Origin: a virus
Taxonomy: Duplodnaviria > Caudoviricetes
Virus record (IMG/VR): IMGVR_UViG_3300028572_000013
Coordinates: 1-60,169 of that record
Direction: 5' to 3' (one strand)
DNA length: 60,169 nt
Each line of letters opens with the position of its first letter. Position 1 is the stretch's first letter. The position numbers and the translations under genes are program-made. The notes below the pieces were generated by a model, which had not been told where the DNA came from, did not search any database, and saw nothing but the letters and a program-made list of their open reading frames with translations. This document shows positions 1 to 60,169 of this stretch, piece after piece.

Positions 1-102
1 TGGGACCGTAACAAATTCCACCACCACCCCAACACTTGCATTAGCGCCAACAAGCTCCACTCCTGCAGCTTCTAGTTTTGCTTCTTGGGACGCCAACAAA
101 AA
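1..102 (+). repeat. Exact copy of 58031-58132 (tail-fibre shared segment)
   Basis: Direct sequence comparison. Confidence 0.95.
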
Positions 103-862
103 CCTATCAGCCAACAACCACATTAATGGCTACACCACTACCACGACAGCGGCAGGAACGACTACTCTAACAGTTGGTTCAACCCAACAACAATATTTCA
201 CCGGAACCACTACGCAAATCTTGGTATTGCCGGTCACCTCAACTTTAGTACTTGGCCAATCATTTACTGTCACAAACAACAGCACGGGAGTAGTAACCGT
301 TGAGTCTAGTGGTGCAAATACCGTTCTCGCCCAAGCCGCAAATACTACCGTAGTCTATACCTGTATTTTAACATCAGGCACTACGGCTTCGAGTTGGAAC
401 GCAACATTAGTTGGTGCTAGTCTTACTGCTCCAATTAGAAGTCAAGTCACTCTCAATACAGCAGCAGGATTAGGATCTACGGCAGGCGTGGTAGCTCTCA
501 CTTTCACAAACAATACTGTCACTGGAACAGACTTGACTTATGCAGCAAGTACTACTGCCGGTGATACGATCACCGTAAACACTACGGGATTGTATGCGAT
601 CACATTCACTGTTCCAGACCAAACAGGGGGCTTCGATGGAATCACAAAAAACACTGCAAATACGGTGAACGTTGCATCTGCGACAATCAGTAATGTTTTG
701 TCAGTCGTTACGGTAATAGGTCCTGCATCTGGTAACCACTGCGGTTACACAGGACTTCTCAACGCTGGAGATGTGATTCGATTTGTCGTTTCTGCTCATA
801 CGAATACCATTAATACCGGCGCTGACGCTGGTATTATAAACATGGCAAAAATTGGGGTTTAA
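2..862 (+). CDS. Tail fibre, alternative C-terminal allele (5'-partial; frame runs in from the window edge)
   Basis: Frame is open from position 2 (GTVTNSTTTPTLALAP...). Nt 1-102 are identical to 58031-58132. The protein stays similar to 56919..59843 up to ...SSWNA, then has an unrelated tip. Confidence 0.85.
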   Translation, partial: GTVTNSTTTPTLALAPTSSTPAASSFASWDANKNLSANNHINGYTTTTTAAGTTTLTVGSTQQQYFTGTTTQILVLPVTSTLVLGQSFTVTNNSTGVVTVESSGANTVLAQAANTTVVYTCILTSGTTASSWNATLVGASLTAPIRSQVTLNTAAGLGSTAGVVALTFTNNTVTGTDLTYAASTTAGDTITVNTTGLYAITFTVPDQTGGFDGITKNTANTVNVASATISNVLSVVTVIGPASGNHCGYTGLLNAGDVIRFVVSAHTNTINTGADAGIINMAKIGV

Positions 863-975
863 GGACCACATGACAACTCCATTCACAGCGGATTTAGAAA
901 CTTTTTGGGGTGGGGAATTTAAGCTTATGATATATAGAAGGTAATATCAGTAGTTTTAAATAGTTGGGAATAAAT

Positions 976-1188
976 ATGTCAATTTTAATAGCATTTTTAG
1001 TAAGTAAATTTCAATCGTTGATCTTTAAAGCTCAACCAGCAATCTCTATAATCTCACCATTTGTATCGAAGATTATCTCTATAGCCCCCTTACCAGTTGG
1101 TATTCTGATTGGCTATATCTTTCATGCAGAGATTAAGATTGCATTCGAAGCGATTCACGCTTTAATAAAACTAATTTCATTAATTTAA
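976..1188 (+). CDS. Small hydrophobic membrane protein (second copy at 59866..60078)
   Basis: ATG 976 after GGGAA; hydrophobic; 4 SNPs between the two copies. Confidence 0.65.
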   Translation: MSILIAFLVSKFQSLIFKAQPAISIISPFVSKIISIAPLPVGILIGYIFHAEIKIAFEAIHALIKLISLI

Positions 1189-1197
1189 GGAGAAAAC

Positions 1198-1557
1198 ATG
1201 AAGAACGTAAGCTGCAATGTATTAAGTGCATCAGATGCTACAAGTCAAAATGGAGCTCAGATTGATTCAAATCAACTCGCAGCTGCAAGCTTTCAAGCTT
1301 TATTTGGTGATAGTAGTGCTGCAGGGACTTTAAAGATTCAGATGTCGAATGATATTTTCTTAGAAAGTTATCAACCATCTAACTTTACAGTATCTAATTG
1401 GACAGATATACCTAGTGCTACGGCTACTGTGACTGCAGGAGCTTCTGCAGTTATAATGTTACCTGAGATTAGTTATCGATGGATGAGAGTAGTATTTACG
1501 AGTTCTGTTGCAGGATCTACTACAATTAATGTTCAGATGTTTGCACTCGCGATTTAG
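1198..1557 (+). CDS. Putative virion/tail protein, paralog of 55996..56385
   Basis: AAGGAG RBS; shared GTxxxQxSND...NWT...RxxxTSxxAG pattern. Confidence 0.6.
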   Translation: MKNVSCNVLSASDATSQNGAQIDSNQLAAASFQALFGDSSAAGTLKIQMSNDIFLESYQPSNFTVSNWTDIPSATATVTAGASAVIMLPEISYRWMRVVFTSSVAGSTTINVQMFALAI

Positions 1558-1565
1558 TGTGATTT

Positions 1566-1916
1566 ATGGTGGCTGGAACCTTATTCCCAATATTCTGGAT
1601 TGACGCCCCAGAAATACTCTATGCGAATGTTACTCCTATACCAGGTTCTGGATCTTCACCATTACAAGTGGTGGCGGATAGTGGAGTAAGAGTTGCATAT
1701 GGAGTTCAATGGATTGATACGACAGGGGATTACATAGGTGTTTACACAGGGAGTGTTGGGAATGAAGTTTTAAGAACCATTATCGGCGGGGGGGCAGTAT
1801 CCGCAGCTCCAGTAGTTATAGCCGCACATAGTAGAGTTTCGTTAAGGTCAATGACGGCATCCTCTATTACAAACGGGCAATTGATTATGACATTTTTAGG
1901 TCAGGGATTAAACTAA
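1566..1916 (+). CDS. Hypothetical virion-module protein
   Basis: ORF in tightly packed structural cluster. Confidence 0.55.
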   Translation: MVAGTLFPIFWIDAPEILYANVTPIPGSGSSPLQVVADSGVRVAYGVQWIDTTGDYIGVYTGSVGNEVLRTIIGGGAVSAAPVVIAAHSRVSLRSMTASSITNGQLIMTFLGQGLN

Positions 1917-2461
1917 TGGCGACTACGACCATCAAGGACGGCTTTAACGGCGGTTCTGATAATCAGCTTAAGGTTAACGCCGATGGATCTATTAATGTTA
2001 ATACCTCAGGTGGAGGTGGTGGATCGAATGTTAATTTAATTAGTGTTGGTGGCGCTAGTATAAACTTAGGCCAAACAACTGAAGCAAATTCGTTGCCAGT
2101 AGTTATCGCAAGTGATCAATCTCCTATAACAGTTATATCTTCAGGTAGTTCGACTGTTTCCGGCACAGTTACATCGAATACGGCGGGATTGAATTCTTTC
2201 CAGACAAGTCAGTATATAATAGGCCTAACTGCGGTTCACTTAGCTCCTACTCCGCTAACTAATAGAAGTTCTATTAGTTTAGCGGTAGAAGCAGATCCAA
2301 ATGTTGCCGTTTATATTGGTAATTCAAGCGCGGTAACAGTATCAAGTGGCTATCCTCTTTACAACGGAAGTACAATACAATTAGATTTAACGCCTACTGG
2401 AAATATTTGGGCTATTACAGCAACTGCTGGTCAAACCATAGCAGTACTGGAGATAGCGTAA
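1916..2461 (+). CDS. Putative fibre/decoration protein
   Basis: S/T/G-rich; VGGxxIxLGQxxxxxSLPVVIASDQS motif; stop/start overlap. Confidence 0.6.
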   Translation: MATTTIKDGFNGGSDNQLKVNADGSINVNTSGGGGGSNVNLISVGGASINLGQTTEANSLPVVIASDQSPITVISSGSSTVSGTVTSNTAGLNSFQTSQYIIGLTAVHLAPTPLTNRSSISLAVEADPNVAVYIGNSSAVTVSSGYPLYNGSTIQLDLTPTGNIWAITATAGQTIAVLEIA

Positions 2462-2932
2462 ATGGCAAGAATCAGTACCAGTTCAACTGGCGGTAATGTT
2501 AACATTCAGGATACGAACGGCAATCCACTTAACAGTGTTAATGGCGCCTTAAATGTTAATATTGAAGGTGTTAATCCTAATCAGCACTCAGTTTTGATAT
2601 ATAATGCTGAATCTGCCGTTGCAGTAGGAGTCACGACTACAGTAGCAACCTATACAGCACCTGCTTCCCCTACAGTTGCGTGTTTATTGTTAGTATCAGT
2701 AGGTGGTACAAATGTTGCACAGTGGACGATTACAAATAGTAGTAGTGGGATTTATGACCAAAACTATACATCAGCTGCGCAACTAAACGAAGTTTTTACG
2801 TTTGAAACAGGATCGTCTATAGTCCCTGGTCAAATAATAGGTGCAGGAAACACTATAACTGTGTCTGTAAAACAAGTCGGGACAAGTCCCGGAAATTTTA
2901 ACGCTAGATTACAAATATTGGAGATAGGTTAA
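2462..2932 (+). CDS. Putative virion protein
   Basis: S/T/V-rich ORF abutting its neighbours. Confidence 0.55.
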   Translation: MARISTSSTGGNVNIQDTNGNPLNSVNGALNVNIEGVNPNQHSVLIYNAESAVAVGVTTTVATYTAPASPTVACLLLVSVGGTNVAQWTITNSSSGIYDQNYTSAAQLNEVFTFETGSSIVPGQIIGAGNTITVSVKQVGTSPGNFNARLQILEIG

Positions 2933-2933
2933 T

Positions 2934-3113
2934 ATGTTAGAACAAAAGAAATTAAAAGCGGAGCTTTTAAGAGTCCAAGCTGCTAAGGCAGAAATGGAAT
3001 ACATCATGGAACAGAGGATGGAAGAAATAAGACGGCTAGAAGAGGCCGTTAAGAAACAAGAACTTGCAGAATCTTCACTGCAGGAAAAACTAAATGCCTT
3101 AGTAGGAGGATAA
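2934..3113 (+). CDS. 59-aa coiled-coil protein (not in ORF track), possible fibre chaperone
   Basis: Hand translation MLEQKKLKAELLRVQAAKAEMEY...ALVGG; fills the gap exactly. Confidence 0.7.
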   Translation: MLEQKKLKAELLRVQAAKAEMEYIMEQRMEEIRRLEEAVKKQELAESSLQEKLNALVGG

Positions 3114-3117
3114 ACTA

Positions 3118-4494
3118 ATGAGCGATTTTAACAGTTCCTTACCGGTCAGGACCGAAAACCCCGGTGACGTAGTCGTCAAACTATCAGACGCAACTACGCC
3201 AAGTCAACAACAGGCAGTTAACGCGGCCGGATCAGCCCAGATTGCCGGTCAAGGTATAGCTGGCACCCCCGCCGGCGGAGTGGTATCCGTTCAAGGTGTT
3301 AGTGGTGGAACGCCATTACCTATTAGTGGAAGTATAACCATTACTGATCCAGCTGAAGGGCCAACGGGAGCATTGCCACCAAGCGATGCTATATACATTG
3401 GAGCTTTAGCTTCTACGTCTGCTCCATCATTAACGACCGGATATATGTATTCTCCATCGTTAACTCTAGCCGGCGCGCTACGAGTAGATGGGTCAGCAGT
3501 GACTCAACCTATCAGTGCTGCAAGCTTACCGCTACCAACTGGCGCAGCTACTAATTCCGAATTGATTACGATTAATTCTACTTTAGGATCGCCATTCCAA
3601 GCTGGCGGAAGCATCGGAAATACTGCATTTGGTATTTCTGGTTCTTTGCCCGCTGGTAGTAATATTATCGGTGCAGTAACTCAATCAGGTGGACCTTGGA
3701 CTGACAACTTGACTGAAGTTGGTGGTTCTGCCATCTCTTTGGGTCAAAAAACGATGGCAGCATCTTTGCCTGTTGTTATCGCTTCTGATCAATCGATTCT
3801 ATTGACAAGTGATAAAGCTGATGGACCAGCAGCTCCTGGAGCAGCTTCCAGCTTCTCTCTATTATCTGGGGCTATTTATAACAGCTCGCCAATCAGTTTA
3901 ACGAACGGTCAGCAAGCTTCATTGCAATCGGATTCAGCTGGACGTTTATTGGTTGATGGGTCACAAGTGACTCAGCCAGTCAGTGGAACAATTACAGCAA
4001 ATCAAGGTGGCGCACCTTGGAGCCAGAATATCACTCAGATTTCTGGAGCTTCTCCCAGTGCTTCGAACAGTTTACCAGTTGAGATCTCATTAGGATCTTC
4101 ATTTATAAGCTCTTCAAACCCACTGCCTGTTATTCTTGATCCAGCCGGTGCTGGAACTCCAGTCATGGATTTTAAAGATGCTAGTGCGATTGCTGCTGGA
4201 TCTTCTGATAATCATGACTATACAGTTACAGCAGGAAAAACTCTGCACTTACAGCAGATTGAATCTTCTGCTGCTGGAAAAGCAAAGATGACTCTGGAAA
4301 TTGAAACTGGCGTTGGAACAAGTATATTTACGTCTATGGCAGTTCAATTTAACTCTACTGCAACTCCTGATATGAGTTTGATTATTCAATCTCCTATGTT
4401 AGTAGCTGCTGGGGTTAGAGTCCGCGTTGTAATGTTGAATAGAGATAATCAAGCTGATGATCTATATAGTTCAATAATTGGATTTGAAATCTAA
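3118..4494 (+). CDS. Putative fibre/decoration protein
   Basis: GGAGG RBS; internal repeats (VDGSxVTQP, GGPWxxNxT); LPVVIASDQS motif. Confidence 0.65.
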   Translation: MSDFNSSLPVRTENPGDVVVKLSDATTPSQQQAVNAAGSAQIAGQGIAGTPAGGVVSVQGVSGGTPLPISGSITITDPAEGPTGALPPSDAIYIGALASTSAPSLTTGYMYSPSLTLAGALRVDGSAVTQPISAASLPLPTGAATNSELITINSTLGSPFQAGGSIGNTAFGISGSLPAGSNIIGAVTQSGGPWTDNLTEVGGSAISLGQKTMAASLPVVIASDQSILLTSDKADGPAAPGAASSFSLLSGAIYNSSPISLTNGQQASLQSDSAGRLLVDGSQVTQPVSGTITANQGGAPWSQNITQISGASPSASNSLPVEISLGSSFISSSNPLPVILDPAGAGTPVMDFKDASAIAAGSSDNHDYTVTAGKTLHLQQIESSAAGKAKMTLEIETGVGTSIFTSMAVQFNSTATPDMSLIIQSPMLVAAGVRVRVVMLNRDNQADDLYSSIIGFEI

Positions 4495-4504
4495 TAGGTG
4501 ATGT

Positions 4505-5875
4505 ATGGCAGACATGAATTCTAGGTTACCAACACAAGATCAGGCAGATGGAACATCTGGGTCTGCCATACCTACCGAAGCTATATTGGTTGGAGGTTCA
4601 GACGGAACTAACCTCCAACCTATTTCTACTACATCAACTGGGGTAGTTAATACTAAAGATCAATCTGACGGACCTGTAACTCCTGGCACTGTATCAAGTT
4701 TTTCACAACTTATAGGTGGTCAATATAATAGCACACAATCTGCTCTTACAACTGGTCAACAAGCGGCTTTACAATCAGATGTTCGTGGAAATTTATTAAT
4801 AGGTTCAGGTTCTGTTGCAATATCTGGTTCTATTGCAGGAAATGGTAATATATTACTAATCCCCAATGGTGGTATAACAAATATTAATTCTTATTCTGGG
4901 ATACTAATAGAAATAAGTGGAACTTGGAGTTCAACTTTAACTCTTACAGGTTCAAATAGTGGTAGTTCATTTTTTACAATTGATGTAATAAATTTATCTA
5001 ACCCAAATAATGGACCACAATCAACAATTACATCAAATGGATTATACTATGCACCGATCGGAGCTACAAATATAGCCTTAACTTCTTCATCATATGTTTC
5101 CGGTACAGTACTTTGTTATGCTCAATTACGATCAATTCCTCCAGCAATACTTAATGCACCATTTAAAACAGACGTGTCTACAACTGGAACTTTAGGCGCA
5201 TTAAATGCCACTCTACAGTTACCTATAAATGACGTATCATCCGCATATGCATTAATCTCAGGAACATGGGCAGGTACTATTCAGTTTCAAGGTAGTGTTA
5301 ATGGTAGTTCGTACGTTCCATTGGAAGCAGTCCAGGGGGGACCTACAAATGCTTATACTAATGCTGGGTTTACTACAAATGGTGGCGTAAGAATTGCACT
5401 CCCTGCTGGTTTTACAAACATCCAAGCTATAATGACAGCGTATACGTCCGGTACGGCTACTGTTGTTATAAATACTTCATCTGGAGTGTCAAATACTGAA
5501 GTGATTCAGCTTAATGCTGCTAATTTAAAAACCACAGCTTATATTGCTGACGGCTCCGGAAATGCCATCAATTCAATAAATTCGCAACTAGAAACTGCTG
5601 ATATTATTAACACATCTATATCAAGCGGTAGTATCACTGTTGGTACTACAGCTGTTGCAGCTAGAGTGGGTGCCTCTAACCTAACAAGTAGAAAACAACT
5701 TATGATAGCTCCCGTTACCTATACAATTTATATAGGCGCTACTTCTGGGGTCACTACAGCTACCGGCATTCCAATATATCCAGGTCAAGTTGTGGCGTTT
5801 GCGTATGGCGCTAGTGTTACTCCGTATTTAATAGCTGCAACTTCTGGCACGGTAAACGTATTCGAAGGAGCTTAA
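4505..5875 (+). CDS. Putative fibre/spike protein
   Basis: S/T/G-rich; DGPxxPG..SSFS..GQQAxLQSD segment shared with 3118; two ISGTW repeats. Confidence 0.6.
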   Translation: MADMNSRLPTQDQADGTSGSAIPTEAILVGGSDGTNLQPISTTSTGVVNTKDQSDGPVTPGTVSSFSQLIGGQYNSTQSALTTGQQAALQSDVRGNLLIGSGSVAISGSIAGNGNILLIPNGGITNINSYSGILIEISGTWSSTLTLTGSNSGSSFFTIDVINLSNPNNGPQSTITSNGLYYAPIGATNIALTSSSYVSGTVLCYAQLRSIPPAILNAPFKTDVSTTGTLGALNATLQLPINDVSSAYALISGTWAGTIQFQGSVNGSSYVPLEAVQGGPTNAYTNAGFTTNGGVRIALPAGFTNIQAIMTAYTSGTATVVINTSSGVSNTEVIQLNAANLKTTAYIADGSGNAINSINSQLETADIINTSISSGSITVGTTAVAARVGASNLTSRKQLMIAPVTYTIYIGATSGVTTATGIPIYPGQVVAFAYGASVTPYLIAATSGTVNVFEGA

Positions 5876-5876
5876 T

Positions 5877-6299
5877 ATGGCACAAAATGGATACTTTTCT
5901 TCATACAGCCCCCCAACAACAGCTACTAACTACACGGTTACTAGTACTTCAGCTCAGACTTTAACTACAGGTGGGGTTATTATTGCAACAGTCACGCCGG
6001 TCGCCGGAACCTATCTAGTTGTAGCAAGCTGTAGTTTAACAGCTTCAAGTGCGGCAGGTAACGTTGCCACGGTTGGTATATTATACAATGGGACGTATCA
6101 GACTGGCAGCTTGCATACAGCCACGCCTCAAAGCACAAATACGAGTATTATTTATTCTAACGGCTTTCAAGCCATGACAATTGCAACAAATTGTATCTTG
6201 ACTGTTAATGGTTCTGTAGCCGTTACCTTAGCAGGTTATACGAATACTGGCACCGTAACAGTTAACCCTTTAGTAATGAATTTAGTGAGGATAGCATAA
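5877..6299 (+). CDS. Putative virion/fibre-tip protein
   Basis: T-rich, likely beta-structured ORF in structural cluster. Confidence 0.5.
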   Translation: MAQNGYFSSYSPPTTATNYTVTSTSAQTLTTGGVIIATVTPVAGTYLVVASCSLTASSAAGNVATVGILYNGTYQTGSLHTATPQSTNTSIIYSNGFQAMTIATNCILTVNGSVAVTLAGYTNTGTVTVNPLVMNLVRIA

Positions 6300-6481
6300 T
6301 GACTAACGATCAACTCATTGCAGCAATTACAACAGCTTTACAGACTCAAGATGTAAACGGCGAATACGCTAATGTTGTTTTGTTGATGCAGGCGTCTATA
6401 ATAAATAGCTTAAGTAGTATGCCGCCTGATCAACTGGCTAATATTTGCACACTTTTAAACATCAACACGAGTGGTTCTTAA
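6299..6481 (+). CDS. Hypothetical protein
   Basis: Stop/start overlap with upstream gene. Confidence 0.55.
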   Translation: MTNDQLIAAITTALQTQDVNGEYANVVLLMQASIINSLSSMPPDQLANICTLLNINTSGS

Positions 6482-6482
6482 A

Positions 6483-6659
6483 ATGAAAAAACTACATAAA
6501 ATTATAGCGTTTATAAAAAGAACTTTTGTAACTGACTGCCCGGTGTGTCATAAACATTTCTATGGCACCAGTAAACATATGTGTCACGTTAAAGTCAGTA
6601 ACAAACATTACAGGATAATCTGTGAAAAATGTGCGGAGGAACACAAGTTGTTGAAATAA
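6483..6659 (+). CDS. Small Zn-finger protein
   Basis: CPVC...CEKC; ATG 6483. Confidence 0.55.
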   Translation: MKKLHKIIAFIKRTFVTDCPVCHKHFYGTSKHMCHVKVSNKHYRIICEKCAEEHKLLK

Positions 6660-6660
6660 T

Positions 6661-6897
6661 ATGGATAAGTTGGATAACATACAAGAAAAAATAACCAAGA
6701 TAGAAGTAACCTTAGCTGAGCAGCACCAGACATTAAAAGAACACACAAGACGAAGTACAGCCAATGAAAAGGCAGTAGAATTACTTAAAGGACAAACAGA
6801 CGACGTTAAGAAGATGGTATACACCATGCATGGTGGCGTTAAGGCCCTATTTGCAATCTTAACAATCATAGAAATTATTTCTAAGTTTTGGCATTAA
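6661..6897 (+). CDS. Holin-like/XhlA-like membrane protein
   Basis: N-terminal coiled coil plus one C-terminal hydrophobic helix; near endolysin. Confidence 0.5.
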   Translation: MDKLDNIQEKITKIEVTLAEQHQTLKEHTRRSTANEKAVELLKGQTDDVKKMVYTMHGGVKALFAILTIIEIISKFWH

Positions 6898-6898
6898 T

Positions 6899-7258
6899 AT
6901 GATACATAGAGTGCTGCGACATATACACGACGTAATAAAAGGAAAGACCGATGTAAGTACTCTGCGGTCAACTCATTGGCATACGGTTAGAAAGCATCAC
7001 CTAGAGCAACATCCTATTTGTGAGATTTGCGGCGGTAAAGATAAGTTACAGGTTCATCATAAGAAGCCGTTTCATATGCATCCAGAATTAGAATTAGACT
7101 TATCAAATTTGATAACTTTATGTGAGCACCCTGGAAAAGATTGTCACTTAATATTCGGACACCTACAGTCGTTTAAAAGCTATAACCCCAGTGTTGAAGA
7201 GGATGCTAAGATATGGAACGAAAAGTTAAAGAATCGCCCATTGAACCAAAGTTCTTAG
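6899..7258 (+). CDS. HNH endonuclease
   Basis: CEICG..LQVHH..NLITLC..CH motif. Confidence 0.85.
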   Translation: MIHRVLRHIHDVIKGKTDVSTLRSTHWHTVRKHHLEQHPICEICGGKDKLQVHHKKPFHMHPELELDLSNLITLCEHPGKDCHLIFGHLQSFKSYNPSVEEDAKIWNEKLKNRPLNQSS

Positions 7259-7434
7259 ACATGATCTGTCAGGAATGCCACGTAGCTTTAAAGTACCCGC
7301 ATGGGGAGTTAAATCAGTGGTGTAAATGCTGTTTTTGCGGGTACACTGAGATTAATCCGACACAAGAAAAAGCAGGAATTATTAACCTACAGGAGTTAGA
7401 AATAACGAACGTTCTTGTTCGCGGCGACGCATAA
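7213..7434 (+). CDS. Small Cys-rich protein (start uncertain, possibly 7261)
   Basis: CQEC...CCFCG; overlaps the lysozyme 3' end. Confidence 0.4.
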   Translation: MERKVKESPIEPKFLDMICQECHVALKYPHGELNQWCKCCFCGYTEINPTQEKAGIINLQELEITNVLVRGDA

Positions 7435-7819
7435 GGCCAGGAACTTCTCGGCCAGAAGCTTTATCCCATAGTAGGAATCGTTCAGCAGCTATATCAAAGT
7501 TACCTAAATTAACTTGCTTTAATAAACCTGAAGTATTGAAGTTACGTAAGCCAATATTATAAGCTAGAGATACTAATGCGGAGAACTGATTTTCATTAAC
7601 ATCTACTTCTAGTCGGTCAGATACGCCGTCTTCGACTCGACCTAAATCTTGTCTTAGCTGATTGTCAGCTTGCTCTTGAGTCCATATTAGGTCTGGGTTA
7701 ACTTCTGACCCGGTATGTCCCCAGCCAATAGTCCATATACCGACTATATCGCGGTAAGATTTTAATTTGCAGCTTTCGCACTCTTTTATTAAAGCTAAAC
7801 CTTTTTCATTAATTTTCAT
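7382..7819 (-). CDS. Endolysin, GH24 lysozyme
   Basis: E..K..SYRDIVGIWTIGWGHTG; NQFSALVSLAYNIG; GLMRRR. Confidence 0.93.
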   Translation of the reverse strand: MKINEKGLALIKECESCKLKSYRDIVGIWTIGWGHTGSEVNPDLIWTQEQADNQLRQDLGRVEDGVSDRLEVDVNENQFSALVSLAYNIGLRNFNTSGLLKQVNLGNFDIAAERFLLWDKASGREVPGLMRRREQERSLFLTPVG

Positions 7820-7867
7820 AATCCCCCCTTAAAAATTGCCTTCCATGGCATAAATATACGATAGTTA

Positions 7868-8734
7868 TTATATTAAATCATCATAATTTAGTGCATTATT
7901 AAATGCTTTGCATAGTGAGTTATCTATGTGTGTTTTACATACATCCTCAATTTTTTTGAGGATTTGTTCTTTATCTTCAGAGGCGGAAGATGGGGCTGCG
8001 GCAACACCGTCGTCAGCTTTCGGCGCAATTGGGTTTAGACTATCCAGTTCTTTAAACAGAAAGTTATAAACATACTCATGTGGAACTGCCAATGTATAGC
8101 CCAAATCACCGCTGCCGGCAAATACGACCGCGCTAATCTGATTTTCTTCACCATAGATTCCGGAACCTGAGGAGCCTGGTTGAATGGTTGTAGAGACGAC
8201 GATCGATTCAAAATCACCGATGATGGGTAGTTTTCCTATAAAAGCGCAGATAAAACCAGTAGATGGATTTGCCTTGTCAGCGTCGGTACAGTCTCTTAAA
8301 CCCATAACAATCTGAACTTGAAGTTTATCAGAGAAGTATCCTCGTGTAATAATTACGGGTAATAAATGAGGGTGTCCGGATGTCGTAGCATGATCAAATC
8401 GTACGGGAGCTGTTCGCGATACGGACGCAGATGGGCCTGCATGAGCTGATACAAATATCGCACATAAATCATGTCTATTTGAAGTTTTATAGGCGGTAAC
8501 TGCGAGTTTTCGTCCATCTAGTGTATGAACTAAGCCTCCACGCGAGACAACTCCACAAACATGTTTATTAGTTAGAATCATGGAAAGAGTTTCAGTTGAC
8601 GTTACAACTGTTCCACTTCCTCCGGAATTCTCAGCCCGATTAGTGATTTTAACGGTAGCTGTTGGTACAAACTCAGACGGACGAGTGCATCCACCTGCTC
8701 CTAATAATAGTAATCCGATTAATATTTTTTTCAT
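7868..8734 (-). CDS. Trypsin-like serine protease, probable lipoprotein
   Basis: Signal peptide ending AGGC; triad TNKHVC, DLC, PGSSGS. Confidence 0.8.
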   Translation of the reverse strand: MKKILIGLLLLGAGGCTRPSEFVPTATVKITNRAENSGGSGTVVTSTETLSMILTNKHVCGVVSRGGLVHTLDGRKLAVTAYKTSNRHDLCAIFVSAHAGPSASVSRTAPVRFDHATTSGHPHLLPVIITRGYFSDKLQVQIVMGLRDCTDADKANPSTGFICAFIGKLPIIGDFESIVVSTTIQPGSSGSGIYGEENQISAVVFAGSGDLGYTLAVPHEYVYNFLFKELDSLNPIAPKADDGVAAAPSSASEDKEQILKKIEDVCKTHIDNSLCKAFNNALNYDDLI

Positions 8735-8770
8735 ATATCTCCTTTTTCCATTACAACAGAAACAATACGA

Positions 8771-10078
8771 TTATTCAAGCTTTAATTCATCGGGAATAAG
8801 ATTATATTCATCTAGTAGAATCTTACACTGTTCCTTAAAATGTGCCTTAGTGAATTTATGGCTATTATCGTCAAAGATTATTACCTTACAGGTATCTTTA
8901 CCATTAGATCGACGTAGACCTCTGCCAATTTGTTGAATTATAGAATTTTTTGAGCGTCCTAGGCCTGTGATAATGATGAACTCAGCTGGTTTAGTGTTAA
9001 CCCCTTCGCCGACAATACCAGTTGTTCCCACTAAGGTCTTTATCTTTCCTTTTGAAAAGGCCTCAAGTAATATAATTGAATCCTCAGATTCGCCGTTCGC
9101 GAAATGCGAACCACATAATTCACTAAGGATCTTGCCATGCACTATTTCCTTGACTAATACAAGAGTAGGGACACCACTATGGTCCAGAGCACGCACCAAT
9201 CTAGCAATAAGATTATTACGCACGTCGTTTTCAACCACGAGAGTTTTGTAGACTTGCCGCCATGTATGAGCGTTAGTCTTGGTTTTTGGTATCGTAACAT
9301 AAAATGCCTCCAGGGGGGTTATATACCCGTTTTCTACCGCTTTGTGGAAATCCACTCGGTATATTATTCTCCCCGCGATGCTTTCAAACAATATATCTTC
9401 TTCTGAACGACTGCGAAAAGGCGTAGCGGTAAAAAATAGTCTATAGTATATACCATTCCAGTACTTACTATTTAATGTCCTATAAGTCTTTGCAGCGACG
9501 TGGTGGGCCTCGTCGATGATTAAACAGTCGTATTTCTTAGTCTTTTTAAGCTCCGGAGAATCAATATTTTCAATTGTTATATTTTTAAGAGACCCAAAAC
9601 AAGCTGTAAAATCTTCAGTAAGTTGATTCTTAAGGGTTAGGTTTGGTACTACTATAAGGGTTTTAACTTGTAGAGCATTAACTAAGTACATCATGGTTAA
9701 GCTTTTACCGAACCCGGTGACTGCTGAAATTGTCCCACGATGATGTTGCAAGGCGGCATCAACTATCTCTAACTGTTCAATATATGGGGGATGTGGGAAA
9801 GTAGGGTTAAACATCCCTGGCTTGGGCGTTGGTTTAACCCTCATATCTAACAACGAGAATGGTGCCTTTAAGGTGGATTTAACCGTCTCTAGTAGCCCAG
9901 TAGGGAACATGCCTGACTTTGCCAGTAATGACACCCTATTGCCCGCCTTAACGCCAAAGGGTGTAAATACTGGGGGTAGGGAATAGGAGAGGACCTCTTT
10001 TAAAGAGTTATGTTCGGCTATAGAGAGCCCCTCCACCTTAGAGATACTGTTGTGTATGATTATATCAATCAATTTCAT
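8771..10078 (-). CDS. SF2 (DEAH/UvsW-like) helicase
   Basis: TGFGKS, IIDEAHH, TATP, QQIGRGLR; likely start ATG 10078. Confidence 0.9.
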   Translation of the reverse strand: MKLIDIIIHNSISKVEGLSIAEHNSLKEVLSYSLPPVFTPFGVKAGNRVSLLAKSGMFPTGLLETVKSTLKAPFSLLDMRVKPTPKPGMFNPTFPHPPYIEQLEIVDAALQHHRGTISAVTGFGKSLTMMYLVNALQVKTLIVVPNLTLKNQLTEDFTACFGSLKNITIENIDSPELKKTKKYDCLIIDEAHHVAAKTYRTLNSKYWNGIYYRLFFTATPFRSRSEEDILFESIAGRIIYRVDFHKAVENGYITPLEAFYVTIPKTKTNAHTWRQVYKTLVVENDVRNNLIARLVRALDHSGVPTLVLVKEIVHGKILSELCGSHFANGESEDSIILLEAFSKGKIKTLVGTTGIVGEGVNTKPAEFIIITGLGRSKNSIIQQIGRGLRRSNGKDTCKVIIFDDNSHKFTKAHFKEQCKILLDEYNLIPDELKLE

Positions 10079-10280
10079 CTCTTTTCCAGAATAGGTAATG
10101 GCCGCAGGTTGGGCACTTATCATGTTTCTTACTTACGTTTTTCTCGACACCATTGCGGGACATAGTCTTAGACTTCCGTGCAGCCATGTCCAAATGTAAA
10201 CATATCTCACTATCGCAGATAGCTTGAAACGTGTAAGTCTTAATCTTTTCATCTTCATCAAATAGATCAAAATAGTTCAT
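10065..10280 (-). CDS. Small Zn-ribbon protein
   Basis: AGGAGG RBS; CDSEIC...CPTCG. Confidence 0.65.
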   Translation of the reverse strand: MNYFDLFDEDEKIKTYTFQAICDSEICLHLDMAARKSKTMSRNGVEKNVSKKHDKCPTCGHYLFWKRDEID

Positions 10281-10440
10281 ACATCCCTCCTACGGGATTA
10301 TTAATTAATAGTAGTATAAACACTAACAATGCTATTACACTAATAAATACTACTATTTTTTTGTTAGACATACTAAAACTCCTTAGTTATTACTTTACGG
10401 AACTTCCAACAAGTTGTCAACTTTTGTCTATTACGTAAGT

Positions 10441-10935
10441 CTAGCGAAAGTCTTTATTATCGTAATTTGATTTTCCGAGATTGCAGTCTCTGCATAAGAC
10501 TTGAAGGTTCTCAAATACTAAGGCTAAATCATATCTTATGCTGATGGGTTCAATATGATCTACGTGCATCTCACCCTTAGTTCTACCACAGCACATACAG
10601 GTTCTACCGTATGTTGCAAACACTTTGTATCGTAGTTCTAGCCATTCCTGTGACCTATAGAAGTCCTTTCTATGGTTTTGTCGAGCATGCTTATGCTCCT
10701 TTCGTTTCTTAGATGCAAATTTTCTCGATGTGTCCCTCGGTGAAAGCTGTATCTGAGGACTCACCGCTCGTGGACCTACGGCTACATAACACTTCTCAGA
10801 ACAACATCCCTGATCTTGGTGTACTAATCCCTTAACCCATGAGTAGAATTCTCTACAAGCTCTACACTCTCTCATCTTCTTTCGCATACACTTGTCTCCT
10901 GTTGCATCTATTAGAATTCTAGGTTTCAGCAACAT
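10441..10935 (-). CDS. HNH endonuclease with N-terminal Cys cluster
   Basis: FYRSQEW..R; CMCCG; HVDHIEP; NLQVLCRDCN. Confidence 0.88.
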   Translation of the reverse strand: MLLKPRILIDATGDKCMRKKMRECRACREFYSWVKGLVHQDQGCCSEKCYVAVGPRAVSPQIQLSPRDTSRKFASKKRKEHKHARQNHRKDFYRSQEWLELRYKVFATYGRTCMCCGRTKGEMHVDHIEPISIRYDLALVFENLQVLCRDCNLGKSNYDNKDFR

Positions 10936-11205
10936 ACACCTAGATAACTACCGGATATTAGTAGAGATGTCTTTATTGATAGCGTTTACTACAGCTTTTG
11001 AGTGTGTAGCTACTCATCCCTTACGGGCCATGCAATTGGTTGCTATCGCAATTTATCTCTAGTTTACACAGAATCTTTAGTGGCTTGGCTCTTACAAGTA
11101 CAGAGTGATCTCCAGCATCTCACTTAAATTCAATGTTTTGGTAAGCCTTATTAGGTACTTACGCTTTGCCTTTCTTTATAGTTCGTAAGGCTACGCATCA
11201 ACTTA
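10936..11205 (-). ncRNA. Candidate structured RNA/long leader upstream of the HNH gene
   Basis: No ORF in the track; nested helices (see findings); promoter immediately upstream. Confidence 0.5.
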
Positions 11206-11216
11206 TCTGTATTATA

Positions 11217-11232
11217 GGCATATTGTGTGCCA
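11217..11232 (-). promoter_or_regulatory. Sigma54-like promoter TGGCACACAATATGCC
   Basis: TGGCAC with GG-N10-GC spacing; a TATAAT lies directly downstream. Confidence 0.5.
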
Positions 11233-11316
11233 AAAGTAAAGCATTCTTTACTAATATTAATTATAATAAAGTATATTTAACTTTACAAAGTGGTGCTTTT
11301 CAGATATTCTCTAATT

Positions 11317-11399
11317 GTTAGTCCAACTATATCCCTCCTCTCGGAAGGCCTACAACGTATCAATCGATACATCACAAGTTGTAGGCCTTCCTTCTCTTT
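11317..11399 (+). ncRNA. Candidate ~80-nt sRNA with terminator-like stem
   Basis: TTTACA-17-TATTCT promoter; 14-bp perfect stem 11343-11356/11378-11391; pyrimidine tail. Confidence 0.45.
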
Positions 11400-11438
11400 A
11401 GTATTGACTATTATAGGTAAATTATGTAATATAATACT

Positions 11439-11807
11439 ATGAGTACCGAGAAATTAAATCAATTAGACGAAATAGCGCAGATAATCGCGATAGAAAACTT
11501 TAAGATAATGCAGGCACTCCCTACAGATGGAACTATAGATCCGATAATCCCAATGGTTACAAGGACTTTCAGATTTTATCTACAACTAGTGATCCTACAT
11601 GTTTTAAATAGTAAATATAAAGAAGGGATGACCAAGGAGGAGGCTTATGAAGCCGTTCAACAGAATTTCCTGGTATTTAAATCTCTTCTGCAAGATAACA
11701 TAGCAGAAGGATTCGATGCCGCCTTTAAAACGTATGCAGGTCAAACTCTAGACTATTACTGCATAATTAGTCCATTCCCTAAACCTGTAAATAAGGAAAT
11801 GATATGA
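11439..11807 (+). CDS. Hypothetical protein (probably leaderless)
   Basis: TTGACT-17-TAATAT-6-ATG. Confidence 0.65.
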   Translation: MSTEKLNQLDEIAQIIAIENFKIMQALPTDGTIDPIIPMVTRTFRFYLQLVILHVLNSKYKEGMTKEEAYEAVQQNFLVFKSLLQDNIAEGFDAAFKTYAGQTLDYYCIISPFPKPVNKEMI

Positions 11808-11891
11808 TCTACCTAATATTGTTGGTTTTTATTGTATTTCCGGTGTTAACTACAATTATTATAGGCCTTCTAGCTTCAAACGCAGCAGGGA

Positions 11892-12338
11892 ATGAATAAT
11901 ATGAGACTAAATAAAGAAACTCAATACGCGTTGCTGTTAGGCATGTATTTAGCTCGATCCGGAAGATCCACGATTGGGACAGTAGTAGCTAATCTCAACC
12001 TTTCTACGAGTTTTTTACATAAAGTAGCAAATAACCTACGACGCCGCGGTATTCTAGAGAGTACTCGGGGACCCGGGGGAGGTTTTGAGCTTGCTAAAGA
12101 TGTCCGGATTATTGATATTTTCAATAGTATGGATGGTAATGGCTTTATGTCTCAAAGGGAAAGACTTCTTTTCGCAGCTGGTGTACCTGAAGAACGCATG
12201 TTAGAATTAATAATATCTAACATGAGTTTAGCTATCTGGCCTGTACTGAATAAGACCCTGAAGCAGTTTGTGTCAGAATTAACACAGACAGAATTGAAAC
12301 AATTAAATACGTTAACCGCAGAATCCTTGGAGCAATAA
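11892..12338 (+). CDS. Rrf2-family transcriptional regulator
   Basis: MRL..ETQYAL; LSTSFLHKV..L.R.GILESTRGPGGGFELAK; no Fe-S cysteines. Confidence 0.88.
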   Translation: MNNMRLNKETQYALLLGMYLARSGRSTIGTVVANLNLSTSFLHKVANNLRRRGILESTRGPGGGFELAKDVRIIDIFNSMDGNGFMSQRERLLFAAGVPEERMLELIISNMSLAIWPVLNKTLKQFVSELTQTELKQLNTLTAESLEQ

Positions 12339-12339
12339 T

Positions 12340-12591
12340 ATGCAATTTCCCTTTCTTAATAACCCGGATACCGGTAAACCCGATGAGATGGTCACAGTAA
12401 CTTTAATAGTTACTTTAGCCGCCGTTTTTAGATTCTTAGTAGACGGAATGACTCTTAATATATTAGGACATGTATTAACTTTCACAAAATTAGATTCTAG
12501 CGTATATATCGCATTATTAGGACCTGTTTTAGGTTCTCATGCATTTATAAAAGGTAAAGGAGTCGACAATGCAGTTAACAACAAGAAATAA
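12340..12591 (+). CDS. Small membrane protein, holin candidate
   Basis: Two hydrophobic segments and a basic C-terminus. Confidence 0.45.
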   Translation: MQFPFLNNPDTGKPDEMVTVTLIVTLAAVFRFLVDGMTLNILGHVLTFTKLDSSVYIALLGPVLGSHAFIKGKGVDNAVNNKK

Positions 12592-13054
12592 AATAATACT
12601 CGTAGTAATATACACTGGATTAGCCGTTGCAGCTGGTCGATATATGACTCCTGAGAAAGTAAAGGTTGAAACAAAGATTGTGGAAGTTGAGAAAAAGACT
12701 GATGATAAAGATATGGCGAAAGAAGACGTTAAGCATAAACATGTTGTAGTAACACAAGATACTAAACCTTCCGGAGAGACTATTGTTACTACAGATACAA
12801 CCTATGATGACACCGAGGCAGAGAGTTCTCAGGAGATTAAAACAGACACCTCTTCGAAGGAAGAAGCGGTAGTAAAAGAGACGGTTTATAACAACGGACG
12901 AGTGACTTTATCAGCTCTTGGAGGCCTTAACCTTTCTACTTTGAAGCCTGTTTACGGTGCATCTGTGGTTAAACCAATTATAGGACCTGTGGCAGTCGGT
13001 ATTTGGGGTTTATCTGATGGTTCATGTGGGGTATCCGTGGGGTTACAGTTCTAA
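12569..13054 (+). CDS. Membrane-anchored protein, possible spanin-like
   Basis: N-terminal TM, charged linker, amphipathic beta C-terminus ending in Phe. Confidence 0.45.
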   Translation: MQLTTRNKIILVVIYTGLAVAAGRYMTPEKVKVETKIVEVEKKTDDKDMAKEDVKHKHVVVTQDTKPSGETIVTTDTTYDDTEAESSQEIKTDTSSKEEAVVKETVYNNGRVTLSALGGLNLSTLKPVYGASVVKPIIGPVAVGIWGLSDGSCGVSVGLQF

Positions 13055-13089
13055 TTGACTTGTTTATGTAACTCTAGTATGCTCGTTAT

Positions 13090-13785
13090 ATGAACTACCT
13101 TGTTATCCTTACCTCATTACTAATCCACAGCGTATGTTGTGCTCAACAGTTACGTGTAGCTATAATTGACAGCGGTTTAGATATTAACGATGGCCGGTTT
13201 AAGGACCACCTGTGTAAATCAGGACATACGAATCTAGTAAGCCACGAAACCCTCAATGATGTAAATGGTCACGGAACCTGTGTAACAAGCCTCGTACAGG
13301 AATATGCAAAAGGCTCTGATTATTGCTTATTAATATACAAATTTTATGGCAAGACGAGCAGTTACAGTGAGACGGTTAAACGAGAAGTTACAGCGATCCA
13401 ACTTGCTATAAATAATCATGCCAATATTATTAATTTATCAGCTGGAGGCGCTACATACAGCCGTCAGGAACATATTCTAATACAAAAGAATCCTAACATT
13501 ACATTTGTTGTCGCTTCCGGCAATGATGGATTAGATCTAGACGCTGGCAACAATAGGTTCTATCCTGCCTCTCTTAATGAATCTAACATAATCGCCGTAG
13601 GAGCCAATAGGGCAACAGAAGAAATAGCTAAATTCTCTAACTATGGATCGACCGTTAAGAACTATGAAGTCGGCGACCGAGTAAGCTGTGCAGCAATTGG
13701 AAAAGGTAATAGATATTTATCTGGAACTTCGTTATCTGCCGCCATTTTTTCCGGTAAATTAATAAATAAGCGAGGAGTTAAATAA
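13090..13785 (+). CDS. Secreted S8 subtilisin-like protease
   Basis: Signal peptide; VAIIDSG, NGHGT, ASGN, SGTS. Confidence 0.9.
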   Translation: MNYLVILTSLLIHSVCCAQQLRVAIIDSGLDINDGRFKDHLCKSGHTNLVSHETLNDVNGHGTCVTSLVQEYAKGSDYCLLIYKFYGKTSSYSETVKREVTAIQLAINNHANIINLSAGGATYSRQEHILIQKNPNITFVVASGNDGLDLDAGNNRFYPASLNESNIIAVGANRATEEIAKFSNYGSTVKNYEVGDRVSCAAIGKGNRYLSGTSLSAAIFSGKLINKRGVK

Positions 13786-14097
13786 CATGAAATACTTAAT
13801 TATTATGGGGTTTGTGATTTTTTCCGGGTGTTCGACTGATACTCTAAGAGGTAGAAGTTGTACTGATATATGTCTTAGTGGTTCAAAACTTGAACAAAAA
13901 CATGAATGTGGTTGCGAAAGAGGTGTAAGATGGTTATGAGAATAATATGGGATGTAGTGCTGATTGTCGTAATATCAAGTCTAGCATGGTTAGCGGGTTT
14001 TAATTTTGGATGGAATAGAAGCGAATGGGTTACCTTAACGTTCAATCCTTCTTGCACTGGCGTGTATAAAAGTGTAAGATAAAGACAAGGAGTAAAT

Positions 14098-14376
14098 ATG
14101 TTGACTGATAAATTACTAACTAAAATTGAAAAGATCTTAGGTAAAGAAACTATGGCAGAATTAGAAGCTTTAGATTCCAACATGCTTAAAGATCATATTG
14201 TTGCGGCCGAGCATTCAATTATGGAAGCTCAACGAGAGTTGGAAGCTAACTCTAAGTATCAAGAGCTTAAGGAAAGCCTTAAAGCATTGTCTGAAGGCTT
14301 TAAAGAAGTGAAAAAACGACAAAACGCGATGATCCGGTACAATCTTTCACTACTTGAAGATAAAGGTGAAAAATGA
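14098..14376 (+). CDS. Hypothetical coiled-coil protein
   Basis: AAGGAG RBS. Confidence 0.7.
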   Translation: MLTDKLLTKIEKILGKETMAELEALDSNMLKDHIVAAEHSIMEAQRELEANSKYQELKESLKALSEGFKEVKKRQNAMIRYNLSLLEDKGEK

Positions 14377-14555
14377 TTACTAAAGAAAAGATGATGAGTT
14401 TGATCAAGTATAAAGATGGCCTAGAAGATAAGCTAAAAGGTGAAGTACCCCCAAAGCATAAAAACCATCCTAATAGCTATCATGAGTTCTTAAAACAGGA
14501 AATTAAGATGGTATCAGTTAAGATTGAAGCAGCAAAGCTCGAAGGAACTAAATAA
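14373..14555 (+). CDS. Hypothetical protein
   Basis: ATGA overlap. Confidence 0.6.
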   Translation: MITKEKMMSLIKYKDGLEDKLKGEVPPKHKNHPNSYHEFLKQEIKMVSVKIEAAKLEGTK

Positions 14556-14667
14556 TGAAACGATTAAAAAAGCATGTCGCCCGTAAGCTAATAGTATTAG
14601 GGAAAAGAAAATTGTTAAAACCTAAAGATGAAGCAATTTTACGTGAATTCTTGGATAAGGTAAACAA

Positions 14668-15051
14668 ATGAGAGACTTAAAGACATTTATTGAGAAATAT
14701 GCGGCATTACTTCCTGTCGGAACCTCTATTAGTTTCACGGACGCCGAACGCAGGGCTAGCGAGTTTTTAACTGCACAAGCTACGATTACGGATTTCCGTC
14801 ACTTATTAACTACTGAGAGAATTAAATGTCTTACAGTCCAAACAGCTGTCTTTGCTCAACAAATGTCTAAAGGAGCAGGAAAAACTGTAACTCAAGATAA
14901 GCTAAATGCTGAAGCTTCGGATGAATATATCCATGCTAGAGAAGATTTAGAAAATATAGAGAACGATTTAGCATATTTGAGGGCTTATTACGATATATTC
15001 AACAATGCTCATATTTTCTATAGAAACATGGCGAAAGGTGAAAATGTCTAA
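14668..15051 (+). CDS. Hypothetical helical protein, possible recombination mediator (UvsY-like position)
   Basis: Directly upstream of the RecA-like gene. Confidence 0.45.
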   Translation: MRDLKTFIEKYAALLPVGTSISFTDAERRASEFLTAQATITDFRHLLTTERIKCLTVQTAVFAQQMSKGAGKTVTQDKLNAEASDEYIHAREDLENIENDLAYLRAYYDIFNNAHIFYRNMAKGENV

Positions 15052-15910
15052 ATTTAACATGAATGAACTAGCTAATGAAGTTCGTAAAAACTTTAAAGAT
15101 AATCCTAAGTTAGCTAAGCGCATCGGGGTCGGATCTAATCTCTCAAAGCTAGAGGATAAAGATTATATCATCCTCCCGGAGTGGTGGGAAAAATGTACAG
15201 GAGTTAAGGGCCTACCATTCGGAAAATTAGTAATGATCGCCGGGGATTCTGACTCAGGTAAGACATCTATGGCAATTGAAGCCATGAAAGCTGCTCAAGC
15301 GCAAGATGTGGGGATTATATATGTGGAGACAGAAAACAAAACGACTGAAGCCGACTTACGTAGTTGGGGCGTTGATCCAGACGGACTCTTACTCGTCCAA
15401 TCCTCAATCGCTGAAGAGGCTTTTGAACTTATGTTCGCAGCATGGGATGGATTCAAGAAAAGCTATCCGGCTAATAAGTTATTGGTTGTCTTTGACTCGA
15501 TCGGAAACGTCGTCTCTCAAAGAGATAGCGAAATCGATCTCATGGAGCAAAACTCCCAGCCTGGCGGAAAGGGTAAAATCAACCGCCTTGCATTGGCTAA
15601 GATGGTTTCGAAACGCGATGAAGACCAAGCAGCTATTTTAATTATCAATTATACTTATGATAATCTAGGCAGCCCTGGTAAAACTAATGCCGGGGGTAAA
15701 TCAGTAAACTTTTTTAGTTCACTAACCTTCCAAACTTCACGAAAAGGATGGCTAGAAAAAACTGTTAAAGGTGAAAAAATCAGATATGGTGCTTTAGTTA
15801 GGTGGGTTAATTTTAAAAATCATTTAGACAGATCCGGCAATAAAAAGAAAGAATTTGATTTAAAGATTACTTCTGAAGGAATAAGTGTTTCGGGAGGATC
15901 GGATGAATGA
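15044..15910 (+). CDS. RecA/UvsX-like recombinase
   Basis: GLPFGK..IAGDSDSGKTS, VVFDSIG, GGKSVNFFSS; ATG 15044. Confidence 0.88.
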   Translation: MSKFNMNELANEVRKNFKDNPKLAKRIGVGSNLSKLEDKDYIILPEWWEKCTGVKGLPFGKLVMIAGDSDSGKTSMAIEAMKAAQAQDVGIIYVETENKTTEADLRSWGVDPDGLLLVQSSIAEEAFELMFAAWDGFKKSYPANKLLVVFDSIGNVVSQRDSEIDLMEQNSQPGGKGKINRLALAKMVSKRDEDQAAILIINYTYDNLGSPGKTNAGGKSVNFFSSLTFQTSRKGWLEKTVKGEKIRYGALVRWVNFKNHLDRSGNKKKEFDLKITSEGISVSGGSDE

Positions 15911-15985
15911 AAATGACATTTTACGCTGTTGTACAGAAAATCGTAAATCTAGTTTCTTATAAAGATGTAGTAGGAGAAGAATAAC

Positions 15986-16189
15986 ATGAAAGCTACTTTA
16001 AGTTTTAAACTACCCGAAGAGAATGAAGAGTTTCAATTGGCTCAAAATGGTATGCATTATAGTAATGTTATTGATGAATTAGATAACTTTTTACGTTCTA
16101 AGTTAAAGTACGAAACATTATCCGAGATTGAATCAGAAGTCTATAAAGCTGTAAGAGATAAACTCTGGGAGCTGAAAGGTAATGAGTAA
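15986..16189 (+). CDS. Small phage protein
   Basis: AGGAG RBS; MKATLSFKLPEE. Confidence 0.7.
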   Translation: MKATLSFKLPEENEEFQLAQNGMHYSNVIDELDNFLRSKLKYETLSEIESEVYKAVRDKLWELKGNE

Positions 16190-17177
16190 ACCGTTTGCGG
16201 TCCTAATTTCGGACATTCACTTTAATGTTAATGCGTTACTTTGGGCATCTTCGTCGTTAAGACAAGCATTAAATCGCGCAACAAATCTTGGCACTCCTCT
16301 AATTATAGCCGGTGATCTTAACGATACTAAAGCTATAATTAGAGGTGAAGTGGCAAATGTCATAATAGAAATCCTTAGTCGAGCTAGCATAAAAGTTTTT
16401 ATATTAGTCGGCAACCACGACTTACTTAGCGAGAAGACTAAAGAAAGTGGACTCGATTACCTAAAACCTTATGCTACAGTTATAAATAAGGTAACAAAAC
16501 TTACGGATAATGTTACGCTATTACCATATTATAACGATTCTGCGGAGATTAGTAACATCTTGTCCGCAGAACCTGCAGGGAATACAGTCATAATGCATCA
16601 AGGTTTTAGGGGTGCCATGATGGGCGACTACATACAAGACAAAACCTCTGTAGACCCAAAGTTAGCTTCACATCTACGTGTGTTTTCAGGACATTATCAT
16701 AGACACCAGACAATAGGAACCATAACTTACATTGGTAGCCCTTACACCATAACCTTCGGCGAAGCTAACGACGGCCCCAAGGGTTTTTTAGTATTAAACG
16801 AGGACGGCACGTATGAGCAGATTCCAACTAACCTTCGAAAGCATGTAATTATTGAAGGTGCTGGGGATGATGAAGGATTTTCCGTAGATTGGGATAAAGT
16901 CCATTCTATTGGAGACAGTGACCTAATATGGGTTAAATTAAGAGGTTCTCAGTCGAATCTCGCTAAGATCGATAAGATACAATTGGGAAATTTATTATTT
17001 AACCATTCTAACTATAAATTAGACTTAATACCGACGGATTCTACCGTTAATGACGCTACTCCTATCGATAAGACTAACGAAGAGATATTCGATAGTATTA
17101 TAGATAGCCTCTCCGACTCCAAAGAGCACAAAGACTATTTAAAGACATTATATCGGAGTATTATATGCAACTCTTAA
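16182..17177 (+). CDS. SbcD/Mre11-like nuclease
   Basis: SDIH, AGD, GNHD, HQ, SGHYH; adjacent to SbcC-like gene. Confidence 0.9.
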   Translation: MSKPFAVLISDIHFNVNALLWASSSLRQALNRATNLGTPLIIAGDLNDTKAIIRGEVANVIIEILSRASIKVFILVGNHDLLSEKTKESGLDYLKPYATVINKVTKLTDNVTLLPYYNDSAEISNILSAEPAGNTVIMHQGFRGAMMGDYIQDKTSVDPKLASHLRVFSGHYHRHQTIGTITYIGSPYTITFGEANDGPKGFLVLNEDGTYEQIPTNLRKHVIIEGAGDDEGFSVDWDKVHSIGDSDLIWVKLRGSQSNLAKIDKIQLGNLLFNHSNYKLDLIPTDSTVNDATPIDKTNEEIFDSIIDSLSDSKEHKDYLKTLYRSIICNS

Positions 17178-18772
17178 GCATTGATTTATCAAATTTTGGT
17201 AGTTATGAAAAATTAGAGTTTGATTTCAGAGACTTAGGTTTATCACTGGTCTCAGGACCAACAGGAAGTGGTAAAAGCACACTTCAAGACGGTCCATACT
17301 GGGTTATGTTTGGCGAAACCGCTAAAGGCGGTAATGTTGATGAAGTGAGATCTTGGTTCACATCTGACCCCACTGTTGGTATTTTATCGCTGGAAGTAGA
17401 TGGCAAAATCTTAACAATTACGCGCATTAGAGGTACCCATTCTCAGAATGACCTTTATTGGAGTGAAGCTGGTACCGTTTATAGAGGCAAGGATATATCA
17501 GAAACTCAAAAGCTCCTGGAGACTAGGCTTAGAGTGCAAGCCGAGAGTTTTGCTGCTGCTACCTACTTTAATGAGTTTAGCCCAGCAGGTTCATTTTTCC
17601 TAAATAAAGCTAAAGAACGAAGAAGTCTATTTGATAAGCTTGTAGACTTAAACTTTCCAGCCACTATTAAAAGGAGGGCTACAGATGAAATCAAAGAAGT
17701 TAAAAAGAACCTCGAACGTGCGCAAGCCCGCGACAATAAAATTCTTGGAAGATTGGAACAGTTACGATCAACACTGGAGGAACATATCCGTCATCGTGAT
17801 AGATGGGACAACGTACAAAAGCGAACCTTGGCAGAACTCAAAGCTAAGGCGGAAGGTTACGAAAACTACAAAACGCAAGAGATTGCTGAATTAAAAGTTA
17901 AAGAGTTACAGTTTGAAGAAAACCGTAAGTACAACATAAAACTTATAGAAAGCCGAATGTTTGACAGAAAAGCAGCATTATTAAACGATCGAACGTGCCC
18001 GCACTGCGGTGTTTTTAATGAAAATCATTCCCAGTCGCTAACGGAACTAAACACGGATCAAGAATTTCTGGTCGAAGCAGAGAAGAATAAATCTAATCCG
18101 TTTACTACGGAGCTTAAACAGTTGCACTATGCAACTAATCCGCATGAAGAAGCATTTGTTAAACAAGAAATGGCTACAAATCCACATGTGTACGCTGCTG
18201 CAGAAATGTATAATGAATTACAGCACTTAGAGAAGCAATTAAGAGATATCGGTACGCAAGCTCAATTGTTAAAAGAAACCTTATCGGCTTTAGGTCAGAT
18301 TAGTGATTTAACTGCGGATTTACGGTCAATATTATTACATAGATCAGTTAAAGCTATTGAAAAGCAAACTAATACGTATCTAGAACAATACTTTGAGTCG
18401 GCTATTAGGGTACTTTTTGACACCAAAAATGATGACTCTTTAGATGTGACTGTCACTAAAGATGGTTACGAAGCTACATACAAACAACTCTCCAAAGGAC
18501 AACGCGGACTCTTAAAGTTATGTTTCGCGGTGTCAGTTATGACAGCCGCTGCCAATAAAGTCGGAATACATTTTAACCTATTAATGCTAGATGAGGCGTT
18601 AGACGGTCTCGATAGTGATCTAAAAGTCAAAGCTTTTAATCTTTTGTCTGAATTAGAGAAAGATCATGCTAGCATATTAGTGATTGATCACGCACAAGAA
18701 CTTAAGTCTTTATTTAACCGACGGTTTGACGTATTCTTAGAGCAGGATAGAAGTTTTATTAGGGAGGTTTAA
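17165..18772 (+). CDS. SbcC/Rad50-like ATPase
   Basis: GPTGSGKST, coiled coil with CPHC hook, LSKGQ, LLMLDE. Confidence 0.92.
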   Translation: MQLLSIDLSNFGSYEKLEFDFRDLGLSLVSGPTGSGKSTLQDGPYWVMFGETAKGGNVDEVRSWFTSDPTVGILSLEVDGKILTITRIRGTHSQNDLYWSEAGTVYRGKDISETQKLLETRLRVQAESFAAATYFNEFSPAGSFFLNKAKERRSLFDKLVDLNFPATIKRRATDEIKEVKKNLERAQARDNKILGRLEQLRSTLEEHIRHRDRWDNVQKRTLAELKAKAEGYENYKTQEIAELKVKELQFEENRKYNIKLIESRMFDRKAALLNDRTCPHCGVFNENHSQSLTELNTDQEFLVEAEKNKSNPFTTELKQLHYATNPHEEAFVKQEMATNPHVYAAAEMYNELQHLEKQLRDIGTQAQLLKETLSALGQISDLTADLRSILLHRSVKAIEKQTNTYLEQYFESAIRVLFDTKNDDSLDVTVTKDGYEATYKQLSKGQRGLLKLCFAVSVMTAAANKVGIHFNLLMLDEALDGLDSDLKVKAFNLLSELEKDHASILVIDHAQELKSLFNRRFDVFLEQDRSFIREV

Positions 18773-18865
18773 AATGCTTCGAGAATTTACACGAATAATA
18801 ATAATAATAGGATATATAATAGCTTATATTGTTATTTTTATGATTTTAATTGGTTTGGGGTTACG

Positions 18866-19336
18866 ATGAATGAACGTATAACTAGCCGAGAACGAGGTTT
18901 GATTAAGGGCGCTCTTCGAAGAGTCTTTTCCCGATCCGATCTAAGACGCGATGTGATAGCGACGAGCATTATAAAACATACTGATCCACGGAGGCCTAGG
19001 GTAAAAGCTTGGGGATTATGCGCAGTGTGTAGAAAACACACCCCTAAGAGCTACCTCGTAGTCGATCATATTTTACCGTTAATTCCTGTGGACCAATCCT
19101 TTGAAGAAATGTCTATGGATACATTTTTAGATAGATTATGGTGTGATCCATCAAATTTACAAGCAATTTGCGAAATTTGTCACTTTACAAAAACCTCACA
19201 AGAGGGTAAACTCAGAAGAGAATTTAAGAAATCCCTTAAGGAGACTAAACATGTCCGAAATCAAATTAATAAGAGGCCAAGTACGCCAAATCGTAAAAGA
19301 AGAACTACCAAACATTCTAAAAGAACAGTTATTTGA
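18866..19336 (+). CDS. HNH-family nuclease
   Basis: CAVC..VVDHILP..NLQAICEICH..KT. Confidence 0.8.
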   Translation: MNERITSRERGLIKGALRRVFSRSDLRRDVIATSIIKHTDPRRPRVKAWGLCAVCRKHTPKSYLVVDHILPLIPVDQSFEEMSMDTFLDRLWCDPSNLQAICEICHFTKTSQEGKLRREFKKSLKETKHVRNQINKRPSTPNRKRRTTKHSKRTVI

Positions 19337-19553
19337 AGAATTGAAGAAACACGTAGATTCTCGCATGAATGAAGTCCAAAAGTTTGTTAAAGAAACTATG
19401 GATCTTATGAATACTAGGCAGAAAGAGGTATTGAAGTACCTCGTTGAAAGTTATGTAGGAAATCCTAACGATAAAGCTGAAGATGGTCTAGGTTCTACTG
19501 TGGAGACGGAGCAAGCTAAGAAAGATTCAATCGTTACAAGCTTCGAAGAATAA
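19251..19553 (+). CDS. Hypothetical protein
   Basis: AAGGAG RBS before ATG 19251. Confidence 0.65.
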   Translation: MSEIKLIRGQVRQIVKEELPNILKEQLFEELKKHVDSRMNEVQKFVKETMDLMNTRQKEVLKYLVESYVGNPNDKAEDGLGSTVETEQAKKDSIVTSFEE

Positions 19554-19562
19554 GAGGAAATA

Positions 19563-20264
19563 ATGAAGAAAGCCAAAAACCTTCTCGTAATATCTGATCT
19601 TCATGCTCCCTATTACCATCCGGATACTATTGCATTTTTGACAGCTTTAAAGAAAAAGCATAAGTTTGATACCGTCATATGCATAGGTGACGAGGTGGAT
19701 AACCATGCTATTAGTTTTCATGATTCAGATCCTTCGTTACCGAATGCTAGTAAAGAGTTGGAATTAGCTATTAAGGCATTACGCCCTCTTTATAAGCTGT
19801 TTCCGCAAGTCACCGTCGTTGAATCCAATCATGGCAGCCTTGTGATGCGAAAGGCTTTGGCTAGCGGTCTACCCCCAGAAGTATTTAAGTCCTATAATGA
19901 TATTCTTCAGGCCCCTAAAGGTTGGAAGTGGGTATTTGATACGAGAGTTCTAACCTCATTAGGCCCCGTATATTTCTGCCACGGTAAGACCGGTTCTCCC
20001 GGCAAATTAGCTGCGTCGTATGGTTGTAGTACCGTTCAGGGGCATTTTCATGAAAAAGCCCAAATTAACTATATCTCTACCCCCGAACGTTTGATGTTCG
20101 ATGCACATACTGGGTGCCTAGCTGATGATTATAGTCTTGCATTAGGATATAATAAAATTAATCCACGAAGACCAATAGTTAGCGTACTCATAGTTTTAGA
20201 TGGTATACCACAAATCGTACCTATGCGGCTCCGCCCCGGAGGACGCTGGATAGGAAAATTATAA
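19563..20264 (+). CDS. Calcineurin-like metallophosphoesterase
   Basis: SDLH, GDEVD, SNH, HG, GHFH. Confidence 0.85.
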   Translation: MKKAKNLLVISDLHAPYYHPDTIAFLTALKKKHKFDTVICIGDEVDNHAISFHDSDPSLPNASKELELAIKALRPLYKLFPQVTVVESNHGSLVMRKALASGLPPEVFKSYNDILQAPKGWKWVFDTRVLTSLGPVYFCHGKTGSPGKLAASYGCSTVQGHFHEKAQINYISTPERLMFDAHTGCLADDYSLALGYNKINPRRPIVSVLIVLDGIPQIVPMRLRPGGRWIGKL

Positions 20265-20324
20265 GTGTTATCCAGCACTTATAAAATAGTTGACGAATAT
20301 CTCGTTTCAAGGTATTCTTTAACT

Positions 20325-20882
20325 ATGAGATACGTAATATTAATAGTCCTAATAAATGTGTTAGCGTTAATGAGTAATGTTAAAAATGTAGAATGTGATA
20401 CCTCAACCGTACCTTACTACATATATAATGCGGCTACTAAGTTTAAAATTGATGTAGCTCTACTATATGCATTTTGCCGAGTTGAATCGAATTGCCGCGC
20501 CAAGGCGATTAATCACGATGATGGTACAGCAGCTCAAAAAGCCGCCGGTATTGTAGATAAATCATATGGCCTGTTTCAATTAAAGTTATCTACTGTTAAA
20601 GGATTAGGTTTTCAACAACTTGAACATATTAAAATTGTTAAGAAAACTAAAAATAAAACAGTAACGATCAGAAAAACCATAGATCATACCAAAGACTTAC
20701 TAAATCCTGAAGTTAGCACTTGGTATGCTGCAAAGCTTATAAGTCAGTTATATAAGAGATATGGCGATACTCCTAAAGTTATATCAGCTTATAATGCGGG
20801 TCGTTATACTACCGCTAATGACGACTATGTCATGAAGGTATTGAAGGCTTATACACGTTATAAGATTGATAAAAGGTTTTAA
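20325..20882 (+). CDS. SLT lytic transglycosylase with N-terminal signal/TM
   Basis: VES catalytic Glu, GLFQL, AYNAG; promoter directly before ATG 20325. Confidence 0.87.
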   Translation: MRYVILIVLINVLALMSNVKNVECDTSTVPYYIYNAATKFKIDVALLYAFCRVESNCRAKAINHDDGTAAQKAAGIVDKSYGLFQLKLSTVKGLGFQQLEHIKIVKKTKNKTVTIRKTIDHTKDLLNPEVSTWYAAKLISQLYKRYGDTPKVISAYNAGRYTTANDDYVMKVLKAYTRYKIDKRF

Positions 20883-20883
20883 T

Positions 20884-21282
20884 ATGACACATATAAAGAA
20901 ACTTCTACGGCTCTCCAAAGCGTTAGGTATTAAAGTTGCTTTTATCCATTACCCCGGTAATGGCGCGTGGCATCCGGCGGTTAATAAAATATCTGTAGAT
21001 CGGGATTTAGAGGGTACAGAGCTTGTATCAACGATTTTACATGAATTAGGACACGTTGTTGATGATTTAGCCAATCGTTCAGATACAGAATGGCGTAAAT
21101 TAGATAAGGCTTATAGTAAAGTGTACAAGAATAAAGCTTCCACGAAACAACTCCGATTAGTGCTAAAGCACGAGCGTCGAGCGTGGACTTTCGGTCGGGA
21201 GATAGCCCGCCTGTTAAAGATTAAACTCGGTAAATGGTATGATCGAGACGAGAAAGATTCTATTGCCGATTACAAGTCTTAG
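20884..21282 (+). CDS. HExxH metallopeptidase-like protein (ImmA/IrrE-like fold)
   Basis: ILHELGH...ERRAW. Confidence 0.7.
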   Translation: MTHIKKLLRLSKALGIKVAFIHYPGNGAWHPAVNKISVDRDLEGTELVSTILHELGHVVDDLANRSDTEWRKLDKAYSKVYKNKASTKQLRLVLKHERRAWTFGREIARLLKIKLGKWYDRDEKDSIADYKS

Positions 21283-21297
21283 TGGTATATTGAATTT

Positions 21298-21531
21298 ATG
21301 AGTACACCAAACTATGTAACGAAGGAAGATTTTCGATTCATGAGCGACTCGTTGTGGAATGAAAAAGTGTTAGAATCTGGGACATTTGTAAGACCGATCG
21401 AGTTAGCATATGTACCAAAGCACATCCGAGATAACCCAATGAATCGATGGTTTGATGCGGAGAAGGAAGTGTACGTATATTGCTCATTTGGTATAATTGC
21501 TATACCGAAGAACATAGTGAGGAAGTTATAA
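21298..21531 (+). CDS. Hypothetical protein (probably leaderless)
   Basis: TTGCCG-17-TATATT-6-ATG. Confidence 0.65.
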   Translation: MSTPNYVTKEDFRFMSDSLWNEKVLESGTFVRPIELAYVPKHIRDNPMNRWFDAEKEVYVYCSFGIIAIPKNIVRKL

Positions 21532-21532
21532 T

Positions 21533-21871
21533 ATGGAACAAGGAACGAAGCACGACGGTGAAAAGCCAAGACTAGACTTAATTAGTCCGATTGCGTTAGA
21601 GGAAGTGGCGAAAGTATTAGCTTTTGGTGCCAAAAAATACCAAGCTTGGAACTGGGCTAAAGGTATAAATTATACGCGTGTTATAGCTGCTATTCTTCGG
21701 CATACGTATCTATATCTTAGAGGAGAAACATTAGATTCCGAAACAGGAATTAGCCATATGGCTGCGGTTATGTGCAATGCGATGTTTTTATTACACTTTG
21801 AGAAACTAAAGCCGGAGTTTGATGACCGCCCGAAGGATGTTTATGAAATTAGCAACATGTCATCCAAATAA
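21533..21871 (+). CDS. dATP/dGTP diphosphohydrolase-like protein (DUF5664)
   Basis: KHDGEKPRLDLI..VLAFGAKKY..NW..RH..DSETGISHMA..CNAMFL. Confidence 0.85.
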   Translation: MEQGTKHDGEKPRLDLISPIALEEVAKVLAFGAKKYQAWNWAKGINYTRVIAAILRHTYLYLRGETLDSETGISHMAAVMCNAMFLLHFEKLKPEFDDRPKDVYEISNMSSK

Positions 21872-21993
21872 AAAAGAGCGCAGATTTAACAAGTTTAATA
21901 TGGATAGTGGAGTATTTAGGTCTTGATCTTCGAACATTACATATGGTAATGTTGAATCAACAGTCGAAAGACTATAAAACAAAGGAGTAAAGT

Positions 21994-22476
21994 ATGGCAC
22001 TAAAAGAAGCAAATAAAGGTGGAATTATTTCCACATCATTTAAATTCACCAAAGCCGGTGATACATTGAAAGGGTATTATCAAGGACAGGTCCAAAAGAC
22101 CATCAATGGTAGCCCAGTCATTGAACACACCTATAAGACAGAATCCGGATTAATGAGTGTATTAGGACAATCAAACATTCTTCAACAGATTAAAAATAAC
22201 AACATTAAGCCTGGCATGTATGTTGAAATTGAGTTTTCCGGCGAAATGCAGAAACTTAGGAGTGGTAAAACCATGAAAGTTTATGACATCGCTTACGACG
22301 ATGAAAACGTTGATTCTGATGCGCAAGCACCGGTTCCAGAGCAAGACGAGGAAGAGGACGAACTCGAAGAAGCCGCTCTTCCTCCAGTTCGTACGCCTGC
22401 GGTTGCCGCCTTAACACCACCACCCGCAACGCAAGCACGTATTCAAGCATTGATCAGGCAAGCTAAAAAAGCCTAA
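21994..22476 (+). CDS. Putative single-stranded DNA-binding protein
   Basis: OB-like N-terminus, acidic tract, upstream of primase-helicase. Confidence 0.55.
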   Translation: MALKEANKGGIISTSFKFTKAGDTLKGYYQGQVQKTINGSPVIEHTYKTESGLMSVLGQSNILQQIKNNNIKPGMYVEIEFSGEMQKLRSGKTMKVYDIAYDDENVDSDAQAPVPEQDEEEDELEEAALPPVRTPAVAALTPPPATQARIQALIRQAKKA

Positions 22477-22492
22477 GTCTTCGTACTAGGTG

Positions 22493-22526
22493 GGGGACGT
22501 AGGAAGCAACTTACGTCCCTCGTTTT
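22493..22526 (+). terminator. Stem-loop/terminator
   Basis: GGGACGTAGG/CTTACGTCCC followed by TTTT. Confidence 0.55.
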
Positions 22527-22552
22527 AACAGAGAGATCGAGAGGAGGAGTTC

Positions 22553-24430
22553 GTGGTCATCTATAGGCTTATAGCACCGGAATGGTTAACAATTGAATCA
22601 CCTTCGATTCCTAAAGTTTTAGAGGGTGAGTTTACCGACACAGAAATCAAGAAGTTTAATGAACAAGGATATAACGTATATTACCTCCCCAATTACCCCT
22701 CTTTGTATACCGGCGGCACCGTTGATGGTTCCCAAGTAGACACATTTGAATATGTCTTCGTTGACATGGACCTTAAAGAAGGAAAGTATAAATCTAAAGA
22801 TGAGTTCGTCGAATTCGTATGTACATTCCCTCTCCAACCCACAAAGATCATAGACTCTGGCAATGGTATACATGTATATTGGAGAGTTTCAGATCTAAAT
22901 GCTAAAAGCTATCTATTATTACAAAGAAGACTCACCCGTCATTTTAAGTCAGACGAAGCAGTTAGTAAAATTTATCAACTAATGCGGTATCCAGGTACTC
23001 TCAATACTAAGATGAAAGGTAACTTCAAAGCTTGCGCAGTTTGGTTTTTAACCGAGGAAGTGTATACCTGCGAAACTATTGATAAAGCTTTAGCGCCAAT
23101 AACCCTCTCTGATGAACAATTTTGTAATCAGCACTTCGAAAAGACCTATAAAAAATACTCCAGAGAAGTTAAAATTGATGAAAAATTACCATCTAAATTT
23201 GGACAACTACTACACGATAGTCAAGAAGTTAAAGATATATGGCTTGGAAACACCGACGATCGTAGTAAGAGCGATTTCCGACTAGGTCATATAATGTTTG
23301 CATCGGGATTTACCAAGAAAGAAGCAACCTCAGTACTAGTAAATTCGGCAAAGGCTCTAGAGCGAGCCCCAATCCACCGCCTAGGCTACGCTGAAGGAAT
23401 TGTTAATCAAATATGGACTTTTGAGTCGTCATCTATAGATAACAACAAGAAGTCGTTATCTAAAGGTAACAAGATTCCAATTGAATCACAAAGCGTGTTT
23501 GATATCCTACAAACAAGTGGCGATAAGCTAAAAGGCGAGCGATTCTATTGTTGGCCATATGTTGATAATACGGAACATGGCTTCAGATTAAGCCAAGTAG
23601 TTGGTATGATAGCCGGTTCTGGCGTAGGTAAAACAGCCATTGCTTTAAACATGTTTGAAGGTTTTGTATCTAAGAACCCTAGCTATGACCATCTATTTGT
23701 TACCTTAGAACAGCCAGCAAAGGAAATAGCCGAACGCTGGAAGAACCTATGTGGTACAAACATAAATTCGCATCATAAGGTTCGTATCCTTAGTAATTAC
23801 GACGATGAGGGTAACTACCGAAACTTATCCTTTGATTCAATTCAAGAATATATCCTTAACTATCAGAAAGAGAACAACGTAAAGATCGGATGTGTTGTTA
23901 TTGATCATATTGGAGCATTACAAAAGTCCTCTAAAGACGGTCGGCAGAGCGTTGAAGACATCTGCCATAAGATGAAGTCCTTTGCCGTGTCAACTAATAC
24001 ACTTCTAGTGATGCAATCTCAAGCGCCTAGAGAAAAGGCGGGAATCGGTGATTTAGAGCTTAATAAAGACGCCGCCTACGGCACTGTGTTTTTCGAATCT
24101 TATTGTGATTACCTCATTACGTTGTGGCAGCCACTAAAACGAGTTTATAAAGATGGTGCCCCAACTGTTACCGCTTTTAAATTCTGTAAGATTCGTCATA
24201 AGAATCAAAATAAAGACGTGATTAAAGAAGACCTCTGTTATCGACTTAAATTTGATGCTGATTCACAACGATTAAGGGAAATGACGCAGGATGAAGAAGC
24301 TGGTTTTTCATATCACTTAAAGCAAGCTACGGCTAAAAGGTCTCAAGATCGTAAAACTGAAATGGTTGAATACGTAGCAGCAGATTTTGGAGGATTACAT
24401 GGAAAAACTCAAATTAATCAAAACACTTAA
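22553..24430 (+). CDS. Primase-helicase (RepB/AEP-like primase plus DnaB-like helicase)
   Basis: FVDMD, DSGNGIHVYW, RYPGT; AGSGVGKT, VVIDH, MQSQ. Confidence 0.88.
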   Translation: MVIYRLIAPEWLTIESPSIPKVLEGEFTDTEIKKFNEQGYNVYYLPNYPSLYTGGTVDGSQVDTFEYVFVDMDLKEGKYKSKDEFVEFVCTFPLQPTKIIDSGNGIHVYWRVSDLNAKSYLLLQRRLTRHFKSDEAVSKIYQLMRYPGTLNTKMKGNFKACAVWFLTEEVYTCETIDKALAPITLSDEQFCNQHFEKTYKKYSREVKIDEKLPSKFGQLLHDSQEVKDIWLGNTDDRSKSDFRLGHIMFASGFTKKEATSVLVNSAKALERAPIHRLGYAEGIVNQIWTFESSSIDNNKKSLSKGNKIPIESQSVFDILQTSGDKLKGERFYCWPYVDNTEHGFRLSQVVGMIAGSGVGKTAIALNMFEGFVSKNPSYDHLFVTLEQPAKEIAERWKNLCGTNINSHHKVRILSNYDDEGNYRNLSFDSIQEYILNYQKENNVKIGCVVIDHIGALQKSSKDGRQSVEDICHKMKSFAVSTNTLLVMQSQAPREKAGIGDLELNKDAAYGTVFFESYCDYLITLWQPLKRVYKDGAPTVTAFKFCKIRHKNQNKDVIKEDLCYRLKFDADSQRLREMTQDEEAGFSYHLKQATAKRSQDRKTEMVEYVAADFGGLHGKTQINQNT

Positions 24431-26480
24431 CGAACTACAGGAATTACGAGAATACATCAAGAATAATGAGTACTTAAGTTTTGATACCGAGACTACGGGA
24501 GTGAAGAAATCGGACAAAATCATAGGTTTTTCTGTCAGCGCACATGTCGATACAGGCTATTATGTCATTTTATCAAAGTGGGATGTGCCCACGCAAACGC
24601 TGATAGATTTAGAGACTAAAGCAAACGCTACCGACATAATATCATTATTAATCGGAAAACAACTCATCATGCACAACGCGGTATTTGATTGCGCCATGGT
24701 AGAGAATAACTTTAAGATAAAATTAATCGATTCTTTATGCACTGACACAATGATTTTAGGACATTTATTAAATGAAAATCGACAAAATGGGCTGAAAGAG
24801 TTGGGAACTGCCATATTCGGAGAAGAGTCCAAGACTGAACAAGTAGCCCTGCAGGCTAGCATATTGGCCAACGGCGGCGAAATTACTAGAGCTAACTACG
24901 AACTTTATAAAGCTGACTCCGACTTAATTGGTAAATATGGAGCTAAAGACGCGATCTTAACAATTAAGCTTTTTTATCATTTAATGGAACAACTCTATGC
25001 AGAGGGATTAGATACCTTCTTTTTTGAAGAATCGATGCCCCTTGTAAAAGGGCCCACCTATGATTTAAATACAATAGGATTGAAAGTTGATACCGATAAG
25101 CTGATAAAACTTAAATGTACCTTAGAAGCCGAGTGCCTCGAAGCGCAGGCTTTTATCGAAGCGGAAACAACTAAGTATACGAAGGAAAAGTTTAAGAAAT
25201 TTAATCCTTCAGCCGGCATGCAGTTGGCGTGGTTACTCTTCCACAAACTTGGTAATGAATTTGGATCTCTTACAGATAGCGGTAAAGAAATATGCAAGTA
25301 TTTAGGTCTACCGGTGCCGTATTCATCTAAAAATAAACGAGAATTTATCGCAGCCTGTCAAGAACACCGAGGGGAGATCTATAAAGAAGCCTCCGTACAT
25401 CCGATTACGAGAAAAACCGTAAAGCCTAAAAAGATTGAAGATTATTGGAAATATACTAGAACTGACAAAACTAGTTTAAAGCTTTTTGCAGATAAATATA
25501 AATGGGTAGCAAAATTGTTAGAATTATCTAAAAACAAAAAGATTCTAAATACTTACGTCATTGGTATAATGGAAAGACAACAATATGGAATTATTCATCC
25601 CAGCTTTTTACAGCACGGCACTACATCTGGGCGATACTCTAGTAAAAACCCTAACTTTCAAAACTTACCAAGAAACGATAAAAGAGTTAAAAGCTGTATT
25701 ATAGCTAGAGATGGAAAAGTATTTGTAGGTGCCGATTACGCACAGTTAGAACCCCGCGTATTTGCTTCAATATCAGGAGATGACAATCTTATTAATTGTT
25801 TTGCGGAAGGTAAAGATTTTTATTCAGTTGTTGGCGCCCCAATATTTGGTAAACACGGATTTAGTTTAGTTAAAGACGACCCGAACTCCTTTGCAAAAGC
25901 TTTTCCTCAGTTGCGGGATAAAGCCAAAGTTATTGCCTTAGCCACACCGTATGGACGTACTGCAAGTTTTACTGCTTCGGAAATGGGTGTTAAAAAAGAC
26001 GAAGCACAAGACTTAATGGATAAGTATTTTCAAGCTTATCCCAAAGTTGAATTAATGATGCTCGTCAGTCATGAAATGGCCAAATCCGATGGTGTTGTAA
26101 GAAATCTGTTCGGCCGACCTAGACGAATACCGGAGGCTACTAAAATTGTTGCTAGATATGGTCACAATCTACATAAAGATCTACCGTATGAGGCTAGAAC
26201 CTTGCTTAACTTGGCAATGAACCATAGGATCCAAAGTACTGGGGCATCGATAGTTAATAGAGCTTGTATTCGCCTATCACATCTTATTAAAGAAGCAAAA
26301 CTCGAAGGATGTTATATAGTTATGCAGGTCCATGACCAAGTAATCTTAGAATGTAAGGAAGAAGATTCTGAATTTGTAAGTGTATTACTACGAGAGTGTT
26401 TGGAAAATACCACTAAACTTCCTGGCGTAGATTTAATAGCAGATCCTTTTATATCTAAAACATTGGCGGAGCAAAAATAG
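24399..26480 (+). CDS. polA: Family A DNA polymerase with 3'-5' exonuclease
   Basis: FDTETTG, HNAVFD, GRYSSKNPNFQN, DYAQLEPR, RDKAK...YG, QVHDQ. Confidence 0.95.
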   Translation: MEKLKLIKTLNELQELREYIKNNEYLSFDTETTGVKKSDKIIGFSVSAHVDTGYYVILSKWDVPTQTLIDLETKANATDIISLLIGKQLIMHNAVFDCAMVENNFKIKLIDSLCTDTMILGHLLNENRQNGLKELGTAIFGEESKTEQVALQASILANGGEITRANYELYKADSDLIGKYGAKDAILTIKLFYHLMEQLYAEGLDTFFFEESMPLVKGPTYDLNTIGLKVDTDKLIKLKCTLEAECLEAQAFIEAETTKYTKEKFKKFNPSAGMQLAWLLFHKLGNEFGSLTDSGKEICKYLGLPVPYSSKNKREFIAACQEHRGEIYKEASVHPITRKTVKPKKIEDYWKYTRTDKTSLKLFADKYKWVAKLLELSKNKKILNTYVIGIMERQQYGIIHPSFLQHGTTSGRYSSKNPNFQNLPRNDKRVKSCIIARDGKVFVGADYAQLEPRVFASISGDDNLINCFAEGKDFYSVVGAPIFGKHGFSLVKDDPNSFAKAFPQLRDKAKVIALATPYGRTASFTASEMGVKKDEAQDLMDKYFQAYPKVELMMLVSHEMAKSDGVVRNLFGRPRRIPEATKIVARYGHNLHKDLPYEARTLLNLAMNHRIQSTGASIVNRACIRLSHLIKEAKLEGCYIVMQVHDQVILECKEEDSEFVSVLLRECLENTTKLPGVDLIADPFISKTLAEQK

Positions 26481-26515
26481 TTGACAATAATACTCTGAGT
26501 TGATAGTCTTTAAAT

Positions 26516-26626
26516 ATGAATGGATATTATATACAAGGTAAAACAGTTACGGTTACGACAATGATTTCAGTTTATACGTTAGTCATGTTAAAGGATTTAG
26601 GCTATAATGTGCGATTTATTTGTTAA
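26516..26626 (+). CDS. 36-aa probably leaderless small protein (not in track)
   Basis: TTGACA-17-TAGTCT-6-ATG; MNGYYIQGKTVTV...RFIC. Confidence 0.5.
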   Translation: MNGYYIQGKTVTVTTMISVYTLVMLKDLGYNVRFIC

Positions 26627-26680
26627 ATAATTATTGACAATTAAAGACATATGTGTCATCTTATAAGCAGGAGATGACAC

Positions 26681-26986
26681 ATGTCTGAACGAAAATTACC
26701 TGTAGGAATGACTGAATTCGACCAATTAATCATTGATCTTAAAACTCAATTTGAGTTACCCACCAGTGATGAATCTTCGCTGAAGTTTGCGATTGCTTCC
26801 ATCATTATGCACCTAGGACCAGATGATTCACATAAATCCTTAGAGTTCTTCTATAAACGCCTTGTTGCCGGAGCCTCAAAGCAAGTAGCTCATACAGTTT
26901 TCCAAGAAGTTAAGAAAGCACAAGAAGAGAAGCTAGCCGCAGAAAAAGCAGCAGAAGCCGCCAAAAATGAACCACAACAGCAATGA
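26681..26986 (+). CDS. Hypothetical protein
   Basis: TTGACA promoter and AGGAG RBS. Confidence 0.7.
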   Translation: MSERKLPVGMTEFDQLIIDLKTQFELPTSDESSLKFAIASIIMHLGPDDSHKSLEFFYKRLVAGASKQVAHTVFQEVKKAQEEKLAAEKAAEAAKNEPQQQ

Positions 26987-27404
26987 GTTTAAGAAACTGC
27001 AAGATAAATGGTACGAGAAGCTAGATAAGTCTGGTTTTGAAGATATTGAAAGCCGTGATGGACGAATTAAACGTGAAACCATTCACGAGTTAAACAAGTT
27101 GCTTTATTCTACGAAGCACTCCCACAAGAGTTCGAAGTCCGATGAGTTAAATACTCAAACAACTATCGAAAAGTTTGAGGACAAAAGAACTTACTTTACT
27201 TTAGCTGAGCATTTCTTACACGAGCACACTTTTGCTGATGAACTGGAAAAAACTATATGGAGTCTTCACGTTGAAGGATACAGTGCCAGGGAAACAGTTA
27301 AAGAGCTGAAAGCCATAGGTATAAAAATCTCTAGGACGCCAACGTTACTAAAGTTACGAAGCGTGCGTCAGAAGATGTTAGATAAATATGTCCGACACGA
27401 TTAA
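26967..27404 (+). CDS. Protein with sigma region-4-like HTH; candidate late transcription regulator
   Basis: EKTIWSLHVEGYSARETVKEL...IS pattern; lies just before the packaging genes. Confidence 0.5.
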   Translation: MNHNSNEFKKLQDKWYEKLDKSGFEDIESRDGRIKRETIHELNKLLYSTKHSHKSSKSDELNTQTTIEKFEDKRTYFTLAEHFLHEHTFADELEKTIWSLHVEGYSARETVKELKAIGIKISRTPTLLKLRSVRQKMLDKYVRHD

Positions 27405-27804
27405 TAAGTCTGAGTTAATAACAATTCGAGAAATGACGCCAGATGACACTAACTTCATCTATGCTAGTTGGCTGCGCGGGCTCTACTATGGTGATAGCTG
27501 GTTAAGCGACGTGCCGAAGTCAATATTTATGGAGCATTATCACAAAGTCATTGCCTTTATCCTTAGCAAACCAACCACCGTGGTGAATGTTGCTTGCTTA
27601 AAGGATGATCCTAGTGTTATACTTGGTTATGCCGTAATGTCTGATGTAGCAGTACATTGGACATTCGTTAAGAAGAATTGGAGAGGAATTAGGTTAGCGA
27701 AAGATCTAATACCTAGCCATTTAAACACAGCCACACATTCCACTAAGGTAGGTATGGCTATTATAAAACATAAGGGATGGGTCTATAATCCGTTTCTTGT
27801 TTAA
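27388..27804 (+). CDS. GNAT-like fold protein
   Basis: IREMTPDD..; ILGYAV; FVKKNWRGIRLAK. Confidence 0.55.
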   Translation: MSDTINKSELITIREMTPDDTNFIYASWLRGLYYGDSWLSDVPKSIFMEHYHKVIAFILSKPTTVVNVACLKDDPSVILGYAVMSDVAVHWTFVKKNWRGIRLAKDLIPSHLNTATHSTKVGMAIIKHKGWVYNPFLV

Positions 27805-27813
27805 GGAGTTAAG

Positions 27814-28002
27814 ATGGAACGAACATTAGAAGTTATTACTAAAGAATACAGTGATTTATGTGCTAAAGCCGGACATATCCAGTACCAAGTTGGAGTTTTG
27901 TCGACTGAATTAGCCACGTTAAATGATAAACTTAAAGAATTAAACTTAGAAGCAGCTGCGCTAGCGAAAGCACCAGCGGTGTCCGATGAGCAGAAAAGTT
28001 AA
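27814..28002 (+). CDS. Small coiled-coil protein
   Basis: AAGGAG RBS. Confidence 0.65.
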   Translation: MERTLEVITKEYSDLCAKAGHIQYQVGVLSTELATLNDKLKELNLEAAALAKAPAVSDEQKS

Positions 28003-28240
28003 TTACGCTCGATTACATGCTGCGGCTCATATACCATCCGTCGGTGACCTAGGCCTAGTGTTACCTCCAACCGGTAAAACATTAGATGGTCTGATTATGG
28101 TGCGCGATGGTGATGAACTACTTCTTAGTTTTATGCTGAAAGGTGTGGAAGTAACTGCGGCTATACCCAAAACAAACGTATCGATAATGGTATTTGCTCC
28201 TGAACCCACAAAACCCGCATTGAAAGTAGCTAAAGGATAA
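27986..28240 (+). CDS. Hypothetical protein
   Basis: Overlapping ORF in operon. Confidence 0.6.
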   Translation: MSRKVNYARLHAAAHIPSVGDLGLVLPPTGKTLDGLIMVRDGDELLLSFMLKGVEVTAAIPKTNVSIMVFAPEPTKPALKVAKG

Positions 28241-28242
28241 GT

Positions 28243-28533
28243 ATGGTCCTACCTCGTGAAACAGAAGTTAAGAAAAGTTATGTAAAGATTATACCTGAGA
28301 GTCCTCCGATGATTTCCATTGATGACTCTATAAAAGACTGCTTAATCTGTGTTAAGAGGATCGTAGACCAAATTACTTTTGTTACTACAAAGAATGAAAT
28401 TCCTGATAGAGAGACAGTCCAAACACTGAAGGACTGTCTCTCTATGCTTTTTGAATCAAAGAAGAAAGAACAAGACTTCTTAGACTCATTAACAGAGGAA
28501 CAACTGTTGAAGTTAGCTAGGAAACGTAAATGA
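28243..28533 (+). CDS. Possible terminase small subunit
   Basis: Overlaps the TerL start; ..LTEEQL.. C-terminus; mostly positional. Confidence 0.4.
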   Translation: MVLPRETEVKKSYVKIIPESPPMISIDDSIKDCLICVKRIVDQITFVTTKNEIPDRETVQTLKDCLSMLFESKKKEQDFLDSLTEEQLLKLARKRK

Positions 28534-29981
28534 GTTTAGCGTCTAAGAAAGGGATTGCAAAGGCAATACTTAAACTCAATAAGGCGAAAGGAAGAAACTT
28601 TAATTTAAAAGAATATCTGTTTCCGGAGCAGTACGCCTTCATATCAGATCCATCACCAAATAAACTAGCTGTATGTTCTCGACGCGCCGGTAAAACGATA
28701 GCTTGTGCCGCCGACCTTGTATTTACGGCTACCAACAATCCTGAAACTGTTTCAGTTTATATTACTCTCAGCAGAAACAATGCAAAACGTATTATCTGGA
28801 GAGAAATCAAAAAGATTAATCGAGATTATAATTTAGGGGGTAAAGAGAATTCATCTGAATTATCTGTAACATTTCCTAACCAATCGATAATTTACCTATC
28901 TGGAGCAAAAGATACCAATGAAATTGAGAAGTTCCGAGGTCTCGCTCTTAAACTAGTGTATATCGATGAAGCTCAATCCTTCCGTGAATACATCAAAGAA
29001 CTTATAAACGACGTGTTAGCACCAGCCCTCCTAGACCACGCTGGTACCTTGGTCTTGATTGGTACGCCTAGCGCCATTCCAACCGGTTATTTCCATGATT
29101 GTGCCCAAGAGGGTTCGAACTGGAGTAAGCATCGGTGGACTTTTTTTAATAATCCATTCTTACTAGCTAAGTCAAAAATGACACATAAACAGATGTTAGA
29201 CAGAGAATTAGCAAGACGTGGTGTTCTTCTGACCGACCCGTCAATTCAACGAGAGTATTTTGGTAAATGGGTCACAGATAGTGATTCGTTATTAATTAAG
29301 TATAACGAGAAACTTAATGATTATGTCGATTTACCAGCCTTGAAACCCCCTGCTAGGTGGAACTATATCATGGGTATCGATTTAGGGTTTGATGATGCTG
29401 ATGCTATAGCTATTATAGGCTGGTCTGAAGCTGAGCCAGGAACGTACTTAATTGAAGAAAAGGTCGTCCCCCAACAAGGTTTAACTGAACTAGTTGAGCA
29501 AATTCAAGCATATCAAAAGAAATATGATATAGCCAAGATGGTCATTGACCAAGGTGGGTTAGGTAAGAAACTAGCAGAAGAAATGCGGCGACGCCATCAG
29601 ATACCAGTTGAACCAGCAGATAAAGCTAGAAAGATTGAGAACATAGCTTTCTTAAATGACACTCTACGTACTAGCAGATTTAAAGCTAAGAAAACCTCTA
29701 AGTTTGCTCAAGACGCATATCTAGTTGAAATTGATCAGGATAAATCAACAGCCGATAAGATTAAAGTCTCAGATAAATATCACTCGGATATTATAGACGC
29801 TGTATTATATGCTTTTAGAGAATCCCCTGCTTTTACGTTTCAAAAGGAACCTGAAAAACCTAAATATGGAAGCAAAGCATGGGCTAAGCAACAAGAGGTG
29901 GATATGTTTGATAACGCCCTAGAACACTTTCAAGAGCAGTCAGATAACGCCGAATGGTGGAAAAAGCTATCAAATACCTAA
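28530..29981 (+). CDS. terL: Terminase large subunit
   Basis: CSRRAGKT, YIDEAQ, LIGTP, GIDLGFDD, DIIDAVLY. Confidence 0.93.
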   Translation: MSLASKKGIAKAILKLNKAKGRNFNLKEYLFPEQYAFISDPSPNKLAVCSRRAGKTIACAADLVFTATNNPETVSVYITLSRNNAKRIIWREIKKINRDYNLGGKENSSELSVTFPNQSIIYLSGAKDTNEIEKFRGLALKLVYIDEAQSFREYIKELINDVLAPALLDHAGTLVLIGTPSAIPTGYFHDCAQEGSNWSKHRWTFFNNPFLLAKSKMTHKQMLDRELARRGVLLTDPSIQREYFGKWVTDSDSLLIKYNEKLNDYVDLPALKPPARWNYIMGIDLGFDDADAIAIIGWSEAEPGTYLIEEKVVPQQGLTELVEQIQAYQKKYDIAKMVIDQGGLGKKLAEEMRRRHQIPVEPADKARKIENIAFLNDTLRTSRFKAKKTSKFAQDAYLVEIDQDKSTADKIKVSDKYHSDIIDAVLYAFRESPAFTFQKEPEKPKYGSKAWAKQQEVDMFDNALEHFQEQSDNAEWWKKLSNT

Positions 29982-30017
29982 AAATACATCAAATTCTGTT
30001 TAATTTGATTAAATTTA

Positions 30018-30031
30018 GGTCATTCCGCTAA
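30018..30031 (+). promoter_or_regulatory. Putative phage late promoter GGTCATTCCGCTAA
   Basis: One of four intergenic copies before virion modules. Confidence 0.7.
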
Positions 30032-30046
30032 AGTTAGGAGTCCTAC

Positions 30047-30277
30047 ATGCTACCATTTTTGAAACAAAAGCAAGCCAAAGACGCCGGTGTTATAACCCAG
30101 TTACGATCACCCGACGAAGGCCAGGAACAAGACTCGTCGTCCGGCCTTGAAATGGCTATGCAAGATTTCTCTAGAGCCTCCGATGCTAAAGATTTTAAAG
30201 GGATGGCTGCAGCTTTTAAAGCTGCATTTGACATCCTTGAATCAGAACCCCATGATGAAATTTCACACGAAGAATAA
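30047..30277 (+). CDS. Hypothetical head-module protein
   Basis: AGGAG RBS. Confidence 0.7.
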   Translation: MLPFLKQKQAKDAGVITQLRSPDEGQEQDSSSGLEMAMQDFSRASDAKDFKGMAAAFKAAFDILESEPHDEISHEE

Positions 30278-30290
30278 AGGATAAAATACC

Positions 30291-31220
30291 ATGCCCCTAA
30301 TCAAACGCGCTTCTAAAAAAGCCCTGAGTAAGAACATTGAAACAGAAATGCATGCCGGAACACCACAAAAGCAGGCACTAGCTATAGCTTTCAATACTCA
30401 ACGTCAGGCTCGAAAGAAAATGGCCTTTGGCGGTGAATTCATGGGTAAAAAAGACTCACAACCAGCCCAACCAGCCCCCAGACCGTCGGACGACCAGTCT
30501 AATACAGAAGCTGCAATGGATTCGATTAGGAAAGCATTTGGACCTAAAAAAGCCAAAGGCGGTATGATGTACGCAGAAGGTGGAGAAATAAGAGCCGGCT
30601 CTCATCGCCCAAACGCAGACGATGAAGACGAAAGAGAAATGTCTATGATGGAAGGCGCTTCCCGTGAACATTCTCAAGAATTAGATGCTAGGGACGAACA
30701 TATGAGCGGCATTGACAGCGCCCGCGATAAACGTGAAATGGATATGACCGACGACGAACGTTTAAGCCACGGCGCAGAAATTGATGCCCGCGATGAACAC
30801 ATGAGCGGTATTGACGATGCTGCTGACGAGCGCGAAGAAGATATGCTCAACTCTAAACCCCTTCGTCACTCTTCAGAAAAAAGAGCTGGCACTAAAATGG
30901 TTGATGAAGACTCCAAAGATGATATGGAACTATCGATGATGCATCTTGCTAAAGGCGGAATTGCCGATCGAATACGAGCAAAACACAAGATGATGGCCGA
31001 AGGCGGGGAAGTTGATCTTCAAGATAATAGCGATGAACATTTAAATGAAGAAGATCAATTAAGTTATAAAGCTGCACGTAAAAAGACTTATTATGATGAT
31101 AGTCAAATTTCTCGTCAACCTATGGATTCAAATGAACATGGTGACGAACTTTCGGATGAGGATTCACACGACATGGTCTCCTCTATCCGAAAGAAGATGA
31201 AGTATAAACAACGAAGTTAA
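30291..31220 (+). CDS. Acidic low-complexity protein with xAxGG repeats (possible internal head protein)
   Basis: MAFGG, KAKGG, YAEGG, LAKGG, MAEGG; duplicated DARDEHMSGID. Confidence 0.6.
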   Translation: MPLIKRASKKALSKNIETEMHAGTPQKQALAIAFNTQRQARKKMAFGGEFMGKKDSQPAQPAPRPSDDQSNTEAAMDSIRKAFGPKKAKGGMMYAEGGEIRAGSHRPNADDEDEREMSMMEGASREHSQELDARDEHMSGIDSARDKREMDMTDDERLSHGAEIDARDEHMSGIDDAADEREEDMLNSKPLRHSSEKRAGTKMVDEDSKDDMELSMMHLAKGGIADRIRAKHKMMAEGGEVDLQDNSDEHLNEEDQLSYKAARKKTYYDDSQISRQPMDSNEHGDELSDEDSHDMVSSIRKKMKYKQRS

Positions 31221-31231
31221 TTGAGGGGATT

Positions 31232-31474
31232 ATGAACCCTAAAGAACTCAAAAAGCTTGCTGATACCTGCCGAAAAGCTGGTATTAAGCACTTTAAGAAT
31301 GCCGATTACGAGTTTACATTAGCTGATGATGCCCCAGTTTCAAACTATAAGAAACGCAATGCACCGCAGTTAACGGGACCCGTGGTAGATCCTGGTCTCT
31401 CAACGCAACAACTAACCGACGAAGAAATGCTTTTTTGGTCTGTTGGCGGAGCTGCTGAAAGTACGGAACAATAA
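31232..31474 (+). CDS. Hypothetical protein
   Basis: GAGGGG RBS; directly before portal. Confidence 0.65.
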   Translation: MNPKELKKLADTCRKAGIKHFKNADYEFTLADDAPVSNYKKRNAPQLTGPVVDPGLSTQQLTDEEMLFWSVGGAAESTEQ

Positions 31475-31476
31475 CA

Positions 31477-33369
31477 ATGAAGGTTTCAAAAGTTACTCCT
31501 AAGAATACCGTTACGTTTAGCACTAAAGACCCCAATTCACAGCTTAAGGGAGTATGGAAGTGGTGGACGGCGAAAAATGATAGAGAACTGACTAACCAAG
31601 TTCTTTCTACCGCGGCTTATCTTAAAGAGAGTCAACAGTACCTTCAACGACAAACAGCTATTTATGCTAGGCTCTATGGAAATATGAGCTTATTTAGTTT
31701 TATTGGTTCAAATACCACTAAGATGGATCAACAGACTGGTTTACCAGCTGATAGGCCTACTTTTAATTTAGTTCAATCCTGTATTGATACGTTAGTTTCT
31801 CGACTCAGTCAAAATCGACCCGCCCCTGTATTTTTGACCGATGCCGGCGATTATAAAGAACGTAGATTAGCTAAACAATTAAACAACTTCATCTTAGGTG
31901 AATTTTATCAAACTAAAGCTTACGATAAAGCTGCCATTGCTTTACGCGACGCGTGTGTTACCGGAACTGGTATTCTTAAAGTTTATGAAACCGCAGATAA
32001 TAAGGTAGCCCTCGACAGAGTTCTACGTACTGAATTACTCATAGATTCCAATGATGGCATCTACGGTGAACCTAGACAAATCTTTCAAATGAAATTAGTT
32101 GATAGAGATGTGTTAAAGGACCTCACCGGGTCTAAACAGATAGTTGAAGATGCCGCAACTGCATATCCGGATAACTCAGCAGAATCATCAAAAACAGTTA
32201 CCGATCAAGTAATGATTGTTGAATCTTGGCATTTACCTAGCGGCCCGGGCGCTAAAGATGGCCGGCATGTTATAGCCTGTAGTTCTGGCATACTTCTTGA
32301 TGAAAAGTACACAAAGGATAAATTTCCCTTCGTCTTTATACAATACTCCCCACGTTTGCTGGGGTTCTGGGGCCAAGGGTTATCTGAGCAATTAATGGGA
32401 ACACAGATAGAAATCAATTCCTTATTATTCACCATCTCTCGAGCAATCAAGTTAGTCGGTGTCCCTAGAGTATTCGTCGAAGCAGGATCTAAAGTTTCGA
32501 AAGCAGCTTTTAATAACGACGTCGGAGCTATCATTGAATACCGAGGTATTAAACCTTCGTATGAAGTAGCGCCCGCCGTACCACAGGAGTTATATGCACA
32601 ATTGCAACGACTCATCGACTACGGATACCAGCAATCTGGCGTGTCTGCAATGCAGGCGTCAAGCCAAAAGCCAGCGGGTCTTAACTCCGGAGAAGCCATT
32701 AGATCTTACGATGATATCTCGACAGACCGAATGGCTGCGCTCTCAAAACGATACGATAACATCTTTGTCGAACTTGCTTACGCGATTACTGACCTTGCTA
32801 AAGACATTGCAGAACGAACCGGCAGTTATCAAACAGTTTACCCTAACAAAGACGGAACCAAAGAAATAGACCTACCAAAGGTTACGATGTTAGAAGACCC
32901 ATTTGTTATTCAAGTCTTTAATCAATCTAGTTTACCGAAAGATCCTTCCGGCAGAATGCAAAAGATCACTGAAATGATTGCGAGTGGAATGCTTGATATT
33001 AAAGAAGGCCGTCGATTACTTGATTTCCCAGACTTAGGACAAATAGATAAATTAGCGAATGCTTCGGAGGAAAGAATCTTTCAGTTACTTGATAAGATTG
33101 TAGAAGATGGTGAATATACCCCACCAGATCCATTCATGGATTTATCGCTTGCGTCTCAGTTAGTAGTACAGTACTATAATTTATACAGCTCTTGTAGGTT
33201 AGAAGAAGATCGATGCCAGATGCTTAGAGATTTTTTCAGCCAAGTACAAACGATGACCCAAGCAGCACAACCGGCTACGCCAGCTATGGCGTCGGGATCT
33301 CCAGGAAGTGTACCAGCGCCAACGACGGCACCACCTCCGCAACAAGTAGGTATCCAATCTCAACAGTAA
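31477..33369 (+). CDS. Portal protein
   Basis: 630 aa between TerL and scaffold/capsid; FNLVQSCID, DACVTGTG; Q/P-rich tail. Confidence 0.8.
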   Translation: MKVSKVTPKNTVTFSTKDPNSQLKGVWKWWTAKNDRELTNQVLSTAAYLKESQQYLQRQTAIYARLYGNMSLFSFIGSNTTKMDQQTGLPADRPTFNLVQSCIDTLVSRLSQNRPAPVFLTDAGDYKERRLAKQLNNFILGEFYQTKAYDKAAIALRDACVTGTGILKVYETADNKVALDRVLRTELLIDSNDGIYGEPRQIFQMKLVDRDVLKDLTGSKQIVEDAATAYPDNSAESSKTVTDQVMIVESWHLPSGPGAKDGRHVIACSSGILLDEKYTKDKFPFVFIQYSPRLLGFWGQGLSEQLMGTQIEINSLLFTISRAIKLVGVPRVFVEAGSKVSKAAFNNDVGAIIEYRGIKPSYEVAPAVPQELYAQLQRLIDYGYQQSGVSAMQASSQKPAGLNSGEAIRSYDDISTDRMAALSKRYDNIFVELAYAITDLAKDIAERTGSYQTVYPNKDGTKEIDLPKVTMLEDPFVIQVFNQSSLPKDPSGRMQKITEMIASGMLDIKEGRRLLDFPDLGQIDKLANASEERIFQLLDKIVEDGEYTPPDPFMDLSLASQLVVQYYNLYSSCRLEEDRCQMLRDFFSQVQTMTQAAQPATPAMASGSPGSVPAPTTAPPPQQVGIQSQQ

Positions 33370-33569
33370 CCCATTATCAGACAAGAATCTAACCTATAGA
33401 TATCTCCCTTAATACCAAATGGTAATCCAGGCGGCGCACAATAAGTTTTAGAGCTAGTACAGCTCTTTCATTAAGAAGCAACAACAAAACCGATGTCACA
33501 AGAATTAATATGTTTTTGTGACATATAAAGCAATGAAATTGTAATCAAATTGATTACTTAGGAGATACC

Positions 33570-34574
33570 ATGAAAGTCGAAACGATCGCAGCCCCTTCTA
33601 TTACACAACCAACTGGTGCAAAGTCCATAGCGCAAGTCAGTGCCCGAGATAGAGCTATACAGATGCTAACAGCGCAACAGTCACAGCAAGCTCCCGTTCA
33701 AAACCCAACAAATGTAGCACCGGAAGAAATGTCCGCTATTGTGCCTAAACAACAAGATTCCGGTCAATCCGCTAAAGATGAGAGCCAAGTTCCTGTTGCT
33801 AACGAAGCATCAAAAGCACCAGAAGAACCGATTAGTTCTCAATACGCCGTTTTAGCGCGTAAAGATAAGGCCTTACGTCTTAGGGATCAACAGCTAAAGC
33901 AGAAAGAAGCTGCTTTGCGTGCCCAAGAAGAGGCGTTAAAAGCTAAACCTGTCGCCCCCTCCATTGATGAATCCAAATATATCTCAAGAGATAATCTTCT
34001 AAAAGATCCAATTCGAACTCTTTTAGACATGGGATTAACCTATGATCAACTGACGGAAGCCGCCGTAAACGGTCCTAGTCAAGAGAATATGTCTCTTCAG
34101 AATGAATTAAGAGCAATGAGAGAAGAACTTAAAGCTCTAAAGGGTGAGACTGAGAGCACTAAGAAAAGCTTTGAAGAGAATCAGAACTTACAACGACAAC
34201 AAGCAGAAAAACAGATTAAGTCTGATGTCTCCAGATTAGTTCAATTAGATCCCAGCTTCGAGATGATTAAAGCAACCGGAAGTGTTGGAGATGTAGTGGA
34301 ATTGATTACGAAAACCTTTGATGAGGACGGAATTCTTTTGACCGTTGAGGATGCCGCCGCTCAAGTTGAAGAGTATCTTGCTGAGGAAGCTATTAAACTC
34401 GCAAGACTTAACAAAATTCAACAGAAATTGCAACCTAAAGTTGCTCAACAGACGCTAACGAGTCAAACTCAGCAGCAACAAGTGAAAACCTTGACGTCTA
34501 ATATGACTAACTCGAGACCTTTAAGTGCTAGGGATCGAGCTATATTAGCCGCTGAAGGAAAATTAAACAAGTAA
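33570..34574 (+). CDS. Capsid scaffolding protein
   Basis: Coiled-coil, Q/E-rich, directly before capsid gene; SARDRAI at both ends. Confidence 0.7.
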   Translation: MKVETIAAPSITQPTGAKSIAQVSARDRAIQMLTAQQSQQAPVQNPTNVAPEEMSAIVPKQQDSGQSAKDESQVPVANEASKAPEEPISSQYAVLARKDKALRLRDQQLKQKEAALRAQEEALKAKPVAPSIDESKYISRDNLLKDPIRTLLDMGLTYDQLTEAAVNGPSQENMSLQNELRAMREELKALKGETESTKKSFEENQNLQRQQAEKQIKSDVSRLVQLDPSFEMIKATGSVGDVVELITKTFDEDGILLTVEDAAAQVEEYLAEEAIKLARLNKIQQKLQPKVAQQTLTSQTQQQQVKTLTSNMTNSRPLSARDRAILAAEGKLNK

Positions 34575-34689
34575 TCGATAGCTTAAACTTACTGCAGCAT
34601 GGTGTTACGGTAAGGTATAAACTATCAAAAACTGACCTAGGATCATGACGTTCTAACCAATGTTATAACCAACGTCTAAAGGAAATAAA

Positions 34690-37600
34690 ATGTCCGCAAT
34701 ATATGCAAATTCAAGTAACCAAATTGCAGCTTAAACTTAAATATTGATATAATTAAAATAAAGTGGTACATTAAATTATGTTTAGTGATAAACCCATGAT
34801 CATATATTTCGTAACTTTAAACAACGAAATAGTTTATATAGGACAAACCAAGCTCACACTAGGCAAGCGTCGTTCTCAACATGAGTATAACGCACGTCGG
34901 GGTAAAGGTTATGTAATAGGCTCTGCTATAAGAAAGCATGGAGCAGATAAATTTTCTTGGAATACGCACAGCGTTTATTATAACCAAGTCGATTTAGACG
35001 AAGCTGAAAAGCACTACATAACAAAATACAAACCTAAGTATAACATAAACTTAGGAGGAGAATCTAGGGGAATTCGTAAAAAAGACGGATTAAAACCTTG
35101 GAATAAAGGTCAAAAAGGACTACAAGTTGCCTGGAATAAAGGCCGCAAAGAGACTAGACCGGAAGTTTTAGAAAAGATTAAATCCTCAGCAGTTGCTAGG
35201 GATAATTCTTCTAGAACTATAACTCCTGAACATAGAGCTAAGCTCGTTAAAGGGCGACGATCGGCATACGAAGACGTTGCAAGGCCTTTTAAATGTGAGC
35301 AAAACGGTAAAACCTATTTACTGGTCGTAGATGCCTCTAGGGATTTAAATATATCCGCAAACGGCATTTACGCAGTATTAAATCCAAACAGTAGGTTAAA
35401 ATCCTACAAAGGATTTACTTTTAATTATATACAGTCTTAGAGCTGTTTAAATTTTCTCTAATTGACTTGGAAGCCTAGAAGTAGGTGACAGGGCGGAAGG
35501 CTAAGGCCACCGTGAACGACTAAATGAGAAGACAACGTAAATGTTGATGTGATAGTCTGAACACTGGCATAACAAAAGAAACCAGTGAAGTGGGGGTTAA
35601 TAACCCACGATAACAAATTGTAAAAGAGTTGTATACCGATAGTAATGAATACATGAAGGATTAACACTAGGTCCTTCTAAAACCAACCAATATCGGGGGA
35701 CGCTGAAACGCCAATCCCGAGGTAAAGCAGGGAGTAAAGGTCCTGGCTCACCGTAACGCGTAGTACTTGACACTCTCATAAAAACATGAGAGACTAAAAT
35801 AGTACCAAGAGTGGTAGGCAATCTAGATACTAGATTGATAATGTACGCTGAACTAATATGAAGACATGTAAACGAAAAGACTGCACAGAAAACAACCCGC
35901 AGCCTAAACAAAACTTTGTTAAGGATAGTCGATATGCAGACGGGTACCAAAATATGTGCAAATCTTGTCAGAAAAAATATAACTCAGCCAGGTTTGATCG
36001 AAACCGAGCTAAGATTCTTTTACAGTCCAAGACTTATTACAGTTCTACTATAGACGCCTCTCGAAAAAAGAGGGCAGAGTATAGAGCTACTCATAAAGCG
36101 TTGCAAAAACAACTAGAGGCTGACTGGAGAAAGAAAAACCCAGGCAGATCCCGCGAAAAAGTTCGACGGTATCAAGCTAAAAAGTTAAATGCAACACCTA
36201 AGTGGTTGACTGAAAAGCAAGTACGAGAAATCCAAGCGTTCTACGAAAACTGTCCAATTGGGCATGAGGTAGACCATATACTCCCCTTACAAGGGGTTAG
36301 CGTCTCTGGGTTTCACGTTCTAAACAACTTACAGTACTTGCCCAGATCAGAAAATCGTAAAAAGTCAAACAAATATTAGAAGTTGAGATAAAAAGCTCAA
36401 CGATAACATTAAGTTAGTTTACAAAGAAAATCCTTTCTTGGCATTAGTGCCCAAACTGGAATCTCCAGACGGTTTCGCTGGTAAGTACATTCCAGTGCCT
36501 ATCGAATTCGGCGTACCAGCCGGACGATCACACTCGTTCTCTAATGCGCAAAACCAACAGACAGCAGCTCAACTGGCTTCTTTCTTCGTGTATGTGATTT
36601 CAGACTATCAGTTGGTAACTATTACGAACCTCCTTAACTCCATGGGGACCTGCTAGAGTAATCTAGCTTGCAAATCGATCAAATTCGGTGAAAGCTGAAA
36701 CGCTAATACCGAGCTAAATGCAGAGGATAAAGAATCTGCATCAGTGTAGAGCATAGTGCTTGATCCTAGGGCCAAAATGGACTAGACTAAAATAGCACCA
36801 CGAGTGATCGACATCCGAGAAGTAAATCTGAAAGGATGATAAGATATGCCGACCTTAACTAAAGTATGTACTCTTTGTAAAGTAGAAAAGCTAGAAATAG
36901 AATTTTACCCAAATGGATACACACAGAACGATGGCAGCAAAAGTTAAGAAGTAGAGGATAAAAAGCCTCTACGATAACAGCTCCGCATGGAGCAAACCAA
37001 ATCAAATGCGGGTAGAATGTGCCCCCTAGCAGCGTAAGCTGTTAGAGAAAACTGACCAATATCGGTGAAGGCTGAAATGCTAATACCGAGATAAGCTAAG
37101 TAACTAAAAAGATTTAGCCATCGTAACGATTAGTACTTGAAAACTGATGAAAATCAGAATAAAATAGTACCACGAGTGGTCGGCATCCCAAAGGGATGAA
37201 AATTTAATCTGGACTTATATGAAGACTTGTAGAGACTGTAAAATAACTAAAGAGAAAAAAGAATTTAGTATTAGACAGCCGATATGTAAACCATGTCGCT
37301 CAAAAGTGATGGCACAAAGATACTTAGACAACAAAGAGCATCACAATAAAAAGAGCAAAGCATGGTATCAAGCTAACAAGTCGATAGTAAGCATTAAAGG
37401 AAAAGCAGCTCGAGCCTCAAACAGAGAGAGTATAAATCTGAAGAGAAGGCTTAAGAAATACGGAATTACACTAGAACAGTATAATCAAAAACTAGTGGAA
37501 AACAATAATTCCTGTGAAATCTGCAAAAAACCCTTTACTGAAACGCCTGCCATTGATCATGATCACACGACTGGACAATTTAGAAGTCTACTCTGTGATA

Positions 37601-38669
37601 ACGATAATACGGCGCTGGGTTTGATGAAAGAGAATTTAGCAACTCTGGAGTCAAGCATGTCTTACCTAAAGAAATATAAGAAGTAGAGGATAAAGAGCCT
37701 CTACGATAACAGTCAACGGCATTTGTTGATGCAGCTAAACTGCAAATGGACGGTGGATTCAGAATGATCACCAACAACATCGCTTTCGAATTGTTCGGTG
37801 ATGGGTCTGCTACACGAGGTTTCATTGGCTCTACAGTGTCTTCATCTGCTCCTACTTACGTTATTACGCTGTCGAATGCTCAACAGATCGTTCAGTTTGA
37901 AGTTGGAATGACCCTAGTGAACTTCGCCATCAGTGCAGGACTTATCTCTAGCATCAGCAGCAGCACTGCTTCAATCACAGCAGTTGATAGAACTAACGGA
38001 ATTATCACCGTTCTTGCTTCTGCTACTGACGCTTCATGGGCTTCCGCAGGACACGGACTCGGAGTATACGGGGACATCGTTGCAGGACCAGTCAGCACCG
38101 GAACGAACCTTGCATTATCCGGATTGGCCGCATGGCTTCCAGCTTCTGCTCCTAGCAGCTCTGATAGCTTCTGGGGTGTGAACCGATCTGCAGACGTAAC
38201 CCGTCTTGCTGGTATTCGATACAATGCTCAATCATTGACTATTGAAGAAGGTATCACCAACGCTCTTGCAGTGTTAAACCGAGAAGGTGGAAAACCCGAC
38301 CTTTGTATCATGGACTTCGCTTCTTTCGCAGCTCTTGTGAACAGCTTAGGGGCTAAAGTTCAGTACGTTCAAGTAAAACATGATGAAGTTGAAGTAGCTT
38401 TCGAAGGGATCACCTTTCAATCTGCTTACGGCCGAGTCACTGTATTAGCTGACCGTTCATGTCCTCCTCAGACCGCTTACCTCTTAACGATGTCAACTTT
38501 CAAGTTGAGATCTTTAGGAAAAGTACCTCACATCCTCACTTATGGGATGGAGGGCTTGGAGGGGTTGAGAGTGGGAAATGCTGACGCCCTCGAAATACGA
38601 ATTGGCTATTATGGCAATTTAATTTGTAGCGCCCCAGGATGGAACGCAGTCGTTCAATTGTCTGCATAA
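34690..38669 (+). CDS. Major capsid protein split by four group I introns: join(34690..34732,35621..35661,36414..36634,36986..37013,37719..38669), 427 aa
   Basis: Spliced frame is open: MSAIYANSSNQIAALKELYTDSNEYMKDLVYKENPFLALVPK...TNLLMEQTKSNAGAFVDAAKLQMDGG...YYGNLICSAPGWNAVVQLSA; AAGGA RBS; follows scaffold; terminator downstream. Confidence 0.88.
34733..35620 (+). mobile_element. Group I intron 1 (888 nt), GIY-YIG ORF in the P1 loop
   Basis: Exon GCAGCUU pairs with IGS GAGCUGU 35440-35446 (U.G at splice site); P7 GACUA 35518/UAGUC 35553; terminal G 35620. Confidence 0.85.
34778..35440 (+). CDS. Intron-encoded GIY-YIG homing endonuclease
   Basis: IIY...YIGQT..R; E..YI; YNI; PWNKG repeats; own TTGATA-17-TACATT promoter. 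Confidence 0.88.
   Translation: MFSDKPMIIYFVTLNNEIVYIGQTKLTLGKRRSQHEYNARRGKGYVIGSAIRKHGADKFSWNTHSVYYNQVDLDEAEKHYITKYKPKYNINLGGESRGIRKKDGLKPWNKGQKGLQVAWNKGRKETRPEVLEKIKSSAVARDNSSRTITPEHRAKLVKGRRSAYEDVARPFKCEQNGKTYLLVVDASRDLNISANGIYAVLNPNSRLKSYKGFTFNYIQS
35662..36413 (+). mobile_element. Group I intron 2 (752 nt), HNH ORF in the P9 region
   Basis: P1 GAAGGAU/GUCCUUC; P10 ACUAG/UUAGU; P7 GCGUA 35758/UACGC 35844; terminal G 36413. Confidence 0.88.
35858..36379 (+). CDS. Intron-encoded HNH homing endonuclease
   Basis: N-terminal Cys finger; ATPKWL; HEVDHILPLQG..VSGFHV..NLQ..EN..KSN. Confidence 0.88.
   Translation: MKTCKRKDCTENNPQPKQNFVKDSRYADGYQNMCKSCQKKYNSARFDRNRAKILLQSKTYYSSTIDASRKKRAEYRATHKALQKQLEADWRKKNPGRSREKVRRYQAKKLNATPKWLTEKQVREIQAFYENCPIGHEVDHILPLQGVSVSGFHVLNNLQYLPRSENRKKSNKY
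36635..36985 (+). mobile_element. Group I intron 3 (351 nt), endonuclease remnant only
   Basis: P1 UCCU/GGGA; perfect P10 CUCCAUG/CAUGGAG; P7 GCAUA 36751/UAUGC 36845; terminal G 36985. Confidence 0.88.
36846..36947 (+). pseudogene. Truncated homing endonuclease remnant (33 aa)
   Basis: MPTLTKVCTLCKVEKLEIEFY.. resembles the N-terminus of the intron 4 ORF; same P9 position. Confidence 0.7.
37014..37718 (+). mobile_element. Group I intron 4 (705 nt), EndoVII-type ORF in the P9 region
   Basis: P1 GGGU/GCCC; P10 GAAUGU/GCAUUU; P7 GAUUA 37128/UAAUC 37205; terminal G 37718. Confidence 0.88.
37219..37686 (+). CDS. Intron-encoded endonuclease VII-type HNH nuclease
   Basis: KYGITLEQY..CEIC..IDHDHTTGQFRSLLCDNDNTALG. 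Confidence 0.88.
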   Translation: MKTCRDCKITKEKKEFSIRQPICKPCRSKVMAQRYLDNKEHHNKKSKAWYQANKSIVSIKGKAARASNRESINLKRRLKKYGITLEQYNQKLVENNNSCEICKKPFTETPAIDHDHTTGQFRSLLCDNDNTALGLMKENLATLESSMSYLKKYKK

Positions 38670-38703
38670 TCATATAGTTAGATAAACTTTTTAAGTAAAG
38701 TTA

Positions 38704-38734
38704 GAGCCCTAGATCAAAAGTCTAGGGCTTTTTT
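38704..38734 (+). terminator. Rho-independent terminator after capsid gene
   Basis: AGCCCTAGA/TCTAGGGCT plus T-tract. Confidence 0.85.
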
Positions 38735-38824
38735 AGAACTTATAATTTACACGTGGAATGGAAACACGTGCCAAAAATAATATTTGACAAATTTTTATAA
38801 TTTGATATTATATATTTAAGGAGT

Positions 38825-39427
38825 TTGAAAATGATTATTTATAAAATTACTAATAAAATAAATGGCAAGATCTACATAGGACAAACTGTTCAACAACTCA
38901 TGGACAGATGGAGCGATCACTCTAGACCAAGTTTAGGTAAACATATGAATCGATCGGCTATAGCGTCTGCCATTAGATTACACGGCAAAGAGAATTTCAC
39001 AGTCGAACAGATTGATTCGGCGGGAACCCTAGAAGCATTGAATATCTTGGAAATTCACTATATACAAAAATTCAATACACTCTCTCCGAATGGTTACAAT
39101 CTAGAACTAGGAGGCGATAGTAAGCGATGTCACGAAGAAACAAAAGCTAAAATCAGCGCTACTCTAAAAGGAAGACCCTTTATCAATCGCATGAACGGAG
39201 CTCCCAAAGGACGCCCAGTATCGGCCGAACGCCGGGCTCAAATTAGCGCCACCATGACTGGACAAGCGCAGCCTTGGAAGTATAAAGCCGTTATAGACTC
39301 CAATGGTGTCATTTATGAGTCTGTAAATGCTGCAGCCAAAGCTAACAAAATTAACCGAGTCACGGTGTCCCAAGCACTAAAATCGGGAAAACCAACAAGA
39401 TCAGGCTTAAGCTTTAAATTCATATAA
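38825..39427 (+). CDS. Free-standing GIY-YIG endonuclease with NUMOD-like C-terminal repeats
   Basis: IIYKITNKINGKIYIGQT..R; PNGYN; EETKAKIS; YESVNAAAK. Confidence 0.9.
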   Translation: MKMIIYKITNKINGKIYIGQTVQQLMDRWSDHSRPSLGKHMNRSAIASAIRLHGKENFTVEQIDSAGTLEALNILEIHYIQKFNTLSPNGYNLELGGDSKRCHEETKAKISATLKGRPFINRMNGAPKGRPVSAERRAQISATMTGQAQPWKYKAVIDSNGVIYESVNAAAKANKINRVTVSQALKSGKPTRSGLSFKFI

Positions 39428-39629
39428 GCTTGTAAAGACTTGTAAAGTTATACCCGCTAGGTATCCCTGTCCCCGAAACTGCATCCAATTATACCCGATT
39501 GCATCTGTTTTCATTGGTTTGTTACCGGTATAGTAACAAAACTCCAAACTTAAATGCAGAGATAAGTAAAACTACCGAGTTGTTGACTCTATACAAAATC
39601 GGTAGTATTATGTATTCATGGAGGACGGT

Positions 39630-39836
39630 ATGAAGTCATACATTATAGCTAGTGGTATAAGCAAAGGTGATGTGTCTAGACCAGATTGGGAATGGCAAAC
39701 TATTGATTTATTAGGTTTTATTAGTGAAAAGCTTCAAGAAGATAGATTAACAACTAAGAAAGAAGCACGTTATAGACTTAAATTTCATCAGATTGTTCAA
39801 GCGGCATTGAAACAACACAAGAAAGATGCGGCTTAA
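39630..39836 (+). CDS. Hypothetical protein
   Basis: TTGACT-17-TATTAT promoter; GGAGG before ATG 39630. Confidence 0.6.
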   Translation: MKSYIIASGISKGDVSRPDWEWQTIDLLGFISEKLQEDRLTTKKEARYRLKFHQIVQAALKQHKKDAA

Positions 39837-40083
39837 TATGGTATTAAATGCCGATGATTATCGAGTTAACGCAAAACCAATAGAAATATTACTACGTGAT
39901 AAAACTGAACAAGAGCGTTATGAAGCTATCGGACCAATTGCTGTAGCATACGGTGTACCAATTATTGTTGTCTGTTGTTATGTCGGCGAGTTATATGGTT
40001 TTAGTCCCCGTCTACTTGACTTTATAGATCGTCTAAAGGTATTCTATACGGTGACAGATATAAAAGGAGTTAAACATGTATAA
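39826..40083 (+). CDS. Hypothetical protein
   Basis: Overlapping ORF. Confidence 0.55.
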
Positions 40084-40498
40084 ATTACTAATAGTTTTAT
40101 TACTAATTGTAGGTTGCGGTCCTCAATACATCATAGAAAAAGGTCCCCAAGGTGCCCAAGGACCTACCGGCGCTACTGGAGCTCAAGGACCTACCGGCGC
40201 TACTGGAGCTCAAGGACCTACCGGCGCTACCGGTGCCCAAGGACCAGCAGGACCACAAGGAATACCCGGTTTAAACGCCGCACCGACCACAACAGTGCAA
40301 TTCTGCCCCGGTTATACCCCCAACTATCCAACAACCTTTCCTGAGTCAGGATTGTGTGTTGGAGGCAATATCTACGCTGTTTACTGGGATGGTACTAATG
40401 CATGGTTAGCACTGATACCTCCAGGACACTATGCGTCAACTTCGACAACCGCTCCATGTGACTTTACCGTAGTCGCCGGTTGCGTTATAAATAATTAG
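40076..40498 (+). CDS. Collagen-like lipoprotein
   Basis: Lipobox-like IVGC; Gly-X-Y repeats; Cys-containing C-terminal domain. Confidence 0.8.
40157..40237 (+). repeat. 27-bp tandem repeat x3 (QGPTGATGA)
   Basis: caaggacctaccggcgctactggagct twice plus one variant copy. Confidence 0.9.
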
Positions 40499-40546
40499 TT
40501 GACAGTAAATGATGACTTTGGTATTCTTTAATCAAGGAGACAAAGT

Positions 40547-40738
40547 ATGTTGGAAATCTTAATAGTACTAATGACTATCTTCTTCGGATACCATGTTTTC
40601 GCAATATTTAAACCGTTTTTAAGTCGAATGTTTGTTAAAGCAGTAGTGTTTACGGTTGGTAGCCCTTTTCTCGCTATGGTCGGCTTGTTCGTTGCACTCA
40701 CAATTAGCTTTATAGGTGCAATTATAATCTTCAGTTAA
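40547..40738 (+). CDS. Small two-TM membrane protein
   Basis: TTGACA-17-TATTCT promoter; AAGGAG RBS. Confidence 0.7.
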   Translation: MLEILIVLMTIFFGYHVFAIFKPFLSRMFVKAVVFTVGSPFLAMVGLFVALTISFIGAIIIFS

Positions 40739-40749
40739 AGGAGTAACAT

Positions 40750-41316
40750 ATGATTTGTCGTAAATGTAAAAACCCCGGAATCCGGAATGAAGTATTAGGA
40801 AAAGAATTCTATTACTGTCGTACATGTAAAGAAGAAATTACTTTAGAATTTAAGGAAGAAGAAATGAGTCAAGAAATGCTTGACCAACTCTTCGATGACT
40901 GGCAGAAGAATCCGGCAGCTCAGTTTACAGTAGATAATAGCCAGTGCTATACTAAAGATGCTAGCTATGTTAACATAACTTGGGCTGGTAAAGGCCATAC
41001 TACGGATTGCAATTGTAAAGACTGTGATGATATAGTACAAGAGTTGCAATGGGTTTTAGGAAAACAACTGAGTTTTGAGAATGAAATATTGTTTTGTACG
41101 GAGTTATGGCAGTTTTTAGAAATTCACGATAGAGAACATATGGCTTATATGTACTTAACTCCCGACTCTGTGAACGAAAATGTCAGAGCACGAGAATACA
41201 ATTTATTGAGTTTGGCTATGGTACAGCTAATTACTGAGGATTATTCGTGTGATCGTCAGCTAATGGAAGTATTATACAATTTACGTTTATCGTTTTTTAC
41301 AGAGGAGTTCGCATGA
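40750..41316 (+). CDS. Hypothetical protein with N-terminal Zn ribbon
   Basis: CRKC..CRTC; AAGGAG RBS. Confidence 0.65.
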   Translation: MICRKCKNPGIRNEVLGKEFYYCRTCKEEITLEFKEEEMSQEMLDQLFDDWQKNPAAQFTVDNSQCYTKDASYVNITWAGKGHTTDCNCKDCDDIVQELQWVLGKQLSFENEILFCTELWQFLEIHDREHMAYMYLTPDSVNENVRAREYNLLSLAMVQLITEDYSCDRQLMEVLYNLRLSFFTEEFA

Positions 41317-41540
41317 TGTACCATTTAGGGAATAGATTTGTCTTAGCTAATATAGAGTGTGTTGTGGCCTTTATTGATTCACGAGGTTATGCCCACGTAT
41401 CTCCAGTGGAAGATGGGGACGAATATCACGGTGATAAACTCTATAAAGGCCTTGTATTCGCCGTATTAGATCGCAAAGGAAAAGATTTACACGGTGAAAA
41501 AGCTATTGCTTTACCGAGTTTAGAATGTGGCGCCGTATGA
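41313..41540 (+). CDS. Hypothetical protein
   Basis: GAGGAG RBS; ATGA overlap. Confidence 0.65.
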   Translation: MMYHLGNRFVLANIECVVAFIDSRGYAHVSPVEDGDEYHGDKLYKGLVFAVLDRKGKDLHGEKAIALPSLECGAV

Positions 41541-41637
41541 ACGTGGATTTTATAATATTCACATTAATAGCATTTGGGATCGGTTTTTTGCTCATAAGAG
41601 CTGATTAAGTATGATACTCTACTTATAAGGACATATT

Positions 41638-41877
41638 ATGATACTAATGCTTGAATGCCATTATTGCGGTTTTAAATGGGAAAAGAATGTATATATGAGG
41701 GCAAGTCTTGACTCTGAATGTTGCCCGAAATGTAAAGATACAAAGCTAAAAGTTAGAGATAAAGAAGAACATACAATCGATGCTTATAAGGGTTGCCCTC
41801 CATTTGAAGAGGATCGAAACGCCCCCGAGGATGGTATGGGTGTTATTCATGACTATATCACACTTAAAAATCTATAG
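41638..41877 (+). CDS. Zn-ribbon protein
   Basis: CHYCG...CPKC. Confidence 0.65.
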   Translation: MILMLECHYCGFKWEKNVYMRASLDSECCPKCKDTKLKVRDKEEHTIDAYKGCPPFEEDRNAPEDGMGVIHDYITLKNL

Positions 41878-41954
41878 TGTTTAAGTATCAGACAGCGTCT
41901 AAAAGATAGACGATAATCGGAGTAGGTACAGCTTGAAATCATTACGTAAACAGG

Positions 41955-41970
41955 TGGCACAGCAACTGCA
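41955..41970 (+). promoter_or_regulatory. Sigma54-like promoter TGGCACAGCAACTGCA
   Basis: Close to consensus TGGCAC-N5-TTGCW with GG-N10-GC spacing. Confidence 0.55.
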
Positions 41971-41981
41971 GTACTTATAAG

Positions 41982-42084
41982 ACATAGAGGTTAGGTTCGG
42001 CGGGTTCCTTCCTACCAAAAGCGAGAACCCCCAAAGTTTGGCCCGCGTACCCCTCAAGTTCCTTTCCTTGAGGGGTCCTTATTT
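41982..42084 (+). ncRNA. Candidate ~100-nt sRNA
   Basis: No ORF in the track; GGGTTC/GAACCC stem and 10-bp terminal stem 42049-42076. Confidence 0.45.
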
Positions 42085-42214
42085 AAGGAGTTATAATGTC
42101 CTTATTTATATTTATGGTAATATACTGGATTATTATAATCCTCAATGAACCCACAGACTTATAATTAGTAAATTAATGGTTGACTATATTACGGTTCTAT
42201 TAGATACTATAAGT

Positions 42215-42376
42215 ATGAATAACGAAATTAAAAAGAATAAGGTTTATGTAGTAGGGCAACTAACAACAGGTTATTATGTAGTTATTAATAAAACTACCAA
42301 AGCAATTCAAAGTGCTTGGAAGACTCGAATCGATGCGCTGGAAGTTGTCAATAGACTTAACAAACTGTTTTCATAG
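42215..42376 (+). CDS. Hypothetical protein (probably leaderless, start 42215)
   Basis: TTGACT-17-GATACT-6-ATG. Confidence 0.6.
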   Translation: MNNEIKKNKVYVVGQLTTGYYVVINKTTKAIQSAWKTRIDALEVVNRLNKLFS

Positions 42377-42482
42377 GAGAATATATGAAAAGTAAACTAA
42401 CAGATATCACCGTAGCAGTAATAGTTTGGTCAATGGTATTAGCTACCCAGCTACTTAATTGGCTAGTAAGAGGCTAATAAAT

Positions 42483-42496
42483 GGTCAATCCGCTAA
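42483..42496 (+). promoter_or_regulatory. Putative late promoter GGTCAATCCGCTAA
   Basis: One mismatch to the other three copies. Confidence 0.65.
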
Positions 42497-42606
42497 ATAT
42501 GTAAGCTGAGATGTCCTCAGACTACTCCCGGCTAAGAGGTCCTAGGTATTATCCGGTGAAAGGGCGCTATATGCTTCCCTAGTACTAGGATAACAAAGGA
42601 TATCGA

Positions 42607-42885
42607 GTGCTTAAAGTTTGCTCAAAGTGCAATTCAGAAAAAGAAACTTCTGAATTCTACAAAAAATCACGCTTTAGAAAATATCCAACCTCTATTGCAG
42701 GATACGCATCTGAATGTAAAAAGTGCGTATTAGCTTAGAGAGAAGATTTTTATCGATTAAATCCAGAAGATAATATTAAAACTCTTTCTAATTTGATCGG
42801 GTACTTAGAATCGAACAATAATTCCGAGTTAGCGGGCTACAATACTAACGTAGTGGAAGTAAAATTCCCTAAGAAAGTTGGATAA
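42607..42885 (+). pseudogene. Degenerate EndoVII-type homing endonuclease
   Basis: AAGGA RBS; MLKVCSKC..EF..CKKC, in-frame TAG 42736, then EDNIKTLSNLIGYLE; catalytic core absent. Confidence 0.7.
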
Positions 42886-43615
42886 TTATATTGCTAATCG
42901 TAACTTTGCAAACTCTCGCATGTACACTGGGCACGTTATGCCCGTTCTTTTAGACTGCAACTTCGTAGTTGATTCTACAAACGGAAATGGTTTAGGAATT
43001 AGATCCCTAAAAGGACCCTACATCCAAAACGTATTCATGCATACTTCTGCAACTCCTGGACTTGGAAACTCAAATCCTTCAACTCCTGGAATCTCTGTAA
43101 CAAATCCAAATCCAGCTTCTGGAACTATTGTAATCCAATTTCAAGACAACTATAGCCGACTTTACACAGGCGGAAACGCTATCGTATCTCCACTAGGATC
43201 TTCTCTCCCAGTAGATGCTAGTGACGCTGCTCTTACCATCGGCGTCCCTTATGTTATCACCATCTTAGGAGATGCTACAGCAGCTGATTGGTTAGCTCTT
43301 GGAGTTCCAGCAGGTTTAACCCCTGCAGTGGGCCTAGCTTTCATTGCTAAAGCAACTGGATCAGGTGTCGCTTCTGTATCTCGAGTAGCTCCAACCGCAG
43401 CTGCTGGATCCGCAGTTATGTCAATTGAAACCGTTGGAGACAGCAAGCAAGCTTTAGCTCCCGCTCAACCTCTTAGCTTTCCTCAAGGCTTCGGCGGACA
43501 AATTATTCTTCAATGCAGAAATTTATCCGGTGCTGTAGCAGCTCCAGTCGATGGATCTGTAATCAGTTTAAGTTTTTTGTTGAGCAATAGTTCAGTTATA
43601 GTTCAAGGCGAATAA
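42878..43615 (+). CDS. Putative virion structural protein (start uncertain)
   Basis: A/G/S-rich; first intact gene after the putative late promoter. Confidence 0.65.
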   Translation: MDNYIANRNFANSRMYTGHVMPVLLDCNFVVDSTNGNGLGIRSLKGPYIQNVFMHTSATPGLGNSNPSTPGISVTNPNPASGTIVIQFQDNYSRLYTGGNAIVSPLGSSLPVDASDAALTIGVPYVITILGDATAADWLALGVPAGLTPAVGLAFIAKATGSGVASVSRVAPTAAAGSAVMSIETVGDSKQALAPAQPLSFPQGFGGQIILQCRNLSGAVAAPVDGSVISLSFLLSNSSVIVQGE

Positions 43616-43727
43616 GCCAAGATACCCGAACCACACTTGCTTAAAACGTAATGAATTCGGGACCATATAGCCATGGTATAGGGGCCGGGGGCGTGCGAGT
43701 CGCCCGTCTGTTTTAACAGGAGCTTAA

Positions 43728-44786
43728 ATGGCTGCACCATCTACACCTAATAACTTCTATTTGCAGACCGGGAATCGCGTCAACTATTTGAGTTGGGATC
43801 TATCCACTGGTGCCACTTCCTACGTGATCCAACGCAGCACAGATGGTGTTAACTTTACGGCTTTAGCAACGTCTTCACTTAATAATTATTTAGATACAAC
43901 GGTAAGTGTTGGAATTGAATACTTTTACCAAGTTGCTGCATCCAATGGAACTGTTAGTCCTTATACTACACCACAATCTATCATCCCCACACCAACTGCG
44001 GAGATGAGTTTAGGTCAATTACGCCTCATGTCACAGCAGCGAGCAGATAGAGTTGGATCTAATTTTGTTACTTTACCTGAGTGGAATAGCTTCATTAATC
44101 AGGCAATGTATGAATTATACGATTTACTAGTTACAGCTGATGAAGAATACTTTATTGCTACGCCTGCTCAATGGCCTTCACAACCTAATAACAATAATCA
44201 AACGTATTTATATCCTCTACCAGATGGCGTAACACCCTTTATTAACGGTATTAATGGAACGCCAGGCTATATAGCGCCAGCTTATTATAAGATGAAGGGT
44301 GTCGATCTATCGCTTAATACTGCAAATAATGCTTGGGTTACAATCAATAAATTCAATTTCATGGATCGAAATAAGTTTGTTTATCCTAATACAGCTTCCA
44401 CCATTTACGGTGTGTTTAATCTACAATATAGAGTAATGGGCAATAACATTGAATTAATTCCAACACCATCTGCCGGCCAAAATCTACGGATTTGGTATAT
44501 CCCACGCTTGACACAGTTGTTACAAGACACAGACTTAACTTCAACTGGTATATCGGGATGGAATCAATATATCATTATAAGAGCTGCTAAGTATGCGTTA
44601 GATAAAGAAGAATCTGATACAACGAAATTAGACCAAGAACTTGTATTCCTTAAGCAACGTATCGAAGAGACTGCGGACAATCGAGATATGGGCCAACCTG
44701 ACCGAGTTACAGACATAAGACAAAACGGTCAGTGGGGCTCTATGAATGGTGGTTATGGTAATGGAGGTCCGCTTGGCGGATTTTAG
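43728..44786 (+). CDS. Head-tail adaptor/tail tubular A-like protein with N-terminal FN3-like domain
   Basis: LSWD..GATSYVIQRS..YFYQVAA; QRAD..INQAMYELYDLL..YIIIRAA..LDKEESD. Confidence 0.65.
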   Translation: MAAPSTPNNFYLQTGNRVNYLSWDLSTGATSYVIQRSTDGVNFTALATSSLNNYLDTTVSVGIEYFYQVAASNGTVSPYTTPQSIIPTPTAEMSLGQLRLMSQQRADRVGSNFVTLPEWNSFINQAMYELYDLLVTADEEYFIATPAQWPSQPNNNNQTYLYPLPDGVTPFINGINGTPGYIAPAYYKMKGVDLSLNTANNAWVTINKFNFMDRNKFVYPNTASTIYGVFNLQYRVMGNNIELIPTPSAGQNLRIWYIPRLTQLLQDTDLTSTGISGWNQYIIIRAAKYALDKEESDTTKLDQELVFLKQRIEETADNRDMGQPDRVTDIRQNGQWGSMNGGYGNGGPLGGF

Positions 44787-44787
44787 T

Positions 44788-44961
44788 ATGAAACATATCT
44801 TATCTATAATTTTATTAGTATATTTAACAAGTGTAGCCGTGGCAACAGGCTATCTTGTAGGCCATAATAATGGATATGAAATAGGAAAACGTGTAGGACA
44901 GGCAGAAGCCTTAATGCATAGCAGCGGGGCTTGTTTCTTGCATAATGGAAAGAGGGAATAA
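44788..44961 (+). CDS. Small membrane protein
   Basis: ATG 44788; TM segment then GYxxG repeats. Confidence 0.5.
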   Translation: MKHILSIILLVYLTSVAVATGYLVGHNNGYEIGKRVGQAEALMHSSGACFLHNGKRE

Positions 44962-45258
44962 ATGGCTTTGCCGACCTTTAAAGACCCAAATACTAACCTC
45001 ATGCTAATGCAATCATCTTGGGCCTCGCAGCTTAATCCAGTCTTAAAGAATCCTTTAACAAATCCAACGCTGTTAAGTGGTATTTCTTTAGTTTCAGGAA
45101 CAAATGTTATCAACCATCATTTGGGCTCTACTCCCGTAGGCTGGTTTATAACCGACACAAATGCTGCGGCAACAATTTATAGGTCGCAACCATTCAACTC
45201 TACAACTTTAACTCTAACAAGTTCGGCACCCTGCGTGGTGTCATTGGCGGTCTTCTAA
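44962..45258 (+). CDS. Putative tail protein
   Basis: INHHLGSTPVGW; structural cluster. Confidence 0.6.
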   Translation: MALPTFKDPNTNLMLMQSSWASQLNPVLKNPLTNPTLLSGISLVSGTNVINHHLGSTPVGWFITDTNAAATIYRSQPFNSTTLTLTSSAPCVVSLAVF

Positions 45259-45259
45259 T

Positions 45260-46447
45260 ATGGCAACTACCACCATTTCAAGTAACATGCTTTTACCGAT
45301 TCCTGTGGTGGGTGTTGACAGCGGTCCGGATTACGCAACGCAAGTCAACAACTCATTAAATATCATAGATTCTCACAATCACAGTTTAAATAGTGGGGTT
45401 CAAATTACACCCAGCGGATTGAATATTAATCGTGATTTAAGTATTCAAGGACATAACTTAACAAGCTCCAATTCACTTAATTTTGTAAATCTAACTGCCA
45501 CACCAACACTTGCGGTTGGTAGTTTGTATGAGTTAAATAATAACCTTTACTGGTATAGCGGTGGGGCGTTAACGGTCCAAATGACTAACGGAGGATCTTT
45601 AAATGTTACTTCTTCCGGAATCTCTAGCGGAACAGCAACGGCTTCATTTGTTGGCGGTGTATTAGTTGTTAATGAAGCCTCCAATACGCCGGCAAATATC
45701 CAAGCCGGTTCTGTGTTATTCGGAAATAATATATCTGGATCTAATTTTGTAACTCTTGAACCCCAAAGTTCATTAGCTTCCAGTTACACTCTTACTTTGC
45801 CCCCATTTAATAGTTCGGGAAATACCCAAGTAATGGTATTAGATACCTCTGGTAATATGGGTAGTATTAGTTACGATACAGTGGGTCAAGATATGACTGC
45901 TGTTGGCGCTAATGCTATAGGTCAGACAATGACTGCTACGGGTGCCAATGCCATTGCCGTGAGCAGAACCCGAACTATAAATTCAAATGTACCCGGGGGG
46001 ATCGGCGTAGTAAATGTTAATGCTTCTACTGCAAGTACCTCCCCCGTTAATTTAGCTACCCTTCAGATAGTTACAAGCGGACGACCTGTTTCCATCAGCT
46101 TACAGTCACAATTTTCTGCGCTAACTGCTGGATTTATGGGCGTATCTGGAACCGTAAACGGTACAGGAGCTCCACAATCATGGGCCATGAGCGCTTTTTA
46201 TCTAATAACAAGGGCCGGTTTCGGAAATGTCGCGTTCGGACAGGTATCATTCTCTGAAGTTGCGTTTTCTACATACGATAATAATTATACTTACACTGTT
46301 CCTATTAACTTATCTGCCATTGATTACGGTGTTCAATCCGCCCCAGGAACTTATGATTACACCTTATATATGTACGTATCTTCGTCTAATATAAATTTCG
46401 CTACCGCATACTTAGAGAATGCGCAACTTATTGTATACGAATTGTAG
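45260..46447 (+). CDS. Putative tail fibre/spike protein
   Basis: NNSLNIIDSHNH N-terminal anchor; S/T/N-rich. Confidence 0.55.
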   Translation: MATTTISSNMLLPIPVVGVDSGPDYATQVNNSLNIIDSHNHSLNSGVQITPSGLNINRDLSIQGHNLTSSNSLNFVNLTATPTLAVGSLYELNNNLYWYSGGALTVQMTNGGSLNVTSSGISSGTATASFVGGVLVVNEASNTPANIQAGSVLFGNNISGSNFVTLEPQSSLASSYTLTLPPFNSSGNTQVMVLDTSGNMGSISYDTVGQDMTAVGANAIGQTMTATGANAIAVSRTRTINSNVPGGIGVVNVNASTASTSPVNLATLQIVTSGRPVSISLQSQFSALTAGFMGVSGTVNGTGAPQSWAMSAFYLITRAGFGNVAFGQVSFSEVAFSTYDNNYTYTVPINLSAIDYGVQSAPGTYDYTLYMYVSSSNINFATAYLENAQLIVYEL

Positions 46448-46452
46448 GATTC

Positions 46453-49400
46453 ATGTTGAATAAACAAGCCATCGACATTAGTTTTGCTCAAGGGCTAGAT
46501 ACCAAGACTGATCCATTTAGGGTTCAACCTGGCAAATTCTTGTCATTGCAAAATTCTGTATTCGACAAAGGCGGTCAGCTAAAGAAACGTAATGGTTTTG
46601 GTGCATTAACCCCACTCCCTGCGCAAACACCTGCTTATTTGACTACATTTAATGGAGATTTAACCGCTTTAGGTACAACGTTAGAATCATATTCAACAGG
46701 AAGTTCTAGCTGGGTTAATAAAGGCTCGATCCTGCCATGTGATTTAACGACATTACCTGCAGTCCGAAATGGGACATATCAAGGGCAAGCAGATTCCGTA
46801 ACAGCTACAAATGGCATAGCTTGTGTAGCCTATACAGATTATATACCATCTGGGGGTTCTGTCACTCCAGCCTATAAATATGTAATTTTAGATGCTACAA
46901 CGGGTCAAAACATTGTAGCCCCTACTTTATTACCGAATGCCGATCCAACATATGGGACCCCCCGTGTATTCTTAATGGGTCCGTATTTTATTATATTATA
47001 TACAACCCTCGTTGGCGGTGTGCATCACTTATCATATATTGCTATTAGTACACAAACTCCTACTTATGTGAGCGCTGTTACAGATATCTCCAATGGTTAT
47101 TCCCCGTCTACTACGGTTGCTTTTGACGGTATAGTCGCTAACAGCAATCTTTATATAGCTTATAATAACCTTTCTGGGGGGCAATCGGTTAAAGTTACAT
47201 ATTTGTCCCAATCTCTCGCATTGGGACCAACCGTTACGTTTTCGGGACAGATTGGGACAATATTTAGTTTAGCAGTAGATGAAACTAATCCCACTAATCC
47301 ACTAATCTATGTATCGTACTATAACTTAGGCACAACAACAGGCTATACATTTGCAGTTTATAGTACATTAGCACAAGCTTTGGCGCCAACAGCAACAATC
47401 GCTAGTGGTACTATACTAAACTTAACATCTGTCGCACAAGGTGGGGGCGCAAATAGTGTCTGTACCTTATTCTACGAAGTAGCCAATAATTACTCATATG
47501 ATAGTGCAATACCAACCCATTATATTGATACTAACACATTAACGATAACAGGGACGTTAGGAACTCCAAACGTGTTAAAACGTTCTGTAGGATTAGCTTC
47601 TAAAGCATTTCTATATAACTCTGAACCATATGTTTTATCTATATACGAATCGCCGTATCAACCCACCTACTTTCTCTTAAATGCAAGCGGCATAATTATC
47701 AGTAAATTAGCGTATTCTAATGGTGGCAATTATTACACATTAGGCTTACCCAGCACTAGTGTAAATAATGACACAAATGAAATAACAATTTCATATTTAT
47801 ATAAAGATTCAATAACTGCATTAAATACCCAAGGTAATAGCATTCAAAGTGTAAGTGGTGGCATCTACGCTCAGTTAGGGATTAACCTAGTAACCTTCAA
47901 CTTTGCTCCACCAACACTCGTAACAGCGGAAATCGGTAATAATCTAAACTATACGGGTGGATACCTCTCTATGTATGATGGTGTTACCCCTGTCGAGCAA
48001 AGCTTCTTCTTATGGCCAGACAGTGTTGAAGCCGCGTGGAGTGCAACTGGGGGGGCTATGGGTCCTCAACCAGATAATACCACCAATACGAATGCCTATT
48101 ACTATCAAGTGACCTATGAATGGACTGATAATCAAGGTAACCTATTCCGAAGTGCACCATCAATCCCTGTCGGAGTAACAACCACAGGAACTGGTGAAAC
48201 AGGAACAGGATCTGTGATATTGAATATCCCTACATTAAGATTAACTTACAAAACTAATGTTTCTATAGTGATTTATCGTTGGTCGGCTAAATTTCAGAAT
48301 TATTATCAAACAACTTCTATTACTGCCCCCGTGTTAAATAATACTACAGTAGATTCAATAACTTATGTAGACACTTTGAACGATTCTTCAATTCAAGGTA
48401 ATAATCTGATATATACTACAGGCGGCGTTTTAGAAGACATTGCGCCCCCCGCAACGGACCTGATTACACTATTTAATAACAGAGTATGGTTATTAGATGC
48501 TGAAGATAGAAACTTATTGTGGTTTTCTAAGCAAGTCATTGAAGCTACACCTGTTGAGTTCTCAGACCTATTAACGTTGTATGTAGCTCCAACAACCGCA
48601 TCTGAAGGTTCCACGGGTCCCATTACAGCAATGGCACCTATGGACGATAAGCTTATTATCTTTAAACAGAATGCATTGGGCTACGTCAATGGTATAGGAC
48701 CAGATAATACTGGGGCTAATAGTCAATATTCAGATTTTACATTAATCAATTCAGTTGTTGGTTGTACAAATCAACAATCTATAGTTTTTATGCCACAAGG
48801 CCTGATGTTTCAATCAAACAAAGGTATATGGCTAGTTGGACGGGACCTAGCAACACAATACATCGGGGCTCCAGTTGAAAGCTTAACAACTGGAGCCACT
48901 GTATTATCCGCTGTAAACGTCCCGGCAACCAATCAGGTCCGGTTCACATTAGATAGCGGCATAACGTTGATTTATGATTATTTCTACTCTCAATGGGGTA
49001 CATTCACTAATCTATATGCGCAATCAAGTACTATTTATCAAGGATTACACACCTACGTAACATCATTAGGCCAATTATATCAAGAAACAAATGGTGTATA
49101 TCTTGACGGCTCAACACCAGTTACCATGAGTTTTACAACTGGATGGATTACCTTAGCTGGTGTACAAGGATACGAACGATTCTACCAACTGTACTTGTTA
49201 GGACAATATCTCTCTCCGTTTAACCTAAATGTCCAATTAGCGTATAACTATAATCCATCGCCAACTCAATCAACGATTGTGTCACCAAGTCAACAACCAG
49301 TAACGTGGGGTAGTGACCAACTCTGGGGCTCTGGATCTACTTGGGGAAGTCAAGGCGACGGTGGTTGGGAAGGCCAAGCAAACGTTTTTGAAGCTCGCGT

Positions 49401-49569
49401 ATTTCCGCAACAACAAAAATGTGAATCATTTCAAGTAACTGTAACTGAAGTTTACAATTCACAATATGGTAACTATCAAGGAGCTGGGTTAACCTTAACC
49501 GGTATGAATCTTATTGTTGGAACTAAACGCGGATTCAGGACGTCCAAAGCCAGCCGTAACTTCGGTTAA
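46453..49569 (+). CDS. Tail nozzle/tail tubular B-like protein
   Basis: 1038 aa; GLDTKTD..LQNSVFDKGGQLKKRNG; beta-propeller-like C-terminal half; synteny. Confidence 0.7.
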   Translation: MLNKQAIDISFAQGLDTKTDPFRVQPGKFLSLQNSVFDKGGQLKKRNGFGALTPLPAQTPAYLTTFNGDLTALGTTLESYSTGSSSWVNKGSILPCDLTTLPAVRNGTYQGQADSVTATNGIACVAYTDYIPSGGSVTPAYKYVILDATTGQNIVAPTLLPNADPTYGTPRVFLMGPYFIILYTTLVGGVHHLSYIAISTQTPTYVSAVTDISNGYSPSTTVAFDGIVANSNLYIAYNNLSGGQSVKVTYLSQSLALGPTVTFSGQIGTIFSLAVDETNPTNPLIYVSYYNLGTTTGYTFAVYSTLAQALAPTATIASGTILNLTSVAQGGGANSVCTLFYEVANNYSYDSAIPTHYIDTNTLTITGTLGTPNVLKRSVGLASKAFLYNSEPYVLSIYESPYQPTYFLLNASGIIISKLAYSNGGNYYTLGLPSTSVNNDTNEITISYLYKDSITALNTQGNSIQSVSGGIYAQLGINLVTFNFAPPTLVTAEIGNNLNYTGGYLSMYDGVTPVEQSFFLWPDSVEAAWSATGGAMGPQPDNTTNTNAYYYQVTYEWTDNQGNLFRSAPSIPVGVTTTGTGETGTGSVILNIPTLRLTYKTNVSIVIYRWSAKFQNYYQTTSITAPVLNNTTVDSITYVDTLNDSSIQGNNLIYTTGGVLEDIAPPATDLITLFNNRVWLLDAEDRNLLWFSKQVIEATPVEFSDLLTLYVAPTTASEGSTGPITAMAPMDDKLIIFKQNALGYVNGIGPDNTGANSQYSDFTLINSVVGCTNQQSIVFMPQGLMFQSNKGIWLVGRDLATQYIGAPVESLTTGATVLSAVNVPATNQVRFTLDSGITLIYDYFYSQWGTFTNLYAQSSTIYQGLHTYVTSLGQLYQETNGVYLDGSTPVTMSFTTGWITLAGVQGYERFYQLYLLGQYLSPFNLNVQLAYNYNPSPTQSTIVSPSQQPVTWGSDQLWGSGSTWGSQGDGGWEGQANVFEARVFPQQQKCESFQVTVTEVYNSQYGNYQGAGLTLTGMNLIVGTKRGFRTSKASRNFG

Positions 49570-49655
49570 TACCATAATATGGTATGGACTGTTATTAACG
49601 TTATACCATATCCAAACTTGACACAAATTCAAAATTGTGGTAACTTTGGGTTATT

Positions 49656-49793
49656 ATGACGGATGTAAATCTAAAATTTCAATTAGCTTTAACCTACCCT
49701 CAATGGATTAGGTATCTTGATGATGATGTTCAAGTCGAACGTTTATTAGATTATCTATTGGATGTACGTTCAGAAACACGTATGCTCTGTTAG
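49656..49793 (+). CDS. 45-aa small protein (not in track)
   Basis: Follows a TTGACA promoter; MTDVNLKFQLALTYPQW... Confidence 0.4.
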   Translation: MTDVNLKFQLALTYPQWIRYLDDDVQVERLLDYLLDVRSETRMLC

Positions 49794-49803
49794 AGGGGGT
49801 TAT

Positions 49804-50214
49804 ATGACAATGACAGTTACTAATACCAATAATTCTCAAGGACTCATACAACAACTACTTATAGCGCACGGAATGGACCCAAATTTAACAAATGACTTAC
49901 CGGTTGTAGGGAGAGTCGTAATCCAAGACGATATTGTCATTGCTGCAGGCTTTATGCGCGATATGGAAGGTCCTTATGCAATGCTCGACTCATACATCAC
50001 TAATCCAGAAGCTTCACCAATCCAAAGACACAAAGCATTAAACTTGATTACAGAATCCTTAATCAAGGTTTCAAAATCCCTTGGTAAAAATAAATTAATA
50101 ATGTTTAGTCAAGATCGCAATACTCACCAAAGAGCTTTAATGCATGGATTTACCAATTTCCCGAATATGTTCACAGCAATACTTGACTTAACAAAAAACA
50201 CCCCCAACATTTGA
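49804..50214 (+). CDS. GNAT-like protein between nozzle and ejection genes
   Basis: GAGGGGG RBS; VIAAGF..YITNPEA; typical podoviral position. Confidence 0.55.
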   Translation: MTMTVTNTNNSQGLIQQLLIAHGMDPNLTNDLPVVGRVVIQDDIVIAAGFMRDMEGPYAMLDSYITNPEASPIQRHKALNLITESLIKVSKSLGKNKLIMFSQDRNTHQRALMHGFTNFPNMFTAILDLTKNTPNI

Positions 50215-50311
50215 CAAGTTAATACACCGAAAAATTAACACCCCCAACAAGTTGACTCCCCCAACAAGTTGACAAGTTGACTCCCCCAACAAGTTGACAA
50301 GTTGACTCCCC
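50201..50311. repeat. Iteron-like direct repeat array
   Basis: CCCCCAACAwkTTGAC-type unit x4, including two perfect 25-bp tandem copies 50258-50307. Confidence 0.9.
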
Positions 50312-50475
50312 ATAGACAGGTTTTTAAGCACAAATCGGGCCAATCCGCGAATTTTGAGGGGTGAAATAGGCCCCTATTTGCGTTTCTATGGTGTATAAGT
50401 CTACAAATTGACTGTAATTACAACAGTTTACAATCCCACTGGTGTCAAGTCGGCAGGTTGGCGAGATTGTAGGGG

Positions 50476-50489
50476 GGTCATTCCGCTAA
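50476..50489 (+). promoter_or_regulatory. Putative late promoter GGTCATTCCGCTAA
   Basis: Upstream of ejection-protein cluster. Confidence 0.7.
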
Positions 50490-50557
50490 GAATAGAGGTA
50501 CATAAGTGCCTTTAGTCATTAGTTTACTGGTGTAAACTATGCATTCTAGGAGATCCT

Positions 50558-51655
50558 ATGCCCTTTTTAGCACCTTTAATACCGGCAATAGCTGGTGGGA
50601 TCGCATCAGCAGCAGCTGGAGCTGGTATAAATGCACTTTCAAAGGGGGCACAATCTAACCCCGCTGCTAATCAAGTCAACCTCGATAGCGCCAATTTGGC
50701 AGCTTCGCAGGGGGGGCAAGGGCAATTGGCATCACAGTTGCAGGCTGCCGGGGGGGTTGGGAATGAATCCTCCGTATATAATCAACAACAAGCGCTAGCC
50801 AATCAACTTGGTGCTATGGCACAAGGGCAAGGACCTACACCAGCGCTAAATCAACTTAATCAATCTACAGGCGCCAATGTTAATCAACAAGCTGCGTTAA
50901 TGGCAGGCCAACGAGGCGCTGGTGCTAATGCGGGCTTGATGGCTAGACAGGCAGCTCAACAAGGTGCTAATACTCAACAGCAGGCAGTTGGCCAAGCTGC
51001 AACATTGCAAGCTCAACAACAGTTAGGGTCTATTGGCGCATTACAGGCTCAACAAAGCAATATGGCATCGTTGGCTGGGACACAGGTAGGTCAGCAACAG
51101 AATGCGGTTAATAGCCAAGCACAGACAGCATTACAACAACAACAGCAGATGTTAAGCCAGCAACAAGCTATCAATTCGATACAAGCAGGACAAGGACAAC
51201 AACAAGCTGCACAGATAGGACAGATTGGCGGCGGTATTGCAAGTGGGATAGGATCCGCTGTTACTGGAGCTTTGGGCGGAACCGGGGGGGCTACTGTTCA
51301 ACCCGCATCCGCTAACTATATGAGTGGCGTTGGGACGTCGTATGCTGAAGGTGGGGAAATACCATCTCAAACAGGTTATGATGCTATAAAGAAAGAGAAT
51401 TACAAAGGTAAGTCTAAACTTGGTCAGTTGATGTATGCGTCAGGTGGCAAAGTTACAGATATGAAGGTCGGCGGTCATGTCCCCGGTAAAGCTAAGGTCG
51501 GGGGGGCTAAAGATAGCTACTCTAACGATACTGTACCTGCAATCTTAAGCCCTGGTGAAATAGTACTCCCAAGATCAGTTACTCAATCTGCAAACCCAGC
51601 AGAAGCGGCACATAAATTCGTCAAGGCTGTCAAAGCTAAGAAGAAAGGTAAGTAG
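50558..51655 (+). CDS. Internal virion/DNA ejection protein
   Basis: A/G/Q-rich; hydrophobic N-terminus; C-terminal GG.VPG..DTVPAILSPGEIVLP. Confidence 0.65.
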   Translation: MPFLAPLIPAIAGGIASAAAGAGINALSKGAQSNPAANQVNLDSANLAASQGGQGQLASQLQAAGGVGNESSVYNQQQALANQLGAMAQGQGPTPALNQLNQSTGANVNQQAALMAGQRGAGANAGLMARQAAQQGANTQQQAVGQAATLQAQQQLGSIGALQAQQSNMASLAGTQVGQQQNAVNSQAQTALQQQQQMLSQQQAINSIQAGQGQQQAAQIGQIGGGIASGIGSAVTGALGGTGGATVQPASANYMSGVGTSYAEGGEIPSQTGYDAIKKENYKGKSKLGQLMYASGGKVTDMKVGGHVPGKAKVGGAKDSYSNDTVPAILSPGEIVLPRSVTQSANPAEAAHKFVKAVKAKKKGK

Positions 51656-51658
51656 TAT

Positions 51659-53476
51659 ATGAAGATGAAAGTAGACCTTTCCAAGTTTAAGCTTAAGAGT
51701 CGAGATGAACATACGGCAACATTGACACACCCTGATGGACATGAAGTCAAGATTGCAATCAAAGCATTGCATCCGATGAATCGTCAGAACCTAGATAATT
51801 TAAAGATGGCAGATGGTGGTGAAATAAAGCAGTCTAATCCGAAGCTTGAGGAGTCTAAGAAAGTTCCAAGACCCATCATGCAGTCACCAGATCCCTCTAT
51901 GAAGCCAGCCGGCGGTGTTAGAGCTGCAAAGGGCGGTGAGTTAGAAGTTGAAGAGTTAGAGCATCCGGAACCCAAGCACCACATCGAATACGAACCATAT
52001 CAAGCTCCAATAGTTGAGAAGTTGGATAAGCCAGAACCTAAACAACATCTACAGTACGAGAAGATGGCAGAGGGTGGAGAAGCGGCGGGAGATTCCAATC
52101 CGTCAGATGACAAATCTATTGTTATCAACAACATGCCCCCCTCGCAGTCAGTCAGTCCTGAACAGCAACAACAGATGGGACTTGACCCACAACAGATTCA
52201 ACAAGCAAACGCACAAGCGCCAAGTATGACAGCACAATCTGGCACAGCAGCGCCAACTGGCACAGCAGCGCCAACTGACGGTATTGCAGCGCAACCACAG
52301 AGTCAACAACCCCAACAGCAACCTGGATCTTATGGAGCTGGTGTTAAGGAGTCAGAAGCGGGTATTCAAGGTCAGGCAGCGGCAGAGTCGGCAGGTGCAA
52401 AAGCGCAGGCACAAATCATGAAGGACCAAGCCGGAGCAGTGAATCAGTTGATGATTGACCACAAGGCTAAGGTTAACGAGATTGAGACCGAGAGACACGC
52501 TATGATGCAGGATTACCTCAATGGTCACATCGAACCCAATAGATTTATGGGTAAACAAGATACCATGGGTAAGCTGATGACCGGTGTCGGTCTTGCATTA
52601 GGCGGACTTGGCTCAGGGTTAACCGGTGGACCTAACCAAGCATTAGAGTTCTTAAACAGACAGATTGATAGAGATATTGACTCACAGAAGGCGGACCTCG
52701 GTAAACGCCAAACTCTACTCAGCATGAATCGAGATAGGCTAAAAGACGAGAATGCAGCGGTTGAGATGACAAGAATGCAGATGCAGGATCTCATGGCCGC
52801 CAAGATTGGTGAATCTACAAGTAAATCACAGTCGGCACTGGCCAAGTCTAGAGGTCAACAACTTCTAGGACAACTCCATATGCAAACTGCTCCTGTCGTC
52901 CAACAAATGGCAGTTCGGGATATGGTTGCCAACTCAACACCTGAGCAATTGTCGAAAATGGACCCCGCTTCTCTCATTCAAAGCATTGTTCCACCTGACA
53001 AGCAAAAGGAAGTTTCAAAAGAAATTGGAACTGCGCAGAACGCCAAGAAGAATAGTGATCAGATTCTACAGCATTTTGATGAAGCGATGAAAGAAAACAC
53101 GATCGGTGGTAGGATTGGTAGAGCGGGCTTTAACCCCCCCTCGATTCTGGCAATGAGATCCATGATGTTACCACTAATTCACGACTTAGAAGGTAGAGTT
53201 AATGAGTTTGAACAGAAAACAACATCGGACTTAGAACCTAAACCAGGTGATAAGGCGGCAACAGTTGCGGCGAAACGAAAAGCATTAACAGAATTCTTAG
53301 CTCAGAAGTCTGCTGCTCCATTAGCTAAAACCTATGGTATAGATCTTGAAAAATTTGGGTCTACCCAAGCTCCTGGTAGTTTAAATCAACAACAGAAAAA
53401 ATACGTTGAATGGGCAAAAGCCAACCCCAATGACAGTCGTGCTAAACTTGTATTGAAAAAATTGAACGTAGAATAG
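51659..53476 (+). CDS. Internal virion/DNA ejection protein
   Basis: xAxGG motifs; Gly-rich hydrophobic stretch; helical; synteny. Confidence 0.6.
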   Translation: MKMKVDLSKFKLKSRDEHTATLTHPDGHEVKIAIKALHPMNRQNLDNLKMADGGEIKQSNPKLEESKKVPRPIMQSPDPSMKPAGGVRAAKGGELEVEELEHPEPKHHIEYEPYQAPIVEKLDKPEPKQHLQYEKMAEGGEAAGDSNPSDDKSIVINNMPPSQSVSPEQQQQMGLDPQQIQQANAQAPSMTAQSGTAAPTGTAAPTDGIAAQPQSQQPQQQPGSYGAGVKESEAGIQGQAAAESAGAKAQAQIMKDQAGAVNQLMIDHKAKVNEIETERHAMMQDYLNGHIEPNRFMGKQDTMGKLMTGVGLALGGLGSGLTGGPNQALEFLNRQIDRDIDSQKADLGKRQTLLSMNRDRLKDENAAVEMTRMQMQDLMAAKIGESTSKSQSALAKSRGQQLLGQLHMQTAPVVQQMAVRDMVANSTPEQLSKMDPASLIQSIVPPDKQKEVSKEIGTAQNAKKNSDQILQHFDEAMKENTIGGRIGRAGFNPPSILAMRSMMLPLIHDLEGRVNEFEQKTTSDLEPKPGDKAATVAAKRKALTEFLAQKSAAPLAKTYGIDLEKFGSTQAPGSLNQQQKKYVEWAKANPNDSRAKLVLKKLNVE

Positions 53477-53484
53477 GAAATCAA

Positions 53485-55935
53485 ATGGCTACGAATGATG
53501 TACCCGAAGGTTTAGACGAGTTTATCGCCCGTCCTGACAGTGGCCCCTCAGTCGATCAATCAGCACAAACTGAACCTGTCGGCCTCAATGAATTCATTGC
53601 TCCGGAGATGCAGGAAGAGAAATATGGTTCTTTAGGAGAACAGGCCAAGACATTTGCAGAAGGCGCTGGAAAGGGCCTTGTAGGTCCTATAGCACCTATG
53701 TTAGAAGAATCCTTCGGCGTAAACCCAGAAGATATTCGTGGCAGAGCTGAAGCGAATCCTGCGACGGCTTTCGCTGGTGAAGCTACGGGTTTTATAGCTC
53801 CAGCTCTTGCAACTTTAGGCGAAAGTGCTGCAGCTAAAGCAGGGCTTACTGGTTTATCAGAAGCAATACCACAACTGGCTAAGTTTACGCAATTAGGAGC
53901 GGTTGAAAATATTGCTGCAAAGTTAGCACCCGTTGCAGGAGAAACCTTAGCGTCTAAGATTGGCGCCGCAGCTGCTAAAGGTGCTATTGAGAACATGTTA
54001 ATTACTGGAAGTGATGAAGTTTCCAGGATGGTATTAAAAGATCCTGAACAATCCGCTCAGAGTGCTGTTGCTGATTTAGGCATGGCTGCTGTATTAGGCG
54101 GTATGGTCGGCGGTGGTGCTAAGTCTGTCAGTAGTCTTTGGGATGCAACGCTAGGGAATAAAGCTTCACAGTTAGCGGCAGATTTCAAAGGTCGGATTAA
54201 TGAGCACATGTCGAACCCCGATCCCGTTACCTCCATGACACATGAATTAGAGGACCTGCACGCCGGTATTACAGGTGTTGCTGATGAAGTTTATGGTCCG
54301 AAAGGCTTAAAAGCTAAAGATATTGAATCGGCTGTTCCTACTATGCATCAGGGGATTAGTAGTCAAGTTAATGAAATTACTGATAAGGTTGATAACGTAT
54401 TACAGAAGTTAAGTAAAGATGAGCACGCCGGATTATTACAAGAACAAGCAGTTAAGTATAAACAAGCTGTCATGTCTGATGATCCGTCTAAGATCTTTAA
54501 TGCAACGCAAGAGTTAAAACAACAGCTTCAAGAATGGGGTAGATTTAATAAAGATATCGTACCTCTTAAGGAGCGTCCATTTCGTAATGCTGCTAAAGAA
54601 TTAGCCCATGATCTAAGAACTAGTTTAGAAGATACTAAAGTCTGGGGTAAAGCTGCGGAACGTCAAGTTGCCATTAATGGAGCCTTTAAAGACTACTTAC
54701 CTGCTCTTAAAGACTTTGAATCTACCTTTATGACTAAAGTCGGTGATGACAAAGTCATTAATCCTGGTAAGGTAAATACCTATCTGAATCAATTAGGAAA
54801 CCCCAGTGCCGAGATTAAACAATCTAAACTACAAAACTTTATAGATGCCTCTCAGAAGTATCATAAGGTCATTTCAGACACACATGCAAACTTAGGATTA
54901 GAATCTCCTATAATGAAAACTCCTCTAAACGTGACAATGTCAACTTTAGAGAAACAAACTATGGGCTCCCAACTCGCGGATTGGTTTATCCACCACGGGC
55001 TAACAGATGCGGGTAGTGCAACCCTAGGAGCTACTATCGGCGGTGGTTTGGCCCATTCCATCGGATTACCGCATTCTATCAGCGCAATTATAGGTGCTAA
55101 AGCTATTGGACCAGTCTTTAAGCCATTAATATCAGCATTAGCTAAGCCTTTGTTTGAAAGTGCTGCCACTGCCCGGGGTGTTAAAGCTGCTGTAGAACAT
55201 ACTACTTCGGCTATTAAAGGAGCAGAATTAGCATCTAAGGCTGTTAAGAACATATTCAAATTAGGTGTAGCAATACTTCCCGAGCATGCTAAACCATCTG
55301 ATAAAGAGATTGAGAAACTTAACAAACAATTAAGAAGCATTCAAGGTAATCCTGGACCTATCTTCGCACATGATGATCCTCTGCAAAACATAATGCCCGA
55401 TCACAATAATGCTAGAGGTATGATGATTGGCGGGGTGGTAAATTACCTCAATAGTTTAAGGCCTGATTTAGATAAGAAGGCACCATTAGACAGTAAACCG
55501 GTGCCTTCTACAACACAAAAAGCTACCTATAATGGTGCCTTACAGCTTGCCCAACAACCTTTATTAGTACTTGAAAAGGTAAAGAATGGAACTATTACGG
55601 CTCAAGATATTCAGCATGTTGGTACCATGTTTCCTCAATTATACAATGGCTTAAAGTCACAGATGATGGAAGAAATCTCTAATGCGTCCCATAAAGATAT
55701 AGTTATACCCTATAAAACTAGGGTTGGGATCTCTATGTTTATGGCATCGCCACTTGATTCTACTATGACCGCGCCTTCTATCATGGCTGCTCAAGCAAAA
55801 CCAATGCAGCAACAGATGCAAGCTCAACAGGCACCCTCAAAGGGAGTTAAGTCCGCGCCGGCATTACAGAAAATGCCGAAATCCTATCAAACAAGTGCTC
55901 AATCCTTAGAAGCTCGGCACCAAGGGGACAAATAA
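53485..55935 (+). CDS. Large internal virion/DNA ejection protein
   Basis: 816 aa; A/G-rich hydrophobic segments; third of the trio. Confidence 0.6.
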   Translation: MATNDVPEGLDEFIARPDSGPSVDQSAQTEPVGLNEFIAPEMQEEKYGSLGEQAKTFAEGAGKGLVGPIAPMLEESFGVNPEDIRGRAEANPATAFAGEATGFIAPALATLGESAAAKAGLTGLSEAIPQLAKFTQLGAVENIAAKLAPVAGETLASKIGAAAAKGAIENMLITGSDEVSRMVLKDPEQSAQSAVADLGMAAVLGGMVGGGAKSVSSLWDATLGNKASQLAADFKGRINEHMSNPDPVTSMTHELEDLHAGITGVADEVYGPKGLKAKDIESAVPTMHQGISSQVNEITDKVDNVLQKLSKDEHAGLLQEQAVKYKQAVMSDDPSKIFNATQELKQQLQEWGRFNKDIVPLKERPFRNAAKELAHDLRTSLEDTKVWGKAAERQVAINGAFKDYLPALKDFESTFMTKVGDDKVINPGKVNTYLNQLGNPSAEIKQSKLQNFIDASQKYHKVISDTHANLGLESPIMKTPLNVTMSTLEKQTMGSQLADWFIHHGLTDAGSATLGATIGGGLAHSIGLPHSISAIIGAKAIGPVFKPLISALAKPLFESAATARGVKAAVEHTTSAIKGAELASKAVKNIFKLGVAILPEHAKPSDKEIEKLNKQLRSIQGNPGPIFAHDDPLQNIMPDHNNARGMMIGGVVNYLNSLRPDLDKKAPLDSKPVPSTTQKATYNGALQLAQQPLLVLEKVKNGTITAQDIQHVGTMFPQLYNGLKSQMMEEISNASHKDIVIPYKTRVGISMFMASPLDSTMTAPSIMAAQAKPMQQQMQAQQAPSKGVKSAPALQKMPKSYQTSAQSLEARHQGDK

Positions 55936-55949
55936 GGTCATTCCGCTAA
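55936..55949 (+). promoter_or_regulatory. Putative late promoter GGTCATTCCGCTAA
   Basis: Upstream of fibre module. Confidence 0.7.
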
Positions 55950-55995
55950 GTATGAAGCCTAGACATTACATTGTCTTACCCACGAGGAGGGTTCA

Positions 55996-56385
55996 ATGGG
56001 ACGTAAAAACACGCTAGTTACCACATTAGCGACTAATCAAAGTTTATCTGCATCTTTTAATTCAGCACCTACAGTTGTACGGTACATGGATAACTGTAGT
56101 TATCAGATTAATGTAACTACAACTAATTCAGTTGGAACCTTCGCGGTGCAAGTCAGCAATGATTACTACGTCAATGAGGGAAATGACAGTGTTGTTGTCA
56201 ATCCTGGAAATTGGACAAGTTTAACCCTAGCCGGTGGTGTTCCTTTCGTCGCCGCTGCAAATGACACCATTGTAATCAATTTAAATCAATTACCTTTTTA
56301 TGCTGTAAGATTAGCTTATACCTCCACAACTGCTGGAACGGGAACTTGCTCTATCTATATTACAGATAAGAATTTGGGAGGCTAA
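55996..56385 (+). CDS. Putative virion/tail protein, paralog of 1198..1557
   Basis: GAGGAGG RBS; QVSND...NWT motif. Confidence 0.6.
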   Translation: MGRKNTLVTTLATNQSLSASFNSAPTVVRYMDNCSYQINVTTTNSVGTFAVQVSNDYYVNEGNDSVVVNPGNWTSLTLAGGVPFVAAANDTIVINLNQLPFYAVRLAYTSTTAGTGTCSIYITDKNLGG

Positions 56386-56387
56386 TT

Positions 56388-56915
56388 ATGAGTCAATCAT
56401 ATAATTATCCAAGTTCCAGCAATGTAACATTAACGGGTTCTACGAATGGATTACCTATTCCTAATGCCAGCATTGTGGTTGGTGGTGAGAATTCAAGCGG
56501 AAATACGGAACCACTACAGTTAGATGCATCCGGTAATTTAAAAGTATCCTTAGCCGGTGACGTTGTAATCGGAAATGTAAATTTAACTGAAGTCGGTGGT
56601 TCAGCAATTGCATTAGGACAGACAACAATGTCCGCATCATTGCCTGTAACTATTGCTTCCGATCAAAGTTTACCTTTACCTACTGGAGCTGCAACTTCTG
56701 CGAATCAAACGTCTGAGATTAACTTATTAACTGCACGGCTTACCGGATCTTTAGTTCCTACAGCCTTCAATGAAGTTGATTTAACTTATATTGCTTCGGG
56801 AAACGGAACTGGACAAATTGGAACAGCAGTTTATAAACTAGCTTCCGTAACTGTTAAGACATTAACTTTGACTTATGATAGCTCTAATAGGTTATCTACA
56901 GTTGTAGCGAGTTAA
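56388..56915 (+). CDS. Putative fibre-associated protein
   Basis: GGAGG RBS; NLTEVGGSAIALGQTTMSASLPVTIASDQS motif. Confidence 0.6.
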   Translation: MSQSYNYPSSSNVTLTGSTNGLPIPNASIVVGGENSSGNTEPLQLDASGNLKVSLAGDVVIGNVNLTEVGGSAIALGQTTMSASLPVTIASDQSLPLPTGAATSANQTSEINLLTARLTGSLVPTAFNEVDLTYIASGNGTGQIGTAVYKLASVTVKTLTLTYDSSNRLSTVVAS

Positions 56916-56918
56916 TTT

Positions 56919-59843
56919 ATGGCGCTATCATTTAATTTTAATCCATTCACAGGTAACTTTGATCAGATTAGTACAGTAACTATTAATGCTACAGCAAATG
57001 GTTTAAGTATTGATGCAAATCAAGTACTCTCTTTAGGACTCTCTTCAACTTCTACAACCGGTGCGTTAAGCTCTACTGACTGGAATACTTTCAACACAGC
57101 TGCTTCTTCAGTAACATCAGCTACGTCTGCAAATACTCCTAATACTATTGTTAAAAGAGATGCTTCTGGTAATTTTGCTGCTAGTACTTTAACTATCTCA
57201 GGTGCAGATACAATAGCTTCCGGAACTATGGCTATTGGTACAGTTAATGCGAGCATTATTAATATCGGACGAAGTGGTGCAACTGTTAATATCCAAGGTA
57301 CTACAATATTTGAAAATAGTACGACGTTAAATGTTTCAAATCCTGTTATTAATGTCAATACAGCCGGCGGTGTCGGCTCCGGATCTAGTTCTGGTATTAA
57401 CATTGAAGAAAATTCTATAGCAACTGGATATGCTTTAACTTCTGGAGATCGTAATAGTTGGCAGTTTAAAGCACCAAATACAGCTGGACTAGCAACCATA
57501 ACTCCAGGAACAAGCGGCATTACGTTAGCTGGTAGTATCACTAGCGGTACAAACTCTGGTAATAATACTGGGGATGTCACATTATCTACAGCAAATGGGT
57601 TAAGTTTATCAGGTCAAGCCTTGAGTTTAGCTCTATCGTCATCGTCTACGACAGGCGCTCTCAGCTCTACTGATTGGTCAACGTTTAATAGTAAACAAGC
57701 ATCAGGAAACTATATAACGGCTTTAACCGGAGATGCCACTGCTTCCGGGCCTGGAAGTGCTGCTTTAACTCTCGCAACAGTTAACTCCAATGTTGGAACA
57801 TTTGCGTCTGTAACGGTAAATGGAAAAGGTTTAGTAACTGCTGCAGCTGCATTGAGCGGAGATGCAACTACTTCGGGTTCTGCCCTAACATTAGCAACAG
57901 TTAACTCCAATGTTGGTAGTTTTACTAATGCGAACATAACGGTCAACGCAAAGGGATTAATTACCGCCGCATCCAGTGGTACAAACGGAACCGTCACTAG
58001 CTTTGCCTTCACTAATCAAGACAACGTAACTGGGACCGTAACAAATTCCACCACCACCCCAACACTTGCATTAGCGCCAACAAGCTCCACTCCTGCAGCT
58101 TCTAGTTTTGCTTCTTGGGACGCCAACAAAAATTTACAAGCTAATAATTTAATTGAAGGGTACACTACGACTGTGACGGCAGCAGGAACTACCACATTAG
58201 TAGTTGGTAGTACATATCAACAATATTTCACAGGAACGTCAACACAAACAGTGGTATTGCCTGTAACCTCAACCCTAGTCTTAGGTCAACAATTCCAGAT
58301 TATAAATAATAGTACAGGAACTGTAACTGTTGAATCAAGCGGTAGTAACGTTATACAAGTGATGTCGGCTAACACACAGTTGACAGTAACAGTAATTTCT
58401 ACATCTTTAACGACTGCTGCTGCGTGGAATGCTGTATATGTATCAGGAATTGCAGCAGTTATAAACCCCACAATTCAAAAATTCACATCAGGTTCTGGAA
58501 CATACACAACCCCCGCGGGTGTACAATACATTCTCGTTAGAATGGTCGGAGGCGGCGGAGGCGGAGCTGGTGGCGGAAATTCAGGCGGCGGTTCATCCGG
58601 AGGAAACGGTGGAGCGTCGACATTTGGTTCATCGTTGTTATCCGCAGGTGGTGGTACCGGAGGCGCGTTTGGTGGTGGTACCGGAGGCGCCGGTGGTACC
58701 TCAAGCTTAGGTTCTGGACCTTTAGGAACTGCCTTAACCGGTGGACAAGGTGGACCATCGATGTACACCGGCACCGCCGCGTACCAAACAGGCGGCAACG
58801 GCGGTAATACAGCATTTGGAGGTGGTGCAGCTGGTGGTTATGCAAACTCGGGGGGTCTTGCGGGGTCAGCAAACACAGGTGGCGGCGGTGGTGGTGGTGG
58901 CACAGGATCCGCCACTATCCCTGCAGGCGCTGGCGGCGGTGGCGGCGGTTACGTGGACGCCATTATTACCTCACCTACAGCGACATACAGTTATGCCGTT
59001 GGAACTGGAGGAACGGCTGGATCGGCAGGTACCAACGCGGCTGTCGGAGGAGTCGGTGCTGCAGGTTATATTGAAGTCACAGAATATTATACTAATTATC
59101 AAGTTAGTACAACTACTTCAGTTGCAGCAGGCACGTTCTTAGCAGGACCAACAAGTGGTAGTAATGGAAATCCGACCTTTAGAGCTTTACAGGCTCCGAC
59201 ACAGCAAAGATTCACATCTGGATCTGGAACTTATACGACTCCAGCTGGAGCTTTATATCTTCGAGTTAGAATGGCTGGAGCAGGTGGCGGTGGTTGTGGA
59301 TATAATACCTCAGGTGGAGCTGCAGGAAGTGGCGGAGCTGCCAGTGGAAATACAACTTTTGGAACTTCTCTTTTAATCGCTACAAGCGGTGCCCCTGGCA
59401 CCTCAAGTGGAGCAAATAATACGACTGGCGGTGTTGGTGGAGGCACGACGGTTAACTCTCCTGCTATTGCCATTGTTTCACAAACCGGTGGATCTGGTGG
59501 ACCTGGAAACTATTGCGCAACAACGGTTACCACGACTTATGGCGCTCCGGGTGGCACGAATCCATTTGGTGGTGGAGGAATGGGCGGAAGCGGATCTGGG
59601 ATCGCGACTGCTCCTATAGCCAATACTGGTGCAGGCGGATCAGGTGGTGGTGCTAACGGCAGCTCTTCTGGTGTTACCTCAGGTTCTAGCGGTGGAGCGG
59701 GTGGTTATATTGAAGCGTTTATATATAATCCATCTTCAACTTATGCATATTCTGTTCCAACTGGTGGAGCGGCTGGATCCTCTTCCGGAAGTGGAACGGC
59801 TGGAGCTTCCGGCATTATCATTGTTGAGGAACATTATCAATAA
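56919..59843 (+). CDS. Long tail fibre/receptor-binding protein with two glycine-rich domains
   Basis: FNPFTGNFD N-terminus; repeated GALSSTDW and TLATVNSNVG..TVNxKGL; two FTSGSGTYTTPAG-initiated Gly-rich domains. Confidence 0.8.
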   Translation: MALSFNFNPFTGNFDQISTVTINATANGLSIDANQVLSLGLSSTSTTGALSSTDWNTFNTAASSVTSATSANTPNTIVKRDASGNFAASTLTISGADTIASGTMAIGTVNASIINIGRSGATVNIQGTTIFENSTTLNVSNPVINVNTAGGVGSGSSSGINIEENSIATGYALTSGDRNSWQFKAPNTAGLATITPGTSGITLAGSITSGTNSGNNTGDVTLSTANGLSLSGQALSLALSSSSTTGALSSTDWSTFNSKQASGNYITALTGDATASGPGSAALTLATVNSNVGTFASVTVNGKGLVTAAAALSGDATTSGSALTLATVNSNVGSFTNANITVNAKGLITAASSGTNGTVTSFAFTNQDNVTGTVTNSTTTPTLALAPTSSTPAASSFASWDANKNLQANNLIEGYTTTVTAAGTTTLVVGSTYQQYFTGTSTQTVVLPVTSTLVLGQQFQIINNSTGTVTVESSGSNVIQVMSANTQLTVTVISTSLTTAAAWNAVYVSGIAAVINPTIQKFTSGSGTYTTPAGVQYILVRMVGGGGGGAGGGNSGGGSSGGNGGASTFGSSLLSAGGGTGGAFGGGTGGAGGTSSLGSGPLGTALTGGQGGPSMYTGTAAYQTGGNGGNTAFGGGAAGGYANSGGLAGSANTGGGGGGGGTGSATIPAGAGGGGGGYVDAIITSPTATYSYAVGTGGTAGSAGTNAAVGGVGAAGYIEVTEYYTNYQVSTTTSVAAGTFLAGPTSGSNGNPTFRALQAPTQQRFTSGSGTYTTPAGALYLRVRMAGAGGGGCGYNTSGGAAGSGGAASGNTTFGTSLLIATSGAPGTSSGANNTTGGVGGGTTVNSPAIAIVSQTGGSGGPGNYCATTVTTTYGAPGGTNPFGGGGMGGSGSGIATAPIANTGAGGSGGGANGSSSGVTSGSSGGAGGYIEAFIYNPSSTYAYSVPTGGAAGSSSGSGTAGASGIIIVEEHYQ

Positions 59844-60169
59844 TTTTAAATAGTTGGGAATAAATATGTCAATTTTAATAGCATTTTTAGTAAGTAAATT
59901 TCAATCGTTGATCTTTAAAGCTCAACCAGCAATCTCTGTAATCTCACCATTTGTATCGAAGATTATCTCTATAGCCCCCTTACCAGTTGGTATTCTGATT
60001 GGTTATATCTTTCACGCAGAGATTAAGATTGCATTCGAAGCTATTCACGCTTTAATAAAACTAATTTCATTAATTTAAGGAGAAAACATGAAGAACGTAA
60101 GCTGCAATGTATTAAGTGCATCAGATGCTACAAGTCAAAATGGAGCTCAGATTGATTCAAATCAACTCG
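59844..60169 (+). repeat. Terminal redundancy with 954-1279 (circular overlap)
   Basis: Offset 58,890; 4 SNPs, last 127 nt identical. Confidence 0.93.
59866..60078 (+). CDS. Small membrane protein (copy of 976..1188)
   Basis: One amino-acid difference (I/V). Confidence 0.65.
   Translation: MSILIAFLVSKFQSLIFKAQPAISVISPFVSKIISIAPLPVGILIGYIFHAEIKIAFEAIHALIKLISLI

Follow-up and report, generated by a model that had tools for sequence, protein, structure and literature searches.

Several group I introns within a single phage protein-coding gene have a precedent in Staphylococcus phage Twort, whose orf142 reportedly contains three self-splicing group I introns, as described by Landthaler and Shub in 1999, and is also said to undergo exon skipping. 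The gene characterized here, which encodes the major capsid protein of a tailed peat phage, resembles orf142 in being a phage protein-coding gene with several group I introns, and it differs in intron number (four here versus three in orf142), in the gene interrupted, and in the host. Capsid genes of other phages also contain introns. In mycobacteriophage LittleE and lactococcal phage Tuc2009, the major capsid gene carries an intron with an HNH endonuclease gene; both introns follow the U ... G rule, their efficient splicing was demonstrated by RT-PCR and protein N-terminal sequencing, and the LittleE intron, whose type was unclear to the authors, was considered "most likely a group I" (cited sections of PMC3706429). 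Those sections describe one intron per gene and no micro-exons, whereas the gene in our window (i.e., the whole 60,169-nucleotide stretch of DNA that was analysed) has four introns together with micro-exons.

Among the Bastillevirinae, DNA polymerase and large terminase genes contain two or three group I introns, mostly IA-like and with a nuclease ORF in a loop; these introns needed subgroup-specific models to be found, and in 10 cases just one of the two sides of the ORF loop showed a ribozyme signature (cited sections of PMC11878797). In those sections, which concern cultured Bacillus phages, no gene has more than two or three introns, and the word "capsid" is absent from the paper. The major capsid gene of Faustovirus E12 is split into 13 exons that extend over 17 kb; of its introns, 5 are group I and 7 are of other kinds (cited sections of PMC6247863). 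It is, like our locus, a capsid gene with many introns, and its splicing was shown by RNA-seq; unlike our locus, it belongs to an amoebal giant virus, its capsid fold is of another lineage, and its introns are a mixture of types (same sections). Finally, the intron endonuclease gp210 of PhiPA3 has been linked to competition between co-infecting phages (cited sections of PMC11620839), PhiPA3 being a nucleus-forming jumbo phage with one intron as opposed to the four considered here.

The first-pass annotation of the window had set the locus against phage group I introns in general, described as best known from DNA-metabolism genes and usually one or few per gene. This overstated its novelty: the cited parts of PMC3706429 and PMC11878797 already document capsid-gene introns (LittleE and Tuc2009) and phage genes that group I introns interrupt two or three times, respectively, and a capsid gene with four introns is an extreme but recognizable case of a known selfish RNA element. 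Across the full text of bioRxiv and of CC-licensed PMC papers, supplements such as Table S4 of PMC11878797 aside, we found no description of this peat phage group and no phage gene reported to carry four group I introns.

Layout of the interrupted capsid gene

All features of the locus given with coordinates below lie on the plus strand. The capsid gene consists of exon 1 (34690-34732; 43 nt, with its ATG at 34690 and AAGGA upstream), the micro-exon 2 (35621-35661; 41 nt), exon 3 (36414-36634; 221 nt, containing a 72-aa ORF fragment), the micro-exon 4 (36986-37013; 28 nt, encoding 9 aa), and exon 5 (37719-38669; 951 nt including the stop codon). Joining these exons yielded 1284 nt, and confirmed the earlier claim that removal of 34733-35620, 35662-36413, 36635-36985, and 37014-37718 leaves a single frame, with 427 codons and one stop; two of the four junctions split a codon. 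Intron sequence accounts for 2696 of the 3980 nt of the locus, matching the 2.7 of 4 kb given before, and the ORF list indeed contains only a 307-aa capsid ORF (37746-38669) and the 72-aa fragment (36438-36656), with nuclease ORFs between them. A G+C-rich hairpin followed by a T run (38699-38735), terminator-like on reading the sequence, lies 3' of the capsid stop codon.

Exon 5 identifies the gene, as it matches Pfam PF17236 (SU10-type major capsid protein; 26.1 bits versus a gathering cut-off of 24.1) and the PHROG "major head protein" families 9953 and 14242. The head genes are ordered large terminase, portal, an ORF without a family match, and the capsid gene; from its position, the ORF between the portal and capsid genes is a possible scaffold gene. 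A search with exon 5 retrieved 2710 proteins at an E value of ≤0.001 (8000 candidates scored). Among the 120 homologs listed, 88 are at least 420 aa long and 32 are shortened gene calls, 7 of which begin directly 3' of the intron-3 site. Many uninterrupted 427-aa homologs are colinear with the joined frame. One of these, the intron-less P0003 (427 aa; 95% identity to exon 5), aligned in order with exons 1, 2, 3, and 5 by tblastn and matched the 9-aa exon 4 exactly in the junction search, so the colinearity across the junctions that had been proposed as a check was observed. No tblastn match to P0003 was found in 50,697 GenBank phage records, a PDB sequence search with the capsid profile returned 0 matches, and an AlphaFold2 model of P0003 from a 10-row alignment (mean pLDDT, 39.4) was too poor for a fold search that might have revealed an HK97-like fold.

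The capsid gene is also interrupted in 18 of 80 IMG/VR relatives, at sites other than those of the window, and the window's two intron families (see below) recur in these relatives. Such interruptions matter for metagenome annotation, as illustrated by these 18 viral loci and by the 32 shortened calls among the capsid homologs listed.

Ribozyme cores and endonuclease genes of the four introns

A junction search that maximized agreement with the intron-less P0003 left one to three equally good boundaries per junction. At all four junctions, exactly one of these choices has a T at position -1 and a G as the last intron base, and it coincides with the coordinate pair assigned in the first-pass annotation. 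The helices described there were likewise recovered: a P1 closed by a U.G pair in all four introns (6, 7, 4, and 4 bp in introns 1 to 4), a 5-bp P7 in each of them, and a P10 of 3, 4, 6, and 6 bp directly 5' of the P1 guide, with the 3 bp in intron 1 as noted. The weakest pairings are thus the 4-bp P1 of introns 3 and 4 and the P10 of intron 1. P1, P3 to P9.1, P10, and P9.0 could be placed in all four introns, including the P3/P7 pseudoknot, and the listed pairs are all standard except for one A-A pair (P3 of intron 2). P2 was placed in introns 3 and 4 only; P5 of intron 2 was missed by the script and seen by eye only. In the window sequence alone, a candidate 8-bp extension of the intron 1 P10 (35628-35635 with 35428-35435) was also observed.

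The introns fall into two families. Intron 1 (34733-35620; 888 nt, with its last G at 35620) has a compact group I core without P7.1, its guide being located at 35437-35445 and P3 to P9.1 at 35452-35608. Introns 2 (35662-36413; 752 nt, last base G), 3 (36635-36985; 351 nt), and 4 (37014-37718; 705 nt) share a P7.1 that covaries and carries a nested P7.1a; this domain follows the 5' strand of P7 and precedes the 3' strand of P3, and none was found in intron 1. The core of intron 2 from P1 to the 3' strand of P7 spans 35655-35848, and its P9.1 lies at 36382-36401. Subgroup IA of the group I introns is defined by additional helices at this position, either P7.1/P7.2 or P7.1/P7.1a. The insert of introns 2 to 4 may be of this type, which would make them candidate members of the subgroup.

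Parts of the exons belong to these helices. Exon 1 provides, with its last 6 nt, the 5' strand of the intron 1 P1. Exon 2 pairs at both of its ends, the first 3 nt in the intron 1 P10 and the last 7 in the intron 2 P1. In exon 4, bases 2 to 7 contribute to P10 of intron 3 and the last 4 to P1 of intron 4. A search for micro-exon pairing with the flanking introns returned only P1 and P10, plus scattered 6- to 10-bp matches inside the ORFs.

Covariation in both families agrees with these structures, which were drawn from the same sequences and are therefore favored over the slid controls. In the family of introns 2 to 4 (12 sequences from five insertion sites), 96.7% of 481 cells are paired (23.6 to 41.1% in slid controls) and both sides have changed in 28 of 41 pairs. 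In the family of intron 1 (five sequences), the corresponding figures are 98.1% of 211 cells (32.9 to 46.4% in slid controls) and 20 of 43 pairs. None of 500 shuffles reached any of the measures in either family. The covariance-model scan that had been proposed as a check gave a divided result. Searched individually, introns 3 and 4 matched RF00028 over its full length (24.1 bits, E value of 3.5e-4, and 29.6 bits, E value of 4.9e-6, respectively), below its gathering score of 50 bits. Introns 1 and 2, each searched alone, did not match RF00028, and the 203-nt intron of relative L069, also alone, had no Rfam match; no Rfam group I intron was found at the gathering score in the whole window or at an E value of ≤10 in the 5.3-kb locus 34400-39700 searched whole. 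The generic Rfam model thus misses these introns, a further concern for metagenome annotation.

Three of the introns contain endonuclease-like ORFs. A 220-aa GIY-YIG homing-endonuclease ORF (34778-35440) lies inside intron 1 and, given the position of the guide, in the P1 loop. Intron 2 contains a 173-aa HNH-like endonuclease ORF (35858-36379; PHROG 1035, "endonuclease VII") in a loop closed by P9 (35853-35859 with 36373-36379), and the P9 loop of intron 4 (37214-37220 with 37674-37680) contains a 155-aa endonuclease VII-type ORF (37219-37686; Pfam PF02945). The 33-aa ORF (36846-36947) in the P9 loop of intron 3 (36854-36859 with 36943-36948) has no family match; read by eye, it is probably what remains of an endonuclease gene. 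Just downstream of the capsid gene, a free-standing GIY-YIG endonuclease ORF (200 aa; 38825-39427) completes the four endonuclease-like ORFs found in the window. The location of the ORFs in peripheral loops, together with relatives that lack these introns or have family members elsewhere, is a signature of homing introns.

Parts of intron 3 match 58 phage records. These include the split large-terminase gene of Staphylococcus phage VB-SauS-SA2, in which there are two terminase-large-subunit CDSs and the match starts at the end of the first one, as well as records from Staphylococcus, Clostridium, Streptococcus, and other phages. The 3' hairpin and the ACGATAACA motif are 87 to 97% identical and the P3-P6 core segments 68 to 87% identical, but the matches cover only 10 to 50% of intron 3 (none reaches 80%), and the listed feature rows of these records contain no intron. 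This similarity suggests that the RNA element of intron 3 may also be present in another phage gene.

Joined RNA contigs and the splicing model

RNA contigs joined across the junctions were sought in three metatranscriptome runs; joints were the evidence, whereas uncovered intron stretches and contig depths were not counted, and X19 to X21 (small shares) were left out. The assembled RNA contigs were placed at 90% likeness, the shorter sides of the joints being 23 to 40 letters. The joint 34732>35621 was found in all three runs, 37013>37719 in two, and 35661>36414 and 36634>36986 in one each, the last two exactly; for each of the four junctions there is at least one exact joint, in which the two sides abut without intervening letters. 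In X1, the sole DNA run compared, there was no joint, and contigs continued straight through the introns. RNA contigs joined as expected from the first-pass annotation were thus present at every junction. Together with homolog colinearity, covarying core helices, endonuclease ORFs in loops, and the presence or absence of introns among relatives, these contigs uphold its central claim, namely, that a capsid gene is split by four group I introns into pieces that include 41-nt and 28-nt micro-exons.

The joined contigs could also come from co-occurring intron-less relatives, with introns that are real in the sequence; the splicing of the window's allele would then be unproven, and it could be inefficient or dependent on host or phage proteins. 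Several joined contigs carry other letters where the exons meet, namely, "CC" (junction 2), "ATTG" (junction 3), and 13 letters (junction 4), and so derive from close relatives, which may lack that intron in their DNA, and one 976-nt contig has 10 other letters in exon 5. Intron-less 427-aa alleles occur in DNA contigs, RNA libraries can also contain DNA, and joints with less than 95% likeness or with a side shorter than 30 letters are often from other organisms. However, exact joints exist at all four junctions, and contigs with 0 differences over 120 to 133 nt stop exactly at 34732 in X16 and X18; X16 contains both joined and unjoined continuations past this position. Moreover, the nearest intron-less DNA relatives are only 63 to 88% identical to the joined coding sequence and differ at the bases flanking junctions 1, 3, and 4. 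Since the RNA evidence consists of contigs, this explanation keeps a small probability, and we consider it improbable.

Far less probable still is a dead capsid gene of a defective phage, into which free-standing endonuclease genes and other DNA have been inserted without splicing. The nuclease ORFs between the capsid fragments and the lack of an Rfam match at the gathering score would fit such a gene, but all four insertions have a covarying ribozyme core, T and G at their borders, and lengths that leave the frame exactly restored, and joined RNA contigs exist. In addition, 0.97 to 0.99 of the sampled words of the stretch are present in 15 DNA runs (15 study codes), any of which may be the source sample, so that they do not represent independent support. 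Other elements, a reading suggested by the interruption of that gene only, can be dismissed with near certainty: in-frame stop codons within the insertions and two codon-internal junctions mean that these cannot be inteins, no reverse-transcriptase ORF or group II match was found for group II introns, and translational bypass of 351- to 888-nt insertions would be far longer than the hop of about 50 nt in phage T4 gene 60.

We therefore regard it as very probable that the capsid gene contains four group I introns, which are spliced from a precursor of approximately 4 kb to give the 427-aa frame. For each intron, the end of the upstream exon would pair with the internal guide to form P1, with the U.G pair at the cut site, and free guanosine bound at P7 would attack the 5' cut site. 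The freed exon end, held by P1 and P10, would then attack behind the last G of the intron, joining the exons; four such events on the ~4-kb transcript would produce the 1284-nt frame and the 427-aa capsid protein. Intron 1, of the compact family, carries its GIY-YIG gene in the P1 loop, and introns 2 to 4, of the second family with the P7.1 insert, carry an HNH-like gene, a remnant, and an endonuclease VII-type gene, respectively, in their P9 loops. The endonucleases would cut intron-less capsid alleles of co-infecting relatives, and repair would copy the intron in (i.e., homing). What the data show directly are the boundaries, the helices and their covariation, the ORF families, the variation among relatives, and the joined RNA contigs; that the introns are autocatalytic, that they home, and that the phage gains anything from them is inferred. 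On this model, the gene for the most abundant virion protein would depend on RNA catalysis for four splicing events, with a spacing of only 28 nt between two of them. As proposed in the first-pass annotation, splicing could conceivably time or limit capsid synthesis. The locus would offer a natural system for studying how multiple ribozymes fold and function within a single, heavily used late mRNA, whether exon skipping occurs, and how homing endonucleases with nearly overlapping target sites coexist.

Intron crowding and putative mini-introns in related loci

In related loci, full introns are adjoined by core-less "mini-introns" of 32 to 57 nt, none of which is present in the window. A window-wide scan for mini-intron-like guides with loose thresholds gave 62 plus-strand and 88 minus-strand matches, with none standing out. 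In a MAFFT alignment of the mini-introns, their tails are not in register. Translational bypass was rejected for these mini-insertions, as no matching take-off and landing codons were seen by eye.

A joint reading of these observations, tentative and on balance unlikely, is that the capsid gene is a long-lived intron arena, combining endonuclease weapons, interdependent introns, and satellite introns. At least two intron families would have spread over ten or more sites within the first 111 codons, and their endonucleases would serve as weapons against co-infecting intron-less relatives, with which the varied junction-flanking sequence in RNA contigs would be consistent. Crowding would have made the introns mutually dependent. 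The 28-nt exon, which must supply bases to both the intron 3 P10 and the intron 4 P1, may in this way impose ordered or cooperative splicing and gate capsid output. Of a full intron, the 32- to 57-nt satellite introns of relatives would retain a guide, the last G, and a tether helix only, their splicing being performed by the core of a neighboring ribozyme. "Minimal" group I introns are known from fungal rRNA genes. A full-text search of bioRxiv and CC-licensed PMC papers returned no report of mini-introns in phages, and the mini-introns of related loci are a more novel lead than the four-intron gene; if spliced, they would extend the "minimal" type to phage protein-coding genes.

Interrupted capsid gene and its exon joins

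The major capsid gene occupies positions 34690-38669 on the plus strand, where the table-11 ORF listing contains a 307-aa capsid ORF, a 72-aa capsid fragment, and three nuclease ORFs, all on that strand. The last capsid piece (37719-38666, plus strand) matches the Pfam family SU10_MCP (26.1 bits; cutoff, 24.1) and two PHROG "major head protein" families. The first-pass annotation had proposed that four group I introns interrupt this gene and that their removal restores a single frame. The five exons (34690-34732, 35621-35661, 36414-36634, 36986-37013, and 37719-38669) indeed join into 1284 nt, i.e., an open frame of 427 codons whose only stop is terminal, and the introns account for 2696 of the 3980 nt of the locus, in line with the 2.7 kb of 4 kb originally estimated.

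With exon 5 as the query, 2710 proteins had an E value of ≤0.001 among the 8000 candidates scored; of the 120 homologs listed, 88 reach a full length of at least 420 aa (most have 425-431 aa), and 32 are shortened gene calls, 7 of which start at the first residue after the intron 3 site. An intron-less capsid homolog of 427 aa (P0003), with 95% identity to exon 5, was used as a reference. Exons 1, 2, 3, and 5 fall in order on this protein (tblastn), and the 9-aa product of the 28-nt exon 4 is identical to it at that place, so the homolog is colinear across the junctions. A search of all frame-keeping boundary pairs, scored by their best fit to P0003, left one to three ties per junction. At all four junctions, exactly one tie has a T before the insertion and a G as its last base, and these ties coincide with the intron coordinates initially read from the sequence (34733-35620, 35662-36413, 36635-36985, and 37014-37718).

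Three ORFs inside the introns (all plus strand) encode a GIY-YIG enzyme (34778-35440), an HNH-like member of an "endonuclease VII" PHROG (35858-36379), and an Endonuclease_7 Pfam protein (37219-37686); a 33-aa ORF (36846-36947) matched no Pfam or PHROG family. Directly after the putative capsid terminator lies a free-standing GIY-YIG endonuclease gene (38825-39427) with only a distant likeness to the intron 1 enzyme (E = 2e-8). With these four enzymes as queries, all four endonuclease-like ORFs detected in the window cluster at the capsid locus. Upstream, the gene order is large terminase, portal, and a 334-aa ORF without a family match, which by its position is possibly the scaffold. The window also has genes for helicases, for SbcCD-like nuclease subunits, and for a family A DNA polymerase. 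A 300-nt direct repeat (98% identity) is present at both ends, 58,890 nt apart (945-1244 and 59835-60134), and a second pair (78% identity) lies 58,030 nt apart (1-300 and 58031-58330). The gene content and the head-module order thus mark the window as the genome of a tailed phage, about 59 kb in size; the repeats suggest an assembly that ran beyond the start of a unit of this size, with some variation between strains.

Ribozyme cores of the four introns

Helices were located by coordinates in each intron. As first read, P1 is closed by a U.G pair in all four (6, 7, 4, and 4 bp in introns 1 to 4); the P10 strand, which immediately precedes the P1 guide, is clear in introns 2 to 4 (4, 6, and 6 bp) and measures 3 bp in intron 1; and each segment contains a 5-bp P7 (GACTA/TAGTC, GCGTA/TACGC, GCATA/TATGC, and GATTA/TAATC), in which two covarying inner pairs lie between invariant outer positions. 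Every intron has P3, P4, P6, P7, and P8 in the canonical order, P3 and P7 being intertwined into a pseudoknot. The script placed P5 in introns 1, 3, and 4 but missed that of intron 2, which was seen by eye only. P2 hairpins could be assigned in introns 3 and 4 only. All four 3' ends comprise P9, a terminal hairpin, the common motif ACGATAACA, and 4-7 more bases, the last being G. Intron 1 is compact, and its guide (35437-35445) directly follows the GIY-YIG stop codon, which puts the ORF into the P1 loop. Introns 2 to 4 share a different layout, in which P7.1/P7.1a is inserted between P7 and the P3 3' strand, and their P9 helices (35853-35859 with 36373-36379, 36854-36859 with 36943-36948, and 37214-37220 with 37674-37680, respectively) enclose an endonuclease ORF or its remnant.

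A core profile of introns 2 to 4 found the same family in the capsid genes of other loci, at codons 26, 28, 37, 52, and 55. In the alignment of this family (12 sequences), 96.7% of 481 cells were paired, and 28 of 41 pairs changed on both sides; none of 500 shuffles scored as high, and slid controls reached 23.6-41.1%. For the intron 1 family (5 sequences), 98.1% of 211 cells were paired, with 20 of 43 pairs changed on both sides, again 0 of 500 shuffles as high, and slid controls at 32.9-46.4%. Both structures were drawn from the same sequences, which favors them over their slid versions; despite that bias, so many double changes would be hard to explain otherwise.

The covariance-model scan suggested by the first-pass annotation was weakly passed. 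The generic Rfam model RF00028 gave nothing at its gathering score across the window and, in a search of the 5.3-kb locus as a whole, no match at E ≤ 10. Searched alone, the cores of introns 3 and 4 gave full-length alignments (24.1 bits, E = 3.5e-4, and 29.6 bits, E = 4.9e-6, respectively), and introns 1 and 2 gave no match. The alignment of intron 3 agrees with our placement of P1, P2, P3, P4, and P8 and of the segment preceding the P7 3' strand. Introns of Bastillevirinae are described as needing subgroup-specific models, with only half of the signature still recovered in 10 cases (PMC11878797).

Segments of intron 3 are matched by 58 GenBank phage records, mostly of Staphylococcus and Clostridium phages, none of which covers 80% of this intron, and the intron 1 core matches five records at 71-78% identity. 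In Staphylococcus phage VB-SauS-SA2 (record positions 42831-45673), the annotation splits the large terminase into two CDSs that flank a hypothetical ORF, and a match to the intron-family core begins where the first CDS ends; the listed feature rows contain no intron, and this insertion looks like one.

Joined RNA contigs at the capsid locus

Nearly the whole stretch is present in 15 DNA runs labeled peat metagenome, any of which is a possible source, and three metatranscriptome runs (X16, X17, and X18; three study codes, one year) contain 0.27-0.40 of the sampled words. RNA contigs placed on the window at 90% likeness include exact joints at all four junctions, as the proposed splicing predicted: 34732>35621 in all three runs, 35661>36414 in X16, 36634>36986 in X17, and 37013>37719 in X16 and X17. 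Contigs of the DNA run X1 contained no joint and run through the introns. Other RNA contigs that match the window without differences lie within introns or span the boundary between exon 1 and intron 1. Variants of the second joint with two other letters (X16, X17, and X18) and of the third with four other letters (X16 and X17) indicate the presence of close relatives with different junction-flanking letters, some of which may be devoid of that intron at the DNA level. The closest intron-less DNA relatives retrieved have only 63-88% identity to the joined coding sequence, and their bases on either side of junctions 1, 3, and 4 are not the same, which argues against an intron-less origin of the exact joints. 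Splicing of the capsid precursor in vivo is therefore well supported, not proven, a grading set by the use of assembled contigs only and the comparison with one DNA run.

RNA contigs from X16 to X18 that are ~99% identical to the window in exon 5 carry other synonymous letters just at junction 2, 3, or 4, and those at junction 3 are the letters of a more distant intron-less locus (L002). Such a patchwork around intron sites could arise from recombination or from co-conversion during homing.

The locus is notable for its intron count, its micro-exons (41 and 28 nt), and its RNA support. A gene with three introns is reportedly present in phage Twort. Capsid-gene introns have been published for LittleE and Tuc2009 (PMC3706429), polymerase and terminase genes of Bastillevirinae with two or three introns each are described (PMC11878797), and 13 exons make up the capsid gene of a giant virus (PMC6247863). 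The literature search, confined to paper texts, turned up no phage gene that carries four group I introns. The psbA intron of S-PM2, whose splicing is reported to be light dependent, offers a precedent for regulation by splicing (PMC5931967).

Full introns and putative mini-introns in relatives

The capsid gene is interrupted in 18 of 80 IMG/VR loci (kept from 179 relatives found), and a further 80 metagenome loci (kept from 193), which partly overlap the first set, add more interrupted cases. Insertions in relatives follow about codons 14, 26, 28, 31, 35, 37, 46, 50, 52, 54, and 55, with a few near the C terminus; those of the window lie at codons 14, 28, 102, and 111, and no fetched locus equals its number of full introns. 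The cores of introns 2, 3, and 4 share only 64-67% identity with one another, and each is nearer (74-76%) to an intron that occupies a different site in a different locus; they thus represent old lineages rather than recent copies.

Eight distinct alleles of relatives, but not the window itself, contain short insertions (32-57 nt) by which the capsid frame is disrupted. They fall at three sites, following about codons 31, 35, and 46 (L025, 5961-6000; L068, 803-842; L050, 3279-3334; L077, 4538-4594; L076, 414-451; L069, 6103-6135; L136, 3472-3503; and L071, 5134-5173). Each is preceded by T and ends in G. Each also contains a P10 strand adjoining a P1 strand that has U.G at the splice point; in L025 and L069, these strands measure 5 nt and 8 nt, respectively, with P10 immediately before P1. 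Guides were scored by script in three variants (0 of 20,000 shuffles as high for L025 and L069; 453 of 20,000 for the weaker L071) and read by eye in the other five. In six of the eight, the tail pairs over 10-11 bp with the exon before the next full intron, the paired stretch ending 6-8 nt ahead of its 5' splice site; helices of this length were reached by 9-70 of 5000 shuffles, and those of L069 and L071 were not above chance. Mini-introns occur only with a full intron 27-66 nt downstream. The codon 46 insertion has one 27 nt downstream in 16 of 16 loci and is absent from all 130 loci without a full intron there, counts that include many duplicate loci; the two are closely linked. Mini-introns are too short to hold a core, and we read them as putative satellite introns that would be served by the neighboring ribozyme. 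In the literature, they come closest to group I introns of 56-81 nt in fungal rRNA genes, described as having P1, P7, P10, and intron-to-3'-exon pairing (PMC3160393).

Among the shortest full introns seen here is a 203-nt, ORF-less member of the intron 1 family at about codon 54 (L069, 6195-6397; the same in L070, L154, and L157), for which Rfam gave no match. In L071 (5236-6000), L155, and L139, a core of the intron 2-4 family is split (profile positions about 3-145 and 148-225) into parts about 500 nt apart, which places the ORF at a different ribozyme position than in the introns of the window. Insertions of about 180-320 nt at about codons 387-414 (L145, 4680-4869; L097, about 1486-1664; and L057, 7294-7609) are matched by neither intron-family profile. 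In L057, the last 30 codons are repeated, with the second copy lying 317 nt after the gene.
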